Assembly: GCA_016187835.1 (NCBI GenBank)
Contig: JACPIY010000104.1
Span: forward strand, 5,327-69,326
DNA: 64,000 bases
DNA from: Deltaproteobacteria bacterium
GTDB lineage: Bacteria; Desulfobacterota_D; UBA1144; Nemesobacterales; CSP1-2
Reading direction: 5' to 3'
Below the pieces are notes generated by a model that had not been told where the DNA came from, made no database searches, and saw nothing but the letters and a program-made list of their open reading frames with translations. Below are positions 1 to 64,000 of this stretch, piece by piece; positions within the stretch are counted from its first letter, which is position 1; each line of letters opens with the position of its first letter. A program made the position numbers and the translations under genes.

Positions 1-1
1 C

Positions 2-760
2 ATAACAAAAGAACCAGAAGAAATTAAAAGTCACATTGGTTACATGTCCCAGAAATTTAGCCTTTATGAAGACTTAAGCGTTGAAGAAAATATTACATTC
101 TATGCACAGCTATATGGCGTGAACGGGAAAGAATTTCGGGGAAGACGGGATGAGTTGTTTGCACTAACCCACCTCGAACCCTACCTGAAGCAGCGGGCGG
201 GGTTGTTATCGGGTGGATGGAAACAAAGACTGGCGCTCGTCTGCGCAATGCTACACCAGCCCGAATTGATTTTTTTGGATGAGCCGACCGCAGGAATTGA
301 TCCTGTCGCACGGCGCGAATTATGGGATTTATTTTTTGAACTATCGGGGAAAGGCATTACTCTTTTTGTAACCACACATTACATGGATGAAGCCGAGCGG
401 TGCAGTCATGTCGGCTACATCTATCTAGGCAAGTTGATCGTAGTAGGTGCGCCGGACAAATTGAAGGAGTTGGCAGAAGTTAACCCAAGTGGGTATAAAA
501 GACTTGAAGTTAATTGTGAACCAGCTACCGAAAAAAAAAAAAAAATCAATCAGTTAAAAGGTGTGAGGGACGCCACAATCTTTGGACAGGCAATTCATTT
601 ACTCGTAGAAGAATCATTTAGTGAGCAAGAGCTACATAAGATTTTGGAAAGAGAGGGTTTAAAACATATTGAGATAAGATTAATACTTCCAAGCCTCGAA
701 GACGTTTTCGTATCGCTTACAAAATTAAAGGCAGAGAATACAAAAAATAATGGCAGCTAA
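2..760 (+). CDS. ABC transporter ATP-binding protein (5' partial, runs off window start)
   Basis: Frame open from base 2; ABC signature [15 protein letters not shown], Walker [14 protein letters not shown]-loop TTHYMDEA; ORF track 44..760. Confidence 0.85.
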
Positions 761-1883
761 AGCTAGGTTTCGCGGACTCAGGGGAATTTTATATAAAGAG
801 ATCTTGCAGTTGATGAGAGACCCCATAGCTCTCTTTTTTGCTTTTTTCCCTCCCCTAGTTCAAGTTATCATTTTTGGTTTTGCGATAGATACCGATATTA
901 AACATATACCCGCAGCCTTTTTTAATCAGGATCAACGTCGTGCCAGTCGCGAGTTCATCCAAGAACTAAAAAACACTCAGTATCTAGACTTTGTCACGGA
1001 AGCTCATTCCGAGAAAGAACTGGTCGGCGCATTAACGGGTGGAGGCACGTATGTTGGCATCAAGATACCACCTGATTTCTCAGACAATGTAGCTCAGGGT
1101 AAGCCCACGAATGTTTTGGTCTTAATTGACGGTTCGGATAACACAATCGCTTCTCAGGCACTTAATATAACAAGCAACGTAGCCCTAAGAAAATCATTAG
1201 AAGAACTACTAAAAAAATCCAATAAAACTATTAACGATATGCCACTAGATACTCGCCCTAAAATTCTTTATAACCCAGATTTACGAAGTCAAGACTTCTT
1301 CGTACCAGGGGTTATAGGTGTAGCCCTACAACTATCAACAATTATTCTTACCGCCTTTTCCATTGTTCGAGAAAGAGAACGGGGAACATTGGAGCAACTT
1401 ATGGTGACCCCGCTCTCCAAATTCGGCCTGCTCCTTGGAAAAATAATTCCATATACCGTACTTGCATTCGCTCTCGCTTGTTTCCTTTTCTTCATCATGG
1501 TTGTGATTTTCAAAGTGGATATAGCTGGAAGTGTTCTTCTTCTTGTGACGTTAACCGTGGTTTATATTTTTACAAACTTAAGTATCGGATTACTGATTTC
1601 TACTAGGGCTCTAACTCAGACGGAAGCAATACAGATGGCTGTGGCAACTCTTCTCCCTTCTATATTCCTTTCGGGCTATATTTTCCCTCGGTTTACAATG
1701 CCGGGTATTTTTTATGCCCTTAGTTTCCTTATTCCAACAACTTATTACATGAATATTCTACGCGGCATTATACTGCGGGATGCTGGGCCGGTAGATTTAG
1801 GTCTGGACATTATTGTACTGAGTTCAATTGGTATAGTACTTTTTCTTCTCGCCGTTAAGCGGTTCAAAAAACAGATCTCTTAG
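750..1883 (+). CDS. ABC-2 type transporter permease
   Basis: 377 aa; N-terminal cytoplasmic segment, large periplasmic loop and C-terminal 5-6 TM helices typical of ABC-2 permeases; 11-nt overlap with upstream ATPase gene. Confidence 0.8.
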
Positions 1884-1901
1884 CATGAGTTCGAGATAGT
1901 T

Positions 1902-3980
1902 TTATTTAGAGTTTATTTTTAGATTTTGAATCCTAAGGGAATTTCCCATAACAAAAAGACCGCTTATAATCATGGCAAGTGTTGCAATCACTGGTTTTAG
2001 AAGCCCCATTGCGGCAAGGCCTATTCCAATTGTGTTGTAAAAAAAAGCCCAGAAGAGGTTCTCTTTTATCTTACCTTGAGTTTTTTTTGCAAGTTTTAAA
2101 ACCCAAGGAATTTTTTTTAAATCATTCCCAAGCAAACTCGCATCCGCCGATTCACGGGTAATATCAACACCGCATCCAAGGGCTATTCCCACATCTGATG
2201 CGGCAAGTGCTGGAGCGTCGTTTATCCCGTCTCCGACCATAGCAGTAAGACCGTTTCTATTTTTCGATGCTTTGATTTCATTTACCTTATCCTGAGGAAG
2301 GAGTCCGCTTCTTACCTCAACTCCGAGATTCTTTGATAGAGCCTCACCAACAAACTTATCATCCCCCGTTATTACAAAAATATCTATGTCTAAGTCCCTT
2401 AAACTCAAAACAGCTTCTCCTGCTTCTTCCCTGAGTTCCTCGGAGAATCCCAGAATGCCTTTCACTTCTTGTCCCCAACCGCAGAAAGCCACCGTTTGTC
2501 CTTCTGATTCCAATCTTTTTTGTTCATTAACTATAGCTTCATTACGCACTAACCCTATTTTTTCCATGAATCTTCTACTACCTATATAAACAGTCTCGCC
2601 AAGTTCACCCACTTTTCCCTGAACTCCCATACCTGGACTAGCTCTAAATTCGGAGATCGGAATAAGTACGTAACCTTTTTTAGAAGCAAATTCACCTAAG
2701 CTTTTCCCTAATGGATGCTCGGAGGCAGATTCTAGAGAAGCACTAGTTGATATGAAATCTGATAAACTGATTCTCGAATTTGAATCAACAAAAACCGAAG
2801 AAATCTCCATCTTTCCCTTTGTAAGGGTACCCGTCTTATCAAAAAAGATTCTCTTTATATGAGAAAGCCTCTCCACAGTTTCTCCTGTTCGCAAAAGGAC
2901 TCCTTCTTTTGCAGCTCTTCCGAGAGCAACCCAGATTGCCATCGGAGCCGCAATCCCAAGTGCACATGGACAGGAGATAAGGAGGACGGAGAGTGAATTC
3001 ATAAGTGCAATGTTGATTCCCGATTTAAAACTCCAGAATATAAAAGTGAGAGCTGAAATCAGTATTGCGATGGGAATAAAAATCGCCGAAATTCTATCGG
3101 CTAATCTTTCAACCAGCGACCTTGACTTCCTTGCCTCTTCGAGGAGTTTAACAAGGCGGGATAGAATTCTTTCCTCTCCAACATCAGTCGCCTTGTATAT
3201 CAACATTCCGTCTATGTTTAAGGTACCTGAAATGACTCTGCATCCTTTTTCTTTAAAAACGGGCTTTGATTCTCCGGTAATCATGGATTCATCCACGCCG
3301 CCTTCTCCTTCGATTACCTCCCCATCCACAGCCAGACTCTCACCGGGGATAACTTTGACTATGTCTCCCTTTTGTAAGGACTGGCAGGAAACCTTTTTTT
3401 CAACTCCGTCTCTTATGATAGTTGCTTCTTTCGGACTGCGTTCCAGAAGCTCTTTTATTACGCTTGATGCCTGTGCTTTTGCGCTTGCTTCAAGAAATCT
3501 TCCCAATGTTACAAGCACAAGAATCATCGAAGCCGTATCAAAATAAACTTTTCCCTGAGACTTAAAAGTGGAAACGACAGAAAGAAGATATGCTGAGAAA
3601 GTTCCAACAACAATAAGAGTATCCATATTGAGCATGAATTCTGAGATTCCTTTTACCGAATTCCTTAAAATCGGGATTCCAAGAAAGATCATCACAGGAA
3701 TAGCGAGAACTAGCATAATGTAATTGACTTTTGAAGCGACACCTTCTTCAAAAGGGTAGAAGTAATCCGCATAACTCAGCACCATAACGTTCATGGAAAA
3801 AAATGCACCAAGCCCGAGTCTTGCGAGTATCCACAGGGCTTCTCCTTCTTCGCCTTTTTCACCGGTGATTTCGTGGGCAAGAACGCATCCGTAGCAACAG
3901 TATGATAGATTTTTCCGTAAGAGAGGTCTCTTAGGAAGCAGAAGTCCGCATTGATAGCAGGATTCAGCAGGTTTATTCAT
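1902..3980 (-). CDS. ccoI: P1B-type heavy-metal (copper) translocating ATPase, CcoI/FixI-like
   Basis: 692 aa; SCPCALGIAAP (CPC transport motif), DKTGTLT phosphorylation site, VGDGINDAPAL hinge; Cys-rich N-terminus CYQCG...CCYGC; sits downstream of the ccoNO genes. Confidence 0.85.
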   Translation of the reverse strand: MNKPAESCYQCGLLLPKRPLLRKNLSYCCYGCVLAHEITGEKGEEGEALWILARLGLGAFFSMNVMVLSYADYFYPFEEGVASKVNYIMLVLAIPVMIFLGIPILRNSVKGISEFMLNMDTLIVVGTFSAYLLSVVSTFKSQGKVYFDTASMILVLVTLGRFLEASAKAQASSVIKELLERSPKEATIIRDGVEKKVSCQSLQKGDIVKVIPGESLAVDGEVIEGEGGVDESMITGESKPVFKEKGCRVISGTLNIDGMLIYKATDVGEERILSRLVKLLEEARKSRSLVERLADRISAIFIPIAILISALTFIFWSFKSGINIALMNSLSVLLISCPCALGIAAPMAIWVALGRAAKEGVLLRTGETVERLSHIKRIFFDKTGTLTKGKMEISSVFVDSNSRISLSDFISTSASLESASEHPLGKSLGEFASKKGYVLIPISEFRASPGMGVQGKVGELGETVYIGSRRFMEKIGLVRNEAIVNEQKRLESEGQTVAFCGWGQEVKGILGFSEELREEAGEAVLSLRDLDIDIFVITGDDKFVGEALSKNLGVEVRSGLLPQDKVNEIKASKNRNGLTAMVGDGINDAPALAASDVGIALGCGVDITRESADASLLGNDLKKIPWVLKLAKKTQGKIKENLFWAFFYNTIGIGLAAMGLLKPVIATLAMIISGLFVMGNSLRIQNLKINSK

Positions 3981-3984
3981 CTTA

Positions 3985-4692
3985 TTAATGGGAGAAATGT
4001 CCCTTATACCCTAATTCAGAGACGTATGGTAAAAATGCTCGAGCAAGGGTTATTATCCCAAATATAACTATTACCAATCCCGGAACGCGGCTTATACTTG
4101 CTTTGAATCTCGGGGATAAAATTTCACCTAAATTCCCCAGGAGAAGCATAGTGGGAATCGTTCCCAAGCCCAGAGAAAGCATGGTTAATGCTCCTTTGTC
4201 TGGAGAACCGGATGCCGTGGCTTTAAATAGAAACGCATAAATAAGCGGGCAGGGGAGAAACCCGTTAAAAATTCCAAGATAAAACGGGGCGGCCAGGCTT
4301 TTATATCCAATTAAAGACGCCATTGCTTTTTTGAGGAACATATAAAAAGGGGTAGGACCGGGGATTGTTTTTTCGTTTAATATTCCAAGTATCTGAAGTC
4401 CTATCAGAACCATAAAAACCCCCGCGATGACTGAGACGATCACCTGCCCACTGAAAATCGTTTGCATCTCGTTAATCATAAGACTGAACGAACCGAATGC
4501 CGCCCCTAGAAATGTATATGTAAAAATTCTTCCAAAGTTATATAAAAGATGACTTGAGATTTTCCGTGTGGCGCTTCCTTTGGAAACAGATGCTATAGCA
4601 ATAGGAAAACCGCCACACATACCTATACAGTGAAACGAACCTACCATTCCGGCAACAAAAACAAGGATATATTCTATTAACATCAAATTCAC
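3985..4692 (-). CDS. DsbD_2/UreH-like polytopic membrane protein (HCxxMCGG motif), putative metal/thiol handling partner of CcoI
   Basis: 235 aa, ~6 predicted TM helices; motif SFHCIGMCGGF in TM1; 4-nt gap to ccoI. Confidence 0.5.
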   Translation of the reverse strand: MNLMLIEYILVFVAGMVGSFHCIGMCGGFPIAIASVSKGSATRKISSHLLYNFGRIFTYTFLGAAFGSFSLMINEMQTIFSGQVIVSVIAGVFMVLIGLQILGILNEKTIPGPTPFYMFLKKAMASLIGYKSLAAPFYLGIFNGFLPCPLIYAFLFKATASGSPDKGALTMLSLGLGTIPTMLLLGNLGEILSPRFKASISRVPGLVIVIFGIITLARAFLPYVSELGYKGHFSH

Positions 4693-4740
4693 GTAAATAG
4701 CAAAAAGTCTTGTCTTACTCTATCCAAAGAATTTGAGTTG

Positions 4741-5409
4741 TTACTCTTGTACTCGCAACTTCTCTAACTCTTCTGCCGTCCAGGGAGTTGTACGATCGGA
4801 AGTCTCTTTACGAATTTTATCTACCATATCCGGTGTGATTTCTTCTGCTGAGTTTCCCCAGCTCGTTCTTTCATGTGTAAGGACAGCAGCAATCTCCTCA
4901 TTTGAAAGCTTTGATCCCCATTCGGGCATGACGTTGTTATACGTCGTCCCTCTTACTTCTATAGAACCCTGTAGGCCGTTAAGTACAATGCGAATTGGAG
5001 TCTCAGGATCTTTGAGCAACCAATCTGATCCCGCCAGTGGAGGAAATGCACCAGGCAAACCCTGACCATTAGATTGATGGCATGCAGCGCAAACACTTGC
5101 ATAAACATGTGCCCCATCTACTGTAGGTTTTGTTTCCCCAGGCTTTGAAACTGTCGTCACTGGAGCTGCAGTTTTTCCTTCTTCTAATAAATGAACATAA
5201 GGACCGAATGTTCCTCCATATCGCCCCAGGTAAAATCCTGCCCAAAAGATAAGGAGAACAGAAATAATCCAGAGCCACCAGGGAGGGGGTTCAAGCCCTT
5301 CTCTTGGCTCCGGCGGTTCACGAAAAGCCTGCCGATGAAGATCATAGATGTCGTGTTTTTCTTCCTCAGGACGAAATCGCCATTCGGATTCCGGTCTTTT
5401 GTCACTCAT
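4741..5409 (-). CDS. membrane-anchored monoheme c-type cytochrome (CcoP-like third subunit)
   Basis: 222 aa; one TM helix (WWLWIISVLLIFWAGFYLG); single CAACH heme-binding site with downstream Met; overlaps ccoO stop by 8 nt. Confidence 0.6.
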   Translation of the reverse strand: MSDKRPESEWRFRPEEEKHDIYDLHRQAFREPPEPREGLEPPPWWLWIISVLLIFWAGFYLGRYGGTFGPYVHLLEEGKTAAPVTTVSKPGETKPTVDGAHVYASVCAACHQSNGQGLPGAFPPLAGSDWLLKDPETPIRIVLNGLQGSIEVRGTTYNNVMPEWGSKLSNEEIAAVLTHERTSWGNSAEEITPDMVDKIRKETSDRTTPWTAEELEKLRVQE

Positions 5410-6019
5410 TATTATTCACTTTTTGCTCAATCGAGTAAGTATGGTTGAGACTCACGAGATAAGCCACCAAATCAAGGGCCTCGTGAGTTGCTATTATAAC
5501 CTTACCTTCAGGAGCGAATTCCTCTGGCACTGGAACAACCCGTTCTCCTTTTGCAGCATAAACTTCTTTTGAAAATACTTCATCTTCTTTGAAAAGCCAG
5601 GGATAGGGAGGCATAATCGAACCAGGAGAAGTTGCTCTTGGGTCGTAGAGGTGAATTAAGTGCCAGTCTTCGCTCGGCTGCCGTGCTGCGATGTTAAAAA
5701 GATCCGGGCCGGTTCTCATTGTCCCTAGTAGATGAGGCTTGTCATAGACATAATCTCCGGGTACCGATGGTCTTCCCCAGCCGCGCTTTTGGTCTGCTCC
5801 AAATCCCTCTGGACGGGTCTGCTGGCTGTGACAGTAAATGCAACCCTCGCGTATGTAGATGGCTCTTCCGCGAAGTTGCTGGTCTTTATAAGGTTTTAAC
5901 GCAGAAGCGGGTTTTATTTCACGTATTTGAAGACCTGGAATCATTGTCAAGCCTGCCCACCCCAGGAATAGAGTAGCCAGCACACCCAAAAAGAATATCG
6001 AGGCCCTAATGTACATCAT
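5402..6019 (-). CDS. ccoO: cbb3-type cytochrome c oxidase subunit II (monoheme CcoO)
   Basis: 205 aa; N-terminal TM; RGRAIYIREGCIYCHSQQTRP closely matches the CcoO heme c site; 4-nt overlap with ccoN. Confidence 0.85.
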   Translation of the reverse strand: MMYIRASIFFLGVLATLFLGWAGLTMIPGLQIREIKPASALKPYKDQQLRGRAIYIREGCIYCHSQQTRPEGFGADQKRGWGRPSVPGDYVYDKPHLLGTMRTGPDLFNIAARQPSEDWHLIHLYDPRATSPGSIMPPYPWLFKEDEVFSKEVYAAKGERVVPVPEEFAPEGKVIIATHEALDLVAYLVSLNHTYSIEQKVNNNE

Positions 6020-7455
6020 CTAGTAGCTGCCTCCGGTTCTTCGCGCCAGGGTGGGGTCAGTCTTATTGCACCTTTACGGGTAACCATGAGAGTAAAAATA
6101 TAGATAAAGAACAGGTGTCCGATAAGAATAAGCACGCCTGCTATAGAGCGGGCTAAAAGATAAGGTTTTGTTATATTCACAGATTCTATAAAAGGTTGAG
6201 AAGCATCATTCATATAAAACCCCTGCAAAATTCCTCCAATGGTCAAAGATACTACGTACAATGCAATGCCCAAAGCTACAAACCAGAAATGGAATTTGAT
6301 GAGAACCGGATATGGCCATTCCCACTTCACCAGTCTGGGCATAATGTAGTAAATCGCTCCAAAAAGAATCATGGTAAAGAACGCATATAAACCGAGGTGC
6401 GCATGTCCTATGGTGTAATGAGTAAAATGGGAAACCTCACTGAAGGAGCGGAGAGCTTCTATGGAGCCCTGAAAGCTCACTGCAGTGTAGCACATGGCAC
6501 CAAAGACCACGAAGCGTAGAGTCGGGCTATATTTGAGTTTTTTAAAATGCCCAATCATAGTCAGGTGGTGATTAATCGCCACAGTAATAACCGGAATAAA
6601 CATAAGAACGCTTGCCACAATAGATGTGCTTATAAGCCAAGTAGGGAGAGGTCCGCCGACCAGATGATGTATACCGTTCCAATTGTAAAAGAGCGCGAAT
6701 GTCCAGAAGCCTAGTAGCGAAAGGTAGTAGCTATGTATAGGACGTCCTATTACCTTGGGAATAAAATAGTAAGCGGCGGCTAGTCCGGCAGGCGTGACCC
6801 AAACTGTTAAAAGATTATGTGCATACCACCAATTTGCAGCCGCTTGAGTCACTCCGGAATAAAAGGGCAGATTGGCTATAAGATAAAGAATAGGGAACCA
6901 GACGACGGATGCGAGCACATACCAGAGAGAAACATATATATGTTTTACTTGTCGCGCGTGAAAGGTACGTAGTATGGAAAGGGAAAGAGAAACAGCAGCA
7001 GGTGTAATCAGATAAACTGCTATTCTAGGAAATTCCAGCCATTCCATTCCCTGGGTATGTCCGCCAAGTATAGAGATTATTCCATACAATACACCCATAT
7101 TCCAAAGAAGAACCGAAATATATAAAAGCCTAGGCCAACCCACTTCTGTGCGACACAACCTGGCTGTGAGCCAAACATAGCAGCCTGCTATCGCCATCGA
7201 AGCCCAGCCGTAGATTACGGCATTTAAATGAGCAGGACGAACTCTACCAAAAGTGAGAGCGGGGATTGAACCTAGCCAGTCAGGAAAATTAAACTTTATT
7301 GAAGCAATAAGTCCAAAAACCGTTCCTATAAGCAGCCAAAATACGGCAGATGTAAAAAAGGCAATTACGGGGCCCGAGGCGGAAGCATCAGTTAATACAC
7401 GGGAAGTTAATTCAGGAGATTCGTTTATATTAAAAGTCTCCTGATCTGAATTCAT
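6016..7455 (-). CDS. ccoN: cbb3-type cytochrome c oxidase subunit I (CcoN)
   Basis: 479 aa, 12 TM; WWYAHNLL, YYFIPK, GIHHL and HFTHYTIGHAHLG histidine ligand motifs characteristic of CcoN. Confidence 0.9.
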   Translation of the reverse strand: MNSDQETFNINESPELTSRVLTDASASGPVIAFFTSAVFWLLIGTVFGLIASIKFNFPDWLGSIPALTFGRVRPAHLNAVIYGWASMAIAGCYVWLTARLCRTEVGWPRLLYISVLLWNMGVLYGIISILGGHTQGMEWLEFPRIAVYLITPAAVSLSLSILRTFHARQVKHIYVSLWYVLASVVWFPILYLIANLPFYSGVTQAAANWWYAHNLLTVWVTPAGLAAAYYFIPKVIGRPIHSYYLSLLGFWTFALFYNWNGIHHLVGGPLPTWLISTSIVASVLMFIPVITVAINHHLTMIGHFKKLKYSPTLRFVVFGAMCYTAVSFQGSIEALRSFSEVSHFTHYTIGHAHLGLYAFFTMILFGAIYYIMPRLVKWEWPYPVLIKFHFWFVALGIALYVVSLTIGGILQGFYMNDASQPFIESVNITKPYLLARSIAGVLILIGHLFFIYIFTLMVTRKGAIRLTPPWREEPEAATR

Positions 7456-7598
7456 ACCTCTCCTCTCTTTTGTAAGACTACACAGCCACTGATAAACACG
7501 AGTTTACATCAATTAATGTTCTGATGACAAATGATTTTTTCATTTCTGTCAATTTGTGGAAGCGCCGAGTCACTATCTGTGATTTTATATCTGTATAG

Positions 7599-7829
7599 CT
7601 AATCTCTCTTCTCAGTTGATTCCTCGGATTCAGGAAAACCAAAAGTGTTATCGGTCATTTTTCCAACGGGTTCTTCTTCATCGAAAATAGCATAAGCGCC
7701 GGAGCTTAAGTCTTTAAATTGCTTGCTACGTACAGCCCATAAAAAGGCAAACATCGCCATAGCTCCACCCAGAAGAGCTACAAGAATAAGAATAAGACCG
7801 GCTAAAGGAAGTGGCATAAGTGTTGCCAT
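7599..7829 (-). CDS. ccoS: cbb3-type oxidase maturation protein CcoS/FixS
   Basis: 76 aa; single TM followed by FLWAVRSKQFKDLSSGAYAIFDEEE, matching the FixS/CcoS signature (F-WA-RSGQ-DDL--A--I--DD). Confidence 0.7.
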   Translation of the reverse strand: MATLMPLPLAGLILILVALLGGAMAMFAFLWAVRSKQFKDLSSGAYAIFDEEEPVGKMTDNTFGFPESEESTEKRD

Positions 7830-8205
7830 CTATTTTACCCGCTTAGAAGAAACCTTAAAACTCATCAAAACTCATCTTATGAATCCAAATTATTTCCTGT
7901 GAATTCAGTTTGATTTCTGATTGATTTCGGATTATTTCCTAGTAGGAATTTCATACGGTAGGAGTTATCAGAGATTGAGTTCCGATCTTAACCAATGCAT
8001 AACTTGACAGAAGTGAATATCCAGATAAAATCTAAAAATCCTTTTTAGTCAATTGCTGAGAAGGGTAAAACCTCATAGGTTTTCGGTATTATACTAGGGT
8101 AACATAGATCATTTTCTAGCCTCTAGCCAGGTAGACAATTCAAAAAAATGGATAAAATAAAGGACATTGTGTGATGTCAACAGAGTGGAGGGTTTGATTT
8201 GCTTA

Positions 8206-9036
8206 ATGCTTAGATATTTGCCTGCTTTTAAAACCACAAAAATTTTATTTCTGACCTTCATTTTTCTTATTGCCTGTTCTTCTTTGTCCTACGCAATTAC
8301 AAATACACAAGATTTGAATGACGTAGGTGTTGATGAAAAACTAGGAGAGGCGATTCCCCTCGACCTAACATTTACTAATGAAGAGGGAAAGCCGGTAAAA
8401 CTTGGAGACTTCTTTGAAGAAGATAAACCGGTAATTTTAACTCTCGTGTATTACGAGTGTCCGAGGTTATGCACATTTATTTTAAATGGAGTTCTTGATG
8501 CAGTGAATGGGCTCTCTTCCCTCTCACTGGGAAAGGACTTCAAAATAGTAAGTGTAAGCTTCAATCCCGATGAATCATATCAACTGGCCGCGAAAAAAGC
8601 GAGTAATTACTATAAAGGATTAGAAAACAGTCACTTCCCCAAGGGAAATTGGCATTTTCTCACTGGAGACGAGGAAAATATAGGCAAGCTAACTCAGGCA
8701 GTAGGATTTAAATATAAGAAGGATGGAGAAGAATTTGCTCATCCTTCGACTATAATCATCCTAACTCCAAAAGGGGAAATATCACGCTATCTTTACGGTG
8801 TTCAGTATGAACCAAAAGACCTCAAACTTGCCCTTCTTGAAGCATCAAACGGGGAGATAGGTTCTTCTAGGATATTGAATAAAGTCTTGCTTTTTTGCTA
8901 CCACTTTGACCCGGTTGGGAAAAAATACGCCCTCCAGGCTCTGAATGTGGTAAAAGCCGGAGGTGTGGTAACGCTTTTATCTTTGGTCGGGTTGTTGACC
9001 TATTTCTGGAAAAAAGAGAAGAAAGAGTCCCAATAG
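8206..9036 (+). CDS. sco1: SCO1/SenC family copper chaperone
   Basis: Thioredoxin-like fold with CxxxC copper motif (YYECPRLCTFIL) and conserved His; ORF track start is a TTG at 8167, in-frame ATG at 8206 gives a signal-peptide-like N-terminus. Confidence 0.85.
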   Translation: MLRYLPAFKTTKILFLTFIFLIACSSLSYAITNTQDLNDVGVDEKLGEAIPLDLTFTNEEGKPVKLGDFFEEDKPVILTLVYYECPRLCTFILNGVLDAVNGLSSLSLGKDFKIVSVSFNPDESYQLAAKKASNYYKGLENSHFPKGNWHFLTGDEENIGKLTQAVGFKYKKDGEEFAHPSTIIILTPKGEISRYLYGVQYEPKDLKLALLEASNGEIGSSRILNKVLLFCYHFDPVGKKYALQALNVVKAGGVVTLLSLVGLLTYFWKKEKKESQ

Positions 9037-9058
9037 TACGGGGGGTTAGAAAAGAGAA

Positions 9059-9997
9059 ATGAATTGGCTTCCTGAACAGGCATCAGATTTTGCCGGTAGA
9101 GTGGATACCGTTATATGGTTTGTCACAATAATTTCACTAATATCTTTCATTCTTATTACGATTGGCCTAGTTTACTTTGCAATAAAATACAGGCGAAGGA
9201 GTGAAAACGACGAAACTCCTTATATAACCGGCAACCTCTTTCTTGAGATGTTATGGACGGTAATACCTTCGATTCTTGTAATGGTGATCTTCGTATATGG
9301 ATTTGTTGTCTATAGAGATATGAGAACACCTCCACAGGACGCTCTTGAAGTAAACGTTACGGGAAAACAGTGGCTCTGGCAGTTCCAGTATCAGAACGGC
9401 AAGTCTACAATTAACGAACTGTATGTTCAGCAAGACAAACCCGTGAAGGTGGTAATGAGGTCTGACGATGTTATCCACAGCTTTTTTGTCCCTGCCTTTA
9501 GGGTAAAGCAAGACCTGATTGGCGGGATGTACACATACCTCTGGTTCACTCCAACAAAGGTTGGGATTTTCGATCTGTACTGTGCCGAATACTGTGGAAC
9601 CGGACATTCGGCCATGTTGGGTAAAGTAATAGTTATGAGTCCAGAAGCATACGATAGATGGGAAAAAGGGGAAGAGGAAGAAGAAGGAAAAGCAGTTGCC
9701 GGTCTTCCTCCCGACCAACTGGGTGAAAAACTCTACAAGGAGAGGGGTTGTAATGCCTGCCACAGCATAGACGGGAGCACCCTCGTCGGTCCTACATGGA
9801 AAGGATTATTTGGTCACGAAGTAAGTTTGACAGACGGTTCAACAGTTACTGCAGATGAAAACTACATCAGACAATCAATATTAGAACCCCAAGCAAAAAT
9901 GGTAAAGGGATTTGGGCCTGTTATGCCGGCATTTAAAGGAATTCTGAGCGACGATGATGTTGCTGCAATAATTGCTTATATAAAAACTTTGAAATAA
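9059..9997 (+). CDS. ctaC: cytochrome c oxidase subunit II, caa3-type (CuA domain plus C-terminal cytochrome c domain)
   Basis: 312 aa; 2 N-terminal TM helices; CuA site HSFFVPAF...CAEYCGTGHSAM; C-terminal CNACH heme c motif. Confidence 0.9.
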   Translation: MNWLPEQASDFAGRVDTVIWFVTIISLISFILITIGLVYFAIKYRRRSENDETPYITGNLFLEMLWTVIPSILVMVIFVYGFVVYRDMRTPPQDALEVNVTGKQWLWQFQYQNGKSTINELYVQQDKPVKVVMRSDDVIHSFFVPAFRVKQDLIGGMYTYLWFTPTKVGIFDLYCAEYCGTGHSAMLGKVIVMSPEAYDRWEKGEEEEEGKAVAGLPPDQLGEKLYKERGCNACHSIDGSTLVGPTWKGLFGHEVSLTDGSTVTADENYIRQSILEPQAKMVKGFGPVMPAFKGILSDDDVAAIIAYIKTLK

Positions 9998-10024
9998 GGT
10001 CTGTATGTAAGGAGGAGAATTGTC

Positions 10025-11638
10025 ATGGCAAATCACACTATTGCCGAAACCCTGTATGTTCCGTATCTGGATGAAAAAGGGATACTTTCTTGGCTCCTTT
10101 CCACTGATCACAAACGGATAGGAATCATGTACCTCATCTCTATCTCAACCTCTTTCCTCATAGCCGGGATTTCGTCCCTTCTTATGAGGCTTGAGCTCAT
10201 AGCACCCGGTAAAACCATTGTAGACGCACATCAATACAACGTGCTCTTTACATTTCATGGAACTGTTATGGTCTTCTTCTTTATCGTACCAGGGCTTGCT
10301 GCAAGCTTGGGAAACTTTCTTATTCCCCTAATGATAGGAGCACGGGATGTGGCATTCCCGAAACTTAACCTTGGAAGCTACTGGCTTTATTTGCTAGGGG
10401 CAACAATCCTCCTAATCTCCCTTTTAAAACCGGCAGATACGGGCTGGACGTTCTACACTCCTTATAGCATCAAGACTGGAACCGATGTTATTCTCCTTAC
10501 TACGGGGATTTTTATACTGGGTATGTCTTCAATTCTTACAGGACTTAATTTTATTGTAACCATACACAAGCTAAGAGCACCAGGGATGACGTGGCATCGT
10601 CTTAATCTTTTTGTATGGGCTTCCTATGCAACAGCCATACTTCAGCTTCTTGCAACCCCGGTGGTTGGTATTACGCTCCTTCTGCTTATTATGGAGAGGG
10701 TTTTTGGAATCGGCTTCTTTGACCCTGCAAAGGGGGGAGACCCGATTTTATTCCAGAACTTTTTTTGGTTCTATTCACATCCTGCGGTCTACATCATGAT
10801 ACTTCCTGCTTTTGGAGTAATCTCGGAAATAATACCGGTCTTTTCCCGAAAACCTATCTTTGGTTACAAAGCTATGGCTTATTCTCTTCTCGCAATAGCT
10901 CTTATCAGCTTCCTTGTCTGGGCTCATCACATGTTTGTAAGCGGTATGTCGGAAGTAGCAGCGACGATTTTCTCTTTTCTTACTATGCTTGTCGCTATTC
11001 CTACAGCAATCAAGGTTTTTAACTGGACGGCAACCTTGTACAAAGGCTCTATACAATTACACTCCGCCATGCTTTACGCACTCTCTCTTATTTTCCTTTT
11101 TACTATAGGGGGACTTACAGGTGTTTTCCTTGGTTCACTTGCTGTGGATGTGCATCTACATGACACGTACTTTGTTGTTGCACACATGCACTACGTCATG
11201 ATAGGTGGAACTGTAATGGGCTTCTTTGGTGCACTTCACTTCTGGTATCCAAAGATGTTTGGGAAGATGTTTAATGAAAAGGTTGCAAAGGTTGCGTGGG
11301 CATTAATATTTATTGGTTTTAATGTGACTTTCTTTCCTCAGTTTATCCTGGGAACACTGGGAATGCCGAGAAGATACGCCGACTATCCCCCTGAATTTCA
11401 CTCGCTTCACGAGCTTTCAACTATTGGTTCTTTGATTTTGGGAATAGGGGTATTCATTATGACTGTAAATCTGTTAAGAGGGCTTACTAATGGAGAAAAA
11501 GCGCCCGAAAATCCGTATAACTCCGTATCATTAGAGTGGCAAGTGCCATCCCCACCGCCACACGAAAACTTCGAAAAAATACCTGTCGTGACTGACTATC
11601 CTTATGTATACGGGAAAAAGAATACACAGGAGGGCTAA
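10025..11638 (+). CDS. ctaD: cytochrome c oxidase subunit I (heme-copper oxidase A-family)
   Basis: 537 aa, 12 TM; canonical HPAVYIMILPAFG, WAHHMF and HDTYFVVAHMHYV motifs. Confidence 0.95.
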   Translation: MANHTIAETLYVPYLDEKGILSWLLSTDHKRIGIMYLISISTSFLIAGISSLLMRLELIAPGKTIVDAHQYNVLFTFHGTVMVFFFIVPGLAASLGNFLIPLMIGARDVAFPKLNLGSYWLYLLGATILLISLLKPADTGWTFYTPYSIKTGTDVILLTTGIFILGMSSILTGLNFIVTIHKLRAPGMTWHRLNLFVWASYATAILQLLATPVVGITLLLLIMERVFGIGFFDPAKGGDPILFQNFFWFYSHPAVYIMILPAFGVISEIIPVFSRKPIFGYKAMAYSLLAIALISFLVWAHHMFVSGMSEVAATIFSFLTMLVAIPTAIKVFNWTATLYKGSIQLHSAMLYALSLIFLFTIGGLTGVFLGSLAVDVHLHDTYFVVAHMHYVMIGGTVMGFFGALHFWYPKMFGKMFNEKVAKVAWALIFIGFNVTFFPQFILGTLGMPRRYADYPPEFHSLHELSTIGSLILGIGVFIMTVNLLRGLTNGEKAPENPYNSVSLEWQVPSPPPHENFEKIPVVTDYPYVYGKKNTQEG

Positions 11639-11643
11639 TTTAA

Positions 11644-12255
11644 ATGGAAGAAATAGCAATGGAAGATACCCATAGTCACGGACATCAGATAGACCCTAAA
11701 GTTGAATATTCGGCAGCAAAATTTGGAATGTGGCTTTTTCTCGGTACTGAGATTCTACTCTTTGGAGGTCTTTTTGCGGCTTATGCGATTTTCAGGGCAA
11801 AGTATGCGGAGCTCTTTCATGAACAGCACAAAGAGCTTGATGTGACCCTCGGTGCCATAAACACCGTAGTGCTAATCTTTAGCAGTTTGACTATGGCCAT
11901 GGGTGTTTCGGCAATTCAGCGTGGAAAGAGAAACCTTCTTAGCATCCTTTTGGTCATAACGATTCTCTGCGGCATCGCATTCGGAGTCAACAAGTACTTT
12001 GAATACGGCGCCAAGTTTGAGCATCACCTAACTCCAGGCACCAGCATTTTCTTTGCCCTCTACTTCATGATGACAGGGCTTCACATGCTACACGTCTTTG
12101 CAGGCATTACTATTCTTACCGTATTGCTTGTGCTTAATTTGAAGGGGAAATTCTCAGCCAACTATAACACGCCAATAGAGGTAGGCGGTCTTTACTGGCA
12201 CCTGGTAGACCTTATATGGATATATCTATTCCCACTGCTTTATCTAATATCGTGA
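11644..12255 (+). CDS. ctaE: cytochrome c oxidase subunit III
   Basis: 203 aa, multi-TM, follows subunit I by 5 nt; conserved FFALYFMMTGLHMLHV. Confidence 0.9.
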   Translation: MEEIAMEDTHSHGHQIDPKVEYSAAKFGMWLFLGTEILLFGGLFAAYAIFRAKYAELFHEQHKELDVTLGAINTVVLIFSSLTMAMGVSAIQRGKRNLLSILLVITILCGIAFGVNKYFEYGAKFEHHLTPGTSIFFALYFMMTGLHMLHVFAGITILTVLLVLNLKGKFSANYNTPIEVGGLYWHLVDLIWIYLFPLLYLIS

Positions 12256-12272
12256 ACGGAGGATAACTAATT

Positions 12273-12599
12273 ATGGCGACAAAAACACATAGCGAAGAAC
12301 ATCATCATGATCATGAAGAACCCCATATTGTAGGAAACTCAGTTTATATAATAGTTTGGGTTGCCCTTATGATTTTAACCGGGATTACAGTTTGGGTTGC
12401 TCGTCATAACTTTGGAGTATTCAATATAGTGGTTGCCCTTGGGATTGCCTCAATAAAGGCTTCAATTGTTGCTCTATTTTTCATGCACCTTAAATACGAG
12501 GATAAACTCACCTGGACTTTTGCTCTTTATCCACTGTTTCTTCTTGCGCTACTCATAGGCTTAACCGCGAGCGACGTGTTCTACAGATTATCACCTTAA
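12273..12599 (+). CDS. ctaF: cytochrome c oxidase subunit IV (caa3 small subunit, CtaF-like)
   Basis: 108 aa, His-rich N-terminus plus 3 TM helices; position immediately after subunit III. Confidence 0.7.
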   Translation: MATKTHSEEHHHDHEEPHIVGNSVYIIVWVALMILTGITVWVARHNFGVFNIVVALGIASIKASIVALFFMHLKYEDKLTWTFALYPLFLLALLIGLTASDVFYRLSP

Positions 12600-12605
12600 G
12601 GTTAT

Positions 12606-13460
12606 ATGCTAGGCAAAATCACCGTTTTCCTTTTTCTTCTACTCCTAATATGGGGAAATGTAGTTGCGGGATTGGGAGTAGGACTTGCGTGTCCCGACTG
12701 GCCTCTTTGTCATGGTAAGATCATTCCTCCACCCCAATTTGATATTTATATGGAGTGGATGCATAGGAATATCGGTCTTGTAGCTACTATTTTTCTTTTC
12801 ATTCTCTCTTATAAAAGATTTCGCAATTACTCAGGCTCTGCCAGATCAATTCCCGTCATTACGATATTTTTGCTATTATTTCAGATAGTCCTCGGAGGAA
12901 TTGTAGTCCTTTTGGAGCTTCCTGTTGATTTTACAACAGTCCACTTTGCAAATGCTCTTATTATATTCGCCTTAGTATTTTACATGGCGTTCTTTGATGG
13001 AAAGGAAAAAATGCCTTCATTCTCAATCGAGGGATTTAGCTTACTATTCGTCATTTTAGGACTGATGGTTTTCTGCCAAGCGGTTTTAGGAGCCTATGTA
13101 AGGCACTCAGGAGCAGGGCTTGCCTGTCCTGATTTCCCCAAATGTCTTGGCTTTTGGATCCCTCCAGAGCTTTCAGGGACAGTTCTAGCTCACTTCTCGC
13201 ACCGAATCCTCGCCTATCTAATTTTCATTACTGTAGCAATATTTTACGCCCTTTCGTACTTCAGTCTCGGGTTAAGGGCTAACCGTTCGAAAATATCTAT
13301 TTTACTTGTACTTATTTTCCTTCAAATTATATTGGGTGTAAGCGTTATCCATTCCAAGCTCTTTTTCTTGACAGCTGCTCTCCACCTTTCAATAGCTCTT
13401 TTGATACTCTCCACAGTCCTTTATGCTTGGTTTCAAGAGATGAAAGAAAACCGTGTATAA
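12606..13460 (+). CDS. ctaA: heme A synthase (CtaA/COX15)
   Basis: 284 aa, 8 TM; paired Cys loops GLACPDWPLCHG and GLACPDFPKCLG typical of type-1 CtaA. Confidence 0.85.
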   Translation: MLGKITVFLFLLLLIWGNVVAGLGVGLACPDWPLCHGKIIPPPQFDIYMEWMHRNIGLVATIFLFILSYKRFRNYSGSARSIPVITIFLLLFQIVLGGIVVLLELPVDFTTVHFANALIIFALVFYMAFFDGKEKMPSFSIEGFSLLFVILGLMVFCQAVLGAYVRHSGAGLACPDFPKCLGFWIPPELSGTVLAHFSHRILAYLIFITVAIFYALSYFSLGLRANRSKISILLVLIFLQIILGVSVIHSKLFFLTAALHLSIALLILSTVLYAWFQEMKENRV

Positions 13461-13504
13461 TTTATATAGTACAGAATTAAATTCATATAGATAAATAAGA
13501 AACC

Positions 13505-14425
13505 ATGGCGACGCAGGAAATGGCTTTAGGTAAGATTGTAGCTTCAACCGTACTCCTTCTAAAACCTAGAATTATTATTAGTGTAGCATTTACGGGATTT
13601 GCGGGAATGGTGCTTGCCCTGCGTGGAATTCCAAGCTTTGATTTAACTCTATTTGCAATCTCATCCTTACTTCTAAGTGCAGCCGGAGCCGCGATTTTGA
13701 ACAATATCCTGGACAGGCAAGTAGATATTTTCATGGAAAGATTGACTAAGCGTGTTGAAGCACTTGAAGTAGTTGGGGGAAAAACCGCACTTTTGATAGC
13801 GTTACTATTTATAACAGTTTCCCTATTTATCTCCTTTTATTTTCTTAACATCGTAAATGGAATCCTTATTATCTCCGCCATCTTGAGCTACACCATTCTT
13901 TATACACTTTATCTAAAGCGCAGTTCTCCTTATGGAACCATCCTTGGAGGAATTCCGGGAGCTCTTCCAGTTCTAATTGGTTATTCGGCGATAAATCCCA
14001 GTATAGAAATTGATGGGTTAATATTATTTCTCTTTATGATCCTCTGGCAGCCGCCTCATTTCTGGGCTCTTGCGCAGAAGTACAAGGATGATTACAAGAG
14101 AGCCGGGGTACCGGTAATGCCAGTTGTACTAGGCACGAAGTATACGAATATCCTAATGCTTCTTTACTCCCTGTCCCTTCTTCCGCTTTCTCTTTCTCTT
14201 TGGTTTTTTGGATATTGCTCTTCCTATTACGCAATTTCGGTTATTGTGGCTGGCATCTATTTTGAGTATGCCGTTATCAGAAGCGTTATTAAAAATTCAG
14301 AATATGGTAAAGCATTTGGCGTCTCTATCTTATATATGCTGGTTCTTATGGCCTCCCTTGTAATAGACGTTTCTCTAAATTCAGGGAAAGTAACGGCTCT
14401 GACAATAATGCGATTTCCCCAATAA
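13505..14425 (+). CDS. ctaB: protoheme IX farnesyltransferase (heme O synthase)
   Basis: 306 aa UbiA-family prenyltransferase; NNILDRQVD and YKDDYKRAGVPVMPV motifs. Confidence 0.9.
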   Translation: MATQEMALGKIVASTVLLLKPRIIISVAFTGFAGMVLALRGIPSFDLTLFAISSLLLSAAGAAILNNILDRQVDIFMERLTKRVEALEVVGGKTALLIALLFITVSLFISFYFLNIVNGILIISAILSYTILYTLYLKRSSPYGTILGGIPGALPVLIGYSAINPSIEIDGLILFLFMILWQPPHFWALAQKYKDDYKRAGVPVMPVVLGTKYTNILMLLYSLSLLPLSLSLWFFGYCSSYYAISVIVAGIYFEYAVIRSVIKNSEYGKAFGVSILYMLVLMASLVIDVSLNSGKVTALTIMRFPQ

Positions 14426-14951
14426 CAAACTCCCTCTTTCTACAGTAATAACCAGTTTTTTTAAAATATCCAAAATAAAAAAGCAAGAGTAAAACAGCAA
14501 AGCCAGAACAAAGTCAGGGTAAACCCGTCAGCTTACATTTTCCTTTTAACTCGATAATTCCCTTAGCTTGTGTCATTGCGAACACATTTACTTCGTTCAG
14601 TGTAAACTCCGTGAAGCAATCTGACACGAGGTGTCATTCCGAATGCAGTGAGGAATCTCAATAGATTGCTTCGTCGCGGAGTCTACCCTGAGCCTGCCGA
14701 AGGGCTCCTCGCAATGACAGTTGTGACGGTATTATTATAAGACCATGCCCTTGCTTCAGGGTTATTGATTAAATCACTCTGAAACTTTTTCAGGTTTATG
14801 TCATCTAAACGATTGGAGTTTAATAGGGTTTTAGAATGTATTAGTATAACGCTTTCAGGGGGGCTCACAGCTCTAGTAATATCACAGAAGATTAAGTAAC
14901 TTAGAACTAATCAGCAGAGGATAAATTTTAAAAGGCGCCGGAGAAAAAGAA

Positions 14952-15623
14952 GTGTGGGAAACAGGATTTCTAAGAAAGATTATTAGCACTATTACCGGAG
15001 GGAAAGATTCAAGAGAAAGTGCTCTTTCAACCTCAGATGAAAAGCTTATCGAAACTTTTATCAATGAAAATAACGAAAGTGCTTTTGAAGAAATAGTAAG
15101 CCGATATGTGGATAAAATCTACGGACTTGCATTAAGAATTACCCGAAACCCTAACGATGCAGAAGAAGTTTTACAGGATGTTTTCCTCACTCTTGCAAAA
15201 AAGATTGACACATTTAGAGGGGAAGCCAAGTTTTCAAGCTGGCTTTACAGAGTTACTGTAAACGCAAGCTATATGCATCTCAGGGCAGAGAGAAAGCACG
15301 AGACAGATATTAGCCTTGAGGATTACGTTCCATACGATGAGAACGGGACACTTATGGGCAGAGTTGCATCAAAAGACTGGAGCGAGAGACCTGATAAAGC
15401 ACTTTTTAGCAAAGAAGCGATGGAGATGATAGAGAAAGCTGTAAAAGAACTACCTGAGTCTTATAGAGTGGTTTTCCATCTAAGGGATATAGAGGGGCTC
15501 TCAAACGAGGAAGTATCGGAAATACTGGGGCTTTCAGTTGCGGCAGTAAAGTCAAGGCTTCATAGAGGAAGGCTCTTTTTAAGAGATAAACTCTCAGACT
15601 ACTTTTATGAATGGAGCAGGTAA
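14952..15623 (+). CDS. RNA polymerase ECF-type sigma-70 family factor
   Basis: 223 aa; region 2 (YVDKIYGLALRITRNPNDAEEVLQDVFL) and region 4 HTH (GLSNEEVSEILGLSVAAVKSRLHRGR); GTG start in ORF track. Confidence 0.9.
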   Translation: MWETGFLRKIISTITGGKDSRESALSTSDEKLIETFINENNESAFEEIVSRYVDKIYGLALRITRNPNDAEEVLQDVFLTLAKKIDTFRGEAKFSSWLYRVTVNASYMHLRAERKHETDISLEDYVPYDENGTLMGRVASKDWSERPDKALFSKEAMEMIEKAVKELPESYRVVFHLRDIEGLSNEEVSEILGLSVAAVKSRLHRGRLFLRDKLSDYFYEWSR

Positions 15624-15867
15624 AAAAATGGCTATGTGTAAGGACGTAGTAGAAAATATAATTGGATACATTGAGGCGGAGCTAGACGATAAAACGCTGG
15701 AAGAGTTGGAAAGACATGCCGGTGAATGCCCTGAGTGTCAGGCATTTGTTAGGACGTACAGAAGGATGCTTGAACTTTGTGGAAAACTCAGGGAAAGAAC
15801 GTTTGTCACCCCTCAAATTAGAAGAAGGCTCAAGGATTTTCTAAAATCTCAGACTAGGTCCAAATAA
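15607..15867 (+). CDS. zinc-finger (ZAS-type) anti-sigma factor, soluble
   Basis: 86 aa; H-x3-C-x2-C motif (HAGECPECQ); overlaps sigma gene stop by 17 nt; no TM segment. Confidence 0.75.
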   Translation: MNGAGKKMAMCKDVVENIIGYIEAELDDKTLEELERHAGECPECQAFVRTYRRMLELCGKLRERTFVTPQIRRRLKDFLKSQTRSK

Positions 15868-16139
15868 CTCACGAAATTCTTTTAGGGATTTGGGCTGCCC
15901 ACCTTTACTATTACTATGAAGAACATTTTAATCACCTTAATTCCGGTTTTATTAATTTCTTTGTATGACGAAATTATCATCTAAAGGTTTCGGGATTATA
16001 AAATTGAAAGTATAGTTTACAACTTTCTATCTTGGTTATAACATTCTAGCAAAGGAATTTTTTTAGTACGAGAGCAAAAGTTTTTCCAGGAAAACCTTTT
16101 ATACATAAGAAAATGTAAAACTGGGGAAGGAAATCCAAA

Positions 16140-17112
16140 ATGTTTCCAGCCATTGTTTTTATCTCATTTGTAATAGCCGTCGCTCACATGATTGGAATGG
16201 TCTTCTTTATTTGGTGGATTGACCGCTTCCATCGGGAGCCTTTGCGTTATCTGTTTGGGTCTTTCCTCCGGGGTGCGTTTGGAGCATTTATTCTCTCCGT
16301 GATCGGTTTCGAACTCAGTCTAGAGATTTTCGGCGAACTTTCATCCGAAAGAGAAATCGCCATAGGTACTACGGTAGTGGCACCGATAGTCGAAGAAGCG
16401 ATGAAAGGATTGGTCATATTTTTCTTACTGCGTTATCGGGATTTTGATAATGTCACCGATGGTCTTGTGTATGGTGCAGCGGCTGGGCTTTGGTATGACC
16501 GAAAATTTCTTCTATTTTATAGGATATGCCAGACAGCAGCCCATAGAGGAATGGCTGAACCTGCTCTTTATTAGAAGCGTATTTACTGCATATATGCACT
16601 CTGCAGCTACCGCGACTTTTGGTGCCGGAGTTAGTCGCTTGAAAAATAGCGGCTGGGGAGCTGTTTTCTCGGTTATTTGTTTTTACATAATTGCAGTGAT
16701 CTTACATGCAGGCTGGAATACCCTTTTGAGTATTGAAAAACCTGAGACTGGAGGCCTGGCTATCTTACTTTTGCTTCTTTATTTCGGGATTATCTTTCTT
16801 TTGTTTGTCTTCGGCATTCGTAAAGAACGAAGACAACGGGAGAAACTCCTTGAAGAAGAATTTGCCGCAGGGATTCTGCCGTCGAATTTTAAGAAGATAC
16901 TTTTTTCTTATCGCGCAATGCGAAAGGGCAACTGGTTTCCAACTTATCTAAACAAGGACAAATACCTTTCACTTGTTAGCCGTCTTGCAATGCGTAAATC
17001 GGCCTACACTAGGGCAACCGAGAATCGTCGTAAGGTTCTTGACGGAGAAATAACAGAGATAAGACAGGAGCTAAAGCGTTTTTCCGATCTGATTGTGCAG
17101 ATTCCAGAATAG
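16140..17112 (+). pseudogene. prsW: PrsW-family intramembrane metalloprotease, interrupted by a frameshift near 16485-16500
   Basis: ORFs 16140..16574 and 16444..17112 in different frames together carry the PrsW motifs (EEAMKGL, YGAAAGL/GFGMTENFFY, HAGWNT); neither ORF alone is a complete PrsW. Confidence 0.7.
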
Positions 17113-17321
17113 AAGGAATTTCCATGATGTAACATCATGGTGTCTATTAAGAAAGAGTACACTAACAACATTAAGTAACCGGTTTTATTTGACATTCTGA
17201 CCTATTTCTTGATAATATTTAAGACGGTTTGGTTTCATGAATCTTCCACTGCTTTTTTCTATTTGATGCATACCATTTATTATTAACTTCATATCGCATT
17301 AAATAATGCCAAAGCAAAATT

Positions 17322-18477
17322 ATGACAATGGATAGTTCGAATAAAACCGTTGACCTCTCTTCTCTTAGAATCGAACGCGACAAGCCGCCATCGAGAAGGC
17401 GTTTCCTAACACCTTTGATTGGGGTGCTGATTCTTGGACTAGTACTTTTCTTTTTTTTTTCGTGTCGCCCCACGGTTCTTTACATTCCTAAGCCCGGAGG
17501 TCTCCATAGCACGTGCAATCTTAGTGTCTCCCTCTCAGGCTGCAACAGTGCTCACAGCTTCGGGCTACATTGTGGCTCGAAGCAAGGCGGAGATTTCACC
17601 CAAGTCAGTGGGCCGTATTGCCTGGATCAATCTTGAAGAGGGACAGAGAGTGCGAAAAGGAGAACTCGTTGCACGTCTGGAAAATCAAGAACTTATGGCG
17701 CAGAAGACTGAAGCACTGGTTAACTTGGCAAACGCAAGGAAGGAACTAGCCAGACAAAAGGAGCTTTTTGCCAAGGGTATTACAACACGACAGGCATTAG
17801 ACAATGCTCAGACACAGGTGGAAGTGTTCGAAGCTCAACTTCGATTTATTGAGGAGCAGATTCGCAATACGGAGATCTATGCCCCAATTGATGGTGTGGT
17901 AACGGTCAAGAAAGCTTTTCTGGGAGAGACGGTAACTCCACAGGGTTTTGGAGCTGGTACCGCTGGTGCTACATTCGCGATTATTGTTGATCTAGACTCG
18001 CTAGAGATGGAAGCAGACATTAATGAGCAGAACGTTGGAAAGCTTCGGCTAGGCATGCCGGCAGAAGTGGTTCTTGATGCCTATCCGGATCGTGCTTACA
18101 AGGCCCGACTTCGTCAGATAGTTCCTACCGCAGACCGACAAAAAGGTTCGGTCAAGGTAAAAGTAGAACTTCTGGAAAAGGATGAGATGGTTCTACCGGA
18201 AATGTCCAGTCGAGTTTATTTCCAGAGTCCGGAAATCCTCCAAGACGGAAAACCCAGAGTGATGATTCCCATTTCTTCGGTCGTTGAAAAAGACGGTAAA
18301 AAGGGAGTTTTTCTAGTTCGGCAAGATAATGTTCGATTCCAACCGGTCACCCTTGAAAACTCAACAGGATCGCAAGTAGAGGTAAAAGAAGGACTCTCGG
18401 GAGGGGAAGAACTGGTTGTTGAGGCTGCCAATCTTAATCTGGAAGATGGTCAAAAGATAAGGCGTAGGAGCGAGTAA
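17322..18477 (+). CDS. HlyD/MacA-family periplasmic adaptor subunit of a tripartite efflux system; N-terminal TM segment encoded in a different frame (apparent frameshift)
   Basis: ORF 17524..18477 (317 aa) has the coiled-coil and beta-barrel adaptor regions; ORF 17322..17636 supplies the cytoplasmic N-terminus plus TM helix, then runs out of frame after a T-homopolymer (17452-17461). Confidence 0.7.
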
Positions 18478-18554
18478 TAGTTATTATTTCATAGATGGCT
18501 GGATAGTTTTGCAGGAGCACCATCCCTGGCGCGACCAGCCTTCAAATTGCGGCT

Positions 18555-18582
18555 AGACTTCGTCGTGAGCTTAGTCGAACGA
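18555..18582. repeat. 28-nt intergenic repeat AGACTTCGTCGTGAGCTTAGTCGAACGA (copy 1)
   Basis: 27/28 identical to the reverse complement of 34208..34235. Confidence 0.6.
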
Positions 18583-18667
18583 AGCCGCTCCTACAGAATT
18601 AATTTTGAATCAGGTACCTCAAAAATTGAAATGTTATCATTTATGAGATGTGTTCTAGGAAATTCTG

Positions 18668-19423
18668 ATGAATAATCCTCTCATTCGAGTAGAAAAAATC
18701 GTTAAGAAATATCATCGCGGCGCTGAGGAGCTTACGGTTTTAAACGGCCTCAACTTGAACATTGAGGACGGAGAGTTCATAGCCTTGATGGGGCCATCCG
18801 GTTCAGGTAAGACCACGCTTCTTAATCTAATTGCCGGAATTGACCGCCCTACTTCAGGACATGTCTTTGTGAGAACTGATGATATCTCATCTATGAGTGA
18901 GTCGGGACTGGCAGAGTGGCGGAGTCGACACATCGGGTTTATTTTTCAGACCTATAACTTGATTCCGGTCTTAACTGCCTATGAGAATGTGGAACTCCCG
19001 CTCTTGCTCACTCCACTTGGAGGAGCGGAGCGACGTAAGCACGTGGAAATAGCGCTTTATATCGTGGGATTGGCTGATCGAATGTCACACTATCCAAGCC
19101 AGCTTTCCGGAGGGCAGGAGCAGCGGGTTGCAATTGCCCGGGCAATTGTGACCGACCCTACACTCCTCATTGCCGACGAACCGACCGGTGACCTGGATGC
19201 TAAGAGTGCAGAGGAAGTGCTTGTTCTCCTAGAGCGTTTGAATATCGAGTTTAAGAAGACGATAGTTATGGTGACACACGACCCGAAAGCAGCAGCGCGT
19301 GCACGCAGGCTTGTACGCTTAGAGAAGGGGATTTTAATTGAGGAGAACCATATGGATGGCCACAGTTCATCTGGACTCACTGACGGAATTAATGTTTCAG
19401 GTATTTCTGCTAAATCTGAATGA
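18668..19423 (+). CDS. ABC transporter ATP-binding protein, MacB/LolD type
   Basis: 251 aa; Walker A GPSGSGKTT, signature LSGGQEQRVAIARA, Walker B LLIADEPTGDLD. Confidence 0.9.
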   Translation: MNNPLIRVEKIVKKYHRGAEELTVLNGLNLNIEDGEFIALMGPSGSGKTTLLNLIAGIDRPTSGHVFVRTDDISSMSESGLAEWRSRHIGFIFQTYNLIPVLTAYENVELPLLLTPLGGAERRKHVEIALYIVGLADRMSHYPSQLSGGQEQRVAIARAIVTDPTLLIADEPTGDLDAKSAEEVLVLLERLNIEFKKTIVMVTHDPKAAARARRLVRLEKGILIEENHMDGHSSSGLTDGINVSGISAKSE

Positions 19424-19638
19424 TTAGTATTTGCAAAAACATGAAATTAATTTGGTCAAACAACCCGTTCGTCCTGAGCCAAGTCAAAGGACGCTTTTGC
19501 GGCGGGGTGAACGCATATTATCCTTCGATGAACTCAGGATGAGCGGATATTCATCCATTGAGCAGGTAGAGGATTGAACGACTCCGTGGATAAGACTAGT
19601 ATTCAATCGGATTTTGTGTTAATAGTGGCTAAACAAAA

Positions 19639-20805
19639 ATGAAATTTCTTTCCCTAATATTCAAGAATGTATTTCGTAAGAAGACGCGGACGATTTTGAC
19701 TATTGGTTCAATCATTCTTCCCCTTCTGATTATTTGTATTATGGGAAGCTTTCTGAAGGCTCTGGACGCGCCCGACCCGGCCGAGACCCGGGGTATGTTT
19801 CGTATAGTCACTCGACACAAGGTCGGATTCACCAATGATTTACCCATAAGTTACGTGGAAAGGATCCGGCAATTGGACGGTGCATTAGCGGTGACTACGT
19901 TTGACTGGTTTGGAGGTACATACATTGACAACAGCGCCCGGAATTTCTTTGCCCGTTTTGCCGTAGAACCAGAGACTTTTTTGCAGGTATTCGACGATGC
20001 TAAAGTGACCAGAGGCTCAATAGACGACTGGATGAGCGACAGAGCGGGTGCTTTAGTAGGGGAAGATCTGATGAAAAAGTACGGTTGGAGGATGGGGGAT
20101 CAAATCGTTTTGGTTGGCGATATTTATCCGGTTGCTCTTCAACTTACTATACGGACTGTTTACGGAGTTTCTTACGGGGGTTCAGACGGTCTTTTTTTCA
20201 ATCGCAAATATCTGGAAGAAGCGCTTCCAAGCTTTGAAGGAACTGTCGGAACTATATGGACCAAGTGTCGAGATGCCGAGGCGGCTAATCGGCTTTCCGA
20301 CGAAATCGATCGGATCTTCGAGAACTCACCATATCCGACTATAACAGAGAGTGAAAAGGCTTTCCAGATGGGTTTTGTCTCCATGTTGGGGAACGTCAAG
20401 CTATTGATTACATCGCTTGGTATCATCATAGTGCTTGTCATCATTCTTATTGCCGCAAACACCATGGCCCTTTCTGCACGTGAACGGGTAAGAGAGATAG
20501 CGGTTCTACGCACCCTGGGATTTACCAGGAGAATGATTCTGGTGCTAATTCTCGGGGAAAGCCTTACGCTGGCTTTGATCGGAGGCTTTCTTGGTTTAGG
20601 TGGCTTTATTTTGGGTCTTAAGCCATTTAAAGCCAGCTTGATGGATACCCCTATTTCTGGATTTGCTTCTGCTATCATGCTTTTCCCCGAAGTGCTCCTT
20701 GTAGGTCTGGGAGTTACAGTTTTGGTAGGTCTTCTCTCCGGGCTGGGTCCTGCAATTCGTGCCAGCCAGCGTCCTATTACCGAAGGTCTCAGGCATATGG
20801 GGTGA
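19639..20805 (+). CDS. ABC transporter permease, FtsX-like (MacB-type)
   Basis: 388 aa; N-terminal TM, large periplasmic domain, C-terminal 3-TM FtsX domain. Confidence 0.85.
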   Translation: MKFLSLIFKNVFRKKTRTILTIGSIILPLLIICIMGSFLKALDAPDPAETRGMFRIVTRHKVGFTNDLPISYVERIRQLDGALAVTTFDWFGGTYIDNSARNFFARFAVEPETFLQVFDDAKVTRGSIDDWMSDRAGALVGEDLMKKYGWRMGDQIVLVGDIYPVALQLTIRTVYGVSYGGSDGLFFNRKYLEEALPSFEGTVGTIWTKCRDAEAANRLSDEIDRIFENSPYPTITESEKAFQMGFVSMLGNVKLLITSLGIIIVLVIILIAANTMALSARERVREIAVLRTLGFTRRMILVLILGESLTLALIGGFLGLGGFILGLKPFKASLMDTPISGFASAIMLFPEVLLVGLGVTVLVGLLSGLGPAIRASQRPITEGLRHMG

Positions 20806-20809
20806 AGCT

Positions 20810-21985
20810 ATGGGTATTCCGGTCAAATACAATATTCGCAACTTGATAGTCCGCAAGATCACGACCGGATTGACGGTTCTGGGAATTGCTCTGGTTGTGG
20901 CGGTTTTTCTATGTGTCATGTCCCTTGCCGAGGGATTGGCGCGCGTTTTCAAGTCATCCGGTTCAGTGAGAAACATCATAGTTCTTCGCCAAAACTCCCA
21001 ATCCGAAGTCCAATCAGGCGTTACACGCGATCAGGTACCACTCATCATGACTTTACCCGGAATCGAGAGGGACACAGATGGCAGTCCTCTGGCTTCTCCG
21101 GAGCTGGTGGTTGGCCTCAATCTGGAGAAAATCGAAGGAGGAACCTCTAACGTCACTCTTAGAGGAATCTCGGAAAAGGGTTCTCTTTTAAGACCCCAGT
21201 TCAGGCTAATCGAAGGACGCATGTTCAGCCCAGGTCTTTCGGAGGTAATAGTTTCAAGCGGTATCTCGAAGCGATTCAAAAATTGCGGTCTAGGCGATAT
21301 TATTCGTTTTGGTTCATACCTGTGGAATGTGGTGGGGATCTTTGACGCCGGCGGAACTGCTCCGGACAGTGAAATCTGGACGGAGGTAGATGGAGCCTTA
21401 AATGACTTTAAGAGGTTAGCTTACTCGTCAGTCCTTTTACGAACTACGGATAGCGTTGCTCGAGACCAGATTATAAAAGCTTTAGCCATCGATCCTCGTC
21501 TCGCCCTCGAAGGAAAATCAGAACGCGCTTACTATGAAGAGCAGACATCCACAGCTGAACCTATAAAGTTCCTCGGCTTCTTCATCGGAGTTATAATGGC
21601 TATAGGAGCGAGCTTCGGCGCAATGAACACCATGTATGCGACTGTTTCTGCACGCACTCAGGAGATCGCTACGCTTCGCGTCTTGGGCTTCTCTCGACCG
21701 GCTATTCTAGCCTCGTTCATCGTGGAAGCGCTTTGTCTTGCCCTCTTGGGCGGTCTCCTAGGTTGCCTGTTAGGAATCCTCGCCGTCAACCTTGCTCTTT
21801 CAGGAATCACCGGCACAACCAATTTTACCACATTCTCTGAAGTTGTTTTTGCCTTTCGGTTGACACCAAAACTCTTGCTAATGGGAATTGTCTTTTCAAT
21901 TTTTACTGGCTTAATTGGTGGAATCTTGCCCGCCAGCCAAGCGGCATTTACTAAAATCACCCTCGCTCTTCGGCAGGTGGGATAA
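20810..21985 (+). CDS. ABC transporter permease, FtsX-like (second copy)
   Basis: Same architecture as previous gene; ATG at 20810 lies 4 nt after the upstream stop and follows GGGGTGA; ORF track extends to a GTG at 20759. Confidence 0.85.
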   Translation: MGIPVKYNIRNLIVRKITTGLTVLGIALVVAVFLCVMSLAEGLARVFKSSGSVRNIIVLRQNSQSEVQSGVTRDQVPLIMTLPGIERDTDGSPLASPELVVGLNLEKIEGGTSNVTLRGISEKGSLLRPQFRLIEGRMFSPGLSEVIVSSGISKRFKNCGLGDIIRFGSYLWNVVGIFDAGGTAPDSEIWTEVDGALNDFKRLAYSSVLLRTTDSVARDQIIKALAIDPRLALEGKSERAYYEEQTSTAEPIKFLGFFIGVIMAIGASFGAMNTMYATVSARTQEIATLRVLGFSRPAILASFIVEALCLALLGGLLGCLLGILAVNLALSGITGTTNFTTFSEVVFAFRLTPKLLLMGIVFSIFTGLIGGILPASQAAFTKITLALRQVG

Positions 21986-22001
21986 ATGAAATTAAGACAG
22001 G

Positions 22002-23300
22002 TTAATTACTTTCATCCCAAGTTCCCATATGCCTATCTCCGAATGGGCACTTTCCGAGTCTTATATGTTCTTCAAATTCATGTCGGAATTTCTTTACAAT
22101 GGACTCAATAGGCATTGCACAACCATCGGCAAGGGCACAGATCGTTGTTCCCTTCATCTGAAAACAGGCATCAAGAAGAGTATCAATGTACTCCATCCTT
22201 CCTCTTCCCTCTTCAATTTTTGCAAGCATTTTTTCAAGCCACCAAGTGCCTTCTCTACATTGAACGCATTGCCCACAGGATTCATCCCTATAGAAGTGAG
22301 CTAAATTTTCGGCAACCCTTACCATACAGGTAGAGTCATCAATCACAGTCACTCCGGCAGTGCCAAGCATAGAACCCGCCTTTGCCAACGAATCAAAATC
22401 CATCGGGATGTCTATCTCTTCCGCCGTAAGCACCGGGGCAGATGAACCGCCTGGGGATATTGCTTTTACATGTCTTCCCTTTGGTACCCCTTCTCCGTAC
22501 TCATGGATTAACTCGCGAAGGGGGATGCCAAGAGGAAGCTCATAGAGTCCGGGGCGATTTATGCTTCCGCTCAAGCCATAGATTTTTGTTCCCGTATTTT
22601 TCGGTGTGCCTATACTTGAAAACCACTCCGCCCCCCTATTGATTATATGAGGCACACAGGCCAGGGTTTCTACGTTGTTAACGATTGTCGGACATCCAAA
22701 AAGTCCAATTTGTGCAGGAAAAGGAGGCTTTGGTCTTGGCTCTCCGTTCTTACCTTCAATTGATTCCAAAAGTCCCGTCTCTTCTCCGCAAATGTAAGCG
22801 CCAGCCCCTTTAAAAAGTACTACGTCAATATTGAATCCGGAGCCTAAGATGTTTTCTCCTAGAAAACCTTTTTCATAAGCTTCATAAATCGAAGTTTCTA
22901 AAACCCTTGCCCCCTTGGGCATCTCACCCCTTATGTAGATGTAGCATTTATGGGAATTGATTGCATAACACGCAATTATAATTCCCTCCAACATCTGGTG
23001 CGGATCGCGCTCAATTATTTCTCTGTCTTTGAAACTACCGGGCTCGCTCTCGTCGGCGTTACAGCAGAGATAAATCGGTTTTTTGGAGTCCCTCTGGATA
23101 AAGCTCCATTTGATTCCCGTCGGAAACCCGGCTCCCCCTCTACCGCGAAGGCCGGATTTTTTTACTTCATCAATTATCCGAAGTGGATCCATTTTGAGTG
23201 CTGTAGGAAGCGCGGTATAACCACCAGAAGCGATATAAGACCGTATTGACTCGGAGTTGGCTCTATCTACATAAGTGCGGATAATTCTCATCTCAGGCAT
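22002..23300 (-). CDS. NuoF-like NADH-binding flavoprotein (complex I 51-kDa subunit family), stand-alone
   Basis: 432 aa; GRGGAGFPTGIKW FMN/NADH motif and CGQCVQCREG 4Fe-4S motif; no nuoE or nuoG adjacent. Confidence 0.85.
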   Translation of the reverse strand: MPEMRIIRTYVDRANSESIRSYIASGGYTALPTALKMDPLRIIDEVKKSGLRGRGGAGFPTGIKWSFIQRDSKKPIYLCCNADESEPGSFKDREIIERDPHQMLEGIIIACYAINSHKCYIYIRGEMPKGARVLETSIYEAYEKGFLGENILGSGFNIDVVLFKGAGAYICGEETGLLESIEGKNGEPRPKPPFPAQIGLFGCPTIVNNVETLACVPHIINRGAEWFSSIGTPKNTGTKIYGLSGSINRPGLYELPLGIPLRELIHEYGEGVPKGRHVKAISPGGSSAPVLTAEEIDIPMDFDSLAKAGSMLGTAGVTVIDDSTCMVRVAENLAHFYRDESCGQCVQCREGTWWLEKMLAKIEEGRGRMEYIDTLLDACFQMKGTTICALADGCAMPIESIVKKFRHEFEEHIRLGKCPFGDRHMGTWDESN

Positions 23301-23348
23301 TTTCTCATTCCCTTGGCTCTTGTGGTCAGATTATTTTAAATGGACACT

Positions 23349-24248
23349 CTAAGTCTTGGCAAGTTTAATCTTGTCTTCTCTTTCAAATTCTCTAATAGAC
23401 GACTGATTCTTTTTAAATGATCCCAATTCACGGGCAATGATACGAGCGGCTTCTTCCACAGTTAAAGAAACATCAAGATCAATACCGTATTTTTTCATCT
23501 CTAAAAAGAGCGCACCAAGAACGGGTGGTTCTACATGACACCCAGCGAGAAGCTCAACCTCAGAAAATATCTCTTTTGGAGAGCCCTTCGCAACCATTTC
23601 CCCTCCCGCAGCCATAAGGTATACCGTATCTGCTATCAATGGAACCGTATCAATATTATGAGTGGATAGAATAATAGCCGTCTTGTTTTCATCATTTATT
23701 CGATTTAGAAGGTTGATGAGTTCCATCCTGCAGGTAGGATCTAGCCCCTCAAAAGGCTCATCAAGCATAAGAAGTTCGGGTCTTGTAACAAGAGCACCAG
23801 CAAGCCCAACTTTTGTTTTCTCCCCTCCGCTCAAATAGTGGGGAACTTTAGCTTTTAAATGCTTAATATCGAGCTTCTCCATGACGTCTTCCACAAGTTT
23901 TTCTATATCTTCTCTCTTGTAGCCATAATTTCGGGGAGAAAAAGAAATATCGTCCCGTACCGTAGGGGCGATGATCTGTTCGTCTACGTTTTGAACAAGT
24001 ACTCCAATACGCTCTCTTATTTTTATATAATCACGGGATGGATTAACTCCTAAAACCCGTATTTCTCCCTGAGACGGTTTAAAAAGACCAACAAGGTGAA
24101 AAAGCAAAGTGGATTTTCCGCTTCCGTTTGGCCCTAAAATCACTACGCGCTCGCCTTTATGGACAACAAAGTCAATTCCATGAAAGTGAAGCGTTGTCCC
24201 GTCGGGATACTTATATTTAAGGTCACTAACCCTCACTAACTCTTCCAA
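23349..24248 (-). CDS. cbiO: ECF-type transporter ATPase (CbiO/EcfA)
   Basis: 299 aa; Walker A GPNGSGKST, signature LSGGEKTKVGLAGAL, Walker B LLMLDEP. Confidence 0.85.
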   Translation of the reverse strand: MEELVRVSDLKYKYPDGTTLHFHGIDFVVHKGERVVILGPNGSGKSTLLFHLVGLFKPSQGEIRVLGVNPSRDYIKIRERIGVLVQNVDEQIIAPTVRDDISFSPRNYGYKREDIEKLVEDVMEKLDIKHLKAKVPHYLSGGEKTKVGLAGALVTRPELLMLDEPFEGLDPTCRMELINLLNRINDENKTAIILSTHNIDTVPLIADTVYLMAAGGEMVAKGSPKEIFSEVELLAGCHVEPPVLGALFLEMKKYGIDLDVSLTVEEAARIIARELGSFKKNQSSIREFEREDKIKLAKT

Positions 24249-25057
24249 GAGACACCTCGATCTCTATTGAAATAAACGTAAGAGGCCGCGATAACAACAA
24301 ATAAAACTGAGACAATAAGCACAAAAACATGGTATCGGTTAAAGTCGTTTTCAAACCATAGCACTACAGATAATACTAAGATCAAAATACCTATCACAAC
24401 TGGTATAAAATCTTTTTGACTAAACCCTTTTTTCTCGCCTTCTGCCATTTTTCCGCTATATCCCCTGATCTTCATTACTCCATATAATTTTTCAGATAGA
24501 TCAAATCCTCGAACGAGAAGAAGCCCTATTCCAGAGGAAAAATTGGTTATGTTCTTAATGTACCCTCTTGGGCTGAGCCCCCCTCTTACTCTGAGAGCAC
24601 GAATGAGATTTCCCATAAGCTCAAGGAGTATAAAAAGAGACCTATAAGTAAGAAAAAGCCCCTCAACCACGATCCTGGGAAGGAAAGGATTAATAGCCGT
24701 AAACACACTTGGGTAAGGCGTAGTTACAATAAGGAGCACCATAGCAAGGGCGGCACTTAGGGCTTTTAACACAATGATCCCGCCTCTTATCCAGCTCCCG
24801 TTCCAGCTAGCCGCTGCAAAAAGTACACCGAAAATAGCAGGGTATGCTGCAATAGAGATGATTTTAAAAAAAGGGAGCCTGGTTAAAATTACTAAAGCCG
24901 TAAGAACTAGATATATGCTAAGAAGCAGAATCAAATCGTTTGTAACCACAACTGAGGCAAGAACGAAAACAACAAGGATTATCTTATGAATCGCTGGAGA
25001 CCGATGAAGAAAACTCTTTCCACTATTTGCAAAATAGTCAATTAGCCCGATATCCAT
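24236..25057 (-). CDS. cbiQ: ECF transporter transmembrane (T) component CbiQ
   Basis: 273 aa multi-TM; overlaps cbiO by 13 nt; CbiQ-like topology. Confidence 0.75.
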   Translation of the reverse strand: MDIGLIDYFANSGKSFLHRSPAIHKIILVVFVLASVVVTNDLILLLSIYLVLTALVILTRLPFFKIISIAAYPAIFGVLFAAASWNGSWIRGGIIVLKALSAALAMVLLIVTTPYPSVFTAINPFLPRIVVEGLFLTYRSLFILLELMGNLIRALRVRGGLSPRGYIKNITNFSSGIGLLLVRGFDLSEKLYGVMKIRGYSGKMAEGEKKGFSQKDFIPVVIGILILVLSVVLWFENDFNRYHVFVLIVSVLFVVIAASYVYFNRDRGVSWKS

Positions 25058-25067
25058 AAAACGACTC

Positions 25068-25805
25068 CTAGGTTACTTTAGATAAAATCAAGTCAGGCCT
25101 AACTCGGAAAACATATCCAATGACAAAACCCGTAATTACCGATTCCAGCATCCATCCAAATATCCCAAGAAAAAAAACTGTCTTGGCAAACCTTTCAATA
25201 TCTATTTTTTTGTCTAGAACTAGATGTTTTTCATGCCTTTCGAATAGTCCTTGAGATAACATTTTTTCGTCGGAACTTTGTTCATCTTTATGCAAAATCC
25301 TTCCGGGACTGGCCTGAGACATATAAACAATACCAATCATAAGAGAACTACTTAAAATAAGGCTAAATACAGCCGCTAGGGCAGAAGACAACCCGGCTGA
25401 CAGTCTACCATCGCTTACAACACCCCAAAAAACTCGAAAGAGATAAAAACCCAATGCAGCTTCAGCTCCAACAATTAAACTATTTAATCCTACGACAGTA
25501 ATTCCACCGTGACCAAACATAGCTATTATTAATTCAACAATAAAAACAGCAATAAACGCAAGGGAAGGACCTAAAACTATACCTGCAATCACGCTGAGGT
25601 TTACATGATATGCTATTGGGACAATCTCAAGCGTCATACCAACTATCATAAGTGCAGAAACAATTCCGATAAGGGGAAGCTTCTGCTCCAACTTTACGTT
25701 TTTAACCCTCATTATACAAAAAGAAAGAATACCAAAAGTAATAATCCAACCTGCAAACACAAGCCACAGTGGAAGCACGCCGTCAGGAATATGCATGTGA
25801 GACAT
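25068..25805 (-). CDS. cbiM: cobalt/nickel ECF transporter substrate-capture component CbiM/NikM
   Basis: 245 aa; N-terminus MSHMHIPDG matches the conserved CbiM/NikM metal-binding MHIPDG start. Confidence 0.85.
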   Translation of the reverse strand: MSHMHIPDGVLPLWLVFAGWIITFGILSFCIMRVKNVKLEQKLPLIGIVSALMIVGMTLEIVPIAYHVNLSVIAGIVLGPSLAFIAVFIVELIIAMFGHGGITVVGLNSLIVGAEAALGFYLFRVFWGVVSDGRLSAGLSSALAAVFSLILSSSLMIGIVYMSQASPGRILHKDEQSSDEKMLSQGLFERHEKHLVLDKKIDIERFAKTVFFLGIFGWMLESVITGFVIGYVFRVRPDLILSKVT

Positions 25806-25826
25806 TTAATTAACCCCTCCCACCAC

Positions 25827-26303
25827 CTATCCTCCTCCCTTCATGTGCACCTGACATTTTTGGCATTTTCCAAAGAGCTGTAAAAAATGCTTTTGAATTA
25901 AAAATCCAGTTTTTTTAGATAATTTTTTTGATATATCTTCAAGCGGACATTCAGCAAATTCCACTACTCGATTGCACTCTATGCACACTATCGGATGCTG
26001 ATGTCCATCCGGTGCAACAGCATAGCTATGGCAACCATCTTCCAAGTGAACTCTTAGAACTAAGCCCAAATCCGCAAGCGTCTCGAGTGATCTATAAACA
26101 GTGGCAAGCCCGGTTCCGGGAAGAATCCTGCGAACCTTCTTATAAATCTCAGATATTGAAATATGCGACGAACTGTTATGAAGTACACTGAGCACGGAAA
26201 GACGTTGGGGTGTACATTTAAGTCCGTGCCCGTGAAAAAGTGTTCTAATTGCCTGTTGTTCGCTAAGCTTATAGATTTCCGAATCCCTCAAATTGCGTTC
26301 CAT
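25827..26303 (-). CDS. Fur-family metalloregulator (Fur/Nur/Zur-like)
   Basis: DNA-binding helix TPQRLSVLSVL...ATVYRSLETL; metal sites HLEDGCHSYA and HQHPIVCIECNRV...CQKCQ; ORF track extends to 26441 but ATG at 26303 gives a typical ~158 aa Fur. Confidence 0.8.
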   Translation of the reverse strand: MERNLRDSEIYKLSEQQAIRTLFHGHGLKCTPQRLSVLSVLHNSSSHISISEIYKKVRRILPGTGLATVYRSLETLADLGLVLRVHLEDGCHSYAVAPDGHQHPIVCIECNRVVEFAECPLEDISKKLSKKTGFLIQKHFLQLFGKCQKCQVHMKGGG

Positions 26304-26459
26304 TGCTAATTGAGAATTTTTTTCAATTGTAATTGACAAAACCGACTCTGTCAATTTTAGGGAAACTACTTTAACAAAGAAACTATTGACCTTTCCAGGA
26401 CTTTTGTATATTTTTCTCTGCCAATACTTAAAAAGCGGCAAAGGCTATATAGTTATTAG

Positions 26460-27662
26460 GTGGTTAATATTAAATCCCAAAATCAGAAGCAGTATGATGT
26501 GATTGTAGTAGGAGGTGGCCCCAGCGGTCTTCATACGGCGGGTATTCTGTCCGAATCTGGACTAAATGTAGCTCTGTTTGACGAGGGACCGGAAATTGGA
26601 AAAGACGTAGTTTGCTCAGGTGTTGTAAGTAAAGAAGCTTTTTCAAGATATGACCTACCCAAGGAATCTTTAGTAGGCAAATTAAAAGAAGCAAAACTAT
26701 TTTCTCCAAGTGGAATTTGTATACCGTATTCACACCCGGAAGAAGCCGCGGCAGTCGTAGATCGGCACATCTTTGATGGGAAACTTGCAGAGGTCGCAAC
26801 TAACAAGGGTGCGGAGATTCAGCTCAATACAAAAGTAACTTCACTCGTAGCAAACGACAAATTCATAGAAGCCCGGGTAAAAACACAAGAAGGAGAAAAC
26901 AAGGTACGTGCTGAGCTCGTGGTAGTAGCAACTGGGATAAGTTTTAACCTTCAAACCGCTCTTGGTCTGGGACGTCCTAAAAAGATCATAAAAGGTATTC
27001 AAGTTGAAATAAGAACGCAGAAGATAGAGAGTCTAAGAGTATATTTCGGAAGTAGATTTTCAATTGGTTTTTTCGGATGGGCTATCCCTCTTTTTGACGG
27101 GAGAACAAGAATCGGACTAATGACGAACGGCAACGCTGTAGAAGGATTAAAAAATATCTTATCTGAGGTTAATCACCATAGCGACCCATGCATGGAGATA
27201 GAAAATGCCAAAAGAAGGGGAATCGCCTTCGGGTCTATATCAAAAAGCTACTCAGAGAGAATCATTGCAGTCGGTGAAGCAGCAGGACAAATAAAAACCA
27301 CAACTGGTGGAGGAATTTATTACGGTCTTATCAGCGCCGAAATCGCTTCAGAAGTAATCAAAAAAGCATTTAAAAAAAGGAGATTTGATGCAAACACTCT
27401 TTCTGAGTACGAAAAAATCTGGGAAAAGAGTCTAGGTCGAGAGATTAGATTCGGTCAATATTTCCACAAATTTTACTCAAAGCTGGATGATGACTCCATA
27501 GATGCACTCTTTAATGCCGCAAAGGACGACGGTCTTCTTTCGTTTATAGCCGAGAGGGGAAAATTCGATTGGCATAAAGAAGCCGTAATTAAAATATTAA
27601 GAAGTCCCAACTTAAGAAGGGTTCTCTGGAATGGATTGATTAGGCAGATTACAAGCTGGTAA
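26460..27662 (+). CDS. FAD-dependent oxidoreductase, geranylgeranyl reductase family
   Basis: 400 aa; N-terminal Rossmann DVIVVGGGPSGLHTAGILSESGLNVALFDE; overall GG-reductase layout. Confidence 0.7.
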   Translation: MVNIKSQNQKQYDVIVVGGGPSGLHTAGILSESGLNVALFDEGPEIGKDVVCSGVVSKEAFSRYDLPKESLVGKLKEAKLFSPSGICIPYSHPEEAAAVVDRHIFDGKLAEVATNKGAEIQLNTKVTSLVANDKFIEARVKTQEGENKVRAELVVVATGISFNLQTALGLGRPKKIIKGIQVEIRTQKIESLRVYFGSRFSIGFFGWAIPLFDGRTRIGLMTNGNAVEGLKNILSEVNHHSDPCMEIENAKRRGIAFGSISKSYSERIIAVGEAAGQIKTTTGGGIYYGLISAEIASEVIKKAFKKRRFDANTLSEYEKIWEKSLGREIRFGQYFHKFYSKLDDDSIDALFNAAKDDGLLSFIAERGKFDWHKEAVIKILRSPNLRRVLWNGLIRQITSW

Positions 27663-27719
27663 TTGGTTAATTCAACTCAAAAAACTTTCCGTATATCATT
27701 ATCACATAGCTCGTGATTC

Positions 27720-28916
27720 TTATTGCGCCATAAAAAGATCTACTGCGTGTTTGGCAAATGCCATGGACGATGTAAACGCAGGAGATATCGCATTTAAAAC
27801 GTGAAGGGAACCCTCTTCTTTTATCAAGAGAAAATCCGTAACAAGGCTTTTGCTCGGCCAGTGAACAAGCTGAGGACGGATGCCGACCTTATCCGTATCC
27901 TCAAGGTCATTCGGGCAAAGTTCTGGAATAAGCACCTTAGCTTCCTCGAAAAAGAAGCGCATTGAGTACTTTTTAAATTCATTTATAGCCGAGCACCTAA
28001 AGGCCTCGTTCTTGAAGAAAAGAACCCCATCACGGAATAGAATAGAGAACGTTTCCAGGGAAAAATCGTTAAAAAATCGATAGTCTTCACGACCAAAAAC
28101 GGGAATGGCAGTAGGACCTGCATAGACCTTATCTTCTACGCTTCTCGTAAAATGAACGCCCAGAAAAGGGTTTCTCAGGTCTGGTACAGGATAAATATTC
28201 CCGCGCACAAGATATGAGCGATCTTTCTTTAGGCTCTTATAGGTTCCTTTAAACGGCAGTATCCTATATTCCTTTCCCACTCCAAACCAATAAGCGACTT
28301 TATCAGCATGAGCCCCTGAAGCATTGATGAACTTCTTAAAGCTTATAGCCCCTTGGCTACTAACCGATGTGCGATTACCACTAAGTCCTAAGAATGCTGT
28401 ACCGTATAATATTTTAACCTTTCCCGAATTTTCCAGTTCCTCTACAAGCGCCCTCAACACTTCTTTGGGATTTATCACAGCAGTATCGGGAGAAAACAGT
28501 GCCTTATCGTATGTTGCGGCATGCGGCTCGATCTCAGAAAGCTCTTTTCTATCAATGATAAATGCTCTGGCACCGCTTTGATTTGCTCTTTGTTTAAGCT
28601 CATAAAGTCCTTCTAATTTGGACTCATCGCTTGCCACTATCACCTTGCCGGTTTCTCTAAGAGTTAATCCCTTCTCACGGCAAAACTCTTTCAAGAGACG
28701 GTTACCTACAACACAGAATCTTGCCTTGAATGTGTCAGGAGTGTAGTAGATGCCCGAATGAAGAACTCCGCTATTTCTCCCACTTGCATGGGCACCTACA
28801 GTTTTTTCCTTTTCAATAATTAGAATGTCCTCCACACCCCGCTTAAGAAGCTCACGGGCAATGGTAAGACCAGTAATGCCCGAACCTACAATTAAAACCC
28901 CGCTTTTTAGCTTCAT
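27720..28916 (-). CDS. FAD-dependent oxidoreductase, L-2-hydroxyglutarate oxidase (LhgO)-like
   Basis: 398 aa; VLIVGSGITGLTIAREL ... HASGRNSGVLHSGIYY characteristic of L2HG oxidase/DAO family. Confidence 0.7.
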   Translation of the reverse strand: MKLKSGVLIVGSGITGLTIARELLKRGVEDILIIEKEKTVGAHASGRNSGVLHSGIYYTPDTFKARFCVVGNRLLKEFCREKGLTLRETGKVIVASDESKLEGLYELKQRANQSGARAFIIDRKELSEIEPHAATYDKALFSPDTAVINPKEVLRALVEELENSGKVKILYGTAFLGLSGNRTSVSSQGAISFKKFINASGAHADKVAYWFGVGKEYRILPFKGTYKSLKKDRSYLVRGNIYPVPDLRNPFLGVHFTRSVEDKVYAGPTAIPVFGREDYRFFNDFSLETFSILFRDGVLFFKNEAFRCSAINEFKKYSMRFFFEEAKVLIPELCPNDLEDTDKVGIRPQLVHWPSKSLVTDFLLIKEEGSLHVLNAISPAFTSSMAFAKHAVDLFMAQ

Positions 28917-29172
28917 TGGTTTAACTAAGCTAGGCTCTTCTCTTTTACTATTTTTATACTGACACCTTTGTTACCCTTTTGCAAACAACAAAATCAGATT
29001 ATCTAATTGTAAACCGATTGTCTTTGAAAATTGAATCAGGTAATAAACAACAAGATAGCCAGACCAGCCAAATAGAGATGACTCTAAGTCTCGTCTCTAC
29101 ACTCATACGTAATTTGACCGAGAGCGTAAATTATGATAATGTAGTTAAATCCAACGCCAAGGAAGGGAGAGA

Positions 29173-29667
29173 ATGTTCAAGATAGGTGAGAAGGCTGTAT
29201 ATCCAGCTCATGGCGTTGTCAAGATTAAAGCCATCGAAGTTAAAGAAATATGTGGTACCAAAAAGGCTTTTTACATATTAAAAGTAATTGACAGCGATGC
29301 TACTGTCATGGTGCCTACTGATAACGCCGAAGTAGTTGGATTAAGACCCGTAATTACAAAAACCGAAATTCCTACCATCTATCGTATACTCAGAAGCAAG
29401 AAAAGAACGAATCAGTCTACAAATGGCCATCAGAGCTGGAACAAAAGGTACCGTGAATATGCCGACAAGCTAAAGAGCGGAAACATATTTGAAGTGGCTA
29501 CCGTTCTAAAGGATATACATCTTCTTCAGAATGAAAAGGAGCTTTCCTTTGGAGAACGAAGGATAATGGATGCCGCACAAGCACTTTTAGTCAAAGAGAT
29601 TTCAATAGCCAAAAGCTTAGAAGAGGAATCGGTTGCAGGCGAAATCGAAAAACTTCTAACTCAGTAA
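29173..29667 (+). CDS. carD: CarD/CdnL family RNA-polymerase-binding transcription regulator
   Basis: 164 aa; N-terminal Tudor-like RNAP-interacting domain FKIGEKAVYPAHGVVKIKAIE. Confidence 0.85.
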   Translation: MFKIGEKAVYPAHGVVKIKAIEVKEICGTKKAFYILKVIDSDATVMVPTDNAEVVGLRPVITKTEIPTIYRILRSKKRTNQSTNGHQSWNKRYREYADKLKSGNIFEVATVLKDIHLLQNEKELSFGERRIMDAAQALLVKEISIAKSLEEESVAGEIEKLLTQ

Positions 29668-29695
29668 CTGAAATTTTCCAATTTTTACTTGAGTC

Positions 29696-30583
29696 TTGAT
29701 CCTTGAAATCATGCCGCAAGAAATTATTGACATAGAAGCCGCCTTAAGGCTTAAGCTTTTTTCATTTCGCACTCCATCTCAGGTAAAAAATCTGAAGGCC
29801 GGTATTCATAAAAGTCCTTACAAAGGTATAAGTCCAGACTTTCTTGAATATAAAGAGTATTCTCAGGGAGATGAACTGAAACACATTGATTGGCGTCTCT
29901 ATGGTAGGCTTGATCGCTTATACGTAAAAAAGTTTGAAGACGAGGTGAATTTAAGCTGGTGCATACTAATTGATAGAAGCGGTTCTATGGGTTATGGATC
30001 AGAAGAAAAAACCAAGCTTGACTATGCCATAAGGCTTTCAGCAACTCTTGCCTATCTTCTGCTTAAACAGGGTGATGCGGTAGGAATAGCCGATTTCTGC
30101 GATAATGATATAGACATACTTCTACCCCGTCCGGGAATATCAACTATTACGCCAATAATAGAAAAACTAAAATCCCTAAAGCCAAATGGTAAAACCATAC
30201 TCAAAGAGCCAGTTTTAAGGGCAATAGAAAAGATGAGTATGGATACAGCTTTTGTTGTAGTATCCGATTTGTTTATGGACTTGGCTTCAATTGAGGAATC
30301 CCTTAAACTCCTTCGGTCATCGAAAAAAGAAGTAGTTGCTTTTCATGTACTCCATCCAGATGAAATAGAGTTCAACTTTTATGGATCAATTGAGTTTGAG
30401 GATATGGAAGAAAAGACGAAGGTTCTTGTTGATGCCGGAAGCATCAGAGAAGCTTATATAAAAAGGATAAAAGATTTTACCGAAAAATTAAAACTTCTAT
30501 TCTATCAGAACAAATCAAGGTACGTGTTTTCTCCGTCTAACATTCCAATTGAGGATGCTCTTCTTCAGATTGCAGATAAGTAG
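29696..30583 (+). CDS. DUF58 domain protein (vWA-like)
   Basis: 295 aa; DUF58 core EYKEYSQGDELKHIDWRLYGRLDRLYVKKFEDE; alternative ATG start at 29711. Confidence 0.8.
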   Translation: MILEIMPQEIIDIEAALRLKLFSFRTPSQVKNLKAGIHKSPYKGISPDFLEYKEYSQGDELKHIDWRLYGRLDRLYVKKFEDEVNLSWCILIDRSGSMGYGSEEKTKLDYAIRLSATLAYLLLKQGDAVGIADFCDNDIDILLPRPGISTITPIIEKLKSLKPNGKTILKEPVLRAIEKMSMDTAFVVVSDLFMDLASIEESLKLLRSSKKEVVAFHVLHPDEIEFNFYGSIEFEDMEEKTKVLVDAGSIREAYIKRIKDFTEKLKLLFYQNKSRYVFSPSNIPIEDALLQIADK

Positions 30584-30592
30584 GAGGAAGAA

Positions 30593-32545
30593 TTGAATTT
30601 CTCCTTTTTAAATCCACTATTCTTGATAGGTCTTTTGGCAGTTGCGCTTCCTGTTATAGCGCATTTCATATCCAGAAAAAGTGGATTCAAAAAAAGTTTT
30701 TCCGCTGTGTCTTTTCTTTTGGCTTCTCAGGGAGAGATAGCAAGAAAATCAAAAATTAAAGACTTATTTTTGCTTCTTCTTAGGTCTTTGATCCTGGTAC
30801 TGCTCGTTCTTGTATTTTCAAAACCCGCCGTTTTCTCGTTTTCGAGCGTGGACTTAGAAGGTGCAAAATCCGTTGCTATTGTAGTTGATAATTCTTACAG
30901 CATGGGCTACGGTGATAATTTTAAGATAGCAAAGAAGAAAGCTGAAAAGTTAATAGACTCCCTTGCAGATGGAAGTTTTGGGGTGGTTTTTCCTCTCGTC
31001 TCAAATGACGATACAAAGCCCGAAATCAGACAAGACAAGAAGAAGATGAAAGAAGATTTAAAAAATCTAAAGCTTTCATACTCCTTTGCCGATAATGTAA
31101 GGAGACTTGAAGAGATATTTGGCCACCTTCAAAAAGCATCTATTCAGAAGAAAGAGGTAATACTCATTACCGATCTTCAAAAAAACGGCTGGAATTGGGA
31201 AAACTTTCAGAGAGAATGGATCACTACGATCGATATTACTCCAGGCGTAAACATGGGGAACCATGCCGTATCCGGAATAGACTTTAAAGAACAAGAAGAT
31301 TCAATAAAGATTGCGGTTAGAGTATCTAACTATTCAAATATTCCCGTTAATAAGCTGCTTGCTACAGTTTCTCTAGGCGATCAGCAGATAAACGGTTTTT
31401 TTGAGATACAGCAAGGGGACGAGGCCATAAAGGAATTCATCTTTCCTAAAGAGAAGCTTTCTAGCTCTGAAATACAGGGTAGAGTTGAAACCTCTCCTGA
31501 TAATCTCAAAGTAGATGATGTTAGATACTTTGTCCTTCCTAGAACGGAGGGACTTCATGTCCTTATCGTTGACGGAGACCCGAGAGAAGATGCAAGGCTC
31601 AGCGAAACATACTACCTCGCACGAGCCGTTGAGACGATTTCCGAGATATTGCCGCTTAATATAGTTATAAAAGATAACGATGCTTTCCTCGATGATGATT
31701 TGGGGAAATATAATATGATCTTTCTGGCAAACGTTGGAGATATAACTCCGCAAAAGTCCCAAGAGGTAGAGAAATTTTTAAGAGAAGGAGGAACAGTTAT
31801 AATATTCACTGGAGATCGGGTAAAAAGCAGCGTGTATAACACGCTCTTTAATATACTTCCTGCAGAGCTAAGAGCGGTCTCAGAGAACAATTATTCTCTC
31901 AGGACAAATGATTCGAACAACTCCTTATCAAAAACAAATGAAAAATTCAGTCAGGTAGTGGTAAGAAAGTTTTTTAATCTACAACCGTTTAAAGATTCTC
32001 AAATGATTATAACTGCTTCAGACAACTCTCCATTTCTTATTAACAAAGAAATCGGAAACGGAAGCATATTTCTGTTTGCTTCATCCGCTGACACAAGCTG
32101 GAACAATTTACCTATCACACCGGTTTTTCTCCCAACTATAAAAGAAATATTCGACTTGACACAGAACACTCAATCTAATAGAAGAAACTTTGTCGTGGGA
32201 GACGCACTTGAAAGTGAATTTTCCAAACTAGCGAATGGAGCAAAAATTCTAACTCCCTCAGGGGAAACATTTAAGCTCTCCAAAGAAAACCCCAAATTCC
32301 TAAAAAACCTTGTACCCGGAATTTACACTGTGGAAAAGTCGGGGAATTCTAGCCGCAAGTTTTCCCTAAATACCGATCCAAGAGAATCCGATCTCAAGAA
32401 GATTTCTTTGGAAACCGTTTCCGCTCAAGCCGATGTGAATAACGGGCTTGTTAAGGTTTTTAATGAGATATGGATTTACTTTTTTTGGGGATTAATCGCA
32501 CTCTTTATTTCAGAGTCAGTTTATAGAGTTTTATATTCAAAATAG
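30593..32545 (+). CDS. BatA-like aerotolerance-family membrane protein (N-terminal double-TM plus vWA-like region)
   Basis: 650 aa; N-terminus MNFSFLNPLFLIGLLAVALPVIAHF typical of BatA/DUF4159 proteins; C-terminal TM. Confidence 0.65.
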   Translation: MNFSFLNPLFLIGLLAVALPVIAHFISRKSGFKKSFSAVSFLLASQGEIARKSKIKDLFLLLLRSLILVLLVLVFSKPAVFSFSSVDLEGAKSVAIVVDNSYSMGYGDNFKIAKKKAEKLIDSLADGSFGVVFPLVSNDDTKPEIRQDKKKMKEDLKNLKLSYSFADNVRRLEEIFGHLQKASIQKKEVILITDLQKNGWNWENFQREWITTIDITPGVNMGNHAVSGIDFKEQEDSIKIAVRVSNYSNIPVNKLLATVSLGDQQINGFFEIQQGDEAIKEFIFPKEKLSSSEIQGRVETSPDNLKVDDVRYFVLPRTEGLHVLIVDGDPREDARLSETYYLARAVETISEILPLNIVIKDNDAFLDDDLGKYNMIFLANVGDITPQKSQEVEKFLREGGTVIIFTGDRVKSSVYNTLFNILPAELRAVSENNYSLRTNDSNNSLSKTNEKFSQVVVRKFFNLQPFKDSQMIITASDNSPFLINKEIGNGSIFLFASSADTSWNNLPITPVFLPTIKEIFDLTQNTQSNRRNFVVGDALESEFSKLANGAKILTPSGETFKLSKENPKFLKNLVPGIYTVEKSGNSSRKFSLNTDPRESDLKKISLETVSAQADVNNGLVKVFNEIWIYFFWGLIALFISESVYRVLYSK

Positions 32546-32684
32546 TGGTAATTACGGTTGAAGGATAGTTTAAGATTTGGCAACGAGTTTCTTCGCCAAG
32601 CTCAGGACAGGCTCGTAACCACCAAGACAGGTGGTCTAACTAAGTTTCTCAATATTGATTATGTCATATCCAATTCACCTCAGC

Positions 32685-34097
32685 TCACTCAACTAAACTG
32701 ACCCCATCTATTCCTTGAGGAATAGTACGACCGAGAAGACGAAGTACTGTAGGATATATATCCACCGTTCTCACAAACTCTTTTTTAATTTTTGTGTTTA
32801 GACATAGTGGAACCACAATGTGTTCACGAAAAAGCGCGCCGTGTGAGGAACAGTGTTCAGGTTTTTCATGCTTTGCCCTAAGATCAAAACCTTGCTTTGC
32901 ACTAACTAGCAATTCACCTGAGCGAGGGGATTCAAGAAGCTGAATTAGTTGAAGAAGTGCATCCGGATAATTTGTGTAAAAACTATGTTTAAGTGTTTCA
33001 TCCAAATCCATCTTATGAGGAAACCCATTATATCCAAAAGGATCGCTATGAATCCGCTCGTACAGCAAATAGCCGTCGCTATCCAACCAAGATAAAGCCT
33101 CTCCTCTTTCACTTTTAATCCTCACTCTACCGTTTTCATCGAGTCCTGCCACAATGTCAACTTCAGGCCTTTCAAGAAGACGATCAACAACTTGAGAGAT
33201 TTCTTCAAAAGTGCTTCTTCTCCCCCAGCCCTCAGGGCTTTTTATATATAGATGGGTCATGGCATTTCCCGAAACCATATTTGCAGCATCAGCATCCCTG
33301 AAGTATTTGAATATGTTAGGATAGTAAAAGGTCTTAAAACCGAGCCGATTCATAAATTCCAATGAGTCAAAATGCGAGTGGGTTTGGGTAAGGCCGTGAT
33401 CGCTTGTAATAATAAGAAGGGTTTCATCTAATCTTCCCTCTCCCTCTAAAGCCTTTCCAAGAAGTCCTACACTTTCATCAATTCTAAGATATGACTCTAT
33501 TACCTTATTGTGAAACGGATGATTTAGATGAGAGTAGGTATCAATCCCCAGAAATACTACATAAGTAAACTGTGGAGAGTCCTTCAAAGAACGAAGAAGG
33601 ATTCTTCTCACCGCAATATCAACTTCATCACAGCGATTGGTAAAATGGCTCTTAATCTTATAGTAGATTCTTAAAAATCTGGTTTTATCTCCATTAACGC
33701 CAACTCCACGTGACAGTTCGTTTAATATGCTTACATTCTGAGGGAACATCTCAAAAAGCGTTGGTGTATCTTTAGAAATGTCCCGGTTCATGAGAAAGCC
33801 TTCAATCCCTACATAGCTTCTTGCCCTATATGGAGAAAAAATCTTTTTTGAATAAAGCTTTCTATCAAACCACCTAATACCTGGGAGATTACATCTTCCT
33901 GGAAACCTTCCCATTATAAATGGGGCATAAGCAGGACCAGTAGTAGAAGGAAAAACAGAAACAGCGTTCCTAAAAGTCCCTTTTTCCGCTAAGTATTTTG
34001 ATACATTGGGCAGATCTCCTCGTCCTAGAAGCTCCTGAAACACATCTGCCCTTGCTCCATCTGCCATTATAAATATGCAACTTTTAAATTCCCCCAT
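32685..34097 (-). CDS. alkaline-phosphatase superfamily protein (type I phosphodiesterase/nucleotide pyrophosphatase family)
   Basis: 470 aa; metal-ligand segments IFIMADGARADVF and ITSDHGLTQTHSHFD. Confidence 0.7.
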   Translation of the reverse strand: MGEFKSCIFIMADGARADVFQELLGRGDLPNVSKYLAEKGTFRNAVSVFPSTTGPAYAPFIMGRFPGRCNLPGIRWFDRKLYSKKIFSPYRARSYVGIEGFLMNRDISKDTPTLFEMFPQNVSILNELSRGVGVNGDKTRFLRIYYKIKSHFTNRCDEVDIAVRRILLRSLKDSPQFTYVVFLGIDTYSHLNHPFHNKVIESYLRIDESVGLLGKALEGEGRLDETLLIITSDHGLTQTHSHFDSLEFMNRLGFKTFYYPNIFKYFRDADAANMVSGNAMTHLYIKSPEGWGRRSTFEEISQVVDRLLERPEVDIVAGLDENGRVRIKSERGEALSWLDSDGYLLYERIHSDPFGYNGFPHKMDLDETLKHSFYTNYPDALLQLIQLLESPRSGELLVSAKQGFDLRAKHEKPEHCSSHGALFREHIVVPLCLNTKIKKEFVRTVDIYPTVLRLLGRTIPQGIDGVSLVE

Positions 34098-34207
34098 CCC
34101 TCCTCCTAATGAAATCGCTGGCCATTAACGAACACTAATTTATATTGATAAAACGATACAAGATGCACGATTTATTAAGGTTTTTACTTGCATCCTGTAT
34201 CCCGCAT

Positions 34208-34235
34208 CGTTCGACTGAGCTCACGACGAAGTCTT
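34208..34235. repeat. 28-nt intergenic repeat (copy 2, inverted orientation)
   Basis: Reverse complement AGACTTCGTCGTGAGCTCAGTCGAACGA; located between the phosphodiesterase gene and glnE. Confidence 0.6.
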
Positions 34236-34269
34236 GCATCCTGCCTATTTTCATTCTTGTACATTCACG

Positions 34270-37095
34270 TCAATTCATGGCTAAATCTTCAGAAAAATAC
34301 TCCTCATAAATTTTCCTTATTTCATCAGTCTTTGAGAGATATATTTCTCTCAACTTATCCCCGTTTTCTTTCATATCAAGCTCCAGTGCGAGTTTATGGA
34401 AATCGTTCTCATAGAGTTCGCTTGTAGACCCGTCATGGAAAAGTCTAAGTAGGTTTTCCAGTTTTTTCAGAAAATTAAGTCCTTCTTTTAGTATTGAAAA
34501 TGCTCTCTCTTCTATCAATCCACACTCCCTTAATTCGTGAAGAGCCTCAAGACTATTTTGCTTTCTCACCTCCTCATAATCATATCCGAATCTAAGCTGA
34601 AGCATCTGAATAAGAAATTCAATATCCACTATCCCTCCCCTTCCTGTTTTAAGATTTAACTTGAGCTTACTTTCCTTTGCTATTTCCTTCTCCATTCGGG
34701 AGCGAAGATGATGAATCTCTGTATGAAAATCTTCACCAAGCGGTTTTTCATAGACGAAATACTCAACTGTTTTCATAACCCTTTTTCCCAAATCTGTGTT
34801 TCCTGCAGTCGGTCTTGCCCTAATAAGAGCCTGTCTCTCCCAAAGCTTCGCGCTATCCTCATGGTACTTTTTAAAAGATTCAAATGATGTAACAAGCGCT
34901 CCCGATCTTCCAGATGGCCTAAGTCCCATATCAATCTTATAGGCTAAGCCTTCTCCAGTCGGAGTTGAGAGGACCGATATCATTTTCTGTCCAAGTCTTG
35001 AGAAGAACTCGTGGTCATCTCCTTCGTAGAGAAAAATAATGTCAAGATCGGAGTTATAACTCATCTCCCTTCCACCCAGTTTGCCCATACCAATTACTAC
35101 AATATCGGAGGCTTTATTTTTGCCTCTCGGTTTCCGCCCAATAACATCACTCGCAAGCGAAAGACCCGCCTCCATTATGGACTCGGCAAGCATAGATAGA
35201 TAGTTACCAACGTAAGACGGCTCTACTTCACGATTTAAATCCCTGAGACAGAGCCTCAGCGTCTCTACATGTTTAAATCTTCTCAGTGCATCGAGTTTAC
35301 CCTCTAAATCTTGCTCTTCATCCAAAACCCTTTGAAGTTCTTCCAACATTTCTTCCTTTGAACCGAATTCTTTCCATACGTCTTTGAGCGTAACCACGTC
35401 TAAGTATTCGGGATGTTTTATCAAAAAACTTGAAAGATACCCGCTCGTTGCAAAGAGTCTAGAGAGCAACTCAAGTATCTCAGGGTTTTCCGCAAGCATT
35501 GCATAAATGGATGTGCGGAATCTAATCCCGGATATGAAACGCTCAAGATTACGAAGTGCCGCATCAGGATCGGGTGAGTTTATGATCTTGCTTAAAAAAG
35601 CAGGAATTATTTTTCTTATAAAGCTCCTTCCTCTTTGTGTAAGTCCACCTTTTTTTGTATCAAGAAGCACGCCTATAAGTTCAATTGCAGTGTCAGGATA
35701 CTTAAATCCCAGCTTTCTTAAATTCTCTATTGCTTCATCATGGGCAACATGACCTTCCGTTAAGAAATCAGCCAGTTCCCAAAACTCTTTTCCCTCCTCC
35801 TCAATCCTTCTTGACCGTTCATAAAAAAGCTGGTCATAATTTCTTGAGACCTGAGATGTCATTTTGTCGTATTCCTCTTCAAATTCTTCTTTATCCCTAA
35901 AACCCAATCTTTTTGCGAGTTTTTCGAGGTCACCGGGATCCTCGGGTATTTTGTGAGTTTGGATCTCATCCACCAACTGAATGGTATGCTCGACTTTTCT
36001 TAAAAATAGATATGATGAAGTTAGTGATTGATACACATCCTTTTCAATCATCCTGTTTCTAAAGAGTCTTTCCAGCGCTCTCAGGGTAGATTTTTCTCTA
36101 ATGTCATTGATGGCTCCGCCATTTACCAGCTGAATTGCCTGCACAAAAAACTCTATCTCCCTTATTCCACCTTTTCCCAGCTTCACATCCTGTTTCTTGT
36201 GAAGTCTATCGAGCTTGGTTTTCATATCCTTTAAGTCTTCAATAGACGCATAATCGAGAAACTTCTTATAGACAAAAGGCTCAATCTCTTTATTGAACTT
36301 TTCTCCGAGCGAAATGTCTCCAGCAACGGGCCTTGCCTTTATAAGGGCGGCTCGCTCCCACGTATCTCCCCAGTAAAAGTAGTGCTCAAGGGCACCATCC
36401 AATGAAACCGCAATGGCGCTTTTCCCACCCCCAGGACGAAGTCCCAGGTCAACTCTATATATAAAACCATCCTGAGTAATGGAACTGAGTGATTTTGTAA
36501 CTCTTTCAGAAAGCTTGAAGAAAGGGTCAGGGTTTCCTGTGTTTTCATAAATATAAATCAGGTCAATATCTGAGCTTAGATTGAGTTCTCTTCCACCGAG
36601 CTTTCCCATTGCTATAATCGAAAACCTTCCGTTATTCTCAATCTGAATTTCCTTCTTAAAAAATCTACATGCCGATTCGAGAATTCCGCTTGCCAAATCG
36701 GAAAGCTCTTCCATTATTTGGCAGAAATTTCCCATGTCCATGATGTCACGGTAAATGATTCTTGCAAGCTCTCTATATTTATAGCGCCTTAACTGAGCCA
36801 TTAGATCTTCTGCCGACTTAGAACGAGCAGCCATATTGCTAGACTCTTCAAGCATTTTCTCAAACGGTTTTTGTCTGGTGAGAAAATCGGATTTGAAAAA
36901 CACCTCTAAAATTTCAGGGTCTTTTATTATAGCCCTTCCAAGGAAACGGCTGTAAGAGGAGAGTAAATATAGAATTTCTTTTTTCTTAGGGGAGAGTCCT
37001 TTGTGGAACTCCTTAAAAAGCTCTACTGTATTTTTTGCGTTCTCCGGGTCGGGAAAAGTTCTACTCAACTTTAATCTTCCTCGTCTTTTTCCCAC
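34270..37095 (-). CDS. glnE: bifunctional glutamine synthetase adenylyltransferase/adenylyl-removing enzyme
   Basis: 941 aa with two nucleotidyltransferase domains (GKLGGRELNLSSDIDLIYIYE and GMGKLGGREMSYNSDLDIIFLYE). Confidence 0.9.
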   Translation of the reverse strand: MGKRRGRLKLSRTFPDPENAKNTVELFKEFHKGLSPKKKEILYLLSSYSRFLGRAIIKDPEILEVFFKSDFLTRQKPFEKMLEESSNMAARSKSAEDLMAQLRRYKYRELARIIYRDIMDMGNFCQIMEELSDLASGILESACRFFKKEIQIENNGRFSIIAMGKLGGRELNLSSDIDLIYIYENTGNPDPFFKLSERVTKSLSSITQDGFIYRVDLGLRPGGGKSAIAVSLDGALEHYFYWGDTWERAALIKARPVAGDISLGEKFNKEIEPFVYKKFLDYASIEDLKDMKTKLDRLHKKQDVKLGKGGIREIEFFVQAIQLVNGGAINDIREKSTLRALERLFRNRMIEKDVYQSLTSSYLFLRKVEHTIQLVDEIQTHKIPEDPGDLEKLAKRLGFRDKEEFEEEYDKMTSQVSRNYDQLFYERSRRIEEEGKEFWELADFLTEGHVAHDEAIENLRKLGFKYPDTAIELIGVLLDTKKGGLTQRGRSFIRKIIPAFLSKIINSPDPDAALRNLERFISGIRFRTSIYAMLAENPEILELLSRLFATSGYLSSFLIKHPEYLDVVTLKDVWKEFGSKEEMLEELQRVLDEEQDLEGKLDALRRFKHVETLRLCLRDLNREVEPSYVGNYLSMLAESIMEAGLSLASDVIGRKPRGKNKASDIVVIGMGKLGGREMSYNSDLDIIFLYEGDDHEFFSRLGQKMISVLSTPTGEGLAYKIDMGLRPSGRSGALVTSFESFKKYHEDSAKLWERQALIRARPTAGNTDLGKRVMKTVEYFVYEKPLGEDFHTEIHHLRSRMEKEIAKESKLKLNLKTGRGGIVDIEFLIQMLQLRFGYDYEEVRKQNSLEALHELRECGLIEERAFSILKEGLNFLKKLENLLRLFHDGSTSELYENDFHKLALELDMKENGDKLREIYLSKTDEIRKIYEEYFSEDLAMN

Positions 37096-37348
37096 GAGTT
37101 TTGGGTCTAGTAGTCTTTCTTTCCTGTTGTGATTTTAGAATATCAGCCAAGTCCGTCATAAGATTGAATCCTCTTCTAATAGACTTCCCGGCAACATCGT
37201 AAATAAGTTTTCTACCTCCGCCCTCTCTTAGAAGGTTCTTCATCCCTTTTAGCGCAAACCCACTACCTATTATCCACTCGGTAGTGGCTCTGATAAAATG
37301 GTCTCTTGCCTTTTTGAGGTCACTTACTTCATTTTTCTTTTTAACCAT
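37061..37348 (-). CDS. hypothetical small basic protein (95 aa), overlaps annotated glnE start by 35 nt
   Basis: ORF only; Lys/Arg-rich C-terminal tail RPKTRGKKTRKIKVE; no recognisable family. Confidence 0.35.
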   Translation of the reverse strand: MVKKKNEVSDLKKARDHFIRATTEWIIGSGFALKGMKNLLREGGGRKLIYDVAGKSIRRGFNLMTDLADILKSQQERKTTRPKTRGKKTRKIKVE

Positions 37349-37520
37349 TTCCCACCCCTTTTAAAATATGTAATTTTAAATCTTTACAAAAAGCGAATCC
37401 CACTTTCAATAAACAAATTTTACCATAAACCTATTGATATATTGATGATAGTTAACAAAATTTCGGTGTAGAGAACTATTGTAAGGGTGCACCACCCAGC
37501 GCCCATACTATGTAACATCT

Positions 37521-39971
37521 TTAGCTAAAACTAATCGGGTCAACGTCAACCGAAACTTTAACCCTGCCGGAATTCCTAGAAAAAAAATTTATAAGCTGCT
37601 TCGAGAACTTGTGGAGCGTATTTAGATTGGAAGATTTTAAAAGCATCTGCCACCTGTATTGGTTTCTTATCTTATATACCGGAGAAGGGGATGGTCCGAG
37701 AATACTCATTGTCCCTATAGGAAGATTTGACATTAATTTTCTTGCGGCATCCCCTGCCCTCTTAGCCACATCCACTGTCTCGGATTCAATGTTCCCCTGA
37801 AACCTGAGATTTACCAGCCTTGAAAACGGTGGATAATTCAACTCCTCCCGGAGTTGCAACTCCTCATTTAAAAATCCTTTACTATCCTGTTCTACAGCAA
37901 AACGGATGCTGGGATGCTCAGGGTTATAGGTCTGAACTACAACCCTGCCAGGTTCGTCTCCTCTTCCCGCTCGTCCTGCAACCTGAGTAACCAACTGAAA
38001 TGTTCTCTCTCCCGCCCTGAAGTCAGGAATGCCAAGAGAAAGGTCGGCAGAAATCACGCCGACAAGAGTTACTCCGGGAAGATCATGTCCCTTTGCAACC
38101 ATCTGAGTACCAACAAGAACGTCTATCTCCTTTTTCTCAAGCTTCTCATAGAGCTTTAGAAGTTTGAGTTTGCCAGAAATAGAATCTCTGTCCATCCTCG
38201 CTATCCGTGCCCCAGGAAGAATCCTTTTAATTTCCTCTTCCACCTTCTGAGTCCCCATACCAAGGCTTATCATGTTTTTGCCGCAATTTCTGCAACTCCT
38301 TAAAAACTGCTCGGTTAAACCACAGTAGTGACATCTTATAGAATCTTTTTTTACATGGTATGTAAGAGAAATGCTGCAGTTTGGGCAGGTAAGTATATCC
38401 CCGCAAGCCTGGCAGATTATGAGCGTTGAAAACCCTCGCCTGTTGAGAAAAAGAATAGTCTGTCTTCTTTCTCCAAAGTTTTCCTTTATAGCATCGCTAA
38501 GTTTTTGAGAAAATATAGCGGTCTTTTCATCTCTCATATCCGCTATCTCAACCTCTGGGAGAGGTCGGTCTTCGACTCTGAGTGGAAGAGAAAGATAAGC
38601 AAATTTCTCTTTGAGTGAATTGGCATAGGATTCAACCGAAGGAGTCGCAGAGCCAAGCACAACTACCGAGTTTGTCATCTTTCCCAAAACAAGAGACAAA
38701 TCCCGTGCATTGTAACACGGGGCTTCTTCCTGCTTGTAAGACGGTTCATGCTCCTCATCAACAACTATCATTCCCAAGTTCTTAAAAGGAGCAAATATTG
38801 CAGACCTTGCGCCGATAATTATTTTTACATTTCCCCGCCTCGCCATACGCCAGGCATCAAACCTCTCGCCGTCGCTGAGAGCGCTATGTATTACAGCTAC
38901 CTTTTTTCCAAATCTTCCACGAAATCTTTTGACAAGCTGCGGTGTAAGTGAGATTTCGGGAACAAGAACAACGGCTTCTTTGCCCTTTTTAATAACCCCA
39001 TCAATTACACGCAGATAGACCTCGGTTTTTCCGCTTCCCGTAACACCATGAAGGAGAAATGGCAAAAACCTGCCCCGTTTCACCGCTTCTCCTATTTTGT
39101 GGAAAGCGATTTCCTGATCAGGAGTGAGCCTGGGAGGTATTTCACGAGCAAAAAGTATGTCCGAAAACGGATCCCTGGAAACTTCTTCTCTCTTTACTCT
39201 AATAAGCCCTTTAGCTTCCAGCCATCTCATGTGGCGGCCTACATCGCCGAATATCTCTTTTATGTTTGAGTAGGGAACTCTCCTGTGAACAAGTACGAAA
39301 TCGAGAATCTCAGATTTAGCAGGATTTTTCTCTTTAAATTTATCATCCAAACTCACGTTTTTTTCTGCAACAACTATTTTCTCAAGCTTTAATTTAGGGT
39401 CAGATTTAAGCTCGTAGCTGAATTCAATTAGATTTCGCCGCCTCAGGGAATTTAAAAGTTCGTAGGTTGCGCCCTCTGCAATGCCAAAAAGCTTTTTAAC
39501 GGTGATTTCTTCAGAAATAGATAAAGTTTTGAGAATCAGTCTTTCTGTCTCGCTTAATTTATCTTTAGAACGTGAGATGGAAAAACTCGCCTCATTTGCT
39601 TTATCGAGTAATTTCTGTCCATTTTCAGTAATCTTAACAACCCTTTTGAGACCGATCCCCAACCCTGCCGGATGAGCGGCTTTGAGGACAATGCCAAGAG
39701 AGGTCAGATAATAATTTGCAATCCACTTTAAAAACTCTAGTCTCTTTTCATCAAAAAGCGGCTCTTCATCCACAATGTCTATTATTTCTTTTAGTATTAT
39801 TCCCTCAGGCGGCCTTCCAAATCCAACAATAAATCCAATAGCTTTTCTGTTCTTAAACGGAACCAAAACCCGCTTCCCTATCTCAAGCCCATCCTTAAGA
39901 TGGGTAGGGGCTGAATAGTGAAAAGTCTCTTCACTAGGAATAGGAACCGCGACTTCGATTGCTTCTTTCAT
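37521..39971 (-). CDS. priA: primosomal protein N' (replication restart helicase PriA)
   Basis: 816 aa; Walker A LLHGVTGSGKTEVY, DEEH box, and Cys4 zinc-binding cluster CQACGDILTCPNCS...CHYCG. Confidence 0.95.
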   Translation of the reverse strand: MKEAIEVAVPIPSEETFHYSAPTHLKDGLEIGKRVLVPFKNRKAIGFIVGFGRPPEGIILKEIIDIVDEEPLFDEKRLEFLKWIANYYLTSLGIVLKAAHPAGLGIGLKRVVKITENGQKLLDKANEASFSISRSKDKLSETERLILKTLSISEEITVKKLFGIAEGATYELLNSLRRRNLIEFSYELKSDPKLKLEKIVVAEKNVSLDDKFKEKNPAKSEILDFVLVHRRVPYSNIKEIFGDVGRHMRWLEAKGLIRVKREEVSRDPFSDILFAREIPPRLTPDQEIAFHKIGEAVKRGRFLPFLLHGVTGSGKTEVYLRVIDGVIKKGKEAVVLVPEISLTPQLVKRFRGRFGKKVAVIHSALSDGERFDAWRMARRGNVKIIIGARSAIFAPFKNLGMIVVDEEHEPSYKQEEAPCYNARDLSLVLGKMTNSVVVLGSATPSVESYANSLKEKFAYLSLPLRVEDRPLPEVEIADMRDEKTAIFSQKLSDAIKENFGERRQTILFLNRRGFSTLIICQACGDILTCPNCSISLTYHVKKDSIRCHYCGLTEQFLRSCRNCGKNMISLGMGTQKVEEEIKRILPGARIARMDRDSISGKLKLLKLYEKLEKKEIDVLVGTQMVAKGHDLPGVTLVGVISADLSLGIPDFRAGERTFQLVTQVAGRAGRGDEPGRVVVQTYNPEHPSIRFAVEQDSKGFLNEELQLREELNYPPFSRLVNLRFQGNIESETVDVAKRAGDAARKLMSNLPIGTMSILGPSPSPVYKIRNQYRWQMLLKSSNLNTLHKFSKQLINFFSRNSGRVKVSVDVDPISFS

Positions 39972-40047
39972 TGATGTTGGAGAGTGTAAATTGTTTTGAA
40001 ACGGGATTCAATCGCTTTACCAAGTCCTCTGGACTGCTCAGTCTGAT

Positions 40048-41529
40048 TTATTCCAACCACTCGCGGACGTATGGAAAGCCGACGGGTAAATTATCTATGA
40101 GCCGGGCTAGAGCACGAACCTTGCTGTTTTGTTCAAGGTCTAGGGGTTTGAGGATTTCTTCACGAGTAGGGATACTTTCTTTAGAAGGACCAGCCTGAAT
40201 TTCGTTAAGATAATGTAGGAACCAGAGGAGTATTCGCCTGGCCAGATTTCTGGCATTACGAAGGTGCCCCACATAAGTCTGCTCCTGAAATGGATTGCCG
40301 TGAACCAGATTACATCGAAAATCGTATAGCTCTTCGAACTGTTCCCTAATAGCTTTTCTTTCGTCCTCATCCTTTCCTAAGATATAGGCAACCCGCCGAG
40401 CTAATCGCTTCGTAACTCCCTTTCCTTTTTCTCCAAGAAGGGCCTCCAATACAGTAATATGCCATAACAACTGCTCCAGGCCTTTAGTGAAAAATGCTTT
40501 GACGAAATAGCCCAGAGGAATTTTGAGGAACGGTCTCTCATTTTCCATGGCTCTGAGGTTTTCAAGAAGATTCCCAGTGTGTTGGATAAAAGCTTTGAAT
40601 GAATCCGTTCCATCATTTTTAAGGTGGATATAAATCATGGGGCTCTCACCAATTTCCTCACCTGTCAAGGCATCAACAAATGGCTCTTTGCTCAACCTCA
40701 AAAGGTCAGGTGCTGCCCTTGGAGAATCGAGTAAGTTATCATCTATCATGAGAACAAAAGGGATACGAAATCCACGCCAACCTTTTTCCAATTCCTCTTC
40801 TTTATCAGTAGATAGCCCTTTCCACCAATCTGCTTGCCAATCAAAGAGGGTAAGATGTTGGAGAGTAGATTCAATAGCTTTAGGATATCTCGTGTATTCG
40901 ATGCTTACGCGATCTAGCTGACTCAGATCAAAAGGTAAATAAACCCAGCCTAACTTGGGAGTAGGGGCTAACTCTGTGAGGTAGACGAACCAGTAATCCT
41001 TTAGTTGCTCCACGTCAATATCAGCCCATGGATAAAAAACCTCGTTAACCTTATTTCTAAAAATTCCTCTCAGCTCATTTGCTGAGAACCGTCTAATCTG
41101 AAATGCCCCAAAGTCCATTGATTGCTCAGCGAATTGGACAAATTCCATTGGGGCAAGATAAGTGATCCGGATTTCTCGCTTTTGAAGGGCTTCACAATAG
41201 TTCTGTAATGCAGTATCGGCACTAGGAGGCTTATTTTTGAAGAGGTCAGAATAATACTCAGACCGACGGAAGAAATTCTTGACAGCTTGTTGCCACGCTG
41301 ATTCATTTTTACCGTGGTAGTCTCCCGAAAACGAAGAACGTGTTTCCGCCACTAATTGATGAAACTCAGCTTCGTTCTCCAATTCATCAACCAAGGTCCG
41401 CAGCTCCATTGCCTCATTCACATGCAGACGCAGCGTTCCCTTTGTCCTCACTTCTTCACTTCTTTTTTGAAGCTTTGATTGGACAGCATATATGTATCTG
41501 TGAAATGCCTGTTCCAGATCATCTGGCAT
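40048..41529 (-). CDS. uncharacterised 493-aa protein with C-terminal HEPN-like R-x4-HG motif; candidate defence/toxin effector
   Basis: No TM segment; C-terminal helical segment ...EQFEELYDFRCNLVHGNPFQEQTYVGHLRNARNLARR carries an Rx4H motif; N-terminal ~380 aa has no recognisable family; inside a toxin-antitoxin cluster. Confidence 0.6.
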   Translation of the reverse strand: MPDDLEQAFHRYIYAVQSKLQKRSEEVRTKGTLRLHVNEAMELRTLVDELENEAEFHQLVAETRSSFSGDYHGKNESAWQQAVKNFFRRSEYYSDLFKNKPPSADTALQNYCEALQKREIRITYLAPMEFVQFAEQSMDFGAFQIRRFSANELRGIFRNKVNEVFYPWADIDVEQLKDYWFVYLTELAPTPKLGWVYLPFDLSQLDRVSIEYTRYPKAIESTLQHLTLFDWQADWWKGLSTDKEEELEKGWRGFRIPFVLMIDDNLLDSPRAAPDLLRLSKEPFVDALTGEEIGESPMIYIHLKNDGTDSFKAFIQHTGNLLENLRAMENERPFLKIPLGYFVKAFFTKGLEQLLWHITVLEALLGEKGKGVTKRLARRVAYILGKDEDERKAIREQFEELYDFRCNLVHGNPFQEQTYVGHLRNARNLARRILLWFLHYLNEIQAGPSKESIPTREEILKPLDLEQNSKVRALARLIDNLPVGFPYVREWLE

Positions 41530-41728
41530 ATCTTTTCCTACCTCTAGACTCTGCGTTTGTGAAGTCTGCTAAAGGTGAATATTGGAATGTGGAGATTCCC
41601 ACATAATCGGTAAGTTCACGGTGAAGTAGAGTGAGAAATCTGAGAGCAGCAGGGCCAAGAGCCTTGTTTAAGGCTTCTACATCACTGATCATTATTTCTG
41701 TGTCATCCATTGCCTTTTTCTTATTCAT
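41519..41728 (-). CDS. hypothetical 69-aa protein, translationally coupled (11-nt overlap) to the downstream 493-aa gene; candidate antitoxin/partner
   Basis: ORF; start of the 493-aa gene overlaps its 3' end; basic C-terminus. Confidence 0.45.
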   Translation of the reverse strand: MNKKKAMDDTEIMISDVEALNKALGPAALRFLTLLHRELTDYVGISTFQYSPLADFTNAESRGRKRYAR

Positions 41729-41831
41729 CAGTGTACTCCTGTCTAATATAATCTACCGGATTCATAACTGTTATCTCGAGTTTCAATCGTAGTATAGAGA
41801 AGCTACAAATCCTGTGTTAGTCGAAGACCCC

Positions 41832-42065
41832 TCAAGCATACTCATAAAGAGGAATTGTCCTTGCAGGTTGGGTCGTTGTTCGTAGTAACTCTTCAATCCG
41901 ACGCACGGTCTCTGGCTTTAAGAGCACATCACCGCATACCGGACAGACTTCGGCTGGAACATGATCAATAACGATAATCTGTCCGCGATGCCGCACGGTA
42001 TGAACAATCTGTTGCTCTTCGTACTCGCCAGGGCACTCTTCAATACTGCACTTCATCTTTATCAC
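41832..42065 (-). CDS. YgiT-type zinc-finger protein (MqsA-like antitoxin N-domain family)
   Basis: 77 aa; two CxxC pairs (CSIEEC ... CPVCG) with the conserved spacing of YgiT-type zinc fingers; 4-nt overlap with upstream DUF4258 gene. Confidence 0.75.
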   Translation of the reverse strand: MIKMKCSIEECPGEYEEQQIVHTVRHRGQIIVIDHVPAEVCPVCGDVLLKPETVRRIEELLRTTTQPARTIPLYEYA

Positions 42066-42394
42066 CTCCTTTTACTAGGAGTCACCCACTTTGGTGGCTT
42101 GGGTTCATAAACCGTAATGATAATAAGTATCGGTTGTGCTGCCGTACACACAATGTGTAGAGGACGGTCATTCTGAGTAACACCGCTAACCAAACAACAG
42201 GCCCCTCGACGGTGTTCAGGATAGTTTTCCAAAATCTGTCCCGTAGCAATGGCTTGAAGAACTTCATCAAGCGTGATGCTCTTCTCAACCATCTCTTGCT
42301 GAGCATGTTGGGTGATGCGAATGTTCTCCCCCGTAGCCTGAGCATGTATCCGATCCAACACAGCTTCCAAATTGGTAACATCAAATTCACTCAT
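42062..42394 (-). CDS. DUF4258 domain protein (putative toxin)
   Basis: 110 aa; IRITQHAQQEMVEKSITLDEVLQAI matches the DUF4258 core; paired with the zinc-finger protein. Confidence 0.7.
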   Translation of the reverse strand: MSEFDVTNLEAVLDRIHAQATGENIRITQHAQQEMVEKSITLDEVLQAIATGQILENYPEHRRGACCLVSGVTQNDRPLHIVCTAAQPILIIITVYEPKPPKWVTPSKRR

Positions 42395-42432
42395 TACGAT
42401 GAAACCCGTTCCCCTCGAAATACTTGATTAAG

Positions 42433-42615
42433 TCACGGCGTTTTACCACCATCCTCCACCTCAACGGGTATTGGCTCTAACAGGACTCTCCCAAAAGGGA
42501 GTTCTTTATTTTGCTGCTGGTAAGCTAAGACCATTGCACGCAGGGCGTCTTCAAGCATTTCGCGATATTCTTCTAAGTTTCTCCACTCTGTTATCACTTC
42601 CAGCCACGCTATCAC
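42433..42615 (-). CDS. hypothetical 60-aa protein between DUF2283 and DUF4258 genes
   Basis: ORF only; acidic, helical. Confidence 0.3.
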   Translation of the reverse strand: MIAWLEVITEWRNLEEYREMLEDALRAMVLAYQQQNKELPFGRVLLEPIPVEVEDGGKTP

Positions 42616-42689
42616 TTGCCCATCATGTCATTTGCTTCACCTATTCAAATAACCGTTAATAACCGAATACTAACTGTAGCCAGCCCGAT

Positions 42690-42905
42690 TTATACCGCTT
42701 CTGGTGAAACTTTAAATTCCACAGGCAATAGCCTCTCCAAGTTAATATGTTTGGAAGCATCTACAATCTCAATGCCTATAATTCTGTTATCTTCACCAAT
42801 ATCTAGCACGACATCATCAGAGACTCGTTTGTTAACAACTTGCTGTTTCTGGTCATCCAGACGAAGGTAAAGTAAATCTGTTTTAGCATTATAAAGGATT
42901 TGCAT
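42690..42905 (-). CDS. DUF2283 domain protein (putative antitoxin-like)
   Basis: 71 aa; YNAKTDLLYLRL ... IIGIEIVDASK matches the DUF2283 pattern. Confidence 0.7.
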   Translation of the reverse strand: MQILYNAKTDLLYLRLDDQKQQVVNKRVSDDVVLDIGEDNRIIGIEIVDASKHINLERLLPVEFKVSPEAV

Positions 42906-42972
42906 CTTTTACCTCCTATTTTTTCCAGCAAAATACATTGACTGTGGATTTCTGTGTTATAGGGTTCGAAAC

Positions 42973-43200
42973 TTATTTCTCCAGTGCTTCTAAAAATTCT
43001 TCCACAGTTATGCCAGCTCTTGAAATTAGACTCCGCAATGTACCGCGAGCTACTTCTGGATGATTCGGTACAGAAAGTGTTGCTATGTGTCCTTCCTTAG
43101 TAAGGATAATATGACTACCTTTTTGACGAGCAACTTCCCATCCGAGTTTTTCAAAAGCCTTTACAACCTCACGAGGCTTCAATACCGGCACAAGAGGCAT
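42973..43200 (-). CDS. hicA: type II toxin HicA family (YcfA-like mRNA interferase)
   Basis: 75 aa; KPREVVKAFEKLGWEVARQKGSHIILTK with the catalytic GSH motif. Confidence 0.85.
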   Translation of the reverse strand: MPLVPVLKPREVVKAFEKLGWEVARQKGSHIILTKEGHIATLSVPNHPEVARGTLRSLISRAGITVEEFLEALEK

Positions 43201-43448
43201 TAGACATGAACCTCCACTTGGCGAGTCCTCACTGTTAGAGGCATACCTTTTTCAGCTCTTACTTCCAAACACTCCTTGATTGCCTCTTGAATATTCTTCT
43301 CTGCTTCATGTTCGGTTTTGCCCTGGCTAACACATCCGGGAATGGAAGGACATTCAGCTATAAACATTCCATCCTCATCTTGAAATATAGTAATAATAAA
43401 TTTCATGTCTTGGTCCTCCTCCTTTCTAATATTCCATTTTAAAATCAA
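43200..43448 (-). CDS. hicB: type II antitoxin HicB family (UPF0150)
   Basis: 82 aa; FIAECPSIPGCVSQGKTEHEAEKNIQEAIKECLE matches HicB N-domain; 1-nt overlap with hicA. Confidence 0.8.
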   Translation of the reverse strand: MILKWNIRKEEDQDMKFIITIFQDEDGMFIAECPSIPGCVSQGKTEHEAEKNIQEAIKECLEVRAEKGMPLTVRTRQVEVHV

Positions 43449-43458
43449 TTTTGCAATT

Positions 43459-44484
43459 CTACTTCTGAGGCTCGATTATGACCTTGATGGAATCCTTTGC
43501 ATCTGTGACCATTTGGAAGGCTCGTCCTGTCTCGGCTAGAGGGAGCCTGTGTGTAACCATGTCTTTTACATTTACACGTTTTGCCCTAATAAGCTCTATG
43601 GCTAAGGCGAGGTCGGCAGGGGCAGCAGCGTAGGAACTTGTTATGGTAACCCCATTCCACCAAATTTCATTAAATGGGAGAGAAATTTTTATGCCAGGAT
43701 CTGTCGGGGCAAAGAAGAGGATAGTTCCGCCCTTTTCTACTAAACCAAATGCTTGTTCAATAGCCAATGGGGAACCGGTGCAAACAATTACTAGGTCGGC
43801 AAGTCGTCCCTCATTAATCTTGCGGAGCCGCTTTGGCACATCTTCTTTTGCATGAATAGCAGCCTCGGCTCCAAAACGAAGTGCGGCTTTTAGCCTGTAC
43901 TCGTTTATGTCAGTGGCAATAATACGGCCTGCACCCTGAGCACACGCAAGCTGAATATGAAGCAACCCCGTCATTCCGCTTCCCATAACGAGCACACTGC
44001 TTCCCATCTCAAAACGTGCTAGACGCTGTCCTCTTATAGCGCAACCGAGCGGTTCGACAAACAAGCCTTCTTCATAAGAAACCTCACCGGGAAGCACAAA
44101 TACTCCGCGATCAACGTTTATAGAAGGGACACGGATATACTCAGAAAAACCTCCAGGATCAAAATGGGTTTTTCTGAGCGTTTCACAGGCTGAGTGATTA
44201 CCTCTCAGGCAATGGTAGCATGTATTACACGGGACATGGTGTGTGGCAATGACTCTGTCTCCTTTTTTAAACTTTTGGCCGCCGTCGCCCACCTCTACTA
44301 CTTCACCGGAAATTTCATGTCCTAATACCAAAGGCGCTTTAGGGAGGCGATACCATTCCATAACATCGCTTCCACAAACCCCACTTGCTTCAACCCTTAT
44401 AAGAAGCTCTCCGGGACCAATATTTGGGGTTGGTATCTCCTCAAGACGCACATCCCGATTGTTATAGTACATTGCTACACGCAT
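43459..44484 (-). CDS. zinc-dependent alcohol dehydrogenase (MDR family, threonine/sorbitol dehydrogenase-like)
   Basis: Catalytic Zn motif GVCGSDV...GHE, structural Zn Cys cluster CNTCYHCLRGNHSAC, Rossmann VLVMGSGMTGL; ATG at 44484 preferred over TTG at 44496. Confidence 0.9.
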   Translation of the reverse strand: MRVAMYYNNRDVRLEEIPTPNIGPGELLIRVEASGVCGSDVMEWYRLPKAPLVLGHEISGEVVEVGDGGQKFKKGDRVIATHHVPCNTCYHCLRGNHSACETLRKTHFDPGGFSEYIRVPSINVDRGVFVLPGEVSYEEGLFVEPLGCAIRGQRLARFEMGSSVLVMGSGMTGLLHIQLACAQGAGRIIATDINEYRLKAALRFGAEAAIHAKEDVPKRLRKINEGRLADLVIVCTGSPLAIEQAFGLVEKGGTILFFAPTDPGIKISLPFNEIWWNGVTITSSYAAAPADLALAIELIRAKRVNVKDMVTHRLPLAETGRAFQMVTDAKDSIKVIIEPQK

Positions 44485-44637
44485 ATCTAGGAACAAGCAC
44501 CAATAATAAAATTACAAGCACCAAATACCGAACGCTTAGAATTTAGGATTTAGAAATTGAAAATTGTTTGGTATTTGTGACTTGAGATTTGGAATTTGTG
44601 TTTCCACTCGTAACTAATCAAACAAAATGCTTTTCAG

Positions 44638-45456
44638 CTAACTAGCACTAGCAGCTTTTTTACCTTCTTTGTCCTTGAGGGTTCTGAATAAATCATGAGC
44701 TTCTTTCGGTTTGTAGTTCTCATGAACAACGGCACGAATAGCAGTAATCATCGGCACCGGATAATCGGATTGCCAAATATTTCTGCCCATATCTACTCCT
44801 ACGGCACCCTGTTGAACGGCATTATATGCCATCTCCAGCGCATCAAGCTCTGTTTCCAGCTTAGGTCCTCCAGCTATCACTATCGGGACAGGACAGCTTT
44901 CTGTTACCTTCTCAAAATCATCGCAGTAATATGTTTTTACCAAGTGCGCTCCGAGTTCTGCGCATATACGGCAACACAAAGACAGAAAGCGAGCGTCACG
45001 TTTTTCAAGCTCCCTGCCAACGGCGGTTATTGCTAGAACCGGGATGCCGTATTCCTCACCCTGATTTACAAGCTCTGCAAGACCAAGAAGTGTCTGGCGT
45101 TCATGCTCAGTTCCTACAAACACGGACAAGCCGATGCCAGCGACATTAAGACGAATGGCTTCCTTGATTGAAGTAGTTATCCCTTCGTCGGAGAGGGAAG
45201 GACCGATTATGCTTACGCCTCCTGATACGCGTAAAACCACATTTGCCCCTGAGCCAGGATCTATAGACGAACGTAGAACACCTCGCGTAAGCATTAGAGA
45301 ATCTGCGTAGGGAATAAGCGGCTCAATCGTTCTTCGAGGCACTTCCAACCTAGTTGTAGGTCCCAAAAAATATCCGTGATCTACTGCTAACATGACGGCT
45401 CGGCCGGTATCGGGCTTTATGATCCTAGCCATACGATTTTTCATTCCCCAATCCAT
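44638..45456 (-). CDS. class I aldolase, DhnA/FbaB (archaeal-type) family
   Basis: 272 aa TIM-barrel aldolase with conserved Schiff-base Lys region (LVKTYY). Confidence 0.75.
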   Translation of the reverse strand: MDWGMKNRMARIIKPDTGRAVMLAVDHGYFLGPTTRLEVPRRTIEPLIPYADSLMLTRGVLRSSIDPGSGANVVLRVSGGVSIIGPSLSDEGITTSIKEAIRLNVAGIGLSVFVGTEHERQTLLGLAELVNQGEEYGIPVLAITAVGRELEKRDARFLSLCCRICAELGAHLVKTYYCDDFEKVTESCPVPIVIAGGPKLETELDALEMAYNAVQQGAVGVDMGRNIWQSDYPVPMITAIRAVVHENYKPKEAHDLFRTLKDKEGKKAASAS

Positions 45457-45733
45457 TTTATAACACCTCTCTTTCTCTTGTTTTCAAAAGACTTTAAAGC
45501 AAGGGGGAGAAAAAGTCAACCTAAAAGCGAAAACATATTTAATATGTGTTTCACTAAATAATCAAAAGATTACAGGTAGTTTCTAGGTCAAATTTCTTAA
45601 GAGAAAACTTATTGGAATCATTAGTACATTCTTATTAGCAAATGCACACAGACAAAGTCGTTATAACTAATAAAATCCAGGTGCAGCAGAGTAATAACCC
45701 CGCACAATTTCTTCGCAATTGCGTAGAAAACAC

Positions 45734-45762
45734 TTGACAAGCACCCATTCCTGTATTATATT
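45734..45762 (+). promoter_or_regulatory. sigma-70-like promoter TTGACA-N17-TATATT
   Basis: Perfect -35 hexamer, 17-nt spacer, near-consensus -10; 35 nt upstream of the phasin-like gene. Confidence 0.45.
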
Positions 45763-45796
45763 CTGAACAAGTTAAATTTATTTGGAGGGTATGCAA

Positions 45797-46213
45797 ATGG
45801 CCGAGACCAAAGAAACATTTAAAGTAAAGGATTTGACCGAGACAGTAAAAGGACTTACTGGATTGGTGAAAGAAAATTATCTAAATGGGGTGGAATTAGC
45901 TCTATCCGTTTGGGCTGAGAATCTAAAGGTTTTAGATAATCAGGTTGATCAGTTGTTTAATTTTCAGCAGGAATATATCAAGGCTGGAAAAGAATTCCAA
46001 AAAAAGCTTCCAAAGGAAGCAGGAACATTCTTGGATGGAAATTCAAAGGTCATAGATGAATTTGATCGCCTTGTAACTTTTCAGAAAGACTACGTTAAAT
46101 CTGTTAGAAGCATTTCAGACAAATTTAGGAAAGAGACTGTAAACCTTACTCAGAAGAACGTAGAGAAAGCTTTTTCTCTTGTTGACGATTATCTAAACTT
46201 GTTCAAGGCATAA
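45797..46213 (+). CDS. phasin-like / hypothetical helical protein
   Basis: Lys/Glu-rich all-helical protein; GGAGGG RBS 7 nt before ATG 45797 (ORF track TTG at 45782); strong sigma70-like promoter upstream. Confidence 0.5.
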   Translation: MAETKETFKVKDLTETVKGLTGLVKENYLNGVELALSVWAENLKVLDNQVDQLFNFQQEYIKAGKEFQKKLPKEAGTFLDGNSKVIDEFDRLVTFQKDYVKSVRSISDKFRKETVNLTQKNVEKAFSLVDDYLNLFKA

Positions 46214-46334
46214 AGTTGCTTTACAGCGCAGTTGGGTTAAAGACTCATCCGCGCTGTAAATACTAAGTTTCAATGGGGACTTCTGAGCGGGATTTTGTAG
46301 CATAACTAATTTGGGGTTATAGGAGGTGGCTTTT

Positions 46335-46700
46335 ATGCAAGAGAATATTCAGGCACAGGATCTCAAGCAGTCAATCGTTATGGCTTTTAACCTTGGTGTA
46401 TGGTTGAAACAGCAAAAAGGTCAGACTGGTAATGTCTCAGAGGCGGCCAAGGAGCTCAAGGATATGATTTACTGGAATTTGAATAAACAGTATGGGGAAA
46501 CATATCCGGCTGATCTCTTAAACACAAACGTCGAATATTTTCTACAGATTGCCCTTTTGGGATATATACTTCCCGAAGTCTGTCTCCCTGATGAAGAATT
46601 AAAGAGCAGACTACTTGCTCTTATAGAAGCTAAGGCTAGAGGAGGGGCTTTTCAACCGGCGGTTGAAGAACAAACTACTGAAATAACTTTTCATAATTAG
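46335..46700 (+). CDS. hypothetical protein
   Basis: AGGAGG RBS 8 nt upstream of ATG 46335 (ORF track GTG 46326); no family recognised. Confidence 0.55.
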   Translation: MQENIQAQDLKQSIVMAFNLGVWLKQQKGQTGNVSEAAKELKDMIYWNLNKQYGETYPADLLNTNVEYFLQIALLGYILPEVCLPDEELKSRLLALIEAKARGGAFQPAVEEQTTEITFHN

Positions 46701-46976
46701 CTCTTTGAATCAATTCTAAATATGATTAATTTCTAAACTTCGCTAATATTCATTAAAGGTCTTTCGCACAACTTAAGAGCAAGGACAGTAGTGGTGTGTT
46801 TTTTGCCCTTTAACCTTTGAGCTTATTTTACGATAGGGAGTGAAAATCAATCAAGCTAGGTTAAGGAATAATTTAAAACGATTAAAAGAATAAGAGGTAT
46901 TTACTTTCAGAAATAATCATGAATATGGAAGTTATAGTTGAAACAATTTAGCTATGTGATAAAAAGGAGAATAATT

Positions 46977-47417
46977 ATGAATAATGACAGATACGAACGC
47001 GGTGCGGAGAAGTTTAAAGAAATTAAGGGTGAAAACGGTGAAGAGGCTATCGAGCGCTTGAAGGAGCTTGATCCTGACTTAGCTCGCTATGTAATTGAAT
47101 TTCCATTTGGAGATATTTACGCTCGCCCCGGGTTAGATCTGAAATCAAGGGAGATTGCTACTGTTGCGGCACTTATTGCATTAGGTAATGCTGTTCTACA
47201 ATTGAAAGTACACATTCGAAGTGCGCTTAATGTAGGTGTATCACGCCAGGAGATCATTGAGATTATTATTCAAATGGCAGTTTACGCAGGTTTTCCGGCT
47301 GCGCTTAACGCTATGCGTGCCGCAAAAGAGGTGTTTGAAGAACTGGATGAGAAAGAGGAAAACCAGACACCCAAAAATTTAAAACCAGAAAAGGTACTAC
47401 CGCATTTAATAAAATAA
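46977..47417 (+). CDS. carboxymuconolactone decarboxylase family protein (PcaC/AhpD-like)
   Basis: CMD-domain signature IATVAALIALGNAVLQLKVHIRSALNVGVSRQEIIEIIIQMAVYAGFPAALNAM; AAGGAG RBS 7 nt before ATG 46977. Confidence 0.85.
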   Translation: MNNDRYERGAEKFKEIKGENGEEAIERLKELDPDLARYVIEFPFGDIYARPGLDLKSREIATVAALIALGNAVLQLKVHIRSALNVGVSRQEIIEIIIQMAVYAGFPAALNAMRAAKEVFEELDEKEENQTPKNLKPEKVLPHLIK

Positions 47418-47418
47418 A

Positions 47419-48378
47419 ATGAAAAATCATAAGTCCGGCAAAGTAGAAGTAAACGACATAAATATATATTATGAAATTCATGGAAAAGGAGAGCCCCTTC
47501 TTCTTGTTGAGGGGCTGGGATGCTCAAGCTGGATGTGGTTTAAACAGATTCCCGATTTTTCCAGAGAATATAAGGTTATTGTTTTTGATAACCGTGGAGT
47601 TGGAGATACCGATAAGCCTGATATGGAGTACACGATGGAGATGATGGCGGATGATGCTGCAGGGGTTCTAAAAGCTCTGGGGATAGAATCAGCCCATGTC
47701 CTTGGAGTCTCGATGGGTGGTTTTATTGCCCAGGAGATAGCTATAAATTATCCAGACATGGTGAAGAGCCTTGCTCTAGTTTCAACTAGCTTTAGCGGAA
47801 GAGACATTATGCATAGAGGCTCCAGCTCACTCTTCAGCACTTTTGCGGGCTTATGGGAACTAATTCCCGCAATGCTCGAATTCCGTGGAAAGGTAAATGC
47901 CCCAATGGCTAATTCCTTCGGCTTAACAACAGAAAAAAAGATTCGTTATGGGTTATCTTTAGCTTTTGCGCCGGAATATTTTAACAGTCATATCGAAGAA
48001 ATTGACCGTATTGTAGAATGGAGGCTTGTCCATCCACAGCCACTCTACGCTTGGAAACGCCAGCTAATCGCTGGAATGAAATTCGATGCGACCGATAGAG
48101 CACATCAAATCAAAGCCCCTACTCTTGTGGTAACCGGGTCTGAAGACAGAGTAGTCCAGCCTGAGAGTTCAAAACGTCTTGTGGAGAAAATCCCAAATTC
48201 AAGGTTTGTTGAAGTCCAAGGAACGGGGCATTTGCCCTTTATCGAGCAGGCAGAGGAGTTTAACAAAATGGTACTCAGTTTCTTGAAGGAAGTTACAAAA
48301 GACAAGGAAGCTGTGATAATAATGAAAGAAATGAGAAAATGGTGGAGGAGAATCGTTTCTTTCTTCTTCAGTTACTAA
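47419..48378 (+). CDS. alpha/beta-fold hydrolase (3-oxoadipate enol-lactonase PcaD-like)
   Basis: Nucleophile elbow GVSMGG, oxyanion HGxG region LLLVEGLGCS, catalytic His near C-terminus (GTGHLPF). Confidence 0.8.
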   Translation: MKNHKSGKVEVNDINIYYEIHGKGEPLLLVEGLGCSSWMWFKQIPDFSREYKVIVFDNRGVGDTDKPDMEYTMEMMADDAAGVLKALGIESAHVLGVSMGGFIAQEIAINYPDMVKSLALVSTSFSGRDIMHRGSSSLFSTFAGLWELIPAMLEFRGKVNAPMANSFGLTTEKKIRYGLSLAFAPEYFNSHIEEIDRIVEWRLVHPQPLYAWKRQLIAGMKFDATDRAHQIKAPTLVVTGSEDRVVQPESSKRLVEKIPNSRFVEVQGTGHLPFIEQAEEFNKMVLSFLKEVTKDKEAVIIMKEMRKWWRRIVSFFFSY

Positions 48379-48438
48379 TCTAAATTTGCACTGTACAAGA
48401 AAAGATATCTTTGTCTTCTGTCTACAAATTGATCTAAA

Positions 48439-48936
48439 TTATTCCTCGCCGTCCCAGTAATCAACTTGAGTGTCATCTCGTAGGTATTTATGCAATGTGC
48501 GTTTTTCCTTAGAACCACCAGGTGCTGCCCCCACAAAGATACCAATCTTTTTAGAATCAGGATAGACAATTACATCTGGTTCAATCATGGTGGAGAAACA
48601 TAAGTAGCGCAGTGTTTTATCTGATGAGTTTATGATTTGATGCGCTCCTCTTCCTATTGGAAATGTAATATAATCCCCTTTTGTAATTTCTACTTCCTCT
48701 CCTTCGATCCGAAGGGTACCTTTACCCTCTAAAACGTATATAGCCTCCTCATTTGCTGAGTGATAGTGATAAGGCCAGGCTCTTCTACCCGGCGGAATTT
48801 CATACAAGCTACAACCTAACTTCTCTCCTCCGGTAGCGCCGCTTAACGATTTGCGCCGAAAGCCGAATTTTTCACCGTGAGATTGCTCAACCCATTTCAG
48901 GTCGTCTTCGTGAGTGACGTTTGGATGTTTCTTCAT
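48439..48936 (-). CDS. cupin domain protein
   Basis: 165 aa; cupin motifs (HYHSANEEAIYVLEG ... GDYITFP). Confidence 0.7.
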   Translation of the reverse strand: MKKHPNVTHEDDLKWVEQSHGEKFGFRRKSLSGATGGEKLGCSLYEIPPGRRAWPYHYHSANEEAIYVLEGKGTLRIEGEEVEITKGDYITFPIGRGAHQIINSSDKTLRYLCFSTMIEPDVIVYPDSKKIGIFVGAAPGGSKEKRTLHKYLRDDTQVDYWDGEE

Positions 48937-48965
48937 AATTTCCTCCGTTTATTTAAGATTGTACA

Positions 48966-48994
48966 GTAGAGACGACCCGGCGGGTCGTCTCTAC
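48966..48994. repeat. 29-nt perfect palindrome GTAGAGACGACCCGGCGGGTCGTCTCTAC (REP-like) downstream of bioF
   Basis: Seen directly; 14-bp stem. Confidence 0.7.
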
Positions 48995-49079
48995 ATTAAA
49001 TCCAAAATCCCAATGTATTATTGTAGAGGTAACCCTTGCGGTTACCCCCTAAGCCATTATATGCGGGCTAGGTTCGCCC

Positions 49080-50258
49080 CTACAAATGTAAAAGTAGATT
49101 ATGCGCTGCTTTAAACGCACGAAGTGCCTGCTCAATGTGCTCTTCTTTGTGCGTTGCCATAAGGGTTGCTCGGATCCGGCATTTGCCCGGTGGAACTGAA
49201 GGAGGGCGAACAGCAGGTGTAAATACTCCGTTTTCCCTAAGCATGCGAGCAAAATCGAGCGTTGGCTGAACTTCACCAATGAGAACCGGAATAACAGCAG
49301 AATTAGAAGGAAGAACTTCAAGTCCGATATCTTCTAGTCCTGATTTAAACTTTTTTATAAGACCCCAGAGATGCTCTCTTCTTTCGGGTTCAAATTCTAT
49401 TATATCAATTGCAGCAATAGAAGCCGCAAGAGAACTCGCTGGAAGAGAAGTGTCGAAAATATAGGAACGGGCTCGGTTTCTAAGAAAATCAATCAGTTTT
49501 CTGCTTCCCCCAACATATCCTCCCAGAGACCCAATGGCTTTTGAAAGCGTTCCCATGACTATAGGAACCCGGTCCTCCACTCCAAAATATTCTGTGGCAC
49601 CACTTCCCCTCTTCCCCAAAACTCCCGTTGCATGGGCTTCGTCAATCATCAACATACAGCCATAGTGTTCCGCAAGCTCAACTATCTTAGAAATTGGAGC
49701 AAGGTCTCCGTCCATGCTAAAAACCGTATCTGTCACGATTAATTTTTTCCCTCGGAAATTATCTGAAGAGAGAAGGTGTTTTAGATGTTCTACATCACAG
49801 TGCTTATATATTCTAGTTTCCGCACGGGAAAGTCGGCATCCGTCAATTATGGATGCATGATTAAGTTCGTCACTGTAAACTATATCGCCAGGACCGACCA
49901 GAGCAGAAATGGTGCCAATATTTGCCAAATAACCTGAGCTAAAAAGTATCGCCGCCTCAGTCTTTTTGAATAACGCAATTCGCTCTTCTAATTCTCTATG
50001 AAGATCAGAGCTTCCACTTACAAGACGGGAACCTCCTGAGCCTGTTCCATATTTTTCCAAAGCTTTGCTTGCAGCTTCTGTTACCTTTGGGTCAGTTGTT
50101 AAGCCGAGGTAATTGTTCGAGCCAAGGAGAATGTAAGTTTTACCATCAACTATAATCTCAGGCAACTGACCGCTCTGGAGTTCTGTAAAAACCCGGAAGA
50201 GCTTTTTATCGCGGATTTGCTTTAATTCATTCTCAATCCAATAAAGAGGGTCATTCAT
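49080..50258 (-). CDS. bioF: 8-amino-7-oxononanoate synthase / 2-amino-3-ketobutyrate CoA ligase family (PLP acyltransferase)
   Basis: PLP-Lys region GTLSKAIGSLGGY; family-typical N-terminus after M at 50258; the GTG-extended ORF (to 50294) would translate a perfect GC palindrome, so the shorter start is preferred. Confidence 0.85.
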   Translation of the reverse strand: MNDPLYWIENELKQIRDKKLFRVFTELQSGQLPEIIVDGKTYILLGSNNYLGLTTDPKVTEAASKALEKYGTGSGGSRLVSGSSDLHRELEERIALFKKTEAAILFSSGYLANIGTISALVGPGDIVYSDELNHASIIDGCRLSRAETRIYKHCDVEHLKHLLSSDNFRGKKLIVTDTVFSMDGDLAPISKIVELAEHYGCMLMIDEAHATGVLGKRGSGATEYFGVEDRVPIVMGTLSKAIGSLGGYVGGSRKLIDFLRNRARSYIFDTSLPASSLAASIAAIDIIEFEPERREHLWGLIKKFKSGLEDIGLEVLPSNSAVIPVLIGEVQPTLDFARMLRENGVFTPAVRPPSVPPGKCRIRATLMATHKEEHIEQALRAFKAAHNLLLHL

Positions 50259-50268
50259 AACGTTAGTT

Positions 50269-50328
50269 GTAGGGGCGAACGGCCGTTCGCCCACTAAATT
50301 AGGGCAGACACACTGGGGTCTGCCCCTA
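50269..50328. repeat. REP-like composite palindrome between bioA and bioF: GTAGGGGCGAAC, a 20-bp perfect palindrome (50273..50292), and hairpin GGGCAGAC-N8-GTCTGCCC ending CCCCTAC
   Basis: Seen directly; related unit GTTCGCCCCTACAA recurs at 49072..49085 on the other side of bioF. Confidence 0.65.
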
Positions 50329-50332
50329 CAAT

Positions 50333-51688
50333 TTACGATTCCGTTGTCTTCTTAATCGCTCTATAAGTCACAGTAAGTAGCTTTTTTAGATCTTCCATCG
50401 AGATTCCAATCGGAGGCATTACTACAATCACGTTTCCAAGAGGACGTATTAGGACTTCTTCCTCCATCGCAAGCTCGGCAACCTTCCATCCCATCTTCAT
50501 CTTGACCGGATAAGGTTTTTTCGTCTCTCTATCCTCTACTAGCTCTATTCCCACCATAAAACCTTTATTCCTCACATCTCCAACGTGCTTGAGTCCTTTA
50601 AACTCCCGAAGTTCCTGTTCCAAGAACTCTATCTTCTCTTCTAGTTCTTCAAGAGTATTGTAATTCCTGAAAGCCTCAAGATTTCCCAGTCCTGCCGCAC
50701 AGGAGATCGGATTACCGGCATAGCTATGACCATGAAAGAAGGTTTTAAATTCCTCATACTCACCGAGAAAAGCATCGTATATCTCCTGAGTTACAATCGT
50801 TGCAGAAAGAGGCAGGTATCCACCCGTCATTCCCTTGCCCAGAACCATAATATCGGGCGTTACCCCTTCATGCTCACAGGCAAACATCTTTCCTGTTCTT
50901 CCAAAACCTGTAGCAACCTCATCCAGAATCATAAGCACATCATATTTATCACAGCACCCACGTACTTGCTCAAGATAACCTGGAGGAGAAACAATCATGC
51001 CGCCTGCTGCCTGGACGTAAGGCTCAAATATCACTGCCGCAATCTCATTGTGATGCTCACTGAGTATTTTCTCAACCTCTCCTGCGCATGCAACCTCACA
51101 TGAAGGATATGTCTGTCCAAGGGGGCATCTGTAGCAATAATATGATGGAGCTTTGTAAGTCTCAAAAAGAAGAGGTTTAAATGTTGCATGAAATATATCA
51201 ATTCCGCCTAGAGATACCGCACCAAGTGTATCTCCATGATACCCGTTTTCTAAGGAAACAAATTTTGTCTTCTTGGGCTTTCCTTTGTGTTGCCAATATT
51301 GAAAAGCCATCTTAATTGCAACTTCGACTGCGCTTGCACCGTCCCCCGAATAGAAAACCTTCTTTAAACCAGTGGGACATATTTCTATTAATTCTTTTGC
51401 AAGCTCTGCTGCGGCAGGGTTTGTAATTCCCAGAAGCGTGCTGTGGCCAAGTTTCTCTACCTGCTCTTTAATCGCCCTGTCAATTTCCGGGACTTTATGT
51501 CCATGAATATTAACCCAGAGCGACGACACGCCATCTATGTATTTCCTGCCCTCAGTATCAAAAAGATAAACCCCTTCAGCTTCCTCGATAACAATCGGCT
51601 CTTTTTTCTCGTACTCCTTCATCTGGGTAAAGGGATGCCAGATGAAATTCTTGTCATATTCTCTAAGTTTCTTCGTACGGTCAGTCAT
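50333..51688 (-). CDS. bioA: adenosylmethionine-8-amino-7-oxononanoate aminotransferase
   Basis: Class III aminotransferase; N-terminal FIWHPFTQM, PLP Lys region; ATG at 51688 preferred over GTG at 51709. Confidence 0.9.
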   Translation of the reverse strand: MTDRTKKLREYDKNFIWHPFTQMKEYEKKEPIVIEEAEGVYLFDTEGRKYIDGVSSLWVNIHGHKVPEIDRAIKEQVEKLGHSTLLGITNPAAAELAKELIEICPTGLKKVFYSGDGASAVEVAIKMAFQYWQHKGKPKKTKFVSLENGYHGDTLGAVSLGGIDIFHATFKPLLFETYKAPSYYCYRCPLGQTYPSCEVACAGEVEKILSEHHNEIAAVIFEPYVQAAGGMIVSPPGYLEQVRGCCDKYDVLMILDEVATGFGRTGKMFACEHEGVTPDIMVLGKGMTGGYLPLSATIVTQEIYDAFLGEYEEFKTFFHGHSYAGNPISCAAGLGNLEAFRNYNTLEELEEKIEFLEQELREFKGLKHVGDVRNKGFMVGIELVEDRETKKPYPVKMKMGWKVAELAMEEEVLIRPLGNVIVVMPPIGISMEDLKKLLTVTYRAIKKTTES

Positions 51689-51695
51689 TTTAATT

Positions 51696-51751
51696 GATGC
51701 AGGATGCACGATGCATGATGTATGATTTATTTATATCCGGTATCCTGCATC
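51696..51751. repeat. bioB-bioA intergenic dyad: 10-bp perfect inverted repeat GATGCAGGAT / ATCCTGCATC around ATGCAT-rich spacer
   Basis: Seen directly at 51696..51705 and 51742..51751. Confidence 0.6.
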
Positions 51752-51769
51752 ATGTATCATGCATCATGA

Positions 51770-52591
51770 TTACACGTCCCTTCTCACGGGCATCTGGAGG
51801 TCATCAAGCATTCTTAAATCCTCTTCAGGAGGGCGCCCGGTAGTAGTAAGGTAGTTGCCAAGAATCATGGCGTTTGCACCAGCCAAGAGCCCCATTGCCT
51901 GAAGGTCCCGAAGGGTAACCTCCCTTCCACCAGCAGTCATAAGAATCTTATCGGGAAGCACAAGCCTGAAAATTGATATAGTCTTTATTGCCTCAAAAGG
52001 GGAGACCATTGGTAGGTCGCCGAAAGGAGTCCCCGGTCTTGGATTAAGGAAGTTTATAGGAACCCAACTTGGTTCGAGTTCTCTAATCTCAAAAGCAAGC
52101 TCAATCCTCTGCCTCACAGACTCGCCCATTCCGAGAATGCCGCCTGAACAAAGATTCATACCAACCTTTTTAACAAGCTTTGCCGTTCTTACTCTATCAT
52201 CATAGGTATGCGTAGTGCAAACTTTTGGGAAATAGCTACGACAGGCTTCGATGTTATGATTGTACCGCCACACTCCATGTTCTTTAAGTGTAAAAGCCTG
52301 CTCCTCAGTAAGAGATCCAAGGGAACATCCAATCTTAAGATTCGTGTTTACTCTTAGGAGGTCTACAGCTTCGAGAACCTTCTTAAAAATTCTAGGTGTT
52401 GGTCCCTTGGCACTTATCACTATACAAAAATCCATTGCGCCAAATCTTTCGGCTTGTTGAGCGGCTTTTAATATCCTTTCTGCCGCCATTAAGGGATGAG
52501 CATTTACTTCTGTATCATAATAGGCAGATTGAGAACAAAATGCGCAGTCCTCAGGACAGTTTCCTGTTTGCGCGCTTATAATAGAGCGCAA
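51770..52591 (-). CDS. bioB: biotin synthase (radical SAM); conserved N-terminal ~50 codons continue upstream to ~52745 without an ATG/GTG/TTG start
   Basis: CPEDCAFCSQS radical-SAM cluster motif; upstream in-frame translation ...NTLDIVREKLLEREELITFDEALELTELTKEQIPDLISLARKV is BioB-like. Confidence 0.85.
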   Translation of the reverse strand: MRSIISAQTGNCPEDCAFCSQSAYYDTEVNAHPLMAAERILKAAQQAERFGAMDFCIVISAKGPTPRIFKKVLEAVDLLRVNTNLKIGCSLGSLTEEQAFTLKEHGVWRYNHNIEACRSYFPKVCTTHTYDDRVRTAKLVKKVGMNLCSGGILGMGESVRQRIELAFEIRELEPSWVPINFLNPRPGTPFGDLPMVSPFEAIKTISIFRLVLPDKILMTAGGREVTLRDLQAMGLLAGANAMILGNYLTTTGRPPEEDLRMLDDLQMPVRRDV

Positions 52592-52800
52592 AAAGACCCC
52601 ATCCCCTTTATACTTTAATGTAACCTTTCTGGCAAGTGAAATGAGGTCGGGAATCTGTTCTTTAGTCAGTTCGGTTAACTCAAGGGCTTCGTCAAAAGTG
52701 ATAAGCTCTTCTCTTTCTAGCAGCTTTTCTCTTACTATATCTAAAGTATTAATTTTAACCCTCCTCTATTTGACTGGTAAATCTTATTAACTGAAAGCTC

Positions 52801-52820
52801 CATTCTTGTCAACAAGAATG
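52801..52820. promoter_or_regulatory. perfect 20-bp palindrome CATTCTTGTCAACAAGAATG upstream of bioB (candidate operator)
   Basis: Seen directly; lies ~40-60 nt upstream of the extended bioB 5' end. Confidence 0.4.
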
Positions 52821-52971
52821 AGCCAGAGATGACATCCATGGCCTAATGATTTTCCAAAAATTTAATTGGATAAACATCAAGATAGGGTAAGCCCACCAGT
52901 CTTGCTGAGTCTTACTGATGGGTAAGAGGGTTGTCAGATAAGAATATCTGACCCACCATATCATGATTTTT

Positions 52972-52992
52972 GGTAGAACAGACATTCTTGTC
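52972..52992. repeat. left arm of 21-bp perfect inverted repeat GGTAGAACAGACATTCTTGTC
   Basis: Exact reverse complement at 53705..53725; flanked outside by a 20-bp palindrome at 52933..52952. Confidence 0.7.
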
Positions 52993-53144
52993 TTTTCCAA
53001 GATCGTTATTACCTACCAGGTATGACCAGGGTGAGCGATCCGGATGGAGGGTATCTAGGCAACCACAAGGTTATCTATTACCGGATTAATATTTGAAAGA
53101 GCATTAGACCAGAATCAAGAAATCAGCAGAGCATTAAAAAACGA

Positions 53145-53651
53145 TTAACCAAAAATTCTCTTTAACTCCTCCTGCAATTTGTCAATTTCAGTAATAATCG
53201 TTCCGCCGCTTGCTTGAATGAAATATTCGACTTGAAGATTCACTTTCGCCACTTCATTATCCGCTCTTAATCTGAAATCCCCACGGTATCCCAAAATAGG
53301 CTTTCCCTTGGCAAAAGCATATCCTATTTCCGCCGCAGTCCCACTGTCAACATCGGTGCCATCTAGGACGGCTACCAATCCATCCGAATCATCTATACCT
53401 TTTTTATTATTCCTGCCGATTTCAATATTGAGTTTTTTCCAAGCATGTAGTTTCTGAGAGAGATCAGTCATTGATTCTATTCTCTGTTTTTTTTCTATAG
53501 GAGTTAATGTCCAGGGATCAATGACTTGATAGCCAACTTGCTCAATCCTTGGAATTAGTTCTCGATAATAGAATGCCCTTCCAATTTCTGAGAATCCCAG
53601 AGGACTAGCCACATAAATTTTAATTTTTGAACCCATACTATTTTCCTCCAT
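53145..53651 (-). CDS. nucleoside 2-deoxyribosyltransferase-like protein
   Basis: 168 aa; KIYVASPLGFSE ... GTDVDSGTAAEIGYAFAKGKPILGY matches the Rossmann-like NDT/PurE-like 2-deoxyribosyltransferase fold family. Confidence 0.7.
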   Translation of the reverse strand: MEENSMGSKIKIYVASPLGFSEIGRAFYYRELIPRIEQVGYQVIDPWTLTPIEKKQRIESMTDLSQKLHAWKKLNIEIGRNNKKGIDDSDGLVAVLDGTDVDSGTAAEIGYAFAKGKPILGYRGDFRLRADNEVAKVNLQVEYFIQASGGTIITEIDKLQEELKRIFG

Positions 53652-53704
53652 TATATCTTCTGCAACGAGTAAACATTATTCATAGTAACGGACAATAGAA
53701 AACA

Positions 53705-53725
53705 GACAAGAATGTCTGTTCTACC
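53705..53725. repeat. right arm of 21-bp perfect inverted repeat (GACAAGAATGTCTGTTCTACC)
   Basis: Exact reverse complement of 52972..52992; flanked outside by palindrome GTCAGACATTCATGTCTGAC at 53753..53772. Confidence 0.7.
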
Positions 53726-53874
53726 AATATATAGCAACAGCATATATGGTAGGTCAGACATTCATGTCTGACATTCAACCAACAAAAATTTTTGTTGACA
53801 CTGCTTTCTTTTTTTGCGATGATATAAATGATTCATTTAAAAATTCCTGACTATTTAGAGGGGAGGTAATAGAT

Positions 53875-55350
53875 ATGGGATCTGCTGTTAGAAGATACGG
53901 ACTTTTTATTGACGGCAAAGAAATGGATTCCGTAAGCGGAAAGACTTTTATGAGAGAAAATCCCGCTACTGAGGAGCCTTTTGCGGAAATTGCAGAGGCG
54001 CAGAGAGAAGACGTAGATAGGGCAGTGAAGGCGGCAAAGCTTGCATTCGAGAAATGGCCGCACTTACCTCCTCGAGAACGCTCTAAATTTATCTATCGCC
54101 TTGCTGAAACGCTAGATAAAAATAAAGATAAAATTGCGCTCACAAACACTCTTGAGACTGGAAAGCCGATTCGTGAAAGCCGTGTCGTAGAGATAGGGAA
54201 TTCAGTAAGAACTCTGGAGTACTACGCAGGAGCCGCGACAAAACTAAACGGCGAGAGCATGTCTATTTCTGATGACCTGTTGACGATTACCTTGAGAGAA
54301 CCTGTAGGAGTTGCCGCGCACATAATTCCCTGGAACTTTCCCCTGCTCCTCTCATTCTGGAAAATCGGAGCGGCCCTTGCCGCTGGATGTACTATAGTAT
54401 TAAAACCTGCAACGGACACACCGTGTGGTATTCTGGAGTTTGCGCGCTTGGCTGCCGAAGCAGGACTGCCCGATGGGGTATTTAACGTTATTCCTGGGAG
54501 GGGAAGCATTGCAGGTCAGGCTTTGATAGAGCATCCTGACATAAGCAAGATCGCCTTTACAGGCTCAACCGAAGTCGGAAAGGGGGTTATGAACACGGCC
54601 TCACAGAGTATAAAAAGAGTTTCCCTTGAACTCGGTGGTAAAGCCCCTTGCATAGTTTTCGATGACGCGGAAATAGAAGAAGCGGTTGAAGCCAATCTAA
54701 GAGGAGGTTTCTTCAATCAGGGTGAAAACTGCACCGCTGTAACCCGTCTCCTTCTCCACGAAAACATTTATGCTAAGTTCTTATCATCATACATAGATAG
54801 GGTCAAGAAGATTCGAATTGATGATCCTACGAAAGAGGAAACCGAAATGGGCTCGCTTGTCTCCCGCGCGCAATTTGAGTCGGTAAAATCGTATTTTGAG
54901 AAGGGAGTCGAAGAAGGCGCTAAGGTTCTACACGGAGGAGGGCGTCCAAAGAAGTTTTCTAAGGGCTACTTCTTTGAACCTACGGTTCTCGCTGATGTAA
55001 AACCTACTTCAACGGTTGCCTGTGATGAGATCTTTGGCCCTATAGTAGCGGTCATACCGTTTAAGACAGAGGAAGAAGCAATAAGAATATCAAACGATAC
55101 AATATATGGGCTTGCAGGAGGAATTTGGACCCAGAACCTAAAACGCGCTCTCAGGATGGCAAAAGCTGTAAAAGCAGGATACCTTTGGGTAAACACCTAT
55201 GGAGGAATCATACCTGAGACTCCATATGGAGGGTTCAAGCAAAGCGGTATCGGAAAAGAGCTGGGGACGGAAGGACTCGAAATGTATCTGGAGACGAAAG
55301 CTGTAAATATATATCTCGGTGATAAGACTCCCAGATGGTATAAGGGTTAG
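53875..55350 (+). CDS. NAD(P)-dependent aldehyde dehydrogenase
   Basis: 491 aa; catalytic Cys (FFNQGENCTA) and Glu (LELGGKAP), NAD-binding FTGSTEVG. Confidence 0.9.
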   Translation: MGSAVRRYGLFIDGKEMDSVSGKTFMRENPATEEPFAEIAEAQREDVDRAVKAAKLAFEKWPHLPPRERSKFIYRLAETLDKNKDKIALTNTLETGKPIRESRVVEIGNSVRTLEYYAGAATKLNGESMSISDDLLTITLREPVGVAAHIIPWNFPLLLSFWKIGAALAAGCTIVLKPATDTPCGILEFARLAAEAGLPDGVFNVIPGRGSIAGQALIEHPDISKIAFTGSTEVGKGVMNTASQSIKRVSLELGGKAPCIVFDDAEIEEAVEANLRGGFFNQGENCTAVTRLLLHENIYAKFLSSYIDRVKKIRIDDPTKEETEMGSLVSRAQFESVKSYFEKGVEEGAKVLHGGGRPKKFSKGYFFEPTVLADVKPTSTVACDEIFGPIVAVIPFKTEEEAIRISNDTIYGLAGGIWTQNLKRALRMAKAVKAGYLWVNTYGGIIPETPYGGFKQSGIGKELGTEGLEMYLETKAVNIYLGDKTPRWYKG

Positions 55351-55362
55351 AGTTTAAAGTAA

Positions 55363-55531
55363 ATGATGGATTTCGAAGATACTATTTACGAAAAGGAACA
55401 AGGGATTTCAAAAATAACGATTAATCGTCCAGAGGTCTTAATCTCTCTTGAACTATACGGAAGAAGCTCATGAGGGAGTAAGTGCTTTTTTAGAAAAGAG
55501 ACTCCCTGATTTTTCTAAGTTTAGGAAGTAG
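55363..55531 (+). pseudogene. enoyl-CoA hydratase (crotonase) gene remnant: N-terminal 36 codons and C-terminal 19 codons only
   Basis: MMDFEDTIYEKEQGISKITINRPEVL (crotonase N-terminus) then stop; +1 frame reads EGVSAFLEKRLPDFSKFRK-stop (crotonase C-terminus); central ~200 codons absent. Confidence 0.6.
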
Positions 55532-55974
55532 CGCCATTATAATTATGAAACAGTTAATGTTTAGCCTGAAGCGGTCACGAGCAAGACTCGTGACCTACCC
55601 TATACAGCTCAGGATGCAGAAACGGGTAGTCCACCAGTCTTGCTGGTGGAATCATAGCATGAACATGGCGGTGAATGCCAAATTCCATAGAAAAGCAGCG
55701 TGCAAAATCCAGTCCACTTCCCTACAAACTTCGCGCCACTTTTTTGAAGAAACGCAGTCATCCCTTCCTTAAAACCCTGTGTTTGGAACACTTCATAAGC
55801 ACCATCCATTATTATTGACAAAATTCCTAAAAAAAGGTTATATATTTAGCGGCTGATTTTAGCCATATACCTGATTCTGATCTTAAATCGAACAACATAA
55901 TTCTTAAGCAATCTTAGGTACGGTCAAACCAAAGGCATAAAAGTCAGACTTGTAAACATCTGGAGGTAAAATTC

Positions 55975-57141
55975 ATGCCACTTCTGACGGAAGAACATCA
56001 AGAGATACGTAAAGCCGTCCGTAGGTTTACAGACGAGGAGGTAATCCCCGTTGCTCAGGAATTAGACACCCATAACAAAGAAATACCCCTACATATAATA
56101 CAGAAAATGGCGGAGCTTGGGTATTTTGGCTTAATATTCCCACCGGAATACGACGGAATAGGACTCGATTACATAAGTATGGCAATTGTTGCAGAAGAAC
56201 TGAGCCGGGGATGGCTCAGCGTGGGAAGCGTAATGACAAGAAGTATTATTACGGGAACCCTTCTTCTAGCACACGGTACCGATGAACAAAAAAAGAAGTA
56301 TCTACCAGGAATTGCAAGAGGAGAACTTATGACCGCCGCCGCTTTTACTGAACCCGATTCGGGTTCTGACACCGGGAGCATGAAGCTCCGTGCTACCAAA
56401 AAAGGAGACGGCTATGTACTAAACGGAGAGAAAACGTGGTGTACATTTGCCAACCGCGCACATCTCCTTACTGTTATCGCCCGCACCGACCCAGATATGA
56501 GCAAAAGACACAGGGGACTTAGCATATTTCTAGTTGAAAAAGATGCTGGAGAAACGATTAATCACCCTAATATATCAGGAGGACCAATTCCCACTGTAGG
56601 CTACCACGGAATGCGCTCCTATGCTCTGAGCTTTGATGAGTGTTTCGTTCCTGCTGAAAATCTGATCGGACTTGAGGAAAACAAAGGATTCTACCAACTG
56701 ATGTCAACTTACGAATCTGCAAGAATTCAAACCGCAGCCCGCGCTGTAGGGATAGCACAGGCAGCCTATGAAGCCGCGCTCAGGTACTCAAAGGAGCGTA
56801 TACAGTTTGGTCAACCCATTTGCAATTTTCAGGCGATCAGAATGAAGCTTTCCGAAATGGCATCGAAGCTAGAAGCAGCAAGACAGTTAGTCTATTACGC
56901 CTGTGATATGAAGGACACAGGCAAGCGCTGCGATCTTGAAGCAGGAATGGCAAAGGTTGTCGCCGCTGAAATGGTGGAATATGTGACCAGAGAAGCAATG
57001 CAGATTTTTGGGGGTTATGGATACTCTAAAGAGTACCCTGTCGAGAGATTCTGGCGCGACGGAAGAGTAATAAGCCTATTTGAAGGCACTAGCGAGATTC
57101 AGCATGAGGTCATTGCAAGACGCCTTATCGAGTTAAGCTAA
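55975..57141 (+). CDS. acyl-CoA dehydrogenase
   Basis: 388 aa; ACAD N-, middle- and C-domain pattern, catalytic-base region IFGGYGYSKEYPVERFWRD. Confidence 0.9.
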   Translation: MPLLTEEHQEIRKAVRRFTDEEVIPVAQELDTHNKEIPLHIIQKMAELGYFGLIFPPEYDGIGLDYISMAIVAEELSRGWLSVGSVMTRSIITGTLLLAHGTDEQKKKYLPGIARGELMTAAAFTEPDSGSDTGSMKLRATKKGDGYVLNGEKTWCTFANRAHLLTVIARTDPDMSKRHRGLSIFLVEKDAGETINHPNISGGPIPTVGYHGMRSYALSFDECFVPAENLIGLEENKGFYQLMSTYESARIQTAARAVGIAQAAYEAALRYSKERIQFGQPICNFQAIRMKLSEMASKLEAARQLVYYACDMKDTGKRCDLEAGMAKVVAAEMVEYVTREAMQIFGGYGYSKEYPVERFWRDGRVISLFEGTSEIQHEVIARRLIELS

Positions 57142-57250
57142 GTAATATGCTTAGCCACTAAGTCACAAAGACACTAAGAAGAAATACGAATTTATACTTT
57201 GTGCCTTAGTGTCTTCGTGGCTTTTAAAAATTGAAAAGGAGGAAATCACT

Positions 57251-58291
57251 GTGTTCATTTTAGATGGAGGAACAAGAGTTGTCGTTCCAAGAACTGAGCT
57301 AACCTATCCGGGGCATAATTTAAAACTGCATCAAAATGCGGCCGATCCTGTAAAATCCCCCGTTGACCACGTGATGGCCGATCTTGAAGACGCCTGTCCT
57401 TACGAATTCAAAGGGGATAAAAGCAGACAGGTAATGGTCGAAGCACTAAACACTATAGACTTTGGGAAGAAGGTTGTGACCGTAAGACCTAACAACCTCC
57501 GCTCCGAGTTTTTTTACGGCGATATGGAAGCTGTGATGAGCGGGGCTGTGGATAAGTTTCACGGCGTTATAATCCCCAAAATTCACGGACCCGAGGATGT
57601 AAAGCTCGTTTCAGACCTGCTTGACGAGTTAGAAGCGAAATACGGATGGAAGACTAAAGTGTCGATTGAAACCCTGATCGAAAGACCGCGGGCACTTGAA
57701 TATGCCTATGAAATCGCAACCGCATCCCCAAGGATGGCAGGTCTTATCTTCGGAATCGCAGACTACGCAGCAGAACTAGGTGCCGATCCTGATCTACTTC
57801 TTGATAGACAGAATGAGATCTTCTACTATGAGAAAAAAGCGACTGTCACTGCAGCAAAGGCTGCAGGGCTTCATGCAATTGATAACGTTTATCTTAGAAT
57901 TTGGAGAAAGGGCGACTCAGCCGAAGTTGTAAAACAGGTTGACGAGGGGCTTCGTAGAAAGAACGAAGGCGCAGCGGCAATAGGAATGGACGGAACGTGG
58001 GTAATTCACCCCCAGCAGGCTCAGATAGCAAATGAGTGCTATACCCCTACAAAAAAGCAGATAGAAGAAGCAAAATACCAGCTTGATTTTTACCATGAAA
58101 TGGGCGGCGGCTCTATGTTTGACCCTAAGACAGGACAGATGATAGATGAAGCCACGGCCAAAATAGCCCTGATGAGAGTGTCCAAAGCTTATATGGCTGG
58201 ACTCGTAACTAAGGAGTACGTTGATACAATGGCGGAGAAGAGTAAATCTATAACCGGTTACGATATACGCCGCTCAAGCGAGAAACGGTAA
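57251..58291 (+). CDS. HpcH/HpaI aldolase - citrate lyase beta (CitE)-like acyl-CoA lyase (malyl-CoA/citramalyl-CoA lyase family)
   Basis: AAAGGAGG RBS 9 nt before GTG 57251 (ORF track start 57209 lies upstream of the RBS); PRTEL..PG N-terminus and DxE/D metal site of CitE-like lyases. Confidence 0.65.
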   Translation: MFILDGGTRVVVPRTELTYPGHNLKLHQNAADPVKSPVDHVMADLEDACPYEFKGDKSRQVMVEALNTIDFGKKVVTVRPNNLRSEFFYGDMEAVMSGAVDKFHGVIIPKIHGPEDVKLVSDLLDELEAKYGWKTKVSIETLIERPRALEYAYEIATASPRMAGLIFGIADYAAELGADPDLLLDRQNEIFYYEKKATVTAAKAAGLHAIDNVYLRIWRKGDSAEVVKQVDEGLRRKNEGAAAIGMDGTWVIHPQQAQIANECYTPTKKQIEEAKYQLDFYHEMGGGSMFDPKTGQMIDEATAKIALMRVSKAYMAGLVTKEYVDTMAEKSKSITGYDIRRSSEKR

Positions 58292-58349
58292 TGAAACCCC
58301 TCAAATATTCAACTCTTATTAGGTAAAATTATAAGGCAATTTAGCTCCC

Positions 58350-59498
58350 ATGAAAAAAAGAGATAGAAAGGCCCTGATTTCCCGCGTTAAAAAGGTAGTG
58401 ATAAAGATAGGGAGTAGTGTTCTCACAAATGAGTATGGCGAGCTATCAGAGGGCGTGTTTGATGAGATTGCTCGTGAAGTTTCCAGGATCAAATCCGGGG
58501 GAGTCGAGCCTATCCTAGTGTCTTCAGGCGCAATAGCCGCCGGAATGAAGAAACTAAGGCTCGGCGAAAAACCTAAAGACATTTCGACGAAACAGGCTAT
58601 TGCTGCCTGTGGACAGAGCACTCTTATTTGGTACTATGAAAAGGCCTTCTCAGGGTTCGGCGAGAGGGTCGCACAGATACTGTTGACCCATGATGGTCTT
58701 TCAGTAAGAAAAAGATTTCTAAACGCACGTAAAACTCTATTCACACTTCTTAGAATGGGAGTAATCCCTATCGTAAATGAAAACGACACTGTAGCAGTTG
58801 AGGAAATTATGTTCGGCGACAACGATAACCTTGCCGCCCTTGTCACCAGCTTGGTTGAGGCCGACCTACTTATTCTACTGAGCGACATTGACGGTCTCTA
58901 CAATAAAAACCCAAGAAACCATAGTGATGCAGAGTTCATTTCGGTAATAGAAGAGATTGACGAAAGGGTTAAAGAGATAGCCGGAGAAACCCTTGGAAAA
59001 ACCACGACAGGCGGAATGAAGACAAAGATTGAGGCTTCAAAAACCGCTGCTGCATTTGGAGTTCCCACAATCATAGCGAACGGTAAAAATTCAAATACGC
59101 TCTCGGAAATATTTTCTGGTAAAGAATTAGGAACTCTTTTTCTTCCAGCAAAAGAGAAGATCAACGCAAGAAAACATTGGATAGCGTTTACTCTTAAACC
59201 CTCTGGAGAAATCATAATTGATGATGGTGCAAGAAGGGCTATTACATCCTTCGGGAAAAGCCTTCTTCCTGCGGGAATAAAAGAGGTACGTGGAGAGTTT
59301 GAAGTAGGTGAGCTTGTAAAGTGCATTGATGAAATGGGAGTGGAGGTTGCAAGAGGACTTACTTGCTATGGCTCGGATGACATAAAAAAAATAGTCGGTG
59401 CTAAAACCTCAAATATAGAAAAGATCCTGGGATATAAATACAGTGACGAGATAATACACAGAGACGATTTGGTGGTTATATCAAGGATGGGAATTTGA
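58350..59498 (+). CDS. proB: glutamate 5-kinase with C-terminal PUA domain
   Basis: 382 aa; VIKIGSSVLT and amino-acid kinase fold, PUA domain at C-terminus. Confidence 0.9.
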   Translation: MKKRDRKALISRVKKVVIKIGSSVLTNEYGELSEGVFDEIAREVSRIKSGGVEPILVSSGAIAAGMKKLRLGEKPKDISTKQAIAACGQSTLIWYYEKAFSGFGERVAQILLTHDGLSVRKRFLNARKTLFTLLRMGVIPIVNENDTVAVEEIMFGDNDNLAALVTSLVEADLLILLSDIDGLYNKNPRNHSDAEFISVIEEIDERVKEIAGETLGKTTTGGMKTKIEASKTAAAFGVPTIIANGKNSNTLSEIFSGKELGTLFLPAKEKINARKHWIAFTLKPSGEIIIDDGARRAITSFGKSLLPAGIKEVRGEFEVGELVKCIDEMGVEVARGLTCYGSDDIKKIVGAKTSNIEKILGYKYSDEIIHRDDLVVISRMGI

Positions 59499-59617
59499 AT
59501 ACTTCTTGGACCTTGAAATATTTATCTGGTACTGGTTAATGCGGTAGGGGCTTTCAATTGAACTCCCCTACTAAACTGACATAACTACTCAGGGTTATTA
59601 CGCGAATAAATTTTAAA

Positions 59618-60667
59618 TTGCATTGGGAACTTGGAGCAATGGGATCTGCGAAGAAAATATTGATAAAGATAGCCACAATCACCATCTTATCAATGGCTTC
59701 ATTAACTATCCTCTTTTACTTTACTTATTTAGCTCCCTCATCTCAAAGAAGAACAATCGTAGAAATCCCCAAGGGACAGGGCGTCAAGAGAATCGGCCTT
59801 AGACTGGAGCAGTCTTGGGTTATAAAGAGTGATGAGTTGTTTGTTTTCTACGTAATTGTTAAAAGGGCTCAAAATCAACTCAAGGCGGGAGAGTATGAGT
59901 TTCAACCCGGTGAATCCATGGCTCAAATAATTGAGAAGCTCGTAAAAGGTGATGTGATAGTCCGAAAGATCACTATACCGGAGGGGTTGACGATAGATCA
60001 AATAGGAGAGCTTTTAGATATAAACGGAGTTATCTTGAAAGAGGAATTTCTAAAGAAAACCAAAAGCATTAAGTTCGCAAGAGAGCTTCTTGGAGAATCA
60101 ATATCGAGCTTTGAAGGTTATCTGTTTCCCGATACTTATTCCTATACAAAGGGAATAAGCTCGGAAGAATTTATAAGGGTTATGGTATCTAGGTTTAAAA
60201 AGGTTTACGGGTCGCTTAAAACCCAATATCGAGAAGTAAATCTAACCGATCAGGAGGTTGTAACTCTGGCATCAATTATTGAGAAAGAAACGGGAAGTGC
60301 TTATGAACGTCCTTTGATCTCTGCGGTTTTTCATAATCGGCTAAGACTCGGAATGAGACTTGAAAGTGATCCCACTGTAATCTATGGATTGGGCGGGGAT
60401 TTCGATGGAGATCTTACAAAAGAGAATTTAAGAACCGAAGCCACTTATAATACCTATGGAAGCATTGGACTTCCGCCAGGACCGATTTCAAACCCCGGAA
60501 AGGATTCACTTGAATCTGCTTTAAATCCGGCAAAGGTTAATTATCTATATTTTGTCTCAAAAGGAGAAGGAGATGGTACCCACTACTTTTCTTCTGACTA
60601 TAGAGATCACCGAGAAGCTGTGTTTAAGTATCAAAAACAGTCCGGCGCTACTGAGAAAAAACATTAG
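59618..60667 (+). CDS. mltG: endolytic murein transglycosylase MltG (YceG-like)
   Basis: 349 aa; N-terminal TM, YceG domain with catalytic region LASIIEKETG. Confidence 0.85.
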   Translation: MHWELGAMGSAKKILIKIATITILSMASLTILFYFTYLAPSSQRRTIVEIPKGQGVKRIGLRLEQSWVIKSDELFVFYVIVKRAQNQLKAGEYEFQPGESMAQIIEKLVKGDVIVRKITIPEGLTIDQIGELLDINGVILKEEFLKKTKSIKFARELLGESISSFEGYLFPDTYSYTKGISSEEFIRVMVSRFKKVYGSLKTQYREVNLTDQEVVTLASIIEKETGSAYERPLISAVFHNRLRLGMRLESDPTVIYGLGGDFDGDLTKENLRTEATYNTYGSIGLPPGPISNPGKDSLESALNPAKVNYLYFVSKGEGDGTHYFSSDYRDHREAVFKYQKQSGATEKKH

Positions 60668-62759
60668 TAAATGGGTCTACTCGTGGTTTTTCGAAAACGG
60701 CAGGAGTAAATAGTTTTTTGTCTTTTTTCTCTATTCTGATTAAGCCGTCCTTTCCACGCGAGGCGATGAACTGTGTGCCGCTTGTTTCTTCGGAAATCTT
60801 CTGAAGAATCTTGGGATAGTTCTTGGAGCCTATGAATATTGAATGAATGCAAATACCAAGTTTCCTTGCTCTTATTCTCTCATTTGCAACCTCACAGTCC
60901 CCGGATGTCGGGATTCCATCGGTAATAAAAAGTATATGTTTGTTTCTCTGTCCTCTTCCCTTAAATTCGGAGATGGCGTCCTTGAGAGCGTCTTCATAGT
61001 TTGTATTTCCTGAGCACTCGGTTTTTGATGCGAGTTCAAGAATCCAGCGATAATCCCTAGTGAAATACTTTCCATTTCTTTTGTACTTGTAAGATCGGTG
61101 GTTGAACTCGATATATCCGACCTTCATTTTTTTAGTTCTGGCAAGCTCAATAACCCCTCGGACAACGGATGAAGACCACTCACTGTAAACGCCCATCATT
61201 GAGGTGCTTACATCTCTAAGTATCGCAATCTCTCCTCCCATTACCTCTTTCTCACGTTTATGAACCCTTGGGAGAGTAGGTGTTGTATGTTGAGTCCAAA
61301 ACATTGCTTCAAACGGGTCTACGTCTTCCATCTCGTCAAAGTGAATCATTTTCTTCCATTTTCTCGGCTGTCCTCCTGGATGTGGAGCATCAAGAGCTAT
61401 GGTTCTCTGAATATTCCCTTCAAGAACCTTCATTATTATCCTTACGTTGTCTGCTGACTCTAAGTTCCTTTTTCCTCCAATCCAGTAATCTTCTTCGTCG
61501 CCGGGACGGGGGGACTTACTCGAATATGTCTTCTGAGATACTTTGGGTCTGTCTTTCTCACCTTCTCCGTCATTATCTTCAGGATGTCCGCCTACCTCCA
61601 TCTCAAAATTCCGATCGCCTTCAATGCTCATATTATTATCTTTTGCCATATTTTCTTTAAGCTCTTTTAGTGCTTGAAAAAAGGTTCTACGAGCTTCTGA
61701 AAGCTGATCGGAGGACTGTTCTTGCTTGTCGTCGAGGGTTTCTTTTTGCTGATTGCCAGGCATATCCCGGTTAAATTCAGACATCGCCTGTTCTATATTG
61801 CTCTTTGAATCTCTGCGGGCTTTTTTTTTTGAGATTACATCCTCGATAATCTCATCAAGTTTAAGGAAAACCTCCTCAGGTATTCGGAAAGCCGTCATGT
61901 ATTTTAGAGCCTTGAGGTCTTCGGGCATACAGCGTTCTCTGTTATGCAGAAGAGCGTGTGCTCTCATGATTTTAAGGGATTTTACAAAAAAAGTTCTATC
62001 AGAAATAAGCGAGTTGGATTCATTAAGACCATAATCTTCAATCAGGATTGCGACCAGGTTTGCCAATCCTTCCTGTACATCAGAAGGGATTTCCACAGTA
62101 CCGAGCTTAACATAATATTCGTCAAAGATATTCTTGCTTACCCTTACAGGGACTTCATACTCAAACGGTCTTTCTGAGTAGAGTTTTATTACTTTTCTTG
62201 CTTGTTCCCATTTCTTTCCATAGGAAAGCCCCTGAGCATTTATCTGGAGCACAAACCGATCAAGGTTTGCCGGGTCTAAAGGTTCGTTATAGTACTCGTC
62301 GGCGGTAGGGTTGCTTGTAGCGATTGCAGTGAGAAGCGGAATAGACTCATCCCCGAATTTTCTTTCATTCAAGATTCTAAGGAGTACGTTGAGTGATTCG
62401 CCTGGTGCACGGGAAATATCGTCAAGAAGACAAATCTCTGCAGTAAGTATTCCACCTTTTACAATTCTCTGTTTTATGATCTCTCCTTCTTTATCTACTA
62501 TCTGCTTTGAAATCACAAGATCACCCAATAATTCTGAAAGCCTTGTATCTCTATGAAGCTGATAGAAGAAGAATCTAAGCTGTGCCGCACCCGAAATAAT
62601 CTCGGCAAGCATCGTCTTGGCTGTTCCTGGAGGGCCTTCTATATAGATGTGCTCTCTGGAAATCACACCGAGAAGTAGACACATTTTAACCTCTTCATGC
62701 CCTATCACAAGCTTATCCATTTCGTCTTTAAGTAACTTGAAAGGATTCTGATCTGTCAT
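60648..62759 (-). CDS. fused MoxR-like AAA+ ATPase / von Willebrand factor A protein (ChlD-like architecture)
   Basis: 703 aa; N-terminal Walker A GPPGTAKT and Walker B CLLDDI; acidic linker; C-terminal vWA with MIDAS DVSTSM and ILFITDG. Confidence 0.75.
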   Translation of the reverse strand: MTDQNPFKLLKDEMDKLVIGHEEVKMCLLLGVISREHIYIEGPPGTAKTMLAEIISGAAQLRFFFYQLHRDTRLSELLGDLVISKQIVDKEGEIIKQRIVKGGILTAEICLLDDISRAPGESLNVLLRILNERKFGDESIPLLTAIATSNPTADEYYNEPLDPANLDRFVLQINAQGLSYGKKWEQARKVIKLYSERPFEYEVPVRVSKNIFDEYYVKLGTVEIPSDVQEGLANLVAILIEDYGLNESNSLISDRTFFVKSLKIMRAHALLHNRERCMPEDLKALKYMTAFRIPEEVFLKLDEIIEDVISKKKARRDSKSNIEQAMSEFNRDMPGNQQKETLDDKQEQSSDQLSEARRTFFQALKELKENMAKDNNMSIEGDRNFEMEVGGHPEDNDGEGEKDRPKVSQKTYSSKSPRPGDEEDYWIGGKRNLESADNVRIIMKVLEGNIQRTIALDAPHPGGQPRKWKKMIHFDEMEDVDPFEAMFWTQHTTPTLPRVHKREKEVMGGEIAILRDVSTSMMGVYSEWSSSVVRGVIELARTKKMKVGYIEFNHRSYKYKRNGKYFTRDYRWILELASKTECSGNTNYEDALKDAISEFKGRGQRNKHILFITDGIPTSGDCEVANERIRARKLGICIHSIFIGSKNYPKILQKISEETSGTQFIASRGKDGLIRIEKKDKKLFTPAVFEKPRVDPFTNVFSQ

Positions 62760-63043
62760 TATCTGCTTTCCCCTCCGTTGGTTGTACTCGTTTTAATTTT
62801 ACACAAGTGAGATTTCTTTTGCAATATTCAATTCTCCGGGTTGCCTTATACCGGTCGCTTATTGTTTCTAACAGCTCCTCAACCTTATGCGGATTTAATG
62901 CCGAATGCAGCATTCCATAATCTTAAATCGAGGGTTTGTTCGCACGGTTCGTTCTGACTAAAAAATCAGCACATATGCCTAAGCTTTAAGCACAATTGTT
63001 GTTTTTCTGATTCACACTTGTCAAAAAACAAAGACTTCTTAGC

Positions 63044-63059
63044 TGGCATATTATTTGCA
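63044..63059 (+). promoter_or_regulatory. sigma-54 (RpoN) -24/-12 promoter TGGCAT-N5-TTGCA upstream of amt
   Basis: Exact GG-N10-GC spacing with flanking consensus bases (TGGCATattatTTGCA), ~205 nt upstream of amt start. Confidence 0.6.
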
Positions 63060-63264
63060 CTTCACGTCCTTTAATAAAGCCCTATAAAGGAGGTATAAAA
63101 ATGATAACCGGTTGGATTCTAAGGTTATAACCTTAACTGTTTGCCAGTCATCATCCAGAATTAGCATATAAGAAAAACAAGGTTTTGTCTTAAAAGCTAT
63201 GTTAGATCTGTGCAAACAAAATAACCAGAAATATGTAAGTTTGAGTCTAAAGGAGGGAGAGAAA

Positions 63265-64000
63265 ATGGAAGAATTAAAGAAAGTTAATAATGTTTTAAGC
63301 TTAGTTGTGTACCCGATTTTATTTCTAACATTAGTTCTGTTTTCAAGTTTGTGTTTTGCTCAAGAGGCTGCTCCACCATCCACAGTTGATACGGGTGACA
63401 CCGCTTGGATACTCACATCATCAGCCTTGGTGTTAATGATGACAATACCAGGCCTTTTTCTCTTCTACGGGGGCTTGGTTAGAGGAAAAAACGTTCTTGG
63501 CACTATAATGCACAGCTTTATCATTGTTGGCCTGATTAGTGTTCAGTGGGTGCTCTGGGGCTATACTCTTGCTTTCGGGCCGGACAAGGGAGGAATCATC
63601 GGTAGCCTTGCATGGCTTGGGTTAAAGGGAGTAGGACTCGATCCCAACCCTGACTATGCCGCTACCATTCCACATCAAGCATTTATGATTTTCCAGATGA
63701 TGTTTGCGATTATCACGCCTGCTCTAATTACCGGCGCATTTGCTGAGCGGGCAAAGTTCAGCACCTTTATTATCTTTATCCTACTCTGGGCGACATTTAT
63801 CTACGACCCTCTAGCCCACTGGGTGTGGGCAGTAGGTGGATGGATAAGAAATTTGGGAGCCTTAGATTTTGCCGGTGGCACTGTGGTTCATATTAGCTCT
63901 GGCGTATCGGCTCTTGCGGCTGCATTTATGTTTGGCAAGCGGATTGGCTATGGAAACGAACCGATGCCGCCGCACAACCTCCCCTTTAGTGTTATTGGGG
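63265..64000 (+). CDS. amt: ammonium transporter Amt (3' partial, continues beyond window)
   Basis: Signal peptide then Amt signature DTGDTAWILTSSALVLMMTIPGLFLFYGG ... DFAGGTVVHISSG; AGGAGGGAG RBS upstream of ATG 63265; absent from ORF track because it has no stop inside the window. Confidence 0.9.
   Translation, partial: MEELKKVNNVLSLVVYPILFLTLVLFSSLCFAQEAAPPSTVDTGDTAWILTSSALVLMMTIPGLFLFYGGLVRGKNVLGTIMHSFIIVGLISVQWVLWGYTLAFGPDKGGIIGSLAWLGLKGVGLDPNPDYAATIPHQAFMIFQMMFAIITPALITGAFAERAKFSTFIIFILLWATFIYDPLAHWVWAVGGWIRNLGALDFAGGTVVHISSGVSALAAAFMFGKRIGYGNEPMPPHNLPFSVIG

Follow-up and report, generated by a model that had tools for sequence, protein, structure and literature searches.

A 64,000-nucleotide stretch of the genome of a Deltaproteobacteria bacterium (GCA_016187835.1, JACPIY010000104.1:5327-69326), referred to below as the window, contains a gene for a 493-aa protein of an unannotated family. 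On balance, this gene appears to encode a stand-alone, single-protein HEPN ribonuclease of a conflict or defence cassette that acts without an obligate partner, and the 69-aa ORF overlapping its start appears to be a foreign remnant. The features of the locus are listed in Table 1.

Table 1. Features of the HEPN locus, with positions counted from the first nucleotide of the window
Feature	Coordinates	Strand	Basis
493-aa ORF of an unannotated family (novel N-terminal region and predicted C-terminal HEPN domain)	40048..41529	-	ORF call, homologues, AlphaFold2 model, omega
Residues 1-116, N-terminal helical subdomain of six helices; conserved E51, F56, W79, R88, R89, Y93 and F115	41182..41529	-	
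Residues 117-303, alpha/beta subdomain rich in conserved aromatic and proline residues: Y124, P127, F143, W180, W231, F254, P257 (invariant), P270 and P274	40621..41181	-	
Residues 304-450, predicted HEPN domain	40180..40620	-	
Helices of the HEPN domain: 306-326, 333-347, 350-365 (E352, E362), 372-384 (insert, invariant R379), 388-410 (Rx4H at its end) and 420-446			
Catalytic-type motif R405-C-N-L-V-H410-G411 (Rx4HG; RCNLVHG)	40297..40317	-	Translation, invariance in the alignment
Residues 451-493 and stop codon, conserved C-terminal tail (R456, D464, P482, F485, P486, W491)	40048..40179	-	Alignment
69-aa ORF, putative chimeric remnant: codons 1-46 from the 67-aa gene of a PIN-like/67-aa module, codons 47-69 unrelated and running into the HEPN start	41519..41728	-	
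Homology to the 3' end of the 148-aa PIN-like gene and to codons 1 to ~46 of the 67-aa partner gene; remainder of the module missing	41590..41783	-	blastn
Purine-rich, Shine-Dalgarno-like stretch GAGGTAGGA for the HEPN start codon, within the 3' end of the small ORF	41533..41545	-	Direct reading
Putative recombination breakpoint in comparison with L024, a syntenic contig	41740..41760	.	Sliding identity

The two ORFs lie on the same strand and overlap by 11 nt, as established by ORF calling and reading of the junction. The small ORF, which has a good Shine-Dalgarno sequence of its own, ends in ...R-Y-A-R-TGA with the stop codon at 41519-41521, and the ATG of the HEPN gene occupies 41527-41529 with the purine-rich stretch just ahead of it. 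The downstream neighbour is priA; the HEPN gene lies 76 nt upstream of it, and no terminator-like site was found between the two. A promoter and terminator scan of the locus was not above the shuffled expectation, and thus nothing is inferred from it. Upstream, on the same strand, are genes encoding an MqsA-like zinc-finger protein (a weak match, E 3.5e-4), a DUF4258 protein (3.9e-22), a 60-aa ORF, a DUF2283 protein (8.9e-12), HicA (3.3e-20) and HicB (6.8e-8). The first-pass annotation had reported both ORFs, their overlap, the RCNLVHG motif and the priA and toxin-antitoxin (TA) neighbours, and the ORF call, direct reading and profile matches agree with it on all of these points. The TA-gene setting is evident in the window, and TA, defence or mobile genes also occur at many of the loci in other genomes.

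The 493-aa ORF is a genuine gene on which purifying selection acts, with an omega (dN/dS) of 0.23 against the 72%-identical orthologue carried by L024. A word-indexed search recovered at least 243 homologues, nearly all of them full-length proteins of about 480-530 aa labelled 'hypothetical', and a profile search of 1.84 billion cluster representatives yielded 456 at E<=1e-30 and 973 at E<=1e-10. The match extends over the whole protein in all of the best 150 cluster representatives, indicating conservation of the architecture over the full length. Hundreds of 50%-identity clusters in Nitrospirota, Acidobacteriota, Desulfobacterota, Elusimicrobiota, Hydrogenedentes and Proteobacteria make up the family, and its genome loci belong to MAGs of Nitrospirota, Acidobacteriota, Gammaproteobacteria, Binatia, Desulfobacterota and Hydrogenedentes. 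This distribution is patchy over many phyla and is accompanied by no conserved synteny. Distant homologues are carried by 28 plasmids, 19 of them conjugative, in hosts including Agrobacterium, Klebsiella and Serratia. Plasmid pRHBSTW-00529_3 of Klebsiella oxytoca and a plasmid of Serratia proteamaculans are among the carriers. No members were found in phage genomes or viral contigs, and a DNA search revealed no E. coli homologue of the gene.

In an alignment of 103 homologues (38-76% identity) the only invariant positions are P257, R379, R405, H410 and G411, and the last four are kept in plasmid proteins of only 24-27% identity. The invariance of R405, H410 and G411 in 103 sequences places the Rx4H motif far above chance. 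The AlphaFold2 model of the protein is confident (pLDDT 91.4, pTM 0.90). In this model, the motif terminates helix 388-410, which corresponds to helix 3, the canonical position in HEPN domains, and is followed by a loop (411-419) and helix 420-446. The near-invariant residues E352 and E362 (at least 90% conserved) both fall in helix 350-365 and are candidates for the conserved acidic residue that HEPN domains have in helix 2 near the motif, and the short helix bearing R379 is inserted ahead of the motif helix. The modelled arrangement of helices and motif matches the HEPN layout described in PMC3710099. That the C-terminus is a HEPN domain and carries a conserved Rx4H motif is therefore well supported by the alignment and the predicted structure, and the HEPN-like Rx4HG C-terminus proposed in the first-pass annotation withstands comparison with distant homologues. 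The residue following the motif arginine is S or C in this family; in many catalytic HEPN families, N, D or H is typical at this position. The invariance of Rx4H argues for predicted catalysis rather than a non-catalytic role.

No family-level motifs had initially been assigned over the first ~380 residues, and the searches agree: the window protein matches nothing in Pfam, NCBIfam or PADLOC (nothing at E<=1 in the latter), and phmmer and profile searches against PDB sequences returned none. A search with a profile of the C-terminal domain for a link to a named HEPN family recovered only fragments of the same family and two unannotated remote matches. The model was scored as structurally similar to solved HEPN domains. 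A Foldseek search of the PDB gave nothing significant. Among the 39 members scanned with PADLOC and Pfam, a few have faint matches to Csx1, CARF-HEPN, HEPN_Swt1 and HEPN_Apea, those to Csx1 and CARF-HEPN having E values of 0.002-0.02 in PADLOC. For the N-terminal ~300 residues, none of Pfam, NCBIfam, PADLOC and the PDB contains a match. These proteins are most aptly classed as a HEPN family of their own, new also in its N-terminal architecture.

Among characterised systems, ApeA may serve as the best working model by analogy, but membership in the ApeA family is not demonstrable. ApeA is a single-gene HEPN anti-phage system (Pfam HEPN_Apea and ApeA_NTD1) whose N-terminal and Mid domains precede a HEPN domain at the C-terminus; deoxydinucleotides are bound, or phage RNA is sensed, in a pocket that lies between the N-terminal and HEPN domains, and the enzyme cuts tRNA anticodon loops or phage genomic RNA (10.64898/2026.01.26.701840; 10.64898/2026.03.20.713152). 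It assembles into a decameric or dodecameric ring (10.64898/2026.01.26.701840). Like ApeA, the 493-aa family consists of single proteins of ~500-600 aa with a large N-terminal region without known homology, a HEPN domain at the C-terminus and one Rx4H motif, lacks a partner gene, and is found in restriction-modification (R-M) and defence neighbourhoods. With a single Rx4H motif per protein, both would have to dimerise. However, the Pfam ApeA_NTD1 and PADLOC ApeA models match none of the 39 members scanned, nor the window protein; HEPN_Apea matches one of the 39 (E 0.067), and the JGI label 'Apea-like HEPN' carried by two members was not reproduced by our own search.

Another single-protein system, DARNA (PD-T7-3), is an ssDNA-activated tRNase in which a HEPN domain with Rx4H is joined to a ~300-aa sensor domain (10.64898/2026.02.22.705581). 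The HEPN domain is N-terminal in DARNA but C-terminal in the 493-aa family, and the DARNA sensor is all-helical and Pds5-like, whereas the N-terminal region of the family combines helical and alpha/beta parts. Among the PADLOC systems, including PD-T7-3/DARNA and PD-T4-2, no HMM matches the window protein at E<=1. Toxins of HepT-MntA and other HEPN TA pairs of types II and VII are HEPN-only proteins of ~130 aa; their motif is RX4HXY, and an MNT antitoxin adjacent to them is obligatory. This identity is ruled out for the window protein, which is fourfold larger, continues its motif with G-N-P, lacks a Tyr at +2 after the His, and is without an MNT neighbour; an MNT nucleotidyltransferase is absent from the window neighbourhood and is not recurrent in the neighbour censuses. 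PrrC and RloC are likewise HEPN effectors (PMC3710099), and a minority of the 493-aa proteins are encoded directly beside R-M-type methyltransferase-nucleases, but the family lacks the ABC-ATPase domain of PrrC/RloC, and its R-M linkage is unconserved and missing in the window. The lack of an ABC ATPase domain, together with the sporadic, non-orthologous nature of the R-M linkage, rules out a PrrC-type nuclease.

We infer RNase activity, autoinhibition or sensing, and cyclic-phosphate products from the two characterised single-protein HEPN systems, ApeA and DARNA; dimerisation and a defence phenotype are likewise predicted by analogy. The last ~190 residues form the HEPN domain carrying the Rx4H(G) motif and would act as the RNase, two copies of which may dimerise via their HEPN domains to create a composite active site. 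The N-terminal region would silence the nuclease until a cue from a phage, a plasmid or stress is sensed. The activated enzyme would then cut RNA, either tRNA anticodon loops or mRNA, in a metal-independent reaction leaving 2',3'-cyclic phosphate ends, and translation and replication of the invader would be halted. The gene itself may move alone, as a cassette, entering variable sites, rich in conflict genes, on chromosomes and conjugative plasmids.

Single-protein HEPN effectors, ApeA and DARNA among them, are coming into view as compact immune modules that sense and cut, each with its own sensor and trigger. More tentatively, the whole family may consist of single-protein HEPN immune sensors in which the ~300-residue N-terminal region is a new infection- or stress-sensing module gating the RNase. 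If true, the family would add a sensor architecture without structural precedent, and a common one, judging by the number of clusters. A single-protein HEPN nuclease would not be very surprising to specialists, since many HEPN families await study; the family is a clean candidate that can be tested, and its putative sensor region is without a structural match. As some members reside on plasmids whose hosts can be cultured and are genetically tractable, the trigger and the RNA target could be determined experimentally.

The genomic surroundings of the family are heterogeneous. No recurrent partner family was found among 137 flanking ORFs at 17 genome loci, and no conserved neighbour at 41 non-redundant metagenome loci, where 107 immediate neighbour ORFs represent 141 Pfam families, each seen at most twice. 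One locus has an integrase, a 1227-aa DUF559-helicase and VapBC nearby, another contains DUF433, MazE-PIN and dCTP deaminase genes, and further loci harbour HigBA, HicB, DUF433/DUF5615 and ParDE-like genes. In two divergent members, the HEPN gene is located 35-93 nt downstream of a large Eco57I/MmeI-type methyltransferase-nuclease. One divergent member is directly preceded by genes for a SNF2 helicase, bAvd and a methyltransferase-nuclease of this type; another resides in a clear defence island, with PLD-SNF2, AAA-RloB and an Eco57I/MmeI-type enzyme upstream and a Gabija pair downstream. An orthologous methyltransferase-HEPN module is ruled out, as the two methyltransferases share the catalytic core only (26% identity). 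SIR2, DrmC-like PLD and PD-Lambda-4_A genes occur near homologues as singletons, and PADLOC matches near homologues are sparse. Neighbours of the plasmid-borne homologues include a RES toxin, VapBC, a restriction endonuclease, TrlF-type ATPases, integrases and transposases, the restriction endonuclease lying near the Serratia plasmid copy. A candidate three-gene operon on alphaproteobacterial plasmids was rejected, since its upstream genes, though shared by the plasmids, are rearranged from one to another and do not occur in the subfamily of the window. At many of the 17 genome and 41 metagenome loci the neighbours are housekeeping or unannotated genes only, and therefore the association of the family with defence islands is suggestive only. 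At two loci a gene for RtcB RNA ligase is located just downstream on the same strand (L036, with a 38-nt gap, and L017, together with an archease-like ORF); this proximity fits HEPN-type damage that a ligase could reseal, although a sample of two loci is too small to carry weight.

The small ORF has a history different from that of the HEPN gene. Homologues of the 69-aa protein number six among 5.8 billion proteins, and it adjoins a HEPN gene only in the window, in an identical Logan contig (L023) and in L024. Searches by tblastn detected it at none of 19 HEPN-encoding genome loci and at none of 39 non-redundant, full-length metagenome HEPN loci. The HEPN homologues of 67% and 64% identity are preceded by unrelated genes (encoding 233 and 124 aa, respectively) with gaps of 100-130 nt, and the same-strand ORFs that end near the HEPN start codon at metagenome loci are heterogeneous and mostly spurious-looking. 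The five other relatives of the small protein (67-69 aa) have residues 1-46 in common with the window copy and differ at the C-terminus; on their own contigs (L028-L032) their genes are found directly behind a 148-aa PIN-like gene (a weak PIN match, E 0.003), which they overlap by 1-4 nt, and no HEPN gene follows. In blastn, positions 41783..41590 of the window align to 4898-5095 of L028 with 72% identity over 201 nt (E 8e-24). The aligned part comprises the last ~55-60 nt of the PIN-like gene and the first ~46 codons of its partner, after which homology stops. The retention of this gene tail in the window points to decay of a module, and the simplest reading of the 69-aa ORF is that it is what is left of a PIN-like/67-aa module whose toxin gene has gone from one side and whose other side was cut short at the border with the HEPN gene. 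The small protein is thus probably derived from a TA-module component.

Selection acts differently on the two parts of the small ORF. In comparison with L024, omega is ~0.41 for codons 1-46 and, from few sites, ~0.95 for the overlap-forming codons from 47 to the end; the N-terminal part is also under strong long-term constraint relative to the L028/L032 copies. The reading frame is intact, with its good Shine-Dalgarno sequence and an N-terminal omega of ~0.4, in two diverged lineages, and some lineage-specific role of the small ORF is conceivable. As the partner is absent from the other HEPN loci examined and its intact relatives belong to the PIN-like module, the 11-nt overlap is a lineage-specific junction scar, and the translational coupling that the first-pass annotation took for a feature of the system is an artefact of this junction, confined to the window and contigs L023 and L024. 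The locus illustrates how overlapping ORFs in TA islands may mislead, an apparent coupled pair being the scar between one module and the wreck of another.

Comparison with L024 also suggests that the locus is a recombination mosaic. Sliding identity between the two is 96-99% over the DUF4258/MqsA-like block and the intergenic region, falls sharply at ~41750 to 84-90%, and then drops to 67-79% across the 3' half of the HEPN gene. The upstream block has a dS of 0-0.06, the HEPN gene one of 0.71. Identity of the HEPN protein to that of L024 is 84% over the N-terminal 116 residues and 68% over the HEPN domain, whereas family-wide identity runs in the opposite direction, at 40% for the N-terminal 116 residues and 52% for the HEPN domain. 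A gradient opposite to the family-wide constraint makes recombination in or beside the HEPN gene likelier than differences in rate.

These observations bear directly on the proposal, made in the first-pass annotation, that the 69-aa and 493-aa genes are a translationally coupled TA or abortive-infection pair, the small protein serving to neutralise a HEPN toxin. The overlap is real and is retained in the 72%-identical relative, and the Shine-Dalgarno sequence of the small ORF, the constraint on its first 46 codons both within this pair and against the L028/L032 copies, and its probable TA-module origin are consistent with such a pair. However, the six homologues of the small protein include none beside the other ~60 non-redundant HEPN loci, HEPN genes of 64-67% identity have unrelated genes in its place, intact relatives of the small protein are found behind the PIN-like gene whose tail the window keeps, and the part that forms the overlap is non-homologous and evolves neutrally. 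A coupled pair is thus very improbable. A dedicated 69-aa antitoxin for the 493-aa toxin is contradicted by the pairing of the intact relatives with the PIN-like gene with no HEPN gene nearby, and a type II TA pair by the lack of conservation of the partner at the genome and metagenome loci searched, so that the gene pair does not stand as a two-gene module whose small member is always adjacent.

The other two readings retain the HEPN protein itself and assign it a different role, and both are unlikely. It could be an accessory second-line nuclease that is held inactive by a partner defence system and released on its disabling, as PrrC is for a type I R-M system. The two divergent members closely following an Eco57I/MmeI-type enzyme, with a SNF2 helicase upstream, and the restriction endonuclease near the Serratia plasmid copy agree with this role, and at least 16 HEPN clades are linked to R-M systems (PMC3710099). 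Yet the similarity of the two methyltransferases is limited to the catalytic core, R-M genes are missing near most loci, the window included, and no neighbour family recurs. To about the same small degree of probability, the family could be a housekeeping or stress-related RNA-processing nuclease, one linked to RNA repair, or a non-catalytic HEPN protein that binds a ligand. This would agree with the RtcB genes at L036 and L017, the many loci with housekeeping neighbours, the short distance to priA with no terminator-like site in between, and the absence of the family from phages. Compared with a housekeeping role, a stand-alone HEPN nuclease of a mobile conflict cassette is in better agreement with the patchy distribution without conserved synteny, the presence of members on conjugative plasmids, beside integrases and transposases and inside a clear defence island, the mosaic nature of the locus, and the invariant Rx4H motif, which favours catalysis. 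The RtcB linkage is equally expected for a toxin that inflicts repairable damage.

The 69-aa ORF that overlaps the 5' end of the HEPN gene is a fragment of a compact two-gene module, intact copies of which are carried by the contigs L028, L029 and L032. In these, a gene encoding a PIN-like protein of 148-149 aa, whose PIN signature stays below threshold (E 0.003-0.02), comes first and is overlapped by a gene for a 67-aa protein. The module is covered by no family in any profile library, and it represents a candidate toxin-first toxin-antitoxin (TA) pair.

Comparison of the window with the syntenic contig L024 revealed a sharp identity breakpoint at window position ~41750. The block of DUF4258 and MqsA-like genes is 96-99% identical between the two lineages, while identity between the HEPN genes next to it reaches only 67-90%, and within the HEPN gene identity drops in the 5' to 3' direction, contrary to the constraint pattern of the family. 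This contrast, together with the fall inside the HEPN gene, points to a TA block that was exchanged recently, or to a mosaic created by intragenic recombination. The DUF4258 and MqsA-like zinc-finger genes overlap by 4 nt (42062-42065) and form a TA-like, toxin-first pair; DUF2283, a frequent partner of DUF4258, is encoded apart from it. The 60-aa ORF has no family match and was left uncalled by the gene caller applied to the identical Logan contig; this ORF could be spurious, or could encode a small antitoxin-like protein.

Downstream, the start codon of priA follows the HEPN stop codon after only 76 nt (39972-40047), and no terminator-like hairpin was detected in this interval. Since all genes of the hicB-to-glnE run lie on the minus strand, read-through from the HEPN side into priA is possible.

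Among the loci of HEPN homologues, L035:1-12225 is a dense defence island, in which the homologue is followed by a Gabija-like pair. The Eco57I/MmeI-type enzymes of L035 (1174 aa) and L033 (1336 aa) have only the methyltransferase core in common. In two unrelated loci, an RtcB RNA ligase is encoded directly downstream of the homologue on the same strand, after a 38-nt gap in L036 and accompanied by an archease-like ORF in L017; L036 also contains a PF09414 RNA ligase ~5.6 kb downstream of the homologue. The HEPN homologue and RtcB may constitute a nuclease/repair pairing, in a small sample of two loci. A small antitoxin-like protein (...LPLAERRRRLAEQAE...WQGGDIV) is encoded ~0.1-1.5 kb from the homologue in four loci, in variable orientation and spacing; it is therefore probably not a HEPN partner but one more TA component.

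On the alphaproteobacterial plasmids L039-L041, abutting or overlapping hypothetical genes of ~190-200 aa lie upstream of the distant HEPN-like gene. These genes are shared between plasmids (71-72% identity), though their order is rearranged, and the neighbourhood also encodes TrlF-family ATPases. The cluster may be a lineage-specific multi-gene system. Six proteins of 237-293 aa (P0231, P0254, P0263, P0266, P0272 and P0279) align with the family solely over its C-terminal HEPN half; their contigs are long (40 kb to 7 Mb), and instead of fragments cut off at contig ends these proteins may represent split, truncated or HEPN-only versions.

Coordinates of features in the window and in the compared loci
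Feature	Location	Strand	Remarks
DUF4258 and MqsA-like genes	window 41832-42394	-	
60-aa ORF	window 42433-42615	-	between DUF4258 and DUF2283
DUF2283 gene	window 42690-42905		upstream of DUF4258/MqsA-like pair
PIN-like/67-aa module	L028:4511-5160, L029:1619-2268, L032:543-1192		
Module remnant	window 41590-41783		
HEPN homologue island	L035:1-12225		PLD-SNF2, AAA_21+RloB, Eco57I/MmeI-type, HEPN, OLD-TOPRIM + UvrD
HEPN homologue neighbourhood	L033:1-8488		SNF2, UPF0175, bAvd, Eco57I/MmeI-type directly upstream of HEPN
RtcB region	L036:8493-9989, L017:4048-6112		
Small antitoxin-like gene	L036:6702-6914	-	
Small antitoxin-like gene	L007:~5380-5575		
Small antitoxin-like gene	L009:4014-4469		
Small antitoxin-like gene	L010:717-1229	-	
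Distant HEPN-like cluster	L039:4493-7098, L040:4473-7092, L041:3926-7089

Follow-up and report, generated by a model that had tools for sequence, protein, structure and literature searches.

The inverted repeats around a nucleoside 2-deoxyribosyltransferase-like gene in the window (the whole stretch of DNA that was analysed, 64,000 nucleotides) are very probably GTAG-type REPs (repetitive extragenic palindromes). Four copies, designated S1 to S4, form two inverted heterodimers of the BIME or REPIN kind, one in each intergenic flank of a resident gene. Read in this way, the locus is no gene cassette, switch or operator array and comprises only REP doublets around a dispensable gene. The REP is a known kind of bacterial repeat, and this particular REP sequence, referred to here as family A, is by sequence comparison common to unusually many phyla. 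A GTAG REP family can be documented, together with its RAYTs (REP-associated tyrosine transposases), in uncultured lineages from which hardly any REPs have been reported.

Repeat Units and Their Arrangement at the Locus

The 21-mer GGTAGAACAGACATTCTTGTC occupies positions 52972-52992 and its exact reverse complement, read directly in the sequence, lies at 53705-53725. These coordinates agree with the first-pass annotation of this DNA, which had also noticed similarity beyond the 21-mer; a repeat finder indeed extends the inverted pair to 27 nt at 96% (52970-52996/53701-53727). When up to 3 mismatches are allowed, the 21-mer has three matches in the 64-kb window versus 0.00 expected, and the 16-nt core CAGACATTCTTGTCTG has 4-5 matches there versus 0.5 expected. 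Within the 64 kb searched, the 21-mer and its variants are confined to the locus of the deoxyribosyltransferase gene.

Two further palindromes lie outside the arms of this inverted repeat. They had been described as perfect 20-bp palindromes independent of the 21-mer, and neither their perfection nor their independence can be maintained. The left one reads GTCAGATA-AGAA-TATCTGAC, with 8-bp arms around a 4-nt centre, and the right one GTCAGACAT-TC-ATGTCTGAC, with 9-bp arms around a 2-nt centre; both are small-loop hairpins, and all four sites are copies of one unit. When placed in register, S1-S4 follow the asymmetric sequence TGGT[A/G]G[G/A][T/A]CAGA[C/T]ATTC[T/A]T[G/A]TCTG of about 24-26 nt, in which a (T)GGT[A/G]G foot is followed by a hairpin with an 8-9 bp stem and a 4-nt loop. 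The foot is GTGG in S1 and GTAG in S2, S3 and S4. S1 (52933..52956, minus strand), which corresponds to the left outer palindrome, has GTCAGATA-TTCT-TATCTGAC after its foot and a GT-type stem. S2 (52973..52996, plus strand) is the left arm of the 21-bp inverted repeat and combines its foot with AACAGACA-TTCT-TGTCTTTT, an AA-type stem with one mismatch at 52994. The right arm is S3 (53701..53724, minus strand), also of AA type, with AACAGACA-TTCT-TGTCTGTT, and S4 (53749..53772, plus strand), the right outer palindrome, is again of GT type, with GTCAGACA-TTCA-TGTCTGAC.

The four copies are all intergenic and make up two doublets, S1/S2 and S3/S4, with the TGGTAG ends of each pair pointing at each other across gaps of 16 and 24 nt. 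The left doublet (52933..52996, unstranded) is a GT-type/AA-type heterodimer of 64 bp with its feet inward, i.e., a 'TT' dimer in Di Nocera's terms, and its 16-nt gap contains the palindrome ATCATGAT. It follows the stop codon of the enclosed gene at a distance of 148 nt and precedes the bioB promoter. The right doublet (53701..53772, unstranded) is an AA/GT heterodimer of 72 bp, likewise with feet inward, and has an AT-rich, partly palindromic gap of 24 nt. The spacers of the two doublets are unlike each other in both sequence and length. As a single strand, the left doublet is predicted to fold into two hairpins (-12.7 kcal/mol, z -3.8) and the right doublet into one long hairpin (-22.2 kcal/mol, z -8.8). 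The perfect inverted repeat that seems to surround a cassette can be attributed to the near-identity of the REP copies, together with the fact that the two doublets happen to be oppositely oriented.

Since the arrangement of the locus is identical in five sequencing runs that were assembled independently (L001-L005), the repeats are not an artefact of assembly, as had been considered beforehand. A target-site duplication was not found at the outer edges, where direct reading gives a left flank ending in AGGGTT and a right flank beginning with ATTCAA. The earlier notion of a MITE-like mobile cassette holds for the repeats themselves, which are small REPs of 24 nt and doublets of 64 and 72 bp, and does not hold for a gene-bearing unit of 840 bp.

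A perfect inverted repeat of 21-27 bp around a single promoter-proximal gene could also suggest a substrate for site-specific recombination or inversion, which the first-pass annotation had listed among its possibilities, be it an invertible element, an integron-cassette-like unit or a Xer-type module. However, genes for an integrase, an invertase or Xer are missing within 10 kb of the locus, attC R''/R' core sites are absent on direct reading of the sequence, a single orientation is seen in the five independent assemblies and the repeats are dispersed REPs, so that next to no probability can be granted to such a substrate.

Occurrence in Other Genomes and Association With RAYT Genes

A 23-nt degenerate pattern, TGGTRGRWCAGAYATTCWTRTCT, was scanned against one genome per GTDB species (596 Gb), with an estimated ~0.5 chance matches. 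It was found at no fewer than 119 loci in about 69 genomes, and at least 8 phyla are represented among the matches listed, which come from Ignavibacteria, Bacteroidota, Kapaibacteria, Chloroflexota (Caldilinea, Ktedonobacterales), Acidobacteriota, Planctomycetota, Zixibacteria, Latescibacterota, Dadabacteria and Moduliflexus. Complete chromosomes are among the genomes matched, and several genomes have 5-10 loci each among the matches listed, with at least 10 in the Caldilinea MAG DYPX01, at least 6 in OZ252149.1 (Latescibacterota) and at least 7 in JAIFLK01 (Chloroflexota).

The stem of the unit varies in a compensatory manner, with variants such as GGTCAGACA..TGTCTGACC, GGACAGACA..TGTCTGTCC, GAACAGACA..TGTCTGTTC, CAGGCA..TGCCTG and CCGA/TCGG. 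Two stem positions covary with 3' partners located outside the search pattern and are Watson-Crick paired in 123/126 and 122/126 copies; for the covariation itself, 91/93 and 32/33 are paired (Fisher p ~1e-27, a value in which relatedness is ignored). Among the loci listed, 10% of the copies fall inside stop-to-stop ORFs of at least 300 aa, versus 60% of random positions. The AA/GT pair seen twice in the window is also the commonest feet-inward dimer elsewhere (21 of 27 in the loci listed, with a median gap of 15), and double-foot copies are found, e.g., in L011, L080, and L097.

Clustering of ~1000 ORFs near the motif in the loci listed revealed no shared neighbor family, the largest 'family' being the repeat itself in translation. 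An Rfam scan of positions 52600-54000 at E<=10 gave only sub-threshold matches to miRNA-like hairpins and no family. No literature match was found for the REP core sequence, which is absent from the supplements of PMC3733652. Readings of the unit as tRNA-like, as a sigma-54 promoter, as a CRISPR repeat or as a BirA operator were rejected for a misfit in spacing or consensus. Tandem arrays such as those of L047 and L103 have identical 'spacers', which also spoke against these readings.

The distribution of the motif bears directly on the proposal that the sites are operators for one regulator. Under that proposal, a dimeric transcription factor would bind the four palindromes, and possibly a fifth at 52801-52820, and control the promoters of the enclosed gene and of aldH, together with bioB. 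The sites are palindromic, the coordinates put the centres of the paired sites 44 and 52 bp apart (~4 and 5 helical turns), the genes on either side of the right pair are divergent and the 10-mer CATTCTTGTC recurs in the palindrome of the bioB promoter, all of which would suit a regulator. Nevertheless, the motif is found beside unrelated genes in about 69 genomes from many phyla, with the RAYT as its sole recurrent neighbor in the loci listed, and the asymmetric foot with strictly compensatory changes in the stem indicates a hairpin. In addition, there is no regulator gene within 10 kb, relatives have the same genes without the sites and the 52801 palindrome is only half conserved, which leaves an operator array as a very improbable explanation. 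It had been suggested beforehand that a 21-mer occurring only here, with relatives lacking the repeats, would favor operators; such a rule would mislead, the decisive evidence being that from other genomes.

The palindrome at 52801..52820 (unstranded) reads CATTCTTGT-CA-ACAAGAATG, with 9-bp arms around a CA centre. Within the minus-strand bioB promoter, it overlaps a -35-like hexamer, TTGACA. Only its left, bioB-proximal half is kept in the relative L125, where it forms the bioB -35 region. As judged from these sequences, it is a feature of the promoter region and lies outside the REP family.

Candidate transposases were sought with phmmer among all the ORFs of the loci, IS200 and E. coli RAYT sequences serving as bait only. 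Seven proteins at seven of the loci listed were picked, and 7/7 lie above the cutoff of Pfam Y1_Tnp (PF01797). They all match NCBIfam NF047646 ('REP-associated tyrosine transposase') as well, with scores over the 80-bit cutoff for five and slightly under it for two, one of the latter being shortened by the end of its locus. HUH, WQ and Y..NP motifs ([ND]H[IVL]H/WQ/Y[MI]xxNP) are carried by all seven RAYTs, whose genes lie at most 150 bp from a REP copy in six cases. Some of them are bracketed by inverted REPs with feet outward, as in L021 at 3778(+)/4562(-), and in L117 the REPs run into the stop-to-stop RAYT ORF. The RAYTs found beside the family-A REP are 27-56% identical to each other.

The association was also approached from the protein side. 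A profile of these RAYTs yielded more than 6000 homologues, many of which are named 'REP element-mobilizing transposase RayT' by JGI, and three were taken by protein similarity alone, with long contigs as the sole criterion. P0253 (Zixibacteria) and P0275 have the family-A REP on both sides, and the flanks of P0285 hold the compensatory variant GGTAGGTCCGATATTCTTATCGGACC; 3/3 protein-selected RAYTs are therefore flanked on both sides by the family-A REP or a compensatory variant of it. The 64-kb window contains no RAYT gene, and none from the source lineage (Thermodesulfobacteriota/'Deltaproteobacteria') is among the named matches of the RAYT profile search.

If E. coli TnpAREP is taken as a guide, it can be hypothesized that the REP units are recognised as single-stranded hairpins with a 5' GT[A/G]G foot by a Y1/HUH transposase of the RAYT kind, whose gene would lie at another place in the genome. 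Such an enzyme would cut and rejoin single-stranded DNA, whereby REPs or doublets could spread without target duplications. Recognition and cleavage of the single-stranded REP by a RAYT are taken from the biochemical work on E. coli TnpAREP (PMC3479197; PMC8266576).

The Enclosed Gene and Its Close Relatives

The segment between the doublets holds a single gene and no transposase, as the first-pass annotation had stated. This nucleoside 2-deoxyribosyltransferase-like gene (53145..53636, minus strand; PF05014) is preceded by a GGAGG ribosome-binding site and starts at 53636, the second ATG, so that the protein has 163 aa rather than the 168 aa of the ORF. To its left lie bioB-bioA-bioF on the minus strand, and to its right, on the plus strand, aldehyde dehydrogenase (aldH), acyl-CoA dehydrogenase and HpcH-type lyase genes. 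No recombinase, transposase or regulator gene is found within 10 kb, the genes there being metabolic. By the names of its proteins, the contig belongs to a MAG labelled Deltaproteobacteria/Thermodesulfobacteriota. A promoter-like site for aldH (53795..53823, plus strand), TG-extended and of the form TTGACA-17-GATGAT, begins 23 nt beyond the right doublet and has been kept in relatives. Between S3 and the start of the deoxyribosyltransferase-like gene, a promoter search and manual reading gave no convincing sigma-70 promoter.

With regard to possible effects on expression, transcription of the enclosed gene probably extends into the left doublet, which would then belong to the 3' end of the mRNA. 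As a hairpin, this doublet could stabilise or terminate the mRNA and insulate the bioB promoter that comes after it. The right doublet, placed between divergent promoters, leaves the conserved aldH promoter undisturbed. According to the abstract of PMC3733652, REPs tend to avoid divergent intergenic regions. The right, upstream doublet is located in such a region, a position that was counted against the REP explanation.

Close relatives (L132, L133, L125, L130, and L131) were obtained through the neighboring aldH, which is 85-94% identical in them. In L132 (aldH 93% identical) and L133 (85%), the same deoxyribosyltransferase-like gene is divergent from aldH and has no family-A REP; the intergenic region between gene and aldH measures 155 bp in L132 versus 238 bp in the window. 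In L130 and L131 (aldH 94%), only a 121-bp 3' remnant of the gene is left, fused 4 bp from the aldH promoter. L125 (aldH 94%) has bioA-bioB, two unrelated genes and then aldH, again without a REP; its homology to the window stops at 52813 and resumes at 53776, 4 nt outside S4 (53772). The family-A REP is absent from the orthologous intergenic regions of all five relatives, whose divergence is too high for a base-exact empty site. At the site equivalent to S4, L125 has a possible decayed REP, GGTGGTCAGTCAAGGATGAG, which is too weak to be used.

Since the gene stands beside aldH in relatives that lack these repeats, it is resident and not cargo, and by the same comparison of sequences the REP doublets are later additions in the source lineage. 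The deoxyribosyltransferase-like proteins of the relatives are 68-78% identical to one another and the aldH proteins 80-94%. A recently swapped allele in the window, as might be supposed from an identity to relatives of 71% for the gene versus 93% for aldH, was rejected, all the copies of the relatives being 68-78% identical to each other. Judged from these comparisons, the gene has long been resident here, evolves fast and is dispensable, and the spot that it occupies, flanked by two conserved promoters, is variable.

The same relatives weigh upon the idea of a REP-bounded mobile cassette, in which the gene and the two inverted doublets would form a REPtron-like or composite element, with the gene in the place of the RAYT and a RAYT acting in trans. 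The geometry lends itself to this idea, as the feet of S2 (+) and S3 (-) point away from the gene in the same way as those around the RAYTs in L021 and L117, both family-A doublets of the 64-kb window are found at this gene and the segment between the bioB and aldH promoters varies among close relatives. On the other hand, the gene is divergent from aldH without REPs in L132 and L133, a decayed remnant occupies the same place in L131 and the protein of the window is no outlier among relatives that are 68-78% identical to each other. Furthermore, no homologue was seen with family-A REPs in another context, the left-side homology of L125 ends 120 bp outside S1 and not at a REP, and there is no target-site duplication. 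A mobile cassette of this kind is accordingly considered very unlikely, and REP doublets on either side of a resident gene are the preferred explanation.

Comparison With Known Systems and Other GTAG Palindromes

GTAG REPs, TT and HH heterodimers and REPtrons have been published (PMC3733652; PMC6006769) with features that match those observed here. A close likeness in architecture is to the REPs and BIMEs of E. coli (Y and Z REPs; the GTAG-3 family of Di Nocera et al., 2013) with TnpAREP/RAYT, which share with family A a 5' GTAG foot beside an imperfect palindrome, an extragenic location and inverted doublets of two stem subtypes, i.e., heterodimers. Both also have a single-copy Y1/HUH transposase gene flanked by REPs (REPtron), which for family A is seen in other genomes. 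They differ in sequence and in the hairpin, which in family A is short and near-perfect (8-10 bp stem, 4-nt loop) and has no bulges. The E. coli RAYT belongs to subclass 2.2, whereas the RAYTs of family A are, on inspection of their motifs only, closer to Quentin's subclasses 2.4/2.7, and the REP family of E. coli is that of one order, whereas family A occurs in many phyla.

The long or 'double-foot' GT[AG]G REPs of TnpAY1 subclasses 2.4/2.7 (Quentin et al., 2018) resemble family A in the GT[AG]G foot, the long canonical stem and the double-foot copies. Their taxonomic spread, given as 'Cyanobacteria, Bacteroidetes and various phyla,' is also similar. Compared with classical MITEs and composite transposons, the repeats are alike in being short, non-autonomous and of inverted symmetry, and in that a gene is bracketed by inverted copies. 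They are unlike them in having neither DDE-type terminal inverted repeats nor a target-site duplication; the enzyme for family A is a Y1/HUH single-strand transposase, and the bracketed gene is ancestral at the locus.

Two inverted REPs also make up a REPIN, which is thought, reportedly, to replicate as a unit with the RAYT acting in trans. The REPINs of Pseudomonas fluorescens SBW25 (Bertels and Rainey, 2011) resemble the doublets described here in their two inverted REPs and short spacer, and the right doublet of the window folds as one hairpin. Published accounts treat REPIN populations as specific to a lineage and inherited vertically, whereas the family-A REP sequence is common to distant phyla.

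REP/RAYT systems as a whole are usually described as lineage-specific and vertically inherited. The same REP and the same doublet architecture in at least 8 phyla, beside RAYTs that are 27-56% identical, sit uneasily with that picture as far as sequence comparison goes, and the spread of family A is relevant to the debated question of whether these systems are inherited vertically or horizontally. One REP family, with a near-invariant 24-nt unit and AA/GT doublets, common to at least 8-9 phyla (Bacteroidota/Ignavibacteria, Chloroflexota, Acidobacteriota, Planctomycetota, Zixibacteria, Latescibacterota, Dadabacteria, Moduliflexus and the Thermodesulfobacteriota lineage of the window) could reflect either repeated transfer of REPtrons between phyla or an extremely constrained recognition code or host function, a reading to which slightly less than even confidence is attached. 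For annotation, it is of use to know that such hairpins break assemblies, mimic terminators or operators and get translated as 'GQTFLSV' repeats.

Other palindromes with a GTAG foot can be found around the locus. A generic pattern, GT[AG]G and then a perfect hairpin of 7 bp or more, matched the 64-kb window 10 times versus 1.2 times in shuffled sequences, and all the matches are located between 48.9 and 55.7 kb. Besides family A, this generic foot and hairpin search identified double-foot GTAG palindromes of another family at 48966-48994 and 50269-50294, as well as a GTAG-foot palindrome, also of another family, at 49023-49046. A second feet-inward heterodimer of another family, with the loop AGTCTTGCT, lies at 55573-55598(-)/55626-55650(+), in a stretch of ~450 bp that is missing from L130 and L131. 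The spacer between the gene and aldH in L133 contains yet another GTAG palindrome. With these further examples in the window and in L133, it follows that these intergenic regions hold several kinds of GTAG palindromes. All four copies of the family-A REP in the window sit at one gene, within the 64 kb available from the source genome. This was counted against the REP explanation, as was the lack of a RAYT in the window and, for the source lineage, among the named profile matches. If landing were random over roughly 60 intergenic regions, both family-A doublets would be found at one gene by chance in an estimated few percent of cases, and their pairing may reflect this local clustering of GTAG-foot palindromes.

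Distribution of the family-A unit

Pairs of REPs (GTAG-tagged extragenic hairpin repeats) and RAYTs (REP-associated tyrosine transposases) are usually described as lineage-specific. Among the matches listed (loci L006-L124 from the REP-pattern scan and further loci L134-L141), the 24-nt family-A REP unit is found in about 69 species genomes belonging to at least eight phyla, and the AA/GT doublet architecture of the window recurs with it in those genomes. The RAYT proteins adjoining family-A REPs share only 27-56% mutual identity.

The bioB-aldH spot in close relatives

The segment between the bioB and aldH promoters differs among close relatives. In one of them, the deoxyribosyltransferase-like gene is reduced to a 121-bp remnant fused to the aldH promoter (L131 4-123; L130 1-68), and in another (L125 2513-4111) the spot is occupied by two unrelated genes, one for a CarboxypepD_reg-like protein of 89 aa and one for a 327-aa product whose function is unknown. 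A third relative, L133, carries in the gene-aldH spacer (about 3000-3040) a GTAG palindrome of another kind, GTAGGAGCGTATGTCCATACGCCCC, and its downstream region (3700-3778) contains repeated TTCCCGT-loop-ACGGGAA hairpins. The same intergenic regions therefore hold different repeat families in related genomes.

Other GTAG palindromes in the window

Three additional GTAG-foot palindromes can be found at 48966-48994, 49023-49046 and 50269-50294, the first and the last being "double-foot" forms (GTAG...CTAC/GTAG...CCAC). A second GTAG REP doublet, unrelated in sequence to family A, lies between aldH and an acyl-CoA dehydrogenase gene, with its feet pointing inward (55573-55598 on the minus strand and 55626-55650 on the plus strand; loop AGTCTTGCT); the stretch of about 450 bp that holds it (55350-55797) is missing in L130 and L131. 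All ten GTAG hairpins of the window fall inside 48.9-55.7 kb. A 15-nt piece of the second doublet, CCACCAGTCTTGCTG, is also present at 52893-52907.

Start codons and open frames

The bioF ORF is listed as starting at a GTG that palindrome 50269-50294 overlaps, so the N-terminal extension of this ORF is probably non-coding. For bioB on the minus strand, the sequence GAGGAGG at 52766-52760 (in the region of about 52751-52766) provides a strong ribosome-binding site, after which no in-frame ATG, GTG or TTG follows; the earliest in-frame candidate is an ATT at 52753-52751, and the bioB start may be non-canonical. Gene callers place it 57-91 codons further downstream, giving products of 273 or 239 aa as against about 330 aa. 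Elsewhere, REP units form tandem arrays with periods of 41 and 74 bp (L117 3648-4409; L047 about 2150-2330; L103 about 5000-5320). Within an open frame, such arrays are translated into repeated "GQTFLSV" peptides, which can yield spurious ORFs and spurious protein clusters.
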